39,462 nt of DNA from Chloroflexota bacterium (GTDB taxonomy: Bacteria; Chloroflexota; Dehalococcoidia; Lucifugimonadales; UBA3495). The number at the start of each line of letters is the position of its first letter. The first letter of the stretch is position 1. A program made the translations under genes and the position numbers. This document shows, piece by piece, positions 1 through 39,462 of the stretch. Where the stretch lies: assembly GCA_022566155.1 (NCBI GenBank), contig JADFJS010000001.1:1-39462 (forward strand). The letters are read 5' to 3'. The notes below the pieces were generated by a model. That model saw only the letters and a list, made by a program, of their open reading frames with translations, searched no databases and had not been told where the DNA came from.

Positions 1-449
1 GTTGTTGGGAATGACGCAGGTTTTACATCGTGGTACACATAGAAGCGGAACCCGAGCGCCTCGAGCAGCGCATACGCTCCGTACACAACGGCGTGGTCAG
101 AGTTACCCCCAATCGAAAGTGTGGCGCCCATATCACAACGGCAGTGCCAGTGGGCGTCTGCGTGGTTGCTCTTACCCCGAGTTACATGGTGGCAGCACTG
201 GTCCTGATCTCGCCCAGGGACATTCAGCACGATCGTGTGCTCATTAGTGTGTTCAATTGTCCGATCAACCAACTCCTCTTGCAACGACAGTCGCACAGCT
301 GGCGGTGAAACGTGTTTCAGCCTGATGGGCATCTGCTGATTAGTCAAATCGTACAGGTTGCGGCGAAGCTCCATCGCAGCCAGTTCATGGTGCGTGCTGT
401 TATGCAGCACCAATATCGTCAGCGCAACAATGGAATACAATATGGCCAT
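1..449 (-). CDS. hypothetical protein, N-terminal part only (gene runs off the left edge)
   Basis: Absent from the ORF track because there is no stop inside the window. The reverse frame from ATG 449..447 stays open to position 3: MAILYSIVALTILVLHNSTHH...SIGGNSDHAVVYGAYALLEALGFRFYVYHDVKPASFPT. It has a hydrophobic N-terminus and a GxxYGxYxLLExLGxRF-like segment seen in N-terminal domains of secreted glycoside-hydrolase-like proteins. The + strand ORFs here are Arg-rich shadow frames. Confidence 0.4.
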   Translation of the reverse strand, partial: MAILYSIVALTILVLHNSTHHELAAMELRRNLYDLTNQQMPIRLKHVSPPAVRLSLQEELVDRTIEHTNEHTIVLNVPGRDQDQCCHHVTRGKSNHADAHWHCRCDMGATLSIGGNSDHAVVYGAYALLEALGFRFYVYHDVKPASFPT

Positions 450-668
450 TACTCAAGTATGTTGGAATAATTACAGAAAATAAAATAATTGATTATGCAA
501 TCATATTGTGGTAGCTTGTTATGTGCATCGCTAAGGGATCAGTCTCAGGTCAGAACCAAAGGTTCCGGACCCATAACCCGGACGGGACACCGAGATGCGA
601 ATGGCGATGTGGACCGAGGTAAAGACTGGGCCGTATACTAATCAGGTAATCAACCTACGGAGGCAAAC

Positions 669-1196
669 ATGAAGTTCCGCGGCGTGAATCATCTGGCCAT
701 GGTTACAAACGATATGGAGAAAACCGTGCGGTTCTACCGCGATATCCTGGGAATGCCCCTGGTGGCGGCCATCGGCAACACTCCCCAGCTCCCCTACCGG
801 CACTATTTCTTCGAGGCGGGCCCAAACAGCACCATCGCCTTCTTCGAATGGCCCGGCATGGTGGAGGAGTTCCACAAGCCGGCGGGGCAGCCCGCCACCG
901 GCCGCATCCAGTTCGATCACGTGTCCTTCGATGTCGAAAGCGAGGATGCGCTGCTGGAATTGCAGGGCATGCTGGCCAAGGCCGGTGTTGAAGTAACCCA
1001 CATCGTGGACCACCGGTTTATCCACTCGATCTACTTCACCGACCCCAACGGCATCGCCCTTGAGGCCTCGGTGTGGATCACCAATCCCACGGGACTTCCG
1101 GAGGGAGTGACCGACCATAGCCTGCTTCAGGACCGCATACCGGTCCCGGCCCTTCAGGAACAGCTAGACCAGGCACGGTTGGTCGAGACAACCTAG
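669..1196 (+). CDS. VOC (glyoxalase/bleomycin-resistance/dioxygenase) family protein
   Basis: N-terminal GVNHLAMVTNDMEKTVRFYRDILGMPLV and second-half HVSFDVES...YFTDPNGIALE are the typical paired beta-alpha-beta-beta-beta VOC modules. GGAGG lies 6 nt upstream of the ATG. Confidence 0.85.
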   Translation: MKFRGVNHLAMVTNDMEKTVRFYRDILGMPLVAAIGNTPQLPYRHYFFEAGPNSTIAFFEWPGMVEEFHKPAGQPATGRIQFDHVSFDVESEDALLELQGMLAKAGVEVTHIVDHRFIHSIYFTDPNGIALEASVWITNPTGLPEGVTDHSLLQDRIPVPALQEQLDQARLVETT

Positions 1197-1627
1197 GACT
1201 GGGCTTGCGCCGATGGGCCTTATCCCTGGTCCATTGGACTGGATTCCTAAAGTAAAGATACTCTTCCGGCTCAAGGGTGAGCTCGACCCCATGGGACTTC
1301 AAGCGTTCCACGAAGTCCCATCAGTTGCCGCAATGAATCAGGAGGCCATGCACGTTGCTGCTGGCCTCCTGGTATGTTTCAACGGGCTTGTAGAGCACGA
1401 CGGCCACGTCTTGCTGCCTCTTAATGCCCGTGGGCAGATCAACCTTGATCTCCCTAAATCACGGCCCGCTCCCGGCTATAGCATCCGAGCGGCCACTCCC
1501 CTTCTGGCGCACTCGTCCCGATGCCTAAAGGCCGGCGGATAGCTGGTGCAATGGTAAGATCATAGGCCAACGCCCACGAATCCCTGAACCAACCATACCA
1601 GAGCCACACGCAACGCAGCCGGTTCAC

Positions 1628-3259
1628 ATGCAGCAAACCAACCCTTCCCATGACAGCAGCCAGAGGTCTTCCAGGCCCGCAGACCTGCTGCTATTTAACG
1701 CCAACGTTTTGTCACTGGAACCAGGCATACCTACCGCCGACTCAGTTGCAATCGTGGGCGAAACGATCCTTGCCGTGGGAAAGGGCAAGGAGGTGGCAAA
1801 GCTAACCGGATCGGCAAGCAGACGGATAGACTGCCGGGGACTGACGCTGATGCCCGGCCTGATAGACTCTCACATCCACCTGCTGGCACTGGCCGCCGCC
1901 CGGCATGGACTGGACTGCAGCCCTCAGGCTGTATCGTCTATCCGGGAATTGTTAGAGCTGGTCCGCGGCCGGGCCGAGGGAACGCCGCCGGGCCGATGGA
2001 TACGCGCCTTCGCCTACGACGATCTGTCCCTGAAGGAGGGCCGGCACCCGACCCGCTGGGAGCTGGACGCGGTGGCGCCCCACCATCCGGTGCGCCTGGA
2101 CCATCGCAGTGGGCACGCCACGGTCCTGAACAGCCGCGGTCTGCAGATGGCAGGGATAGACAAGGATACTCCGGACCCGGTGGATGGGGTGATCGATCGG
2201 ATCCAGGACACAGGGGAACCCACCGGGCTACTGCTGGATGCGGCCACCTTTCTCCGCCAGCGGCTAGGACCGTCGGCAGACCCGTCGGCGCTACAAGAGC
2301 GGATCGAGGGCCTGAACCAAACCCTATTAAGTTATGGCATCACTTCCGTACAGGACGCGGGCCCCGGCAACGACCTGTCGCGTTGGGACGTTTACCGGGG
2401 CCTGCGGGAATCGGGCAGGCTCCATTGCCGCGTCACGATGATGGCCGGCATCTCCCACCTCGCCGAATTTCGGGAGGCGGGCCTGTGCTGGGGCGACGGC
2501 GATGACGGGTCGCGCTTGGGGCATACAAAAATTATGCTGACCCTGACCACCGGAGATCTACAGCCCGGTATCGATGAACTGCACCAGATGGTACAACGGG
2601 CGCATGGCGAGGGATTTCCGGTGGCCATACACGCCGTGGAGCGGGAAGCAGTGGCCGCCGCCGTGCAGGTCCTGCGGGAAAACCCACGGGTTGTGACCGG
2701 TTCCGCCGCAGGTCCCAGGGACCGCATCGAACACTGCGCCGAGTGCCCTCCTGAGCTAGTTTCTCAGGTTTCGGAATGCGGCGCCATGGTGGTGACCCAG
2801 CCGGGGTTCGTTTACTGGAATGGGGAGGCTTACGAACAGAGGGTTGAGCCTTCGCTGTTGCCCCACCTGTACGCCGTGGGCGCCCTGGACCGGGCAGGCG
2901 TGCCCCTGGCATTCGGCTCCGATGCGCCGGTTACCGACCCTAACCCGTGGCCAGCAATCTACAGCGCAGTGACGCGAGCAACCAGCGGCGGCGGGACTCT
3001 GCCTGCGAGAGAACCTGGCCGATCCGGCATGGGGCAAGGGATCCCGGTGGCGCGGGCGCTGCGCATGAACACCCTGGGCGGGGCATGGGCCGAGGGGACG
3101 CAAGGCCGCAAGGGGACGATTCGGCCCGGCAAGCTGGCCGACCTGGTGTTGCTGGACGGCGATCCAATCAGGATGGATCCCAATCGACTCAAGGACATAC
3201 GCGCTGTCCTGACAGTGGTGGGAGGCCAGGTTGCCTGGGAGGGTGGCTTGCTATCCTAG
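1628..3259 (+). CDS. amidohydrolase family protein (Amidohydro_3 / YtcJ-like metal-dependent hydrolase)
   Basis: 543 aa. Carries the PGLIDSHIHLL HxH metal motif near the N-terminus, internal AIHAVE, and C-terminal FGSDAPV plus GKLADLVLLD, typical of this family. Confidence 0.85.
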   Translation: MQQTNPSHDSSQRSSRPADLLLFNANVLSLEPGIPTADSVAIVGETILAVGKGKEVAKLTGSASRRIDCRGLTLMPGLIDSHIHLLALAAARHGLDCSPQAVSSIRELLELVRGRAEGTPPGRWIRAFAYDDLSLKEGRHPTRWELDAVAPHHPVRLDHRSGHATVLNSRGLQMAGIDKDTPDPVDGVIDRIQDTGEPTGLLLDAATFLRQRLGPSADPSALQERIEGLNQTLLSYGITSVQDAGPGNDLSRWDVYRGLRESGRLHCRVTMMAGISHLAEFREAGLCWGDGDDGSRLGHTKIMLTLTTGDLQPGIDELHQMVQRAHGEGFPVAIHAVEREAVAAAVQVLRENPRVVTGSAAGPRDRIEHCAECPPELVSQVSECGAMVVTQPGFVYWNGEAYEQRVEPSLLPHLYAVGALDRAGVPLAFGSDAPVTDPNPWPAIYSAVTRATSGGGTLPAREPGRSGMGQGIPVARALRMNTLGGAWAEGTQGRKGTIRPGKLADLVLLDGDPIRMDPNRLKDIRAVLTVVGGQVAWEGGLLS

Positions 3260-3415
3260 AGCCTCATAATTAGCTTGTACCCAGTCCGTCATGCCAGCGT
3301 CCGCCTGCGGCGGTGGATCCAGCCAGCGCTTCTCTGGGTTCTCCGCCTGCGGCGGACGCCGGATAGACGATTGTCGGGTGGGGGCGGACCCCTATCGGCG
3401 CACCGAGACTGTCGG

Positions 3416-4399
3416 TTACCGGCTGCGCTCCCAGATATAGTCGCACAACTTCAGAAGGGAAACTCGCGCGTCGCATTCTGGGAGTATATCCAGGCAGCGG
3501 CTGGCCTTCTCGGAGTATTCCCGGATGATAGCGTAACAGTCTTCGATGATGCCGGCGTTTTTGATCAACTCCAGGATCTCTTGTACTTTGCCGTCCTGGG
3601 TCGGGTCCTTGAACAGCGATGCGATGGGATTGTCATCGGGGTAGCGCTCCATCAGCATGATCGTGGGCAGGGTCAGCACTCCCTGGAGGAGATCGGCGCC
3701 CACCGGCTTACCCAACTTCGCCGCGTCACCGTGGACGTCCAGCAGGTCGTCGACTATCTGAAACGCCATGCCGATGTTGTAACCGTAGTCCTTCAAAGCC
3801 TGAATCTGCGGCTCGGGAGCCCCACCCAGAATAGAGCCGGTCTCCGCGGATGTGCAAAACAAGGACGCGGTTTTCCTGTATATGCGATCTAGGTACATGT
3901 CCCGGGCCTGCGCCGGGTCGAAGGCGTTGAAAACCTCCACCAGCTCGCCGCTGGCCAGCTCCATGATCGTCTCGGAGAAACGCCGCACGACCCGTATATT
4001 ATCGGTGTCGCAGACAAAAGTCGCCGAGGTGGCGAATACGTAGTCTCCAAACAGAACGGCCACGTGCTTGCCCCATTGGTTACTGACCGTGGCCTTCCCC
4101 CGGCGTAGGTCCGAATCGTCAACCGTGTCGTCATGGATGAGGGCAGCCAGATGAAGAAGCTCCACCGCCGCAGCCATGATTATGGGATTCTTTGGGTCGT
4201 GGGGATAGAACGCGGCGGCAAGCAGAGTGATAGCGGGGCGTATACGCTTGCCACCCGAGTTAAGAACGTGGTCCAAGAGGGGTAACAACTCGGGTCTGTC
4301 GTTTCGGCACAACCCAGCCAGTGTTGCATCCACTTGATCCAAGTGGGTCTGTATGGGAGCGTAGATTGAAGCGGTCTGCTGGTCCAGGCCTGTCAACAC
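3416..4399 (-). CDS. long-chain polyprenyl diphosphate synthase (IspB/HepT-like)
   Basis: First Asp-rich motif LIHDDTVDDSDLRRG and second motif FQIVDDLLD. 327 aa. The GTG start overlaps the metG stop (GTGTTGA at 4399..4393). Confidence 0.88.
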   Translation of the reverse strand: MLTGLDQQTASIYAPIQTHLDQVDATLAGLCRNDRPELLPLLDHVLNSGGKRIRPAITLLAAAFYPHDPKNPIIMAAAVELLHLAALIHDDTVDDSDLRRGKATVSNQWGKHVAVLFGDYVFATSATFVCDTDNIRVVRRFSETIMELASGELVEVFNAFDPAQARDMYLDRIYRKTASLFCTSAETGSILGGAPEPQIQALKDYGYNIGMAFQIVDDLLDVHGDAAKLGKPVGADLLQGVLTLPTIMLMERYPDDNPIASLFKDPTQDGKVQEILELIKNAGIIEDCYAIIREYSEKASRCLDILPECDARVSLLKLCDYIWERSR

Positions 4400-6105
4400 C
4401 CTGCCTCCTGTGCTACCGTGTTGCGAGTTTGGCCGCCGAGGCGCTGAAGTTCATCATCAACCACTTGTGGGTCCAGCTTGGTATAGAGCGGCGCCGGACT
4501 GCGCAATGGCCGCCCCGACTCCATAGCTCCAACGGCATGGTCAAAGTCCCACGTTCCTTCTTCCACCTTACCATCAAGCCCAAGGTAACCATGAAGCTGC
4601 TGAGAGCTGAATGGCAGGAAGGGGAACAGCATCACCTTCAAGCAGTTAATGACGGCTATGCTAACCCAAAGACTGGTGGCGGCATCCTGTTTGTCGGTCT
4701 TGATTGCCAGCCACGGCGCCCTGGTGTCCAGGTAACGGTTGGCGTCACGGGCCAGGGAGAAGGCCTGCCCGATGGCGGCCTTGAAATGGCAAGCGTGGAT
4801 GTTCTGGTCCACACCGTCCATAGCGATTCGCGCCGTATCCAACAGGCCCTGGTCCAACTCGCCCAGTGTTCCATGATCGGGCACCTGGCCATCGAAGTTC
4901 CGGTAGGTGAACGATAATACCCGATGCACCAAATTCCCATAGGTCGCCACCAGCTCTTCATTGTTGCGGCGAACGAATTCGGACCAGGAGAAGTTAACAT
5001 CCCCGGACTCGGGCATATTAATGGATAGCAGGTAGCGCAATGGGTCCGGGTCATATCTGGAGAGGTAATCGGGCAACCACACTGCCCAGTTCTGGCTGGT
5101 GGAGAATTTTTGATCTTCCAGACTGAGGAACTCATTTGCCGGCACGTCGTAAGGCAGGTTTAGACCACCATGAGCCATCAGCATAGCGGGCCATATGATG
5201 GTGTGAAATGGAATGTTGTCTTTTCCAATGAAGTAATAGCTTCGAGTACCGGGGTCCTGCCAGAAGTCCTTCCACCTGGCGGCATCGCCCGACCGCTGTG
5301 CCCACTCGATTGCGGCCGAAAGATAACCGGTGACCGCTTCAAACCAGACGTAGATGCGCTTATCCTCTTGGCCTTCCGCCGGCACGGTCACGCCCCAGGA
5401 TATGTCCCGGGTAATGGCCCGGTCCTTGAGCCCGTCTTCCAGGTAGCGGCGGGTGAAATTGAGGACGTTGGGCCGCCAGTGCGTCTGTTTGCGTACCCAT
5501 TCCAGCAAGGGTTCTTGGAAACTGGACAGCTTGAAAAACAGGTGTTCCGACTCCCGGAACTCGGGCTCCGCACCGCATATGACGCAGCGGATCTCCAGCA
5601 GGTCCTGGGGGTCCAAGGTCCGTCCGCAGCTATCACACTGGTCCCCTCTGGCCCGGATATTGCCGCAGTGTGGGCAGGTCCCTTGGACGTAACGGTCGGG
5701 TTGGAACCGCTGGCATTGGGGACAGTAAGACAGCACCATGGTCCCCGAATATATGTGGCCATGCTCCTGCAAAACACGGAACAGGTCGTGGAATACTTTC
5801 TGGTGGTTCTCGGTAAGAGTGGTGGTGAAGAGGTCGAAGGTGATGCCCAGCCGGTCCCAGCTATCCAGAAATTCGGGGTGGAACCTCTCCACTATTGCCT
5901 CTGGAGTCGTGCCCTCCCTGTCTGCTTGGATGGTTATGGGGGTGCCGTGGCTGTCACTGCCCGATACCATGAGCACATCGTTGCCTTTGAGCCGATGGTA
6001 ACGGGCAAATATGTCCGCCGGGAGATAGCAACCGGCCAGGTGGCCTAGATGCAGCGACCCGTTGGCATATGGCCAGGCTACGCCGATGAAAATGCGCTCG
6101 GCCAA
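4393..6105 (-). CDS. metG: methionine--tRNA ligase
   Basis: HIGH-type motif ANGSLHLGHLAG and KMSKS-type KFSTS. Four zinc-knuckle CxxC motifs (CPQC, CPHC, CDSC, CVIC). TTG start with AGGAGG 10 nt upstream. Confidence 0.93.
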   Translation of the reverse strand: MAERIFIGVAWPYANGSLHLGHLAGCYLPADIFARYHRLKGNDVLMVSGSDSHGTPITIQADREGTTPEAIVERFHPEFLDSWDRLGITFDLFTTTLTENHQKVFHDLFRVLQEHGHIYSGTMVLSYCPQCQRFQPDRYVQGTCPHCGNIRARGDQCDSCGRTLDPQDLLEIRCVICGAEPEFRESEHLFFKLSSFQEPLLEWVRKQTHWRPNVLNFTRRYLEDGLKDRAITRDISWGVTVPAEGQEDKRIYVWFEAVTGYLSAAIEWAQRSGDAARWKDFWQDPGTRSYYFIGKDNIPFHTIIWPAMLMAHGGLNLPYDVPANEFLSLEDQKFSTSQNWAVWLPDYLSRYDPDPLRYLLSINMPESGDVNFSWSEFVRRNNEELVATYGNLVHRVLSFTYRNFDGQVPDHGTLGELDQGLLDTARIAMDGVDQNIHACHFKAAIGQAFSLARDANRYLDTRAPWLAIKTDKQDAATSLWVSIAVINCLKVMLFPFLPFSSQQLHGYLGLDGKVEEGTWDFDHAVGAMESGRPLRSPAPLYTKLDPQVVDDELQRLGGQTRNTVAQEAGC

Positions 6106-6180
6106 GGGTGGGGTTCCTCCTAATTACCCCCCGTTGGCCCCCCTGATTAAGGGCGCGCAAAAGGGGGATCGAACGCGTGT

Positions 6181-6189
6181 ATTCTACCA
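6181..6189 (-). promoter_or_regulatory. candidate extended -10 promoter element for metG
   Basis: The reverse strand reads TGgTAGAAT about 75 nt upstream of the metG start. No convincing -35. Confidence 0.3.
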
Positions 6190-6282
6190 CAGGAGCCCTG
6201 TATGATGGAGTTGGGCCGGTTATGCTCCAATGGCTAGGAAAGGGCGATAATAGAAGGGCTCCGATGCGGCGGTTACGGGCTG

Positions 6283-6311
6283 TTGACAAGGTCAAATCGG
6301 CCTGCTAACAT
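6283..6311 (+). promoter_or_regulatory. candidate sigma-70-type promoter for the ilv-leu leader
   Basis: TTGACA (6283..6288), 17-nt spacer, TAACAT (6306..6311), lying just upstream of the T-box leader. Confidence 0.45.
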
Positions 6312-6339
6312 TTCTTGATTACACCATTAATGTTCCCGC

Positions 6340-6622
6340 CTTGAAGGGGAGTACTAAGAGTACACTGTCTCAGAGAGTCGGCGATCGGTGAAAGTCCGGC
6401 GGCAGTAAGGCTCCCAACTCGCCCCCGAGCGGCCCGCCTGAACAACGGAGCAATATCCGAAGTAGGGTGGGACGGTTGACCCCGTTAAAAGTCTCCGAGC
6501 TGTTCCGGTATCACAGCTAATCCGCGATCAGGCGTCACCTGAAAGCTGAAAGCCTTGTGCCGGAAAAGAAGGGTGGTACCGCGGGCCTGATAGACCCGTC
6601 CCTTCATGGGATGGGTTTTTTT
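6340..6622 (+). promoter_or_regulatory. T-box riboswitch leader, apparent Leu (CUC) specifier
   Basis: Stem I elements are present: AGUA (6350..6353), AG bulge AGAGA (6372..6376), distal loop GGUGAAAG (6387..6394). The specifier loop 3' side reads CAA-CUC-G followed by CCCC, which pairs with GGGG 6346..6349. F-box CCGTTA is at 6482..6487, the T-box motif GGGTGGTACCGCG at 6571..6583, and a terminator follows. Confidence 0.85.
6595..6622 (+). terminator. intrinsic terminator of the T-box leader (attenuator)
   Basis: CCCGTCCC / GGGATGGG 8-bp stem (one G-U pair), loop TTCAT, then TTTTTTT. The 5' arm can alternatively pair within the T-box antiterminator. Confidence 0.8.
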
Positions 6623-6683
6623 ATTTGTCAAATTCCCCTTGAACCCGCTGGGAAAGTGGGCACGCAAAGGACTAGGAGAACCG

Positions 6684-8378
6684 ATGGAACTGAGCGGCGC
6701 GGAAATCGTCTGTGAAAGCCTTCTGAAGGAAGGCGTAGAGGTTATCTTCGGGTTACCGGGGGGAGCGGTACTGCCGCTATACGGGGCCCTATCCAAGTAT
6801 CCCAAGCTGCGCCACATACTGGTGCGCCACGAACAGGCCGCAGTCATGGCCGCCGACGGCTATGCCAGGGCAACCGGACGGGTGGGCGTCTGCTCCGCCA
6901 CTTCCGGACCCGGAGCCACCAACCTGGTCACCGGCATCGCCAGCGCCCAGATGGACTCCATACCCATAGTGGCCATCACCGGCCAGGTGCCCCGCGCCGC
7001 CATCGGAAAAGATTCCTTCCAGGAGACCGACGTAACCGGCATAACCCTGCCCATCACCAAGCACAACTACCTGGTCATGGACGTCAGTGAAGTGGCTCCC
7101 GTGATAAAGGAAGCTTTTTACGTCGCGCGTACCGGACGTCCCGGCCCGGTCCTGGTGGATATTCCCAAAGATATTTTGTTGGATGAGCGGACGGAATTCA
7201 TCTGGCCCGAAAATGTAAGCCTGGCCGGCTACAACCCCCCGCGGGAAGCGCCGGCGGAGCAGGTGGCTCAGGCAGTCAAACTGATAAACGAGGCGGAGCG
7301 CCCCATCATTCTGGCCGGGCACGGGACGTTGATCTCCCACGCCTACGATGAAGTCAGGGAGCTTGCGGAAAAGGCCCAGATCCCGGTCGTCACCACCCTT
7401 CTGGGGATCAGCTCCTTTCCAACCGACCACTACCTGAACTTGGGGATGCCGGGAATGCACGGCATGGCGTACGCCAGCCTGGCCATCGACAAAGCGGACC
7501 TGCTGATCGCCCTCGGCATGCGGTTCGACGACCGGGTAACCGGACGCCTTCGGGACTTCGCGCCCAATGCCAAGGTGATTCACATCGATATCGACCCGTC
7601 GGAGCTCAACAAGAACGTCAAGGCCACGGTCCCTTTGCTGGGCGACCTCAAAATGGTATTGGGCCAGTTGGTCCCCCAGGTTGAGGCCAACGTCCATATG
7701 GACTGGCTGCACTATATCGATGCCCTGCGCGTGGACCATCCATCCACGGTCATCCGGGAAACCGATGAGCTGCTGCCCCAATTCGTGCTCCGGGAGCTGA
7801 CCAAGGCGACGCAGGGCGAGGCCATCATAGTCACCGGGGTAGGGCAGCACCAGATGTGGGCCGCCCAGTACTGCGCTTTTCTGGAACCGAACACCCTGAT
7901 CACCTCAGGGGGCTTGGGCTCCATGGGATTCGAAGTGCCGGCTGCGCTGGGCGCCAAAGTCGGCCGGCCCGACAAGACGGTCTGGTCCATCGCCGGGGAT
8001 GGTGGATTTCAGATGACCATGTGTGATCTGGCCACCGCGGTGGAGAATAACATCAACGTCAAGTTCGCCATCATGAACAACGGGGTCCTGGGCATGGTGC
8101 ACCAATGGCAGGACTTATTCTATGAGAAGGACTATTTCTCCACGGTCTACACGCGCAACCCGGACTTCGTGAAGCTGGCCGAGGCCTATGGCATCGCGGG
8201 CATCCGGGTCAAAGAGAAGGGGGAAGTCGCCGAGGCCATTCAGCAGGCCATGGAGATCCCGGGCCCGGTGGTCATCGACTTTGTGGTCAAAGCCGATGAA
8301 AACGTCTTCCCTATGATCCCCGCGGGGGAATCGGTGCACGAGATGTTGGAAGAGCCCACGCCGGAACGGACGGCATAG
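6684..8378 (+). CDS. ilvB: acetolactate synthase (AHAS) large subunit, biosynthetic type
   Basis: ThDP-enzyme motifs ATSGPGATNL, GGLGSMGFEVPAALGA and IAGDGGFQMT. I chose ATG 6684 (AGGAG at 6674..6678) rather than the track start 6606, which lies inside the leader terminator. Confidence 0.93.
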   Translation: MELSGAEIVCESLLKEGVEVIFGLPGGAVLPLYGALSKYPKLRHILVRHEQAAVMAADGYARATGRVGVCSATSGPGATNLVTGIASAQMDSIPIVAITGQVPRAAIGKDSFQETDVTGITLPITKHNYLVMDVSEVAPVIKEAFYVARTGRPGPVLVDIPKDILLDERTEFIWPENVSLAGYNPPREAPAEQVAQAVKLINEAERPIILAGHGTLISHAYDEVRELAEKAQIPVVTTLLGISSFPTDHYLNLGMPGMHGMAYASLAIDKADLLIALGMRFDDRVTGRLRDFAPNAKVIHIDIDPSELNKNVKATVPLLGDLKMVLGQLVPQVEANVHMDWLHYIDALRVDHPSTVIRETDELLPQFVLRELTKATQGEAIIVTGVGQHQMWAAQYCAFLEPNTLITSGGLGSMGFEVPAALGAKVGRPDKTVWSIAGDGGFQMTMCDLATAVENNINVKFAIMNNGVLGMVHQWQDLFYEKDYFSTVYTRNPDFVKLAEAYGIAGIRVKEKGEVAEAIQQAMEIPGPVVIDFVVKADENVFPMIPAGESVHEMLEEPTPERTA

Positions 8379-8915
8379 ATGAGCGATAAAGAACAGAAAC
8401 ACACGATAGTAGCCCTGGTTGCCGACAAGCCGGGGGTGCTGACCCGCATCGCCAGCATGTTCCGGCGGCGCGGCTACAACATTGCCAGCCTGGCGGTGGG
8501 CCAGAGCGAGCAACCCGGCTTCTCCCGCATGACCTTCGTGGTGGAGGGCGACGAAGACACCGTTAACCAGGTGACCAAGCAGCTCGACAAACTCATCGAC
8601 GTGATACGCGTCTCCGACATCACCGGCCGGGAAACCGTGGCCCGGGAACTGGCCCTGATCAAGGTGCTGGCCACTCCGGCGACCCGGGGTGAGATCATCC
8701 AGATCGTCAATCTCTTCCGGGCCTCCATCGTGGATGTTGGCACCCAATCCATGGTGGTGGAGATAACGGGGGAAGAGGACAAGATCAACGCCCTTTACAA
8801 CCTGCTGGAGCCTTGCGGGGTCATCGAGATGCTTCGCACCGGCGTGGTCGCCATGGTGCGCGGCCAGGCCAACGGCCAGGTTACCGACGATGTCGGCATG
8901 GCCGTAATCCAGTGA
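8379..8915 (+). CDS. ilvN: acetolactate synthase small (regulatory) subunit
   Basis: ACT domain HTIVALVADKPGVLTRIASMFRRRGYNIASLAVG plus the C-terminal ALS small-subunit domain. The ATG directly abuts the ilvB stop (TAGATG). Confidence 0.92.
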   Translation: MSDKEQKHTIVALVADKPGVLTRIASMFRRRGYNIASLAVGQSEQPGFSRMTFVVEGDEDTVNQVTKQLDKLIDVIRVSDITGRETVARELALIKVLATPATRGEIIQIVNLFRASIVDVGTQSMVVEITGEEDKINALYNLLEPCGVIEMLRTGVVAMVRGQANGQVTDDVGMAVIQ

Positions 8916-8993
8916 TAGCGCTGGCCGGCCAAGAGAGAACTTCCATCTGAGTTACTGGGGCGTTGCGCCCAGAATTTTTGAGAAGTGAGTGCG

Positions 8994-9989
8994 ATGGTAA
9001 ACGTTTATTACGACAAGGACGCGGACCTGGGATTGCTGGCGGATAAGACAATTGGGATAGTCGGCTACGGCAGCCAGGGCCACGCCCACGCCCTGAACCT
9101 GAAGGACAACGGCCAGAACGTGGTCGTCGGCCTGTATCCCGGCAGCAAGAGCCGGGCCGTGGCTGAAGAGGCGGGTCTGGAGGTAACCGACGTGCCTGAT
9201 CTGGCCAAGCGAGCCGACGTGCTGATGATTCTGATCCCGGACCATATCCAGGGCGGCGTATACAAGGAGCAGATCCTGCCCAACATTCGTGCCGGAAGCG
9301 CCCTGATGGTGGCCCATGGTTTCAGTATTCATTACGGTGAGGTGGTCCCACCGGACAATGTGGACGTCATGATGGTGGCCCCCAAAGCTCCCGGACATCG
9401 GATGCGTGAGCTATTCAAGGAGGGAGTCGGCGTGCCCAGCCTGCTGGCCGTCCACCAGGACGCAACAGGCCATGCCAAGGAGATAGGCCTGGCCTACGCC
9501 AAGGGCATCGGCAGCACCGGCGCTGGGGTTCTGGAGACCACATTCAAGTTTGAGACCGAGAGCGACCTTTTCGGCGAGCAGACCATACTGTGCGGCGGCG
9601 TCACCTCCCTGGTACAGGCCGCGTTCGATACCCTGGTGGAGGGCGGGTACCCGCCTGAGATCGCCTACTTTGAGTGCATGCACGAGCTGAAGATGATCGT
9701 CGACCTGATGTATCAGGGTGGGTTCAACTACATGCGCTTCTCGGTCAGCGACACCGCCGAATACGGCGACCTGACCCGCGGACCACGGGTCATCGACGAG
9801 CACGTGCGTGAGAATATGCGCGCCATCCTCAAGGAAATCCAGGACGGCAGCTTTGCCCGGGAGTGGATCGCGGAGAACGATGAGGGCCGCAAGCGGTTCA
9901 CACCCCTGCGGGAGGAGGCCCGGGGCAGCCACATCGAGGAAGTCGGCAAGCAGCTACGGTCCATGATGCCGTGGCTGGACCCCAAGTAG
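8994..9989 (+). CDS. ilvC: ketol-acid reductoisomerase
   Basis: [13 protein letters not shown]-terminus and Rossmann motif [19 protein letters not shown]. The track start GTG 8985 is possible, but ATG 8994 matches the usual KARI N-terminus. Confidence 0.93.
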
Positions 9990-10337
9990 GTTTAGGGCAT
10001 CGCTTACCCCGGTTGAGGAACCGGCTGGCGTAGCGACCGATTTGGAAAACTTTGATCCTCTCAGCAGTGCTGAGAACGTATACACCGGAGCAGGTCAATG
10101 GAAAGGATTGAAAACATCAGGGGGACGTTGAGAGTAGTCCACCATCGCGCGCTGGTCTTGGCAGGGCTGGCGGCGGTGGACTACGTGCTCCTGCCACGTG
10201 TTTAAGAATCACCCCCATCCTAGCCTTCCCCCGTAAAGGGGGAAGGGACACGTCCTCTCCCCTTCGACGTGGGAGAGCTAGAGCGGGTTAAAGCCGAATA
10301 GACCTGCCCATCTTAAACAACGAAAAGGAAATGAATC

Positions 10338-11897
10338 ATGGCCGACGACAGAATACTGTTTTTGGACACTACCCTCCGCGACGGCGAGCAGTCCGCGGGC
10401 ATCGGAATGACTGGGGACGAGAAGATGGAGATCGCCCGCCAGCTTCAGAAGATGCACGTGGATATCATCGAAGCCGGTTTCGCCGCCAGTTCCCCTGGAG
10501 ATTTCGAAGCGGTGAGCAACATCGCCCGTGAAGTCAAGGGCCCCATAATCGCTTCCCTGGCCCGCGCTGTTGCCAACGACGTGGACCAAGCGTGGGAAGC
10601 CGTCAAACACGCCGAAAGGCCCCGCATCCACGTATTCCTATCCTCGTCTGAGATCCACCAGATGCACCAGCTACGCAAGAACCGCGAAGAAGTTATGGAG
10701 ATGGCTGTGACCATGGTGGAGCGGGCGAAGAAGCTCTGCCCAGACGTGGAGTTCTCTCCCATGGACGCCACTCGCACCAACCGTGAGTACCTCTACCAGA
10801 TGCTGGAAGAGGTGATCCGGGCCGGCGCGACCACCGTCAATATCGCGGACACCGTGGGCTACGCCATCCCGTCCGACTTTGCCGAGCTGCTTCGGGACAT
10901 ACAGGCGAAAGTAGCCGGCATCGATGGAGTTACCCTCAGCGTCCACTGCCACAACGATCTTGGCCTGGCCGTGGCCAACAGCCTGGCCGCCATTAAGGCC
11001 GGCGCCTTCCAGGTGGAAGGGTGCATCAACGGTATCGGCGAGCGGGCCGGTAACGCTTCTTTGGAAGAGATAATCATGGCGGTAGATACCCGGAAAGACT
11101 TCTTCAAAGTTGATATGGGCATCGATACCACCCAGATCTATCAGGCCAGCCGCCTGGTCAGCCGTATCACCGGGATGGCGGTGCAGGCAAACAAGGCGGT
11201 GGTGGGCGAGAACGCCTTCCGCCACGCCTCCGGCATCCACCAGGATGGCGTGCTGAAGAACCGTTCCACCTACGAGGTGATGCAGCCCGAGCGGGTGGGA
11301 GTGCCCGGCAGCACCATGGTGCTGGGCAAGCTCAGCGGCCGCGCCGGCCTACAGTCCCGGCTGGAGGATCTGGGATATGTGCTCTCCCGTGAGGAGCTTT
11401 CCGCCGTTTTCGAGTCGTTCAAGGTACTGGCCGACAAGAAGCGGGAGGTTAACGACCGGGACCTGGAGATCCTGATGGACGAGGAGAAGAGGGTGTCCAC
11501 CGAGCCGGTATCTTACACCCTGGACCACGTTCACTTCTCCAGCGGCGACCACGACATACCCACGGCCACCGTTCGGCTCATCGGTCCCGACGGACAAGTT
11601 ACTACGGACGCCTCAACCGGCAACGGCCCGGTGGACGCCGTGTGCAACGCCATCGACCGGGTGATCGGCTGCACCTGCAAGCTGGTGGACTTCAACGTCC
11701 AGTCGGTCACCGAAGGTCTCGACTCCATGGGCACGGTGACCATCCGCATAGAAAAAGACGGGCAGAAATACACGGGCCGGGGGGCATCCACCGACATCAT
11801 CGTGGCCAGCGCCAAAGCCTACCTGAGCGCCGTCAACCGCATGCTGGCCGCCGACGAAGAAGCCAAACTACCGCCGGTGGGCACCACGCCGGACTAG
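10338..11897 (+). CDS. leuA: 2-isopropylmalate synthase (LeuA/CimA family, short bacterial form)
   Basis: LDTTLRDGEQS, HCHNDLGLAVANSLAA, SGIHQDGVLK and a C-terminal LeuA allosteric/dimerisation domain. Citramalate synthase specificity cannot be excluded from sequence alone. Confidence 0.85.
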   Translation: MADDRILFLDTTLRDGEQSAGIGMTGDEKMEIARQLQKMHVDIIEAGFAASSPGDFEAVSNIAREVKGPIIASLARAVANDVDQAWEAVKHAERPRIHVFLSSSEIHQMHQLRKNREEVMEMAVTMVERAKKLCPDVEFSPMDATRTNREYLYQMLEEVIRAGATTVNIADTVGYAIPSDFAELLRDIQAKVAGIDGVTLSVHCHNDLGLAVANSLAAIKAGAFQVEGCINGIGERAGNASLEEIIMAVDTRKDFFKVDMGIDTTQIYQASRLVSRITGMAVQANKAVVGENAFRHASGIHQDGVLKNRSTYEVMQPERVGVPGSTMVLGKLSGRAGLQSRLEDLGYVLSREELSAVFESFKVLADKKREVNDRDLEILMDEEKRVSTEPVSYTLDHVHFSSGDHDIPTATVRLIGPDGQVTTDASTGNGPVDAVCNAIDRVIGCTCKLVDFNVQSVTEGLDSMGTVTIRIEKDGQKYTGRGASTDIIVASAKAYLSAVNRMLAADEEAKLPPVGTTPD

Positions 11898-11910
11898 ATC
11901 GGCGGCAATC

Positions 11911-11950
11911 GCAGTAGTAAGGGCGGCGCATGCGCCGCCCTTACTACTGC
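11911..11950 (+). terminator. 40-nt perfect palindrome (20-bp hairpin), probable operon-end terminator without U-tract
   Basis: GCAGTAGTAAGGGCGGCGCA|TGCGCCGCCCTTACTACTGC starts 14 nt after the leuA stop. There is no T-run on either side. Confidence 0.5.
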
Positions 11951-12069
11951 CCAAACATGGTGGTGCTCAGATCACGACGAAATATCTTCATCTATGTCGC
12001 TTCAGATCGTCAGAAAGCGTCGCTTCCGTATCATACTGACCGTTTATATATGCCTCTTGCGCACCCTAC

Positions 12070-12098
12070 TTGACAACTCTGCACTTGGATGGTTAACT
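12070..12098 (+). promoter_or_regulatory. candidate promoter for the small membrane-protein gene
   Basis: TTGACA (12070..12075), 17-nt spacer, TTAACT (12093..12098), in a locally AT-richer stretch. Confidence 0.3.
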
Positions 12099-12195
12099 CC
12101 CGGAAATTTCCACAGCCTTTTGCGGCCGTTGTATGCCCCCGGTATATCCCTACCAACGCTCCAGAGCGCCGCGGAAGACTGGAAGGAGCCGAGCA

Positions 12196-12441
12196 ATGGC
12201 AGAGCAGGGCCCAACTCCAAACAGTCCAAGTAGCTACATAACTCTAGAGGGCGCCGCCTGGTTGGGTAGGATCCTAGGGTTGGTCATAGTTGGGATCGCT
12301 TTAGCGGTCAGTAGCAAAGCTGCCGCCCTCGCGGTCCAAGACGAGGTTTGGGTGTTCCTCAGCACGCTGGTGACGCCGATGGCTCTTGGATTCCTCATCC
12401 TGATTGGCGCAGAATCCATGAGCAGATTAGGCCGCCGATAA
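12196..12441 (+). CDS. small hypothetical membrane protein (two predicted TM helices)
   Basis: ATG 12196 is preceded by GAAGGAG (12182..12188). The product is MAEQGPTPNSPSSYITLEGAAWLGRILGLVIVGIALAV...LVTPMALGFLILIGAE. The overlapping 247-aa reverse ORF is an Arg/Gly/Pro-rich shadow frame. Confidence 0.5.
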   Translation: MAEQGPTPNSPSSYITLEGAAWLGRILGLVIVGIALAVSSKAAALAVQDEVWVFLSTLVTPMALGFLILIGAESMSRLGRR

Positions 12442-12478
12442 GCTTCTGGGCCTTCTCGTCCATCGCGCGGCGGGAGAG

Positions 12479-13483
12479 TTACAGCAGCTTCATCTGGAAA
12501 CCGGCATCTTGTTGCTCGCTGCGTCCGTCCAAGTGTATGGCCGGGTAGCCCAGACCGCGTAGGTGGGCGGCCAGCTCCGGGAAGCCGTTCACGGTGTACA
12601 CCTGTTTTGGCGCCACCCGGCGAACGTAGTCCACCAGTTCGTTGAAGTCCGGGTGATCGCTGAAGGGCAGGCTGGCATCCCCACGGCGGCCCCACCGGTG
12701 GCTTCCGCCAAGTCCACCGGAGACGGCCCAGCCGGTGAACTCCAGGGAACGGACACCGCGAAGCCCATCGGCCACCGCCGCAGACCGGCGGCCCGGCGGC
12801 CACAGTACCACCCGGCCTTCGGGCCACTCCCCATCGAATACCTGGAAGCCGGCGGGGAAGGCGACGCCCGCCTGCTGGTATGACTCGGCCACACGGTAGA
12901 TGCCCTCTTCCACCGCCACGTCGAAACCCTCCGCCAGCAGGTAGTGCAGAATTTCCTGGGCTTTCCCCAACCTCCATGCAAGAACCATGGGTTTCTCGCC
13001 CCGTGACAGCCAGGACCTCAAAGTCTTATAGCCCGTGGCCAGCACCTCTTCTTGAGAGGGGAAAGTGTATTCGGGCCGGCCGTAGGTGGCTTCCAAAACC
13101 AGGATGTCGCAGGGCACCGCCTCCAACGGCTCGTTGATGGGGCTGGGCCGCACCTTGATGTCCCCGGTGTACAGCAGCCGCTCACCGCTGATTTTCGACT
13201 CCACCAATACTTGAGCCGAACCCAGGCAGTGGCCGGCGGGATGGAGAGTGAGTCTGTACCTATCCGTCTCCAGCGGTTCATTGTAGGCAAGGGCGACGGG
13301 GTCGGCTTTTTTCAAGTAGTCTGCCAGCAGCAGCAGAGTGTTGGCAGTCAGAATGGGCCGTTGATGGCGGGCGATATGGTCGGAGTGAGCGTGGGAGATC
13401 ACTCCCTCTTCTCTCCGGCGCAGCGAGTCCAACCACAGATCAAGCTCCGGGAGGTACACCCCCCGCTTGTACACTACCTGCAA
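12479..13483 (-). CDS. MBL-fold metallo-hydrolase, beta-CASP-like nuclease family (COG1236-like)
   Basis: HAHSDH metal motif, LHPAGHCLGSA, LYTGDIK, LVLEATYG and C-terminal FSDHPDFNEL, typical of about 330-aa MBL/beta-CASP exonuclease-like proteins. Confidence 0.8.
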   Translation of the reverse strand: MQVVYKRGVYLPELDLWLDSLRRREEGVISHAHSDHIARHQRPILTANTLLLLADYLKKADPVALAYNEPLETDRYRLTLHPAGHCLGSAQVLVESKISGERLLYTGDIKVRPSPINEPLEAVPCDILVLEATYGRPEYTFPSQEEVLATGYKTLRSWLSRGEKPMVLAWRLGKAQEILHYLLAEGFDVAVEEGIYRVAESYQQAGVAFPAGFQVFDGEWPEGRVVLWPPGRRSAAVADGLRGVRSLEFTGWAVSGGLGGSHRWGRRGDASLPFSDHPDFNELVDYVRRVAPKQVYTVNGFPELAAHLRGLGYPAIHLDGRSEQQDAGFQMKLL

Positions 13484-13787
13484 AATACCCTAAGCATCGG
13501 CGCGTTTGTAGTCGTTGGTAATGGGGCGGCGTACCTGGACGTCAGGTACAAATCCTGGGGGCTCTACCTCCGGTCCGCGCCTGGTTGTCATTTCGGCCCA
13601 GTATAACATGGGGGATTTTGACCCCACCAGGGCTTTACCAACACCGGCTGGCTCCTCGTATGGTGCGCCAGCGCCCCGCCAAAGCGCCAGACAATCGTAT
13701 CGCGCGCCCAGGTAAGGTATAATCCTATGAGGGTTTTGAGACGATAAGAAAACCGTCCCCTAATACTTAAAAAGGAAAGGAATGTAC

Positions 13788-14252
13788 ATGCCCGCACAAA
13801 TTGGAGATACCGCCCCAGATTTCACACTTCCCTCGGTTAGTGAGGGAGACATATCTCTCAGCCAGTACCGAGGCGAGAAAAACGTGATCCTGTCTTTCCA
13901 CGTTTTTGATTTCACCTCTGGTTGAACCACACAGGCTACCTCGTTCCGGCAGCACTACAGCCGGTTCGAGGAGAAGAATGCCCAGGTGCTGGGCATAAGT
14001 TGCGACACCGTACCCGCCCACCGGGCCTGGACTACCGCGCTGGGTGGTCTACCCTATCCAGAGCTGTCCGACTTCCACCCCAGGGGGAAAGCGAGCCAGG
14101 CTTACGGCCTTTACAACGAGGACCGGGGCGCGAGTAACCGAGCCGTGATCATCGTGGACAAAGAGGGAATCATCCGATTCCGTGAAACCTACGAACCCGG
14201 CGTTCTGCCGGACCCGGCCATGATTCTGGCTGAGGTGGAAAAGCTGGGATAG
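13788..14252 (+). CDS. peroxiredoxin (AhpC/TSA, Bcp/PrxQ-like) with in-frame TGA at the peroxidatic Cys position; probable selenoprotein
   Basis: The same frame as track ORF 13986..14252, extended upstream, reads MPAQIGDTAPDFTLPSVSEGDISLSQYRGEKNVILSFHVFDFTSG-TGA(13923..13925)-TTQATSFRQHYSRFEEKNAQVLGISCDTVPAHRAW... The TGA replaces Cys in the DFTxxCxT(E/Q) motif. A purine-rich SD-like AAAGGAAAGGA precedes the ATG, and ATG 13782 is an in-frame alternative start. Confidence 0.75.
13939..13971 (+). other. candidate bacterial SECIS hairpin
   Basis: CCTCG-TT-CCGGC [AGCACTACA] GCCGG-TT-CGAGG: two perfect 5-bp helices split by a symmetric TT/TT internal loop, with G as the second loop nucleotide. 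The stem begins 13 nt after the TGA and the apical loop 25 nt after it. Confidence 0.55.
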
Positions 14253-14295
14253 GATGTCCGTGTCCGGGTAGCATTTGACCAAAAGTTTTGACCCA

Positions 14296-14342
14296 AAACC
14301 AAAGGCCCAGCGCCGATATAATCGGCGCTGGGCCTTTGGTTT
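14296..14342. terminator. bidirectional intrinsic terminator between convergent genes
   Basis: Perfect 22-bp stem AAACCAAAGGCCCAGCGCCGAT / ATCGGCGCTGGGCCTTTGGTTT with a 3-nt loop. T-rich tails follow on both strands. It sits between the peroxiredoxin stop (14252) and the Gre-fusion stop (14379). Confidence 0.75.
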
Positions 14343-14378
14343 GCTCAATGACAATTTAGGGGGGCGGATAACCTGAGG

Positions 14379-15191
14379 TTAGCCGGCTATCTTCTGCACC
14401 ACATATTGCACGGTGCCACGCGGCACATTTACAGTCACCTCATCGCCCACCGCACGGTCCAATAGGGCCTGGCCCACCGGTGATTGTGTAGAGATCTTTC
14501 CTGAAGCCGCGTCGGCTTCACGTACATCCACCAGTTTGTAAACCAGCTCCTTTCCGGAACTCACATCTTTCAAGGTGACGCTGGTGCCAAGGGCCGTCCT
14601 GAGGCGCACGATTTTCGAATCCGGCCCCAGTATCTGCACGGTGGACAGGCTGGATTCCAACTCCCTGATTCTGGCTTCGATGATCCCTTGGTGCTCTTTG
14701 GCGGCCTCCAGGGGGGCATTTTCGCGGAAATCCTTGTCCGCCATCGCGAGGCGGATATCGTCTACCACGGTTACCCGTTCAACTTTGAGACCCTCTAGCT
14801 GAAGGACGAGCCGGTCGTATCCTTCCTGGCTCAGAAGAGTGCCTGCGGAGGCTGCAGACCCAGAGCCTCGCCGCCCGGCGGCGCGCCGGGTGCGGGGAAC
14901 CCGCAGGTGAGAGGCGAGGCCTGTCTGTACCCAACCTTCATCTTTCAAGAAACCCAAAAATGCCTTGACGGGAGTAAGCTTTTGGACTGATTCGGAACCT
15001 CGCTGGCCGATGTACTGGGCATAGTCTGCAACCTCGGATGGAGATAGATCGCACACGTTCCGGTCGCGTCCACACCAGGTAACAAATCTGCCCAGTTCCT
15101 GCTGACCCTCCGCTGCCTTGGCGCGGCCCTTTTTTGTGGAAATGAAACGAATCAAGGCTTCAGACAGGGAGGGACCAGTGTAGGTGACCAA
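14379..15191 (-). CDS. GreA/GreB-family transcript cleavage factor with an N-terminal integrase-type SAM-like (core-binding) domain
   Basis: The C-terminal ~150 aa carry the Gre coiled-coil tip DKDFRENAPLEAAKEHQGIIEARIRELE and the globular domain GKISTQSPVGQALLDRAVGDEVTVNVP. The N-terminal ~110 aa (LSEALIRFIS...LSPSEVADYAQYI...KLTPVKAFLGFLKDEGWVQTGLASHLRVPR) follow the phage-integrase N-terminal SAM-like pattern. The linker is Arg/Gly/Ser-rich. TTG start with GGAGG 9 nt upstream. Confidence 0.8.
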   Translation of the reverse strand: MVTYTGPSLSEALIRFISTKKGRAKAAEGQQELGRFVTWCGRDRNVCDLSPSEVADYAQYIGQRGSESVQKLTPVKAFLGFLKDEGWVQTGLASHLRVPRTRRAAGRRGSGSAASAGTLLSQEGYDRLVLQLEGLKVERVTVVDDIRLAMADKDFRENAPLEAAKEHQGIIEARIRELESSLSTVQILGPDSKIVRLRTALGTSVTLKDVSSGKELVYKLVDVREADAASGKISTQSPVGQALLDRAVGDEVTVNVPRGTVQYVVQKIAG

Positions 15192-15259
15192 TTCAGCTAC
15201 CTCCTGGAGTGTTGGTTTTTAACCATATGCTTTAGCAAACAATTGAATCAGACCACTGA

Positions 15260-15574
15260 TTAGGAAAAGGCCGGTGATCCCGGTCCGATTCCCGCGGCAT
15301 GCTTCATCAAGGGGGCTGGGGACGGAAGCAGGGTTGGTTTAGCTAAGGGGCTGGTTGGCTGGCTTATCTTGGCCGGACGCAGGATAGGCACGTAGCTACA
15401 GTCTGCCGGGTTCTGGATACGGTCCAGTAGACTCTCTGTCAAGAGAACTCCTCGGCGATTTACGGCATTGCTAGAGATGTTTGTGGTGGAAAACCCAGCC
15501 AACTCGGCATCCGATGCTGAAAAGGTGCTAGGCGTGTCCTGAAAACGTCTTGTGTCTGGGGATAACCTAGTAAT
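15260..15574 (-). CDS. hypothetical protein (weak call)
   Basis: ATG at 15574 (MITRLSPDTRRFQD...) is preceded by GGGGAAG. Same orientation as, and 68 nt upstream of, the Gre-fusion gene. No recognisable motif, and the tail is Pro-rich. Confidence 0.25.
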   Translation of the reverse strand: MTRLSPDTRRFQDTPSTFSASDAELAGFSTTNISSNAVNRRGVLLTESLLDRIQNPADCSYVPILRPAKISQPTSPLAKPTLLPSPAPLMKHAAGIGPGSPAFS

Positions 15575-15807
15575 CATAGCAGCTTCCCCAAGCGATGGCA
15601 ACCAAAATACAGAGGCCTGCACACTATTCTGATCAGTCCGCTGGGCAACCGGTAATCCGATTCCCTGTATACCAGCAGCCCATGTATACTAGCGAAATCG
15701 AGAATTGTCCCCAAGGATCGTCCCGACGAAGGAATGGTACCAGTCCTCCCCAACCAGGGAGATTCTGCGAAGCCCAAAGCCACGCAACAGAGCCATACGG
15801 AGGAACG

Positions 15808-16776
15808 ATGAAGGCAGTGCAGATCAGCCAGTACGGCGGTCCAGAGGCCCTGGAGTATCAGGAGGTGGCCGATCTCAGCCCTGGAAACGGCCAGGCGTTG
15901 GTGCAGATACAAGCGGCGGGAGTCAACTTTACCGACATCTACAGCCGGGCCGGGATCAATCCAGGTCCCCCTCTACCTCGGATCATCGGCGTTGAAGGAG
16001 CGGGAGTCGTAAGCGCCATTGGCGCCGGTGTCACCGCGGTGAAAGAAGGTGACGCCGTGGCCTACTGTAGCATCCCCGGTTCCTACGCCGAGCAAGCCGT
16101 GGTGCCGGCCGACCGCCTAATCAAGCTTCCGGACGGCCTCAACGCCAGGGATGGGGCCGCCGCCATGCTTCAGGGAATGACCGCCCATTACCTATGCTAC
16201 GCCACCTATCGGGTACAATCTGGCGACCGGGTGCTGGTCCACGCCGGCGCCGGCGGAGTGGGCCTGCTGCTGATCCAGATGGTGAAGCGCCTGGGCGCCT
16301 ACGTATTCTCCACGGTGTCCACCGATGCCAAAGCGAAACTGGCCAGTGAAGCCGGGGCCGACCAGGTGATCCTGTACACCCAGGAAGACTTCGCCAAGGC
16401 GGTGACCGAGGCCACCAACGGAGAAGGCGTGCAGGTGGTGTACGACGCGGTGGGCCTGACCACCTTCGACCAGAGCCTCACCTGCCTGGCCCGCAGAGGT
16501 TACATGGTGCTCTACGGCCAGGCCAGCGGCGCGGTGCCGCCCGTGGACCCTCGCGTTCTGGGCAACGGTTCCATGTTCCTGACCCGCCCCGGACTGGGGG
16601 ATTACACGGTCACAAGGGCGGAGCTGGAAAAGAGGGCTGGAGACGTTCTGGGCTGGGTGTCATCCGGAGAATTGAAGCTGCGCGTGGACCACGTCTTCCC
16701 ATTGTCGGAGGCGCCGGAGGCCCACCGGCAACTGGAAGGCCGGGCCACCACCGGCAAGGTGTTATTGATCCCCTGA
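15808..16776 (+). CDS. qor: NADPH:quinone oxidoreductase (zeta-crystallin-like MDR family)
   Basis: MKAVQISQYGGPEALEYQEV N-terminus and nucleotide-binding HAGAGGVGLLLIQ. ATG 15808 follows GGAGG (15799..15803). The 71 extra residues of the track ORF have no family resemblance. Confidence 0.88.
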   Translation: MKAVQISQYGGPEALEYQEVADLSPGNGQALVQIQAAGVNFTDIYSRAGINPGPPLPRIIGVEGAGVVSAIGAGVTAVKEGDAVAYCSIPGSYAEQAVVPADRLIKLPDGLNARDGAAAMLQGMTAHYLCYATYRVQSGDRVLVHAGAGGVGLLLIQMVKRLGAYVFSTVSTDAKAKLASEAGADQVILYTQEDFAKAVTEATNGEGVQVVYDAVGLTTFDQSLTCLARRGYMVLYGQASGAVPPVDPRVLGNGSMFLTRPGLGDYTVTRAELEKRAGDVLGWVSSGELKLRVDHVFPLSEAPEAHRQLEGRATTGKVLLIP

Positions 16777-16781
16777 GATTG

Positions 16782-16811
16782 TTGACCAATTAGGTCGACT
16801 TTCCTTATAAT
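16782..16811 (+). promoter_or_regulatory. candidate promoter for the DUF59-mrp pair
   Basis: TTGACC (16782..16787), 18-nt spacer, TATAAT (16806..16811), about 50 nt upstream of the ATG at 16862. Confidence 0.5.
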
Positions 16812-16861
16812 TACTAAAGCAGACCAAATTTTAGTGTCAGTAGGCCCAATGGGAGGAAGGA

Positions 16862-17167
16862 ATGACCACGCAGGTAACACAGGAAGACGTGTACGAAAGC
16901 CTGAAGTCCGTTTTCGACCCCGAGATACCCGTCAACGTGGTGGACCTGGGACTGATCTATGATGTCCAGGTCACCGAAGGCGATGTATATGTTCAGATGA
17001 CCTTGACCTTCCCTGGCTGTGGAATGGGACCTTACATCGCCCAACAGGCTGAATGGGCGATTCAGGAAATTGAGGGTGTGGAAGAGGTCAATATCGAGAT
17101 GGTCTTCGAACCGGCCTGGTCTCCCGACTTGATTAGCGAAGAAGCCCGCTCTCAGCTTGGCATTTAA
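16862..17167 (+). CDS. DUF59 / MIP18-family Fe-S assembly protein (SufT/PaaD-like)
   Basis: 101 aa. Carries VFDPEIPVNVVDLGLIY and TFPGCGMG, the DUF59 hallmarks. GGGAGGAAGG precedes the start. Confidence 0.85.
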   Translation: MTTQVTQEDVYESLKSVFDPEIPVNVVDLGLIYDVQVTEGDVYVQMTLTFPGCGMGPYIAQQAEWAIQEIEGVEEVNIEMVFEPAWSPDLISEEARSQLGI

Positions 17168-17247
17168 CGCAGCCGGAGTAACCGAAAGACCAAGACCCCG
17201 GTATTTGTCCACGGCCACAATTAAGGGCGCCGCGGTGAGAGGATAGC

Positions 17248-18057
17248 ATGCCCACCCCCCAGGAAAATGCCCGGCTAGAACAGATCAAGAAAAGCTGGAA
17301 GGAAAAGCGCCAGATCACGGACCGTCTTGCCAAGATCAAGAGCAAGATCGGTGTATATAGCGGCAAAGGGGGGGTTGGGAAAACCACCGTCGCGGTCAAT
17401 CTAGCTGTGACTCTAGCCCAGCAAGGCCACGCGGTTGGACTGCTGGACGTAGACATCGATTGCCCCAACGTGACCAAGGTACTGGGAATCAGCGAGAAAC
17501 CGGACTACGTCGACGGTCAGATCCTTCCCTCCGAGAAGTGGGGTGTGCGGGTAGTTTCCATGGCTTTCTTTCAAGAAAACGAAGAGGAGGCCATCATCTG
17601 GCGTGGCCCCATGATTCACAACGCCATCAACCAGTTCCTGCAGATAACCGAATGGGGTGAGCTGGATTATCTGGTTGTGGACCTGCCTCCCGGTACCTCC
17701 GACTCTCCCCTCACGGTGATGCAGACCTTGCCCATGGACGGCTTTGTGGTGGTGAGCACGCCCCAAGAGCTGGCCAACATGGACGCCAAACGTTGCATAA
17801 ACATGATCCGCAAGCTCAACCTGAACGTCTTGGGCGTGGTGGAGAACTATACCGGCGAGATATTCGGAGAAGGAGGGGGCAAGAGGCTAGCCAAAGAGGT
17901 AGATGCGCCCTTCCTCGGGAATCTGGCCCTGCGTGCCTCCTACCAGGATAGCTCCATGCCAACCACTTTGGCCGACTCTTCGGTGAATGAGGAATACACG
18001 AATCTGGCGAAGGCGGTCAAAGAAAGCCTGAAAGAACTGGGTCGTGAGGCGGCATGA
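17248..18057 (+). CDS. Mrp/NBP35/ApbC-family Fe-S cluster carrier ATPase
   Basis: Deviant Walker A GKGGVGKTT, DLPPGTSD, and a Mrp-type C-terminal half. Confidence 0.88.
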   Translation: MPTPQENARLEQIKKSWKEKRQITDRLAKIKSKIGVYSGKGGVGKTTVAVNLAVTLAQQGHAVGLLDVDIDCPNVTKVLGISEKPDYVDGQILPSEKWGVRVVSMAFFQENEEEAIIWRGPMIHNAINQFLQITEWGELDYLVVDLPPGTSDSPLTVMQTLPMDGFVVVSTPQELANMDAKRCINMIRKLNLNVLGVVENYTGEIFGEGGGKRLAKEVDAPFLGNLALRASYQDSSMPTTLADSSVNEEYTNLAKAVKESLKELGREAA

Positions 18058-18092
18058 CCGTCTAACTTACCCTGACCTATTCGGCGGCCGAC

Positions 18093-19925
18093 CTATTCAG
18101 CGGCGGAAACCTGGGCCTCGTGGGATTCTTCTCCCGAGGTCCTTTTTCGTTGGCCGCGAGCCACCCGGCTGCGCCTTCGGGTGCCCGAGGTGATGTTCAT
18201 CAAAAGTTCGACTTCCCGGTTCATGGCTTCCTGAGAGTAGGTGCTGCGCTCACCCATCCTGCGGAACTTCTGGTATCGGCGCTTCAGCAGCTTACTCTCG
18301 GAGAGTTTGGACAGCGCCGTCAGTTGCTTGTAGACAGCCGTGAGCAACAACGACGCGGCTTCTTTAACGTCGGTGTGGGACCCTCCTTTGGGCTCCGGCA
18401 CTATCTGGTCTGCGATGCCAAGCTCAACGCAGTCCCGGGAGGTTAGCATCAGCGCTTCCGCCGCCTCCCGGTCCAGCAGATGGTCGTGGTAGGTACCGCC
18501 CAAGGTGTGGTTCAACGAGATGGGCGAGTAAACCGCATACTGCTGCATCAGGATCCGGTCGGACAAGCCCAAAGCCAGGGCACCCTCACTGCCCGCTTCA
18601 CCGATAATGACCGAAACGATGGGCGTGGGCGCCCCCACCATGAGAGAAAGTGTGGTGGCTATGGCGTTGCCAACCCCCTGTTCCTCGGCTTCCAGGCCCG
18701 GATCGGCTCCCTGGGTATCGATCAGGGTAATCAGGGGAAGTTTGAACCGGGATGCCAGCTTGATCACCCTCTGGGCCTTGCGCAGCCCGTCGGGATACAC
18801 ATGGTAACGTTCCCCCTCCAGGCCGGGACGGCGCTGCTGCCCAATGATGGCAACCGGGTCTCCGCAGAGAAAGCCTACGCCGCATACGATCGAGCGGTCG
18901 TCGCTGCTCAGTCTGTCTCCCCGCAGCTCAATGAATGGGTCCAACATCGCCCGGATGTAGGCCATGGCCAGGGGCCGCTCGTCGTGCCGGGCAATCTTCA
19001 CCGCCTCCCAAGGCTCGACGTCCGCTTCTTCCGTCGCTGACTTGAGCAACTGATTATGGTTGCCCTTACCCATTGATTGATTGGTAAGTATCTTCAACAA
19101 GATCGCCAGGCGAGACTGGAGGGCCTCCCGGTCCACCACATTATCCAGCAGACCGTGGCTTACGTGAGCTTCCGCGGTGTGGGCATCCAAGGGGAGGGGG
19201 ATCTTGGACGTTTGCTGAAGCGTCCTCATGGGAGAAAGACCTATCAGGGAGCCTGGCTCGGCAAGGATTATGTCAGCCAAGTTGGCAAAGCTGGCATACG
19301 CTTGCCCGGTGGAGGGGTTGGCCAGGACCACGATGAAAGGCAGGTTTTCATCCCGCAGCCGGTTCGCGGCAGTCACGGTTTTGGCCATCTGCATCAGCGA
19401 GAGGACCCCTTCCTGGATGCGTACGCCGCCGCCGGTAACCAGGGCTACCACCGGCAGGTTTCGGCGGGCCGCCGTCTCGAGAGCAGTGGCAACCTTCTCT
19501 CCCACCACGCTGCCCATGCTGCCACCCATGAAGCCGAAGTCCAGAACCACCAGCATCGTCTCTGTGCCATCGATACGGCAACGGCCCGTAACCGCCGCCT
19601 CGGTCAGGCCCGTTCGGTTCTGGTCCTGGGACAGCAGCTTGCCGTACGCGCCCTTCTTGGAGAAGGACAGCGGGTCCACCGAGCGCAGGTATTTGTGAGA
19701 CTCTTTAAAGCTCCCCTTGTCCGCCAGCAACTCGATCCGCTGCCGTGCCGACAGGGTGTAGTGGAAGCGGCAGTAGGGGCAGACGCGGTAGGTCAGGTAG
19801 GCCGGGGACTCGCTGATGGATTCCTCGCACAGCAAACACCGGTCATGGACCGCGGAGACATAGATACGCTCTAGATCTCCATCGTGGCGGAAAAGGTGTA
19901 CCAGGAAGTCGGCCAGATTCCTCAA
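18093..19925 (-). CDS. acetyl-CoA carboxylase carboxyltransferase, fused beta (AccD) and alpha (AccA) subunits
   Basis: N-terminal AccD zinc ribbon CLLCEES...CPYC and LDFGFMGGSMGSVVGEK. The C-terminal half is AccA-like (ARHDERPLAMAYI..., LITLIDTQGADPGLEAEEQG). 610 aa with a basic C-terminal tail. Confidence 0.85.
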   Translation of the reverse strand: MRNLADFLVHLFRHDGDLERIYVSAVHDRCLLCEESISESPAYLTYRVCPYCRFHYTLSARQRIELLADKGSFKESHKYLRSVDPLSFSKKGAYGKLLSQDQNRTGLTEAAVTGRCRIDGTETMLVVLDFGFMGGSMGSVVGEKVATALETAARRNLPVVALVTGGGVRIQEGVLSLMQMAKTVTAANRLRDENLPFIVVLANPSTGQAYASFANLADIILAEPGSLIGLSPMRTLQQTSKIPLPLDAHTAEAHVSHGLLDNVVDREALQSRLAILLKILTNQSMGKGNHNQLLKSATEEADVEPWEAVKIARHDERPLAMAYIRAMLDPFIELRGDRLSSDDRSIVCGVGFLCGDPVAIIGQQRRPGLEGERYHVYPDGLRKAQRVIKLASRFKLPLITLIDTQGADPGLEAEEQGVGNAIATTLSLMVGAPTPIVSVIIGEAGSEGALALGLSDRILMQQYAVYSPISLNHTLGGTYHDHLLDREAAEALMLTSRDCVELGIADQIVPEPKGGSHTDVKEAASLLLTAVYKQLTALSKLSESKLLKRRYQKFRRMGERSTYSQEAMNREVELLMNITSGTRRRSRVARGQRKRTSGEESHEAQVSAAE

Positions 19926-20201
19926 GCGGTCCTCGAAAGATCATTTGGAGGCGGGGTGGTGCTGGCCCGTATCGCCGCCTCTATAAAGGATGAGCCATTA
20001 CACCCATAATACAGTCAGGCAACATAAATTAATATGGGAGCATCCTACTATTCGAGCCAATCCGTCTTTCCCGGTGAAGCCGGGTGGCCGGAACCCGGCG
20101 CCGATCGCCGCTTCGAGTATGCGATGATAATGATGTCATTGTTGGCGCCATCTATTTAGGATCGAGACCAAGATACCCCAGCCAACAATCTGGAACCGAA
20201 C

Positions 20202-20648
20202 ATGCAGAGAATGCGCGAGATACCGCCCAGAGCTACGCCGGAGGGCGACGACGGCTACCTGGAAGAGCTGACCAAGGCCATCTTCCGCGCCGGGTTTAGC
20301 TGGCGGGTGGTTCATGATAAATGGGACAATTTCCGGCGCAGCTTTCATGGATTTGACGTTGCCGGGGTCGCGGCTTTTGATGTACCGGACATCTCCAGGC
20401 TGTTTGAGGACGCGAGCATCGTTCGCAACAAGCAAAAGATCCTGGCCACCGTGGAAAACGCTCTGACTATGCTCGCCCTGGCCGGCGACTACGGCTCCTT
20501 CCACGCCTATCTCAGGTCTTTGGACCACCTGGATTACCCCGCCCGCGTCAAGGTGCTGACCGGGCAGTTCAAGGGCCTTGGCCGCACCGGAGCATTTGTG
20601 TTCCTCCACTCGGTGAACGAAGATACCCCAAGCTGGCATGATAGATAG
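20202..20648 (+). CDS. DNA-3-methyladenine glycosylase I (Tag)-like protein, short form
   Basis: AGFSWRVVHDKWDNFRRSFHGFD and ASIVRNKQKILATVENA parallel the E. coli Tag core (AGLSW...RENYR..F..FD, GIIRHRGKI). The N-terminal Cys/His zinc segment of canonical Tag is absent. Confidence 0.7.
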   Translation: MQRMREIPPRATPEGDDGYLEELTKAIFRAGFSWRVVHDKWDNFRRSFHGFDVAGVAAFDVPDISRLFEDASIVRNKQKILATVENALTMLALAGDYGSFHAYLRSLDHLDYPARVKVLTGQFKGLGRTGAFVFLHSVNEDTPSWHDR

Positions 20649-20896
20649 CCATGCCTCCACGGACGTCTCATCGGGTATTGTATCGGTCTGACATTCCGCG
20701 TTAGGAGCAACCATTGTCGTCACACGCCTGAGGCGTGTCCAAGTACGTTGGTGCTTGAAGCATGCCATGGATCCCGGGCTTCGCCGGGACGACCGGTCCA
20801 TAACCGATACATCACGTCCATCGGACCATAATTGATTTCCCATGTGCCCTGGTTTACACTCTGGCGTGAACCGGCCATTCCTCGGAGGTACTACCG

Positions 20897-21100
20897 GTGC
20901 CGATCCAAGACGAAACCCTGAAAGCGATCATTCGAGACTACCACGGTTTCGAGCTTTCCAACGCCGAGTTGGCGCTGATACGTCCTGAGCTTGAAAGCTA
21001 CATGGAGGACCTGGAAAAACTACGGGACATGGACCTGTCCGGGGTCATGTCCGCCCGGCTTCTGCACGCCCAGGATTCGCATGCGGATGAAGGGGGGTGA
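20897..21100 (+). CDS. GatC/AtzG-like small protein (67 aa), putative amidase partner subunit
   Basis: GTG start with GGAGG 8 nt upstream. MPIQDETLKAIIRDYHGFELSNAELALIRPELESYMEDLEKLRDMDLSGV follows the GatC-type helix pattern. The stop overlaps or abuts the amidase start. Confidence 0.65.
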   Translation: MPIQDETLKAIIRDYHGFELSNAELALIRPELESYMEDLEKLRDMDLSGVMSARLLHAQDSHADEGG

Positions 21101-21102
21101 GC

Positions 21103-22536
21103 ATGGCATCGAGCACTGACTTGCTCCAGCTAACGATAGAGGAGTTGGCCCCCATGGTGCAGCGGCGGGAGGTATCTCCCGTGGAGATTACGCAAGCCGC
21201 GCTGGCCCAGGCGGACCGCCTCCAACCCATCTTGAATTCCTTCATCACCATACTGGGCGATCAAGCTATGGCTCAAGCCAGGGAGCAGGAAGCGGCCCTG
21301 GCCAGGGGCGAGTATAGGGGGCCGTTACAGGGTATCCCCATCGGGATCAAGGACAACATCGCCACCAAGGGCATCCGGACCACCGTGGGATCAAAGGTGC
21401 TGGCCGACCATGTCCCGGATGAAGACGCCCACGTGGTCCGGCTCTGCAAGGAAGCCGGGGCCATCATATTGGGCAAGGAAAACCTGGAGGAGTTCGCCGC
21501 CGGGGCCACCTCCAACAACCCCCACTATGGGGCCGTCCACAATCCCTGGGCGCTGGACCACATACCCGGCGGCTCCAGCGGAGGAGGCGGCGCCAACGTA
21601 GCGGCACGGGTTACTTTCGCCTCTCTGGGCACCGACCTGGGCGGTTCGGTGCGTTTGCCCGGAACTTTTTGCGGCGTGGTTGGACTAAAGCAGACCTTTG
21701 GCCGGGTCAGCCAGCGCGGACTGATGGTAACTAGCTTCAACGGCGACCACATCGGTCCCATGACCCGCTCCGTGGCGGACAGCGCATTGGTGCTTCAGGC
21801 CATCGCCGCCTACGACCCCCTGGACCCCAGCACGGTGCCGGTACCGGTACCGGATTACACTGCCGGATTGGGCAAGGGTTTGGCGGGAATTCGATTGGGA
21901 GTACCCAGCAACCACTACTTTGATCTGCTAGAGCCCGAGGTGGAAGCCTCGGTGCGGCAGGCATTGGCTGCCATGGAGGAGTTGGGAGCGGAAACCAGGG
22001 AGGTGAGCCTGCCGAGCATGGAGTACTTCGGGGCCCTTCGCTTCGCCGCCATGGCCGATAGCGTGGTAACCCACGAGCCGTTGATCAAGGCCAATCGGGA
22101 TGCCTATGGGCCCGATGTTCTTTACCGTACTCTGGCGGGCCAGTTCGTCCTGGGCCGGGACTACTCCAAAGCCCTGAAGGTGCAGCGCATCATCAAAGAT
22201 GAACACGCCAGGGTACTCCAGGACGTGGACTTCCTGGTGATGCCCACGGCCCCCTTTGCCGCGCCTCCCATCCGGGACGAGTTCATCACCGTTGGTGGGG
22301 TTCAGCACAAAGTACGCGGACCTGGTTCGGGAATCATCTCTCGCAACACCAGTCCAATGAATGCCACCGGTCTGCCGGCCATCACGGTCCCCTGCGGATT
22401 CACCCAGGCCGGTTTGCCCATCGGCCTGCAGTTCGTTGGCAGTCCCTTTCAAGAGGCACTACTATTTCAAGTGGCCCACGGCTACGAGAGCGTCTCTCCG
22501 GCCCTGGGCCGGCGGCCGCCAGTTGTGGCCGAATAA
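21103..22536 (+). CDS. amidase-signature (GatA/AtzE-like) amidase
   Basis: GIKDNIATKG (catalytic Lys region) and GGSSGGGGANVAA (Ser-cisSer). ATG 21103 follows a G-rich SD. GTG 21097, overlapping the upstream stop as GTGA, is the alternative start. Confidence 0.9.
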   Translation: MASSTDLLQLTIEELAPMVQRREVSPVEITQAALAQADRLQPILNSFITILGDQAMAQAREQEAALARGEYRGPLQGIPIGIKDNIATKGIRTTVGSKVLADHVPDEDAHVVRLCKEAGAIILGKENLEEFAAGATSNNPHYGAVHNPWALDHIPGGSSGGGGANVAARVTFASLGTDLGGSVRLPGTFCGVVGLKQTFGRVSQRGLMVTSFNGDHIGPMTRSVADSALVLQAIAAYDPLDPSTVPVPVPDYTAGLGKGLAGIRLGVPSNHYFDLLEPEVEASVRQALAAMEELGAETREVSLPSMEYFGALRFAAMADSVVTHEPLIKANRDAYGPDVLYRTLAGQFVLGRDYSKALKVQRIIKDEHARVLQDVDFLVMPTAPFAAPPIRDEFITVGGVQHKVRGPGSGIISRNTSPMNATGLPAITVPCGFTQAGLPIGLQFVGSPFQEALLFQVAHGYESVSPALGRRPPVVAE

Positions 22537-22553
22537 TCTGTGAGGTGAGCCAA

Positions 22554-23465
22554 ATGACCATGCTGCCATCCGAACGGGTAGCCTACAGCCCCATCATAGA
22601 CCGCCCGGTGATCAAGTGGCCCAACAACGCCCGTGTGGCGCTTTGGATCTCCCCAAACGTCGAGCACTACGAGTATCTGCCCGACTTCGACGGCGTGCGC
22701 AATCCCTGGGCTCGCACGCCATATCCCGACGTTCAGCAATACTCCTACCGGGATTACGGAAACCGGGTTGGATTCTGGCGCATGCTGGAACCCTTGGACA
22801 AGTACAACATCCGCTGCTGCGTTTCGCTAAATATGGCGGTATTGGAGCACTTCCCCGAAATAGGTCAGGCCATGGTGGATCGGAATTGGGACTTCATGAG
22901 CCACGGCATCTACAACACCCGCTACCTGAATACCCTGAACGAGGAACAGGAGCGGGAGTTCTACCGGGACACCATCGACACCTTGCGCCGTCACACCGGC
23001 AAACAGCTCAAGGGCATGCTGGGACCCGCTATCTCCGGCACCGAGCGCACCCCAGACTTGATGGCGGAGGCCGGCCTCATCTACCACACCGACTGGATGC
23101 ACGACGATCAGCCGGTGCCCATCAAGGTCAATTCCGGTAAGCTGGTTTCGGTACCCTACTCCATCGAGCTGAATGACTCCACCGTCTTCAGGCAGCACTA
23201 CGAAGGCGACTACTTCGCCATGATCTGCAAGGCCCAATTCGACCAGCTTTACGAGGAAGGCGCGGAGAGCGGCCGCGTCATGTGTATCGCCCTTCATCCT
23301 TTCCTCATCGGCCAGCCCCACCGCATAAAGTTCCTAGACGATATCCTGGGCTACATCATGTCCCACGACGGGGTCTGGCAGACCACCGCCGACGACATCG
23401 CCGAATACTACATCGCCAACTACTACGACCAGGCGGTAGCCCACGCGGCACAGGTGAATAAATAA
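22554..23465 (+). CDS. polysaccharide-deacetylase-fold hydrolase, PuuE allantoinase-like (paralog 1)
   Basis: YGNRVGFWRMLEPLDKYNIR, DFMSHGIY and ALHPFLIGQPHRIKFLDDIL match the PuuE-type CE4-fold layout. ATG 22554 has GAGG 8 nt upstream (track start GTG 22545). Confidence 0.75.
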   Translation: MTMLPSERVAYSPIIDRPVIKWPNNARVALWISPNVEHYEYLPDFDGVRNPWARTPYPDVQQYSYRDYGNRVGFWRMLEPLDKYNIRCCVSLNMAVLEHFPEIGQAMVDRNWDFMSHGIYNTRYLNTLNEEQEREFYRDTIDTLRRHTGKQLKGMLGPAISGTERTPDLMAEAGLIYHTDWMHDDQPVPIKVNSGKLVSVPYSIELNDSTVFRQHYEGDYFAMICKAQFDQLYEEGAESGRVMCIALHPFLIGQPHRIKFLDDILGYIMSHDGVWQTTADDIAEYYIANYYDQAVAHAAQVNK

Positions 23466-23529
23466 ACTTTCAGCAAATGGGCTCTGATAGCTGACCGCTT
23501 TGGTGTATAGGTGTAAAAAGGAGAAGGGC

Positions 23530-24447
23530 ATGCCCGCACAGCGCCGCTTCGGCATGGACCACGATCACTACGACTGGTCCCCCATCAGTACCAGGGGAAT
23601 CCTCCGTTGGCCCAATGAGGCCCGCGTGGCCCTATGCGTCATTGTCAACCTGGGGCACCAGGAATGGAGCCCACCGGAGGGCAGCTATCAGGTGAGCAAC
23701 CTGGCCGGGGGAGTTGCCCCCCGGCCGTACCCGGATTACTCCCGCATATCCCACCAGGAATACGGCTACCGGGTCGGCATTTTCCGGGTATTGGACGTTC
23801 TACAAAAGCACGGTATCCGGCCCACGGTGGCCATGGATGCACTGACCGTTGAGAACTATCCATACCTGGTACGCCACTGCCTTGAGCGGGACTGCGAGAT
23901 CATCGGCCACGGCATCTCGGCCAGCCAGATCATAACAAGCAACCTGTCCGAGGCGGAAGAACAGCAGTACATCCAGCGATCGCTGGATGCTCTGAATAGC
24001 GCCACCGGCTCCGCTACCCAGGGATGGTTGGGGTCGGAATATGGAGAGTCTGCCAGGACACCTCAGCTTCTGGCACAGGCTGGCATCCGCTACGTATGCG
24101 ATTGGACCAACGATGAGCAGCCCTACCCAATCAAGACACCTCAGGGCGAGCTATACGCCCTGCCCGTGATGTTTGAGCTGGACGACGTACAAGCACTTTG
24201 GTCTCGGCGAGTCACCGTCGACCGCTACTCAGAGCTGCTGAAAGACGCCTTCGACACTCTCTACCGCGATGGGAGCAGCACAGGGCGGCTATTGGTGCTG
24301 AACCTGAGCCCCTGGCTCATCGGCCAACCCTTTCGCATCGGCTTCCTCGACCAAGCCCTGGGCCACATGATGCGGCATCAGGGCGTGTGGGCGGCATCCG
24401 GCGCACAGATCATCGACTGGTACAAGAACAATCTACCCGTTGCCTGA
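23530..24447 (+). CDS. polysaccharide-deacetylase-fold hydrolase, PuuE allantoinase-like (paralog 2)
   Basis: YGYRVGIFRVLDVLQKHGIR, EIIGHGIS and NLSPWLIGQPFRIGFLDQAL are collinear with paralog 1. ATG 23530 is preceded by AGGAG. Confidence 0.75.
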   Translation: MPAQRRFGMDHDHYDWSPISTRGILRWPNEARVALCVIVNLGHQEWSPPEGSYQVSNLAGGVAPRPYPDYSRISHQEYGYRVGIFRVLDVLQKHGIRPTVAMDALTVENYPYLVRHCLERDCEIIGHGISASQIITSNLSEAEEQQYIQRSLDALNSATGSATQGWLGSEYGESARTPQLLAQAGIRYVCDWTNDEQPYPIKTPQGELYALPVMFELDDVQALWSRRVTVDRYSELLKDAFDTLYRDGSSTGRLLVLNLSPWLIGQPFRIGFLDQALGHMMRHQGVWAASGAQIIDWYKNNLPVA

Positions 24448-24617
24448 GATGACCCCAATATCCCGCGCGTTTGGCGTAATCGCTCACGTGGAGCACGCCG
24501 AACTTGTGCGAAGAACACATGGCGCCGGTCCGAATAAAGTCGCCGGCATGCGACGCGTCTAAAGTCACTGATGACAGCCGGCCAATTCTCGTAATGTTGA
24601 CGGTGCCGGCCCGATTC

Positions 24618-24646
24618 TTGACACGCTTGCACCCCGGGACTATGCT
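24618..24646 (+). promoter_or_regulatory. candidate internal promoter for the amidohydrolase-like gene
   Basis: TTGACA (24618..24623), 17-nt spacer, TATGCT (24641..24646), about 105 nt upstream of GTG 24752. Confidence 0.4.
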
Positions 24647-24751
24647 GGCGCAAATTCGATCCAGCCCGCCGGCTTTCACTTCTCCGCTGCGGCCCATGGG
24701 CAGCGGAGAAATCGGCACTTCCATCGCAGGCAGCGGGCACCAGGTGAAATT

Positions 24752-25594
24752 GTGAGCAATGTAGACAGACTGTTGGAAGGGGCACTAGACATCCACGTAC
24801 ATTTTGCCCCGGATCCAAGGGTTGAACGCCGGGGCAGCGCCATAGACGTGGCCCAGCAGGCCCGGGACATGGGTATGCTTGGGTTGGTCCTCAAGAGCCA
24901 TGAGTATCCCACCCATCCAGTGGCCTACACCGCCAGCCAGGCGGTACCAGGAATCACCCTGATAGGAGGGGTGGCGCTGGACGTGGGAGTAGGCGGATTG
25001 AACCCGATGGCAGTGGAATCCACCGCCAGCATGGGAGGCCGCGTGGTGTGGATGCCCACCTTCTCGGCCAAAGCGGACCGCCAGCACAAGGGCCTCAATG
25101 GAGGGATAGACCTCCTAGATGCACATGGGCGGCTGGTGCCCGAGGCCTACGCCGTGCTGGAGGTTGTCAAGGCCCACGACATGGTGCTGGCCACCGGCCA
25201 TATCTCCACCAAGGAAAGCATGGTTTTAGTGGCGGAAGCGCGTGACATGGGGATTCAACGCGTGGTGGTTACCCACGCGACCACCATGTCCTTCTACACC
25301 GGCATGACGCTAGAGGATATGAAGACCCTGGCCGGCATGGGCGCCTTCATCGAGCACTGCATTCATGTCATGATGCCGCTTACCAACCGACTCAAGCCTA
25401 CCGAGCTGGTGGAAACGATCACTTCCATAGGCGCGGAAAACTGCATCGTCAGCACCGACTTTGGGCAAGACTACCACCCCATGCCTCCCGAAGGCATGCG
25501 CATGGGCATCGCAACCCTGTTGCAGGCCGGTATGGAAGAGGTGGAGGTGGGTATGCTGGTGAAGGACAACCCTTCCCGGCTACTGGGGATCTGA
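24752..25594 (+). CDS. amidohydrolase-superfamily TIM-barrel protein (DUF6282-like)
   Basis: Metal-ligand pattern DIHVHFAPD ... ATGH ... VVVTHA ... STDFGQ in the order expected for the amidohydrolase fold. 280 aa. GTG start after AGGTGA. Confidence 0.7.
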   Translation: MSNVDRLLEGALDIHVHFAPDPRVERRGSAIDVAQQARDMGMLGLVLKSHEYPTHPVAYTASQAVPGITLIGGVALDVGVGGLNPMAVESTASMGGRVVWMPTFSAKADRQHKGLNGGIDLLDAHGRLVPEAYAVLEVVKAHDMVLATGHISTKESMVLVAEARDMGIQRVVVTHATTMSFYTGMTLEDMKTLAGMGAFIEHCIHVMMPLTNRLKPTELVETITSIGAENCIVSTDFGQDYHPMPPEGMRMGIATLLQAGMEEVEVGMLVKDNPSRLLGI

Positions 25595-25784
25595 GGAAGA
25601 ATGGTACGGATGGTGCGGCCCAACCCTCCGGCACGACGCAGTCGCACACCCACCCAAGCCCAAATATCCATCTAGCCGATCGAGATCTTCCCTCCCGCCG
25701 AGTACGCCACCCACCGCTGTTCCTGAGGCTGGGCAGCCGGGATTCCCAACATGATTTTGGGGTTACAGGCCGGAGTTCTGGCCG

Positions 25785-26195
25785 TTACCAGATGACGTCC
25801 ACTACCTTGCTGCGTTGCAGCACCTCATCCTTGCTGATAACCGGGGCCTGGCGCACCATAGCCTCCGCCGCGATCAACCGGTCGTGCATCTCAGTTACGC
25901 CGGTTATGCCTTCCATGGCCTCCAACTGGTCCTGTCCCAGCGCGGAGAATTCGAACTCACGACTGGCGTTGATCCTCGAGATGAGATCGGAAGGCAGCAT
26001 CGGCAGCCCTGCCTTGGCCGTGAGGTAAAAAAGTTCCGCCACAACTATAGCGGGCACAACGATCAACGCACCACCGGCGGCCGCCAGGCGGAAAACTGCG
26101 TCCGCCGCGAGACTCAACCGATCGGGGTTCTCAAGGTACCAGAACAGGGCATGGGTGTCGGCAACGTATGTGGGCAATTCAGGATTGCGGATCAT
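25785..26195 (-). CDS. PIN-domain ribonuclease toxin (VapC-like)
   Basis: PIN acidic residues in YVADTHALFWY, VVAELFY and MHDRLIAAEA. 136 aa. Overlaps the upstream antitoxin gene by 17 nt. Confidence 0.85.
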   Translation of the reverse strand: MIRNPELPTYVADTHALFWYLENPDRLSLAADAVFRLAAAGGALIVVPAIVVAELFYLTAKAGLPMLPSDLISRINASREFEFSALGQDQLEAMEGITGVTEMHDRLIAAEAMVRQAPVISKDEVLQRSKVVDVIW

Positions 26196-26595
26196 CCTTC
26201 GGTCCCCATATTCCTTTGGCTTCCAAGAAATCCTCGTCGCTTAGCTCGTGGAGGTTCGCCCAAGCGTTGCGCATGTTTATCCGCTCCTCCCACGGGACTT
26301 CTTCCTTCTGTCCTCGCAGCGAGACCAGTTTCGCGCTGGGCTTGCCGTATCGGGTAATAACAAATTCCAAGCCAGGGTTCTCCTCAAGCAGCTTGAGGAT
26401 CTCACTGGGATTGGCTTTCAGCTCCCGCACGCCCACGCCGTCCCGCACCATGCCTTCTATCTTCCGTTGCATTTGACTTGATCCCTTTCCTTCAGTACTG
26501 GCATTCTCCGCGCAAAGATCGCAGAGCTTCCACCCATGCTTGTAGACTGGCGATTCGAACTCCCGTCCACAGTCATCGCAGTGGTATTTTAACAC
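26179..26595 (-). CDS. Phd/YefM-type antitoxin with N-terminal zinc-ribbon extension
   Basis: The core GVRELKANPSEILKLLEENPGLEFVITRYGKPSAKLVSL is Phd/YefM-like. The N-terminal 27 aa hold CDDC...x16...CDLC. GTG 26595 has GGAGG 4 nt upstream, which supports the long form. Confidence 0.75.
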   Translation of the reverse strand: MLKYHCDDCGREFESPVYKHGWKLCDLCAENASTEGKGSSQMQRKIEGMVRDGVGVRELKANPSEILKLLEENPGLEFVITRYGKPSAKLVSLRGQKEEVPWEERINMRNAWANLHELSDEDFLEAKGIWGPKDDPQS

Positions 26596-26724
26596 TGATC
26601 CTCCAAAGCGGCCATATTCTCAATAGCTTTGTGCTCTTATCTTGCATTTAAATAGTATCATTCCCGTCCACAAAATACCACTTCTATTCTATATTTTATG
26701 GCTATTTACACTTTGATATGCTGA

Positions 26725-28251
26725 CTATGACTCGAATCTGATTGTGACTCTATATGCGGTTGCATCGCCCTTAGTATTCGGTAGCACCCTGGCCCAGTTG
26801 GCGATACGGTAGCCCACCACCCATGCGATTCCGTATTCGGAAGTCAGGAGGGGCACGCGGTCCCGCCAGTTCCGCGGCACCCGGGAGTCGGTGAAAAAGT
26901 CCTGAAGTTTTTTGTGGCGGTCCATGCCTAATGGCTGGATCCTGTCACCTGGACGGCGAGAGCGCAGGATCAGTTCGCCGCCCAGGTTTGACCGGTCCAG
27001 ATATTCCGTCCATGAAATTTGTGGAGATATATCTCCCGCCGATGGTTCCTGGAGTACGAAGGAATTTGCTCCCGGTTCTCGCTGTTGCAAGGGTGCCAAG
27101 CTCGAGCTTACCGTCTGGATCGTGATCGTCCAGGGTCCAGCTCGAGTGACCTTTTCCTGTTCTCCCGCCATCGGCAGAACCACCCGGTAATCCTCCTTGA
27201 TGAGAGGAAAGGGGCAAGGGAAACCGGCGTCCTTTGACAGGAGCATGTTGTTGTACGCCAGGTGAAGCTTCAAACCGCCCGGTAGATCCAAAGTGACACC
27301 GGAATTCTTCCCGGTCGCGGCCTCTGTCATCGAAATTAGGTGGCTCTCCTGCAAGCGCCGCGTGTTTCCCATGAGCAGTGCGTAGGCCCGCCGCAGCACC
27401 ATTCTTTGCAGCAACGGGTGGAGAGATGTAAATTCGGGCCGCCGAAAGCGCACACCAGACTCCATCTCGATGGCCACCTGGGGCCATACCCTCTCCGTTT
27501 CCTGTTCAATAAAATCCAGCTCCTGGGCTGAAATCCGCGATAACCGCACCAACGAGTCCCTGACCCGCGGATTGTAATCCTCGGCCAGAAGTGGAAGAAG
27601 GTGGTTCCGGATGCGGTTGCGGGTGAACCTTTCCAGATAGTTGCCGCTGTCATCACGAAAGGTACGCCCCAATTCCCGGCAGTAGGACACCGTATCGGAT
27701 TTATTGGCCTCCAGCAACGGCCGAAATAGGGTCAGCGCCGGCGCTTGTGCTGGCCATGGCCACGGGGACAGCTCGGCCATGCCCCTCAATCCATGAAGGC
27801 CGGACCCTCTCAGGATATGTAGCATCACCGTCTCTGCCTGGTCGTCGGCGGTGTGTCCCACCACCACCGCTGATGCCCCCACATCGCTGGCCACCTCGGC
27901 CAAGAACCCATAACGTGTCTCCCGGGCGGCCTGCTCAAATGAGGAGCTGTTGGTGAGGTCACCGGCACGAGGGTGCCGCTTTACTATCGTCGATGGAAGG
28001 CCCATCTCTTCGGCCAAAGACCCGACAAAACGCGCGTCTTCCTCCGCCTCCTCCCCTCGGAAATTGTGGTTAAGATGGGCTACGTGCAGCCGAAGCCGGT
28101 GTCGCTCACTCAGACGGTGCAGGCAAAGCAGGAGGGCCGAGGAGTCCGGTCCACCGGATACCGCTACTACCAGAGTGGTGTCGTTGCCTGAAAAGCCACT
28201 GCGGCGCAGGGCTCCCGCCACCAGTAATTCCAACGTGGCGACGGGAGACAT
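26725..28251 (-). CDS. tilS: tRNA(Ile)-lysidine synthase
   Basis: PP-loop VAVSGGPDSSALL, a TilS substrate domain, and the C-terminal RRPGDRIQPLGM...KKLQDFFTD motif. Confidence 0.9.
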   Translation of the reverse strand: MSPVATLELLVAGALRRSGFSGNDTTLVVAVSGGPDSSALLLCLHRLSERHRLRLHVAHLNHNFRGEEAEEDARFVGSLAEEMGLPSTIVKRHPRAGDLTNSSSFEQAARETRYGFLAEVASDVGASAVVVGHTADDQAETVMLHILRGSGLHGLRGMAELSPWPWPAQAPALTLFRPLLEANKSDTVSYCRELGRTFRDDSGNYLERFTRNRIRNHLLPLLAEDYNPRVRDSLVRLSRISAQELDFIEQETERVWPQVAIEMESGVRFRRPEFTSLHPLLQRMVLRRAYALLMGNTRRLQESHLISMTEAATGKNSGVTLDLPGGLKLHLAYNNMLLSKDAGFPCPFPLIKEDYRVVLPMAGEQEKVTRAGPWTITIQTVSSSLAPLQQREPGANSFVLQEPSAGDISPQISWTEYLDRSNLGGELILRSRRPGDRIQPLGMDRHKKLQDFFTDSRVPRNWRDRVPLLTSEYGIAWVVGYRIANWARVLPNTKGDATAYRVTIRFES

Positions 28252-28260
28252 AATTGCCTT

Positions 28261-28878
28261 CTATCGATTCTCGGAAGAAAGGTGGGAGATGGAGTTGTAG
28301 CTAACCAGCCGCCGGCCCCTTTGATCGCTTTCGATGATACATATAGAGCTCAGGGCCAAGACCATGCGATGGAAATTGGACAGAGGCATCCCCAGAAGCT
28401 TGGCGACCAGGGTCCGAATCGCGAAGTTATGGGACACAATCACCAGAGAGTCGCTTTCCGAATGGGCTGCTTCCAGCTCAAGCCAGGCACTCCACGCCCG
28501 TTCCTGTAGCTGAGCCAATGATTCACCATTGGGCATTACAACCGTGGCAGGGTTCTCCCGCCAGGCAGCGTAAACGCCGGGCCAAAGGGAGCGCATCTCT
28601 TGGCCGGTCACACCCTCCACATCACCCAGATCCAGCTCCTTCAGGCCTTCCACCGAAACTATCGGCACGTCATCCAGCTTGGAGATCTCTCGGGCCGCTT
28701 GCATCGTCCGGACCAAAGGGCTGGAATAAACCACCGTGTGGCCCCAGTCCGCCACCGCCAGGGCCGTCTCCCGGGCCTGAGCCAGCCCCCTGGGGTTGAG
28801 GCCGATATCATGCCGGCCCAAAAACTTGCCTAGCTTGTTCCACTCGGTCTCCCCGTGGCGTACCAGCGCTACCTTCAA
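28261..28878 (-). CDS. histidine phosphatase family protein (phosphoglycerate mutase-like)
   Basis: LVRHGETEWN catalytic RHG motif and VIVSHNFAIR second His. The start overlaps the upstream stop (ATGA). Confidence 0.85.
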   Translation of the reverse strand: MKVALVRHGETEWNKLGKFLGRHDIGLNPRGLAQARETALAVADWGHTVVYSSPLVRTMQAAREISKLDDVPIVSVEGLKELDLGDVEGVTGQEMRSLWPGVYAAWRENPATVVMPNGESLAQLQERAWSAWLELEAAHSESDSLVIVSHNFAIRTLVAKLLGMPLSNFHRMVLALSSICIIESDQRGRRLVSYNSISHLSSENR

Positions 28879-30188
28879 CCTGAATCCTCATCTTGTTGGA
28901 CGGGTAGCCGGCGCAGTTCCACTTCATCTATTCTGACGCCGCTCATCGCTTTGACGGTCAATTTAAGGTCTCGGTATTCAACCGAATCCCCCTCCGAAGG
29001 AATGCGGCCCAGCGAGAACAGGATAAAGCCGGCAACCGTCTGGTAATCCCCCTCCGGCAGGTCCACTTCAAGCTCCTCGTTGATTTCAGAGATACCGATA
29101 CCGGCATCCAACCGGAAGGTGTCTCGGCCAATGGCGGTAAAGGGCTCCTCAGGAACGGCGCCTTCCTCGCCCACCTGGCCCACGATGACTTCCAGAAGCT
29201 GCTTCAATGTTACCAGCCCGGCGATGCCCCCGAACTCGTCCACGGTCAGAACCAGACCGTAGGCACCCTGCTGCATCTCCCCGAAAGTACTGCTCACGGT
29301 CTTGGTCTCCGGAACGAACAATGCCGGGCGCAGCAAGTTAGTTACGCTCTCATTGGGCTGGAGTTTCCCTTCGCCGAGAGCCAGCATCACATCCTTGAGC
29401 GATAAAACACCGAGCACGTTTTCCGTGGTGCCTTCATACACCGGGAAGCGAGTGTGAGCATGCTCCGAGTAGGTTGAAAAAAACGACTCCAGGGTCGAGT
29501 CCCGCTCGATCCAGAAGATCTCCGGCCTGGGGGTCATTATCTCCCTTACCTGACGGTCACCAAAATGGAAAACCTTCTCCAACATGGCGGCTTCGCCCTC
29601 ATCCACCGACCCTTCTGCCCTGCTGATATCGATCATCATCCGCAATTCCCCCTCGGTGATCGACGGAGACCACAGGCTTTGATTTCGACCCATCACTCTA
29701 AAGATCAAACGAGGCAGAAGGGTAAAAAAGTAGATGACGAATGTCTCAAAGTACATTATTACACTGATAGGGCGGGCCACTATCAGTGACCAGCGCTCGG
29801 AAGACGCCGCCGCCAAGGTCTTCGGAGTTATCTCACCAAATATCACAATGATTACAGTCATCAATAAAGGAGCTATTAGGAGCCACGATCCCTGATTATC
29901 GAGGCCCCAATTCTCCAGAAGTTTGAATGCCATAGCCGTGCCCATCGACGAAGCAAAAATTATGAATGCGTTCTCCGTGAGCAGGATGGTAGCGAAGAAC
30001 TTTTCGTGTTGGTCCAGGACGCGATTTATGGCGAGGGCCGACCTATTGCCCTGCTCGGCCAGGTATCGGATCCGAAACTTATTCACGGAAATTAGGCTCG
30101 CCTCGACGCTACTAAAGAAGGCCACCAACCCGATGCAAGCCACAAGGATGATAGACAAGATATATAGATTGGAGATACCTAATTCCAT
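28875..30188 (-). CDS. CNNM/CorB-type (DUF21-CBS pair-CorC_HlyC) membrane protein
   Basis: Four N-terminal TM segments, REIMTPR at the start of the CBS pair, and a C-terminal transporter-associated domain (GDSVEYRDLKLTVKAMSGVRIDEVEL). Confidence 0.88.
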   Translation of the reverse strand: MELGISNLYILSIILVACIGLVAFFSSVEASLISVNKFRIRYLAEQGNRSALAINRVLDQHEKFFATILLTENAFIIFASSMGTAMAFKLLENWGLDNQGSWLLIAPLLMTVIIVIFGEITPKTLAAASSERWSLIVARPISVIMYFETFVIYFFTLLPRLIFRVMGRNQSLWSPSITEGELRMMIDISRAEGSVDEGEAAMLEKVFHFGDRQVREIMTPRPEIFWIERDSTLESFFSTYSEHAHTRFPVYEGTTENVLGVLSLKDVMLALGEGKLQPNESVTNLLRPALFVPETKTVSSTFGEMQQGAYGLVLTVDEFGGIAGLVTLKQLLEVIVGQVGEEGAVPEEPFTAIGRDTFRLDAGIGISEINEELEVDLPEGDYQTVAGFILFSLGRIPSEGDSVEYRDLKLTVKAMSGVRIDEVELRRLPVQQDEDSG

Positions 30189-30610
30189 GGCTAGACCAGA
30201 CCTCCCAATGCCAACCCAGGTTCTTCCTGGACAATTATCTCAAATATCGGTGTCTCCGCGCATGCCGTCCATTCATCGTCCCTTTGGCCGGCACATGCGG
30301 TGAAATCGGAGCCTGTTGAATCGCTGGGTATGGAGACTGTTGGTTCCGCAAAGAGCAAAAGGGGATCCACAATTCGGGGAAAGTGGGGGCCAGTAGATGG
30401 CGGCATCATTCGGCTAGCTGAGGAGCTGACTATCGGGTGACCACGATGCCACGATGATAGCATCGGCTCTGAGGAGTGTAAAGTTGACGCCCATGGGACG
30501 TCCCCATATGATGGTGCCCAGACAAATAACGGCCTCGGTGGCGCTGCCCCTTACGGCACGACATTAACCCACCAAAGTCGATGTGTGAGCGGGTCATTGG
30601 TCCAGCGGAC

Positions 30611-31642
30611 ATGAAAATATTGGGCATAGAAACCTCTTGCGATGAAACGGCGGTGGGCATCGTCGAGGACGGCCGCCGCCTCCGGTCCAACGTCATCGCC
30701 TCCCAGACGGCGCTTCATTCTGTCCACGGCGGCGTGGTGCCCGAGGTGGCATCCCGCCAGCATATCAAGGACATTGTGCCGGCGGTGGAGCAGGCGTTGG
30801 CCGACAGCGGCTCCAACCTGCAAGACGTAGACGCCGTGGCCGTGACTCATGGACCAGGGTTGGCCGGCGCCCTGATCACGGGCCTCAACACGGCCAAAGC
30901 TATCGCCTTCGGCTTGAACGTGCCCTTGATTGGTGTAAATCACCTGGAGGGGCACATATACGCCTCCTGGTTGTCCCACGCCAACCCCGAAGAAGACCCC
31001 GGATTTCCCCTCGCTTGCCTTGTAGCCTCGGGAGGCCACACAGATCTACTCTTGATGGAGGGTCACGGCAGATACGAGTTGGTGGGCCGCACCCGTGACG
31101 ACGCCGCAGGAGAGGCCTTCGACAAGGCGGCGCGCATCTTGGGATTGAGCTTCCCGGGCGGCCCGGAGATCCAGCGGGTGTCTCAAGGGGCCAAAGGCCT
31201 GCAGCGTCTACCTCGGGCCTGGATGAAGGACACTCTGGACTTCAGCTTCAGCGGGTTGAAAACAGCTACCCTGCATCTGGCCCAGGAACAAGGTGTGTAT
31301 CCACCGGGTAGCGGAGGGCACAACCCCGATGAATTGGCCGATCTGGTCCGGGAAATCGCGTCGGCCTTTCAAGAATCGGTGGTGGAGGTAATATCGACCA
31401 AGCTGTTGCATATGGCCGAAAAATACCATGCCCGGGGCCTCATCCTGGGTGGAGGCGTCACCGCCAACGCCCGTTTGCGCCAGGAGATTGCCCGCATCTC
31501 CCCATTGCCGGTCATCATCCCGCCCCCTGTGCTGTGTACCGACAACGGCGCCATGATCGCGGCCTGCGCCTATTTCCAGTACAAACGCGGGCACCGGTCC
31601 GGCCTGGAGCTGGACATAGACCCAGGCCTTCCCCTGGGGTAG
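30611..31642 (+). CDS. tsaD: tRNA N6-adenosine threonylcarbamoyltransferase
   Basis: MKILGIETSCDETAVGIV, GVNHLEGH, and the Kae1/TsaD fold throughout. ATG 30611 matches the family N-terminus (track start 30581 adds 10 aa). Confidence 0.92.
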   Translation: MKILGIETSCDETAVGIVEDGRRLRSNVIASQTALHSVHGGVVPEVASRQHIKDIVPAVEQALADSGSNLQDVDAVAVTHGPGLAGALITGLNTAKAIAFGLNVPLIGVNHLEGHIYASWLSHANPEEDPGFPLACLVASGGHTDLLLMEGHGRYELVGRTRDDAAGEAFDKAARILGLSFPGGPEIQRVSQGAKGLQRLPRAWMKDTLDFSFSGLKTATLHLAQEQGVYPPGSGGHNPDELADLVREIASAFQESVVEVISTKLLHMAEKYHARGLILGGGVTANARLRQEIARISPLPVIIPPPVLCTDNGAMIAACAYFQYKRGHRSGLELDIDPGLPLG

Positions 31643-31789
31643 ATATCTCCCTGGATACACAGAGCGATGGCCAATTATTGATTTGGGTGCGGCCGCGCAA
31701 TTTCCGCGAGCGAAAAGCAGTTAGTCTAATCCCCAATGCGATACACAACTATCACAGGTATTAGAAAGCTAGAATACCTGATACTTGGT

Positions 31790-32410
31790 TCACAACTTAG
31801 GCGGGAAGGGTAGCTCCGGGCGCGGGATCGGGTAACCGCTACGTGCCTGCCGGGCGGCAAACACCGAGTTGACCACCGTGTAAATGTCCTGCCTGGCCCT
31901 GTCACTCTGATACGGAAAGTCAAACACCCAACTGCTGCCCTGAAATATCACCGAGCCATCCTCTTTGCCAAAGTAATACCGGATGATCAGTCCAAGCCCA
32001 ACCAATACCACGATCAAGACCATCATAGATCCCCAGGAAATGCCAAGCACCGGGACCTCCCCTCCCGTGAATCGTCCGGTGAGCCAGTATGCCACCGCCA
32101 GATAGAGGAAGATTGCCCCTATTATCAGCAGCAACCCTTGAAACATAGAGCTGTAGTTAAGGTCCGTGGTTTTTACCGCCACACCCTTCAGCTCTTCTAT
32201 GGGCACCAGGTAGGTTTCATTGCGATCATCGTCTCTGGAGAACGCCAGTATTCGCTGGTTTGTAGTGATCAACATCTTGCCCCGGACAGGCGGCTCCTGG
32301 GTAATCCCCAGGTCAGGACAGAACACCTGAATAATCCCTTCGCCGGATAATAATGCCACTCTCCGCACATGGGTGATGTAGCTTTTTTGTCCAGGTATGC
32401 CGCTATTCAA
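31790..32410 (-). CDS. hypothetical membrane protein with PH/GRAM-like N-terminal segment and two TM helices
   Basis: TTG start with GGAGGG 5 nt upstream. GKMLITTNQRILAFSRDD...LVPIEELKGVAV resembles a bacterial PH-like strand pattern. Hydrophobic spans are LLLIIGAIFLYLAVAYWL and MMVLIVVLVGLGLII. Confidence 0.55.
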   Translation of the reverse strand: MNSGIPGQKSYITHVRRVALLSGEGIIQVFCPDLGITQEPPVRGKMLITTNQRILAFSRDDDRNETYLVPIEELKGVAVKTTDLNYSSMFQGLLLIIGAIFLYLAVAYWLTGRFTGGEVPVLGISWGSMMVLIVVLVGLGLIIRYYFGKEDGSVIFQGSSWVFDFPYQSDRARQDIYTVVNSVFAARQARSGYPIPRPELPFPPKL

Positions 32411-32544
32411 TAAGACCCTCCACTCATCATAGTAACATTATACCTTGGGTCCGCTCCCGATAGGCCGGCTTCCGGTTGAAGGCCAATCTATTCGCTTTCA
32501 TTGTCAATGTTTAGTACTCCCGGCGTTCGTTGAAATCACGCTAT

Positions 32545-33741
32545 ATGGGCTGGGCTGAAGATATCGATTTGCCCGCCATCTTCCAGGCGATTTCCTCAAA
32601 CCGGGAAGCGCTGGAGGTGGTCGAACAGCTCAATGAGACAATTAGCTTCGGCAACTCAGCCTTATCACGGATGCAGGAGGAAGCCATCGCGACCGTGGTG
32701 GCCGTTGCCAACCGGTGCACCTACGGCGCTCTAACTCACGGAGGGTTCTTCCGCCGGCATTCCGGTGACGGGAAACTGGCCAGCCATCTTCTAGACGACT
32801 ACTCAGTCGCCGACCTGGACCCACGGGATCTCCTGATGCTGGATTTCGCCGTACGCTTAACCCGGGAACCCGGTTCCCTCACCACCTCGGACTTGGAAGG
32901 GCTGCGGCGAGCCGGCTTTGACCAAAAAGCAATCGTTTCCATCGTACTCATTACCTGCTTGTCTAATTTCATGAACCGTCTTGCCACCAGTTTTGGGGTG
33001 GAGGTGCCGCCCAGTTACCGTAAAGTGGTGAAGTCTTGGCTTAGCGGTCCCGCCGCACAAGAGAGCTGGCTGCTCCCGCCGGATGAGTTCCAGCCCGACG
33101 CGGCCTCCGCCCGCAAGTTGGGGATAGATATTCCCCGCAGCTGGCAAAAACCTGCCGGGCCGAGCCAGCCCCGTCAGCGCCAACAGGACGCGGAGCAGGA
33201 ACCATCAAGCGGCCAGCAAGATCCTGCCGGGCAGGGCCGGCCTCAACAGCGCCAACAGGACGCGGAGCAGGAACCACCGCGCGGCCAGCAATCAGGTACG
33301 CAAGGGAGCCCGCGCGGTGGAGAACAACAAGACCGTGGAGATTCTGACTACAGCACAGACAAACTTGAAACCGGAGAAGGTCTCTCAGCAATGGACCAAC
33401 CAGACATTCAGCAGGGTCCCTCCGGCGGCGGTTGGCAAGACCTGGAGACGGATGTTTTCCAATTCGTGCAAGAGAGCGACGAAGAATTGGACAACCAGGG
33501 CCCTCAGGAACCACTGCCAAGCCTAGATCGATTCATTTCCGACTGCTGTAATGTGGCGTCCGGTGAGTCAACCACGGCCCGCGACCTGTACATCAGCTAT
33601 CTAAGGTGGAGCGACGACAACGGGGAACACGCCCTGTTACAGCGTAACTTCGGCATTCAGCTAGCCCAGTTGGGATTCAGACGCCGCCGGCGCAGCGGTG
33701 GCCGCCACTGGTGGCAGGGCATCAGCCTGCAGGGCCAGTAA
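32545..33741 (+). CDS. AhpD/CMD-like (peroxidase-related) domain fused via a Q/P-rich linker to a P4/D5-primase C-terminal-type domain
   Basis: The N-terminal ~160 aa contain EEAIATVVAVANRCTYGALTHG (the CMD-family CxxC position reads C-T-Y-G). The linker is PAGPSQPRQRQQDAEQEP... The C-terminal LDRFISDCCNVASGESTTARDLYISYLRWSDDNGEHALLQRNFGIQLAQLGFRRRRRSGGRHWWQGISL matches the C-terminal tail of P4-family primases. Start is uncertain (ATG 32545 or TTG 32530), with no clear SD. Confidence 0.7.
   Translation: MGWAEDIDLPAIFQAISSNREALEVVEQLNETISFGNSALSRMQEEAIATVVAVANRCTYGALTHGGFFRRHSGDGKLASHLLDDYSVADLDPRDLLMLDFAVRLTREPGSLTTSDLEGLRRAGFDQKAIVSIVLITCLSNFMNRLATSFGVEVPPSYRKVVKSWLSGPAAQESWLLPPDEFQPDAASARKLGIDIPRSWQKPAGPSQPRQRQQDAEQEPSSGQQDPAGQGRPQQRQQDAEQEPPRGQQSGTQGSPRGGEQQDRGDSDYSTDKLETGEGLSAMDQPDIQQGPSGGGWQDLETDVFQFVQESDEELDNQGPQEPLPSLDRFISDCCNVASGESTTARDLYISYLRWSDDNGEHALLQRNFGIQLAQLGFRRRRRSGGRHWWQGISLQGQ
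33151..33294 (+). repeat. 72-bp x 2 in-frame tandem duplication inside the linker
   Basis: Units 33151..33222 and 33223..33294 share CCTGCCGGGC at their 5' ends and an identical 30-mer CAGCGCCAACAGGACGCGGAGCAGGAACCA (33175..33204 and 33247..33276), followed by GCGGCCAGCAA. Confidence 0.85.
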
Positions 33742-33839
33742 CAGCGCAACGCGGGTAAAGTAAACGCCATGGCAAGTGAAGACCAATAAGCAAGAATCAT
33801 TTTCGGGCGCATTCTGGCCCACAACCCATGCCAACGATA

Positions 33840-33868
33840 TTGACAGAAAATAAGCCGATGTGATACGT
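33840..33868 (+). promoter_or_regulatory. candidate promoter for the second T-box leader
   Basis: TTGACA (33840..33845), then TGTGATACG 17-18 nt downstream (TG-extended but with a weak -10). Confidence 0.3.
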
Positions 33869-33884
33869 TTTTAGTACTAAAGGC

Positions 33885-34151
33885 TATGATGGAGACGAGT
33901 AGCTAAGGGTAGGCACCAAGCGAGCCTGGTCTGGTGGAAGCAGGTGTGCCGAGCTTAAGTGAAAATCCCTCCGGAGCCGCCAGCTGAACCCTACCCCTTG
34001 AGGGCAGGTAAGCCGGGCCGGGGTCGTCGCCCGTTAACAACGACGGGGCATGTTGGTGTCCTGATAGAGTGGTCCGCCTGAGGCGGACAAATAGGGTGGT
34101 ACCGCGGGAACGTAAAAATCCCGTCCCTATGGGGGACGGGATTTATTTTTT
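33885..34151 (+). promoter_or_regulatory. T-box riboswitch leader, apparent Ile (AUC) specifier
   Basis: GGAG (33891..33894) pairs with CUCC (33969..33972). AGUA is at 33898..33901, the AG bulge AGCGA at 33919..33923, and the distal loop GGUGGAAG at 33933..33940. The specifier loop 3' side reads GAAA-AUC-C. F-box CCGTTA is at 34031..34036, the T-box motif GGGTGGTACCGCG at 34094..34106, and a terminator follows. Confidence 0.85.
34116..34151 (+). terminator. intrinsic terminator of the second T-box leader
   Basis: Perfect 12-bp stem AAATCCCGTCCC / GGGACGGGATTT, loop TATGG, followed by ATTTTTT. Confidence 0.85.
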
Positions 34152-34292
34152 GTCACGCGGCGGATCTCCCGATGCCTTTCCAGGCAGAGAAGGACAGCGG
34201 CCCCCCAACGGCTTAGCGCCGGGTGACGAGAACCGGCACATCAAACTCAACGCGCCGGCCAACCATGGGACGGCAAGGCCTCGGAGGTCGTT

Positions 34293-35984
34293 TTGAAACT
34301 GAAGGGTGCGGAAATCATGTGCGAGAGTCTGCTCCGCCAGGGAGTGGACGTGATGTTCGGGTATCCCGGGGGGGCCATCCTACCATTTTATGACGCCCTC
34401 TGGAGCTATCCCCAGCTACGGCATATCCTGGTGCGCCACGAGCAGGCGGCGGCTCATGCCGCCGACGGTTATGCCCGCGTCACCGGCCGGCCGGGCGTGT
34501 GCGTGGCTACCTCCGGACCAGGGGCGACCAACCTGATCACCGGAATCATGGGCGCCAAAGCCGATTCGGTGCCAATGGTGGCCATCACGGGACAGGTGGC
34601 GCGCACAGCCATGGGCACCGAGGCGTTTCAGGAGTGCGATATCTGTTCCATCGCCGCTCCCTGCACCAAGAGGACATACCTGGTTATGTCGGCGGCGGAC
34701 CTGGCGCCCACCATCCAAGAAGCCTTCCAGGTCGCCCTTGAGGGGCGCCCGGGACCGGTGCTGATCGACGTACCCCGGGATGTTCAGTTGGAAGAGGTAG
34801 AAGCAGTCTTCCCTGAGCTCGAGGAGATAACCGTCCCTACTCCCACGGCCGAGGTCCTGGAGCGGGTGCAGCAGGCCGCCCGATTGATCAACGAAGCCGA
34901 GCGGCCCGTCATCATCAGCGGACACGGCATCATGGCCTCCGGGGCCTCGGAACCCCTGTTGGCCCTGGCCGAGACAACCGGCATCCCTGTTATCACCACG
35001 CTCTTGGGTCTTGGGGGGTTTCCCGGAAATCATCCCCTGAGCCTGGGCATGCTGGGTATGCACGGCATGTATTGGGCCAACCTGGCAGTGCATCAGGCCG
35101 ACTTGATCATAGGCTTGGGTATGCGCTTCGACGACCGGGTCACCGGTAAGGCATCCACCTTTGCGCCCCACGCCCGGATCATACACCTGGACATAGAGGC
35201 GACTCAGGTGGGACGCAACGTGCCGGTGGAAGTGCCCCTGGTAGGCGATGCCAAGACGCTGCTGGAGGCCCTTGTGCCCCTGGTAAGGCATGCGCACCGG
35301 CCCCAATGGATCGGCTACATCGACCAGCTAAAACGGGACCATCCGTCCCTGGCCATCCCTCCTTCCGACATCCTCCAGACACAGCACGTCATGACCAGCC
35401 TGAATGAATTGATACAAGAAAATCCAGAGAGCGTGGTGGTAACTGGAGTGGGCCTGCATCAGATGTGGGCCGCCCAGTTCCTGTCCTTCAATCGCCCCAA
35501 CTGCTTTGTCTCTTCGGGCGGGCTTGGAGCCATGGGTTTCGAGCTGCCCGCGGCCTTAGGGGCGCAGGCAGGCCGTCCTGATGCCACGGTGTGGACCATC
35601 GCCGGCGACGGCGGCTTCCAGATGACCCTGCAAGAGTTGGCAACCGTTACCGAGTCCAAGCTGCCGGTGAAGATTGCCCTGTTCAACAATGGTTACTTGG
35701 GCATGGTCCGGCAGTGGCAGGAGCTGTTCTTCGATAACCACCTGAAAGATGTTCCCATACCCGGTCCCAATTACGTGGATCTGGCCGGCTCTTTCGGGGT
35801 ACCCGCTATGCGGGTGACTGACCGGGAGGAGGTGTTGCCCGCGCTGCGCCGGGCCCAGGCCCACGACGGTCCATTCCTTATCGAGTTCGTGGTCGACCCC
35901 AACACCAACCTCTACCCCATGGTGCCGCCCGGCGGTTCCCTGGCCGACACCATGGAAGACCCGCTGATTAAAAACGGGGGCTGA
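34293..35984 (+). CDS. acetolactate synthase (AHAS) large-subunit paralog, no adjacent small subunit
   Basis: Collinear with ilvB at 6684 and shares identical runs LRHILVRHEQAA, ATSGPGATNL, GRPGPVL, HQMWAAQ and IAGDGGFQMT. TTG start with GGAGG 5 nt upstream. ATG 34317 is the alternative start. Confidence 0.9.
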   Translation: MKLKGAEIMCESLLRQGVDVMFGYPGGAILPFYDALWSYPQLRHILVRHEQAAAHAADGYARVTGRPGVCVATSGPGATNLITGIMGAKADSVPMVAITGQVARTAMGTEAFQECDICSIAAPCTKRTYLVMSAADLAPTIQEAFQVALEGRPGPVLIDVPRDVQLEEVEAVFPELEEITVPTPTAEVLERVQQAARLINEAERPVIISGHGIMASGASEPLLALAETTGIPVITTLLGLGGFPGNHPLSLGMLGMHGMYWANLAVHQADLIIGLGMRFDDRVTGKASTFAPHARIIHLDIEATQVGRNVPVEVPLVGDAKTLLEALVPLVRHAHRPQWIGYIDQLKRDHPSLAIPPSDILQTQHVMTSLNELIQENPESVVVTGVGLHQMWAAQFLSFNRPNCFVSSGGLGAMGFELPAALGAQAGRPDATVWTIAGDGGFQMTLQELATVTESKLPVKIALFNNGYLGMVRQWQELFFDNHLKDVPIPGPNYVDLAGSFGVPAMRVTDREEVLPALRRAQAHDGPFLIEFVVDPNTNLYPMVPPGGSLADTMEDPLIKNGG

Positions 35985-36011
35985 CGCGGCTCTGGTTGGT
36001 ACCTGCCGGCG

Positions 36012-37199
36012 CTAGTAGGTCCTTTTTGGCCCTCTGGTCGCCCAGGCGATGCCGTTTAGGATGATGACCATGATTACCAGCACGACGGCAACGCCGATGG
36101 CGACGATGATCCCGACGTTTAGGGCCGTGATTAGAGACCCGGCTTCCTCCACCAACGAAAGCTCGATCCGCGCTTTCGGTTCCTCGTCAAGGCCCGGGAC
36201 TCCCGGCGATCGGTCTGGGTCATCTCCCGGTTCCTGCTGAACCGAGCCTTCACGAACCTCTTTGGTCTTGATCTTGCCCTGGGCTTCCAGAAAGCCCATC
36301 ACTCTGTCGAAGTCTGCCGTGCGTACTATCAGGGTCAGGTCAGCACTTTCCTTGCCGTCCCGCTGGGAAAGGAACACCTGTTCCACTATACCGTCAATGC
36401 TGACGACAAAACCCTTGGCCGCTTCCAAACTCTCGCCGACGTCTTCCACCTCCATGGACAGGTTCCCCGACGGAGGTTGAGCCAGCGGCATCTGGGGTGG
36501 AAATAGGGATACCGTGATGGTGGCCAGGTCCACCCTGCGCTCCAGGAAGTTCAACTGGCCTTGCCACCTTTCGACTTCAGCCCTAACCCTGGCCAGCTCC
36601 CGCTCAATGGCCAGCACTTCGCTAACGGTCCCCGACCTACCCAACAACGATAAGAGGCTTTCTTCTTCCCGGAGAGAGCTTGTCAACCGGGCTTCCAGGT
36701 CTATGAACTGCTCGGATACGTCCTCTGTGCCCAGGTTCTTGCTCTGAACCTCCCCCAGGGCCTCGATCCGCTCAAGGGCCGTGAAGAATTGTGCTTGCGG
36801 GACCCGGATGGTCATGGACGCCTGCTGGCGGCTGGCGGCCCCGGAGCTGGAAAGTTGCTCCACGAATCCCCCCATGCCCTCGGCGATGGTGCGGATCTGC
36901 GTCACGGCTTCCTCGACAACATTTACCTTGATGGAGACCGTGGCCGACGAGATCACTTTCCGTTGGAGGGTCTGCATCGCCAGGCCCGACGCGATGCCGC
37001 CAAATCCGGCTTCTGGCGCAGCAAAAGCGGGAGCGGCTAGGGCCTGAGACGCGATCACCCCCTCGTCTGCCCGCGCACCGCGTGAGGTCGAAGAGAGGTC
37101 ATCGGCTGATTCCTTCGATCCCGCGACCTCAGGATCGGGACTACATGCCAGAAGGAATAGGAGCAGACCTGCCGTAACAAGAACCAGGATCTTCGCCAT
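36012..37199 (-). CDS. DUF4349-domain lipoprotein with C-terminal TM anchor
   Basis: Lipobox LFLLAC at the N-terminus. The DUF4349-type core is VISSATVSIKV...IRVPQAQFFTALERIEALGEV...DVSEQFIDLEARL...LATITVSLF. A C-terminal hydrophobic helix is present. Confidence 0.75.
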   Translation of the reverse strand: MAKILVLVTAGLLLFLLACSPDPEVAGSKESADDLSSTSRGARADEGVIASQALAAPAFAAPEAGFGGIASGLAMQTLQRKVISSATVSIKVNVVEEAVTQIRTIAEGMGGFVEQLSSSGAASRQQASMTIRVPQAQFFTALERIEALGEVQSKNLGTEDVSEQFIDLEARLTSSLREEESLLSLLGRSGTVSEVLAIERELARVRAEVERWQGQLNFLERRVDLATITVSLFPPQMPLAQPPSGNLSMEVEDVGESLEAAKGFVVSIDGIVEQVFLSQRDGKESADLTLIVRTADFDRVMGFLEAQGKIKTKEVREGSVQQEPGDDPDRSPGVPGLDEEPKARIELSLVEEAGSLITALNVGIIVAIGVAVVLVIMVIILNGIAWATRGPKRTY

Positions 37200-37553
37200 G
37201 GCGACACCTCAGAGTTTGATTCTAATGTAATAGACGCCTAAGGCATGCCAAAAGTTCCGAGGGGAAGATCCGGCGCGCACCAACACCATAATAACATCCG
37301 TTGCTACAGCCGATTCTTTACAACTATTTCATTTGCCAACTGCACGGGCCGATCGAGACGTGGACCACCCATCTGAAACGCAGATCCCTCCTGGCACGGT
37401 ATCATCCAGAAAAGGGGATAACAGAACGGGGAAATCTTTGTCCTGCCGCCGGCGCAACTTGCGGGATATGGATGAATCGCCTAGACTAAACGGCATCCAG
37501 AAGGTCCGGCTCAAGAATGGCCGGCCAGCCGTTGGCCATATTCGGAGGAGACA

Positions 37554-37958
37554 ATGGAAAGCGTCACCATTCAAGAGGCTTCTGTGAGGCTGAATGTTTC
37601 CCAACGGACCATCCGGGAGAGCATACGAAACGGAGAGCTTAACGCCCATCGTGAACCGGGCCCATGGGGTCAGCGCTGGGTTGTGGAGCTTCCGGAAGAT
37701 GGTTGGGTGGAGAGTTTCAAGGCATCCCTCCAGGAGTTGGCCAGTAGCATCACGCCGTGGTGGTGGGCCACCGAAGCCAAGGTTGGTTTCGTTCACTATG
37801 TGCAGGACCTGGGGATCGAAGAGATCGAGCCCGTCTACCTGTGCGGACTGAAGGGGGACAACGTATGGGATGCCAGCGGCCATGACCATGAACAGCGCTG
37901 TCCCGATTGCCTGCAGGTGGCCAAAGACCGGGAATTGCCCCTATGGACCGATTCGTAG
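37554..37958 (+). CDS. hypothetical protein with N-terminal excisionase/MerR-type helix-turn-helix
   Basis: The ATG is preceded by GGAGGAG. VTIQEASVRLNVSQRTIRESIRNGEL is a classic HTH_17-like motif. The C-terminal HDHEQRCPDC may bind metal. I preferred it over the overlapping reverse ORF 37329..37889, which has no motif. Confidence 0.55.
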   Translation: MESVTIQEASVRLNVSQRTIRESIRNGELNAHREPGPWGQRWVVELPEDGWVESFKASLQELASSITPWWWATEAKVGFVHYVQDLGIEEIEPVYLCGLKGDNVWDASGHDHEQRCPDCLQVAKDRELPLWTDS

Positions 37959-38064
37959 ACCCCCGCTGCCACTGCTTGCCTTTCCCGCACTAGCAGCCGT
38001 TGGTTCGCGGCCTCACCTCAGATCCCACCAGGGCAGGCAGCTCCCCGCTCACTTCCCGGTCATC

Positions 38065-39444
38065 TCACCTATTACCCTGCTGCAACGGGTTTACCGCCAC
38101 GAATACGTCCTGGTGCCCGTTGGTGTCTTCCGGCGCCAGGTTTGACGCCTCCGACTCAAAGGCGATAAACCGGGCATCGGCGCTAATGGAAGGGGAAGCG
38201 CTGCGTCCGTCGCTATCAGCTCCATCGGGTCCTGCGCTGACTCGATGCGTGATCCCGGTCTCCCGGTCATGCACGAAGATGTCCCCGCTTCCGTTGGAGT
38301 CCTGTTCCACCAGGTTGAAGGCGTCGGACGAGAAGGCGACGAATCGGGCGTCACCGCTAACGGTGGGTTCCCTGCTGGTTCCATTCCCCTGATCCCCGGC
38401 GGAATCGACACTAGCTCTCCAGACGGTCCCGCCCTCCCGGCCGATCACAAACACATCGTCGGCCTGGTTGGTGTCCCCAGGCACAAGATCGGTGGCGTTG
38501 GAGCGGAGGGCAACCCAGGACCCGTCGGCGCTTATGGATAGCGCGCCCGCTGCGCCTATGCCAAAGACATTCTCGGGGTTTCCACCGGCAAGCGCCGTTA
38601 CCCCCGTCATGATGTCGCGCACGAGGACTTGAGACCTGCCCTGGGTGTCATCCGATGCCCAATCCTGCAGGTGGACAGCGAAGGCCACGACGAGGCCGTC
38701 GGCGCTGATCTCCGGTGCTCCGCCGGGCAGATTCCCGAACCGCTGGGGGTTGGCCCATGCGCCCTGGGTGGAGCCCTCAAGCCGGTCGTGAACGAATACG
38801 TCGGTGTTATTGTTATTGTCCCCTGCCACCAGGTTCGATGCGGAGGACTCGAAGGCTATGAACCGGCCGTCGCCGCTTATTGAAGGCGTACTGCTGAACC
38901 CGTTGCCTTGGGCGCCACCGGTAGACACGCTAACCCGGCGGGTTAGGCCGGTCTGAAGCTCATGGAGGAACACGTCGCCTGTCCCGTTTGTGTCCCCCGG
39001 CACCAGATTGGCCGCGAAGGAGAAGAAGGCGACGAAACGCCCGTCGGCGCTGATAGCGGGCTGCCCGCTTGACCCGTTGCCCTGAGTGCCGTCGGAGGCC
39101 ACGCTGACCCGCTGGGTGATCCCGGTTTCACGGTCATGGACGAATATGTCCCGGCTGCCGTTGGTGTCCCCATCCACCAGATTGGAGGCTTGCGAGGAAA
39201 AAGCGATGAACCTGCCGTCGGCGCTGATAGCTGGCTCCCCGCTAGGACCGTTGCCCTGGGCGCCGCCGGAGTCGACGCTGACCCTCTGTAGCGGTCTGGC
39301 CGGGGATTCTGCAGGTGGAGTGGCCAAACCTTCCGGCCCGCAAGCCACCAGCAAGACTACGCAGAAAACCACAGCCGGCAGGCGGGGCGAACGGGTCGAG
39401 GGTGGCGCCATGTGACGTACCCGGTTGAGGAGGGGGGCATTCAT
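38065..39444 (-). CDS. secreted lipoprotein with seven PD40/TolB-like beta-propeller repeats
   Basis: Lipobox LLVAC. Seven repeats of the type ISADGRFIAFxSxASNLVxGDTNGxxDIFVHDRxTGxTxRVSV...GxQGNG. The start may instead be ATG 39411 (MAPPSTRS...). Confidence 0.8.
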   Translation of the reverse strand: MNAPLLNRVRHMAPPSTRSPRLPAVVFCVVLLVACGPEGLATPPAESPARPLQRVSVDSGGAQGNGPSGEPAISADGRFIAFSSQASNLVDGDTNGSRDIFVHDRETGITQRVSVASDGTQGNGSSGQPAISADGRFVAFFSFAANLVPGDTNGTGDVFLHELQTGLTRRVSVSTGGAQGNGFSSTPSISGDGRFIAFESSASNLVAGDNNNNTDVFVHDRLEGSTQGAWANPQRFGNLPGGAPEISADGLVVAFAVHLQDWASDDTQGRSQVLVRDIMTGVTALAGGNPENVFGIGAAGALSISADGSWVALRSNATDLVPGDTNQADDVFVIGREGGTVWRASVDSAGDQGNGTSREPTVSGDARFVAFSSDAFNLVEQDSNGSGDIFVHDRETGITHRVSAGPDGADSDGRSASPSISADARFIAFESEASNLAPEDTNGHQDVFVAVNPLQQGNR

Positions 39445-39462
39445 CAGTGGATCGATCCGTAA

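Follow-up and report, generated by a model that had tools for sequence, protein, structure and literature searches.

We identified, in a 39,462-nucleotide stretch of DNA from a Chloroflexota bacterium (contig JADFJS010000001.1; the whole stretch is referred to below as the window), a gene that very probably encodes a selenocysteine (Sec)-containing peroxiredoxin of the AhpE-like branch, as judged by comparing its sequence with those of its relatives. Sec would be encoded by an in-frame TGA at the peroxidatic position of the gene, here called prx, and a hairpin lying directly 3′ of this codon is under selection at the RNA level, beyond coding constraint.

The prx reading frame and its TGA

On the forward strand, ATG 13788 to TAG 14252 forms a single 154-codon frame for an AhpC/TSA peroxiredoxin, the sole internal stop being TGA 13923–13925 in the protein context FHVFDFTSG-TGA-TTQATSFRQ. 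A first-pass annotation of this DNA had proposed a full AhpC/TSA frame with this lone TGA, and coordinates and translation agree with it. When the TGA was read as Cys, the translation matched Pfam AhpC-TSA (PF00578) over protein residues 5–131 and profile positions 1–123 of 124 (E = 3.2e-36), scoring 124.4 bits against a curated cutoff of 26; this end-to-end match means that the gene has neither a frameshift nor a missing part. The features of the gene and its borders are as follows.

13788..14252 (stop TAG 14250–14252), forward strand: AhpE-like peroxiredoxin coding sequence with predicted Sec at residue 46 (translation, Pfam, orthologues)
13923..13925, forward strand: in-frame UGA at the peroxidatic position, predicted U46 (Cys alignment, 80/80 orthologues, independent assemblies)
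13774..13781, forward strand: SD-like purine-rich stretch GGAAAGGA, 6 nt 5′ of ATG 13788 (read from the sequence; putative function)
14296..14342, no strand assigned: 22-bp perfect hairpin, then UUUGGUUUG, between the convergent prx (+) and greA-like (−) genes (RNA fold, −43.9 kcal/mol)

M-P/S-A forms the N-terminus in all 80 orthologues analysed, which, together with the presence of GGAAAGGA 6 nt before it, favours ATG 13788 as the start over the in-frame ATG 13782. A sigma-70 promoter scan upstream of prx returned nothing; a TATAAT string is visible at 13718–13723, for which no promoter is claimed. Beyond the stop codon, the hairpin at 14296..14342 is probably a bidirectional intrinsic terminator; a consensus terminator scan did not list it.

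The convergent neighbour (14379–15191, reverse strand) encodes a protein of 270 aa that has a GreA/GreB domain and is extended at length at its N-terminus, a typical GreA being about 158 aa. Its synteny with prx holds in the relatives examined (L083, L084, L086 and others). On the other side of prx, an 81-aa ORF (~12196–12441, forward strand) lies between leuA and a gene for a metallo-beta-lactamase-fold protein; it has no Pfam match, and the gene calls of several independent assemblies of this species (L090, L091, L092 and L094) include it.

The table-11 ORF list holds, in the frame of prx, only 13782..13925 (47 aa) and 13986..14252 (88 aa, with a GTG start), and public gene calls likewise divide the gene into pieces of 45–47 aa and 88 aa, the mis-calling as a fragment that the first-pass annotation had foreseen. 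About three-quarters of the best 120 database clusters are C-terminal stubs of 87–105 aa, beginning at whichever usable start codon comes first after the TGA, and one such stub carries the NCBI name ‘redoxin domain-containing protein’. We consider it very improbable that these pieces reflect termination at UGA followed by a restart, for example at GTG 13986, to give two polypeptides and possibly a split enzyme. Such a restart would lose the residues from the TGA to GTG 13986 (TTQATSFRQHYSRFEEKNAQ, helix alpha2), which are conserved in frame, the downstream ‘starts’ vary among orthologues (hence fragments of 87–105 aa) and the active site would be left without a peroxidatic residue; what speaks for two products is that the 88-codon ORF with its GTG start exists and that database gene calls begin at various codons after the TGA.

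Full-length database homologues have either C or W at the TGA column. The entries with W at this catalytic position (P0001, P0002, P0004–P0007, P0010, P0015, P0030 and P0036) are mistranslations of TGA as Trp, as observed for P0001 (93% identical), the DNA of which has TGA and, under code 11, does not yield the protein as deposited. Gene callers for metagenomes plausibly picked a TGA=Trp model on short contigs. The stubs and the spurious Trp entries together constitute a systematic annotation artefact in public data for this group of peroxiredoxins.

Relatives were gathered by scanning one genome per bacterial and archaeal species, which gave 515 loci; the genome of the window itself was not among the scanned representatives, and the best match was at 85%. 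The best 80 of the 515 loci, which were those analysed, all come from Dehalococcoidia, SAR202 or Chloroflexota MAGs and share 71–85% amino acid identity with prx. TGA was present at the same codon in all 80, with no other stop and no frameshift in any of them. Pairwise, the orthologous genes are 66–99% identical at the nucleotide level (median 73%), and the third codon position accounts for 67% of the differences upstream of the TGA and 60% of those downstream; that the differences fall mainly on third positions indicates that both halves of the gene are translated in frame and are under purifying selection.

That standard callers return only fragments would be expected of a pseudogene, or of a fragment decaying after a nonsense mutation, but this origin is extremely improbable for prx: the same TGA is found with no other lesion in 80/80 orthologues at nucleotide identities down to 66%, purifying selection is strong on both sides of it, and the catalytic residues are invariant. 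Changes within the species are synonymous only, as in an NCBI MAG of the same species, in which all three substitutions relative to the window gene are synonymous, and the divergence of the orthologues excludes a single clonal contaminant sequence. Additional disruptive mutations in relatives, named by the first-pass annotation as the sign of a true pseudogene, were found in none of the 80.

Independent assemblies of the species of the window (GCA_022567075.1, whose contig JADFHQ010000071.1 is at 99.1% identity to the window, together with ENA and Logan contigs; 97–99.4% identical over 6–11 kb) all retain both the TGA and the hairpin. The chance that a TGC or TGT was misread or misassembled as TGA is close to nil, as the TGA recurs in at least eight independent contigs of the species, obtained from different samples and with different assemblers, and in 80 further species, even though one near-identical pair of loci, L059 and L084, does differ by TGA versus TGC. 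TGA also terminates 10 of the 26 other confident genes in the window; the organism is therefore on the standard code, and an alternative code with TGA as Trp was rejected on this ground.

The hairpin downstream of the TGA

The structure that follows the TGA lies wholly within the coding sequence and consists of the following elements.

13939..13971, forward strand: SECIS-like two-helix hairpin within the coding sequence (fold, covariation, synonymous recoding)
13939–13943 with 13967–13971, forward strand: lower stem, CCUCG/CGAGG (window fold)
13946–13950 with 13960–13964, forward strand: upper stem, CCGGC/GCCGG (window fold)
13951–13959, forward strand: apical 9-nt loop AGCACUACA, with G in second position (window fold)

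The two-helix hairpin had been described in the first-pass annotation and was present where that annotation placed it, starting 13 nt after the UGA, its apical loop 25 nt after it. It folds with a minimum free energy of −21 kcal/mol (z = −2.4 against dinucleotide shuffles), and a UU/UU internal loop between the two stems is fixed by two Phe codons. In a recoding test, in which each peptide was re-encoded by sampling synonymous codons according to their local usage, the hairpin of the window had z = −5.0 against recodings of the same peptide, and 0 of 200 recodings were as stable. All 71 distinct orthologue segments also folded more stably than their own recodings (mean z of −2.6, with 76% below −2), compared with mean z values of −0.5 to +0.1 for four control segments of the same genes.

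Across the 71 distinct orthologues, standard pairs filled 81.5% of the structure cells, compared with 16–53% in controls slid by 1–3 columns. Two-sided changes were seen in 26 cells, against 8.9 ± 2.2 in shuffles, and the covariation score lay above those of all 500 shuffles. Some of the compensatory changes are nonsynonymous: CCGGC...GCCGG is replaced by CCGGUC...GACCGG (Gln to Ser, with Ser/Gly to Asp), by CCGCC...GGCGG and by the register-shifted form CCGGC...GCCGGA (Ser-Arg to Ala-Gly). The hairpin is thus kept in the TGA-containing orthologues, as the first-pass annotation would have it, with codon-level selection for structure.

Its position is also held, the apical loop starting 22–30 nt after the UGA in 70 of the 71 orthologues. 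Bacterial SECIS elements commonly have a guanosine in the apical loop (PMC1088965), and the G noted at the second loop position by the first-pass annotation is there in the window; it is not conserved, G occupying one of the first two loop positions in 27/71 orthologues and any loop position in 32/71. No single consensus structure emerged from RNAalifold on the 63-nt alignment without gaps; folding each sequence separately showed the stems to sit in different registers in different clades, which accounts for this. A search of Rfam with the hairpin found no family at gathering or permissive thresholds. The more distant Cys homologue at L085 is without a comparable hairpin.

Elsewhere in the window, two T-box leaders (6332–6606 and 33877–34131) score 97.6 and 110.9 bits, both above the Rfam gathering threshold, and each lies upstream of one of two paralogous genes for the acetolactate synthase large subunit (6606–8378 and 34293–35984).

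Active site and proposed selenocysteine insertion

In a comparison with the PDB, the closest solved relative of the product was Mycobacterium tuberculosis AhpE (Rv2238c; 1XXU, 1XVW and 5C04), with E = 2e-34 and residues 4–144 aligned. AhpE chains matched at E values of 2e-34 to 3e-32, followed by Prx1-type chains at 2e-21 and Bcp chains at ~1e-13. In the alignment to AhpE, the TGA corresponds to Cys45, T43 to Thr42 and R118 to the Arg of ‘ANRGTFVVD’. Protein database homologues P0003, P0011, P0012, P0014, P0026 and P0043 have Cys at the TGA-aligned column, and TGC was confirmed in the DNA of two of these, L084 (P0003) and L085 (P0012). The placing of the TGA at the peroxidatic Cys by the first-pass annotation is borne out by AhpE and by these Cys homologues alike. 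The annotation had looked to Bcp/PrxQ for such homologues; that Cys aligns with the TGA was right, but the kin are of AhpE type (~1e-34, against ~1e-13 for Bcp), and the scores for the Bcp model NF006960 (52.6 against a cutoff of 140) and the PrxQ model NF053650 (45.4 against 260) both fall below threshold. Residues of the active site were followed through the 72 orthologues with predicted Sec at codon 46.

13914..13916, forward strand: Thr43 codon, the T of the TxxU motif (T43-S-G-U46) (invariant in 72/72; equivalent to AhpE Thr42)
14139..14141, forward strand: Arg118 codon, the conserved peroxiredoxin active-site Arg (invariant in 72/72; AhpE Arg alignment)
14001..14003, forward strand: Cys72 codon, the only Cys of the protein and candidate resolving residue (invariant in 72/72; putative resolving role)

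Cys72 is the only Cys in 71 of the 72 orthologues, and its equivalent in AhpE is Val. The Pro of the PxxxTxxC/U motif is absent: position T-4 is Val39 in 72/72 (H-V-F-D-F-T-S-G-U), where AhpE has Pro38. H38-V39 is invariant (codon 39 = 13902–13904), and Val stands in place of Pro in Sec and close Cys forms alike, the motif Pro being kept in AhpE and in the more distant homologues P0080 and P0099.

The near-identical pair mentioned above consists of a Cys form with TGC (L084:10001–10462; ENA ERZ23496604) and a predicted Sec form with TGA (L059:10001–10459; SAR202 MAG OSU_TB47), which are 97.8% identical in nucleotide sequence and have the same synteny. From L059 to L084, three codons at the active site change: D (GAC) becomes A (GCC), U (TGA) becomes C (TGC) and T (ACC) becomes S (TCC). 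These are three of the few differences between the two, and the hairpin is intact in the Cys form. The pair points to what would be a Sec/Cys switch of very recent date, possibly accompanied by co-adaptation.

In the mechanism that we propose, the ribosome would reach UGA 13923–13925 and the hairpin 13 nt downstream would act as a bacterial SECIS element, recruiting SelB with Sec-tRNA(Sec) so that Sec is inserted and termination does not occur. We infer this SelB-dependent insertion from the mechanism known in bacteria, taken together with the comparative evidence. The U46 selenolate of the 154-residue product would then reduce peroxides, with Thr43 and Arg118 likely to position and activate U46. 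The resulting selenenic acid would most plausibly be resolved by Cys72 to form a selenenylsulfide or, alternatively, by an external thiol reductase.

The clade may go further than this and represent a ‘Sec/Cys atypical 2-Cys’ offshoot of AhpE with a mechanism of its own, combining Val for Pro, an intramolecular selenenylsulfide with Cys72 and a lineage-specific SelB, although we regard this as doubtful. In such an offshoot, the SECIS hairpins, mostly without a loop G, may be recognised by the lineage-specific SelB via different determinants; if so, L059/L084 (D41A, T46S) would be a natural experiment on the changes that accompany a Sec-to-Cys swap.

ARAGORN detected no tRNA-Sec, and no tRNA at all, in the window and 60 orthologous loci; the absence of tRNAs from L001–L060 (~1.1 Mb) is notable and is probably due to all of these loci being one syntenic neighbourhood. 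A tblastn search with E. coli SelA, SelB and SelD gave no match at 1e-3 in the window and 80 loci (~1.6 Mb), a result that says little, as the flanks are syntenic 20-kb loci making up <1% of each genome. Among related organisms, the cultured Dehalococcoidia species Dehalogenimonas alkenigignens carries genes for Sec synthesis together with selC and a Sec-specific elongation factor (PMC4918011), and BSepDB, which covers species with the Sec pathway, places two Dehalococcoidia MAGs (49 and 46 selenoprotein genes) among the ten bacteria richest in selenoproteins (PMC13326102).

The UGA might instead be read through without Sec, by a near-cognate tRNA (Trp, Cys, Arg or Gly) or with Cys carried on tRNA(Sec), the hairpin serving as a generic stimulator. 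Such read-through would be compatible with the failure to find sel genes in the window and orthologous flanks, with the lack of conservation of the loop G expected of a SECIS element and with the W at the UGA position of several database entries. We nevertheless judge it improbable: those W entries translate TGA, not TGG; the peroxidatic residue must be Cys or Sec, and homologues have Cys; TGA is a normal stop in the window; Prx TxxU is an established selenoprotein family (PMC2398784); and both Sec use and richness in selenoproteins are documented for the lineage (PMC13326102, PMC4918011). Insertion of Sec at residue 46 is the reading that we favour.

We also looked for other genes of this kind. 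A scan of the unannotated gaps in the window for further TGA-read-through ORFs gave nothing convincing. An all-versus-all search of TAA/TAG-delimited frames from all loci, in which TGA was aligned to TGA or Cys after off-frame shadows of conserved genes had been removed, left only prx. One candidate in the window, 26179–26673 (reverse strand), was rejected as an ordinary Phd/YefM-like antitoxin joined to spurious upstream sequence.

The antitoxin ORF (~26179–26500, reverse strand) precedes a PIN-domain (VapC-like) gene at 25785–26195 (reverse strand), and the two are probably a toxin–antitoxin pair. At 32530–33741 (forward strand), the window also encodes a 403-aa protein with a Gln/Pro/Glu-rich, low-complexity middle that contains the near-repeat QPRQRQQDAEQEP... 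/ RPQQRQQDAEQEPP....

Relation to known systems

The prx gene marks the organism as a predicted Sec user and corrects an annotation error. With TGA present in all of the best 80 Dehalococcoidia/SAR202 representatives, this lineage, which is abundant in the ocean, appears to have a selenium-dependent peroxidase at the core of its antioxidant functions, and this would bear on marine selenium demand; the selenoprotein richness of the lineage has already been described. A search of the accessible literature found no paper specifically on an AhpE-type Sec peroxiredoxin or on SAR202 selenoproteins, and general selenoprotein catalogues probably already include this type of gene.

PrxU of Eubacterium acidaminophilum is reportedly an experimentally established Sec peroxiredoxin, the work of Sohling et al. 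in 2001, in which Sec replaces the peroxidatic Cys. The first-pass annotation had cited it as a precedent, which holds for the chemistry but not for orthology: PrxU belongs to another Prx subfamily, and its 233-position NCBIfam model (NF040737) gave prx 75.4 bits, below the curated equivalog cutoff of 270.

AhpE is closer. It is similar in length (about 153 aa), and its Thr, peroxidatic position and Arg align with those of prx, but it has Cys45, the canonical Pro and a Val at the site of Cys72, and its sequence identity to the product of the window gene is moderate. AhpE is a 1-Cys peroxiredoxin that is reduced via mycoredoxin/mycothiol, and to our knowledge mycoredoxin/mycothiol is not known in Chloroflexota.

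With the SECIS element of the E. coli fdhF type, the hairpin shares its location in the coding sequence directly 3′ of the UGA, a loop within the distance range of SECIS models and, in the window, a G near the 5′ side of the loop. It differs in that the loop sequence is not conserved in prx, the G is absent from most orthologues and UU/UU interrupts the stem.

The gene is an additional member of the ‘Prx, pfam00578, TxxU’ family, an established and abundant marine selenoprotein family (PMC1088965, PMC2398784) with 253 sequences in GOS (PMC2398784) and an entry in a 2026 review (PMC13188914); both the enzyme class and the recoding mechanism have already been described. The proteins reported by Zhang and Gladyshev (Sargasso Sea 2005, GOS 2008) have in common with prx the AhpC/TSA domain, T-x-x-U, a hairpin directly 3′ of the UGA, a marine bacterial origin and many Cys homologues. 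Compared with the Prx TxxU motif, prx has Val39 for Pro, and many of its orthologues are without the loop G. Those surveys did not resolve Prx subfamilies and hosts, whereas the gene in the window belongs to an AhpE-like clade of Dehalococcoidia/SAR202.
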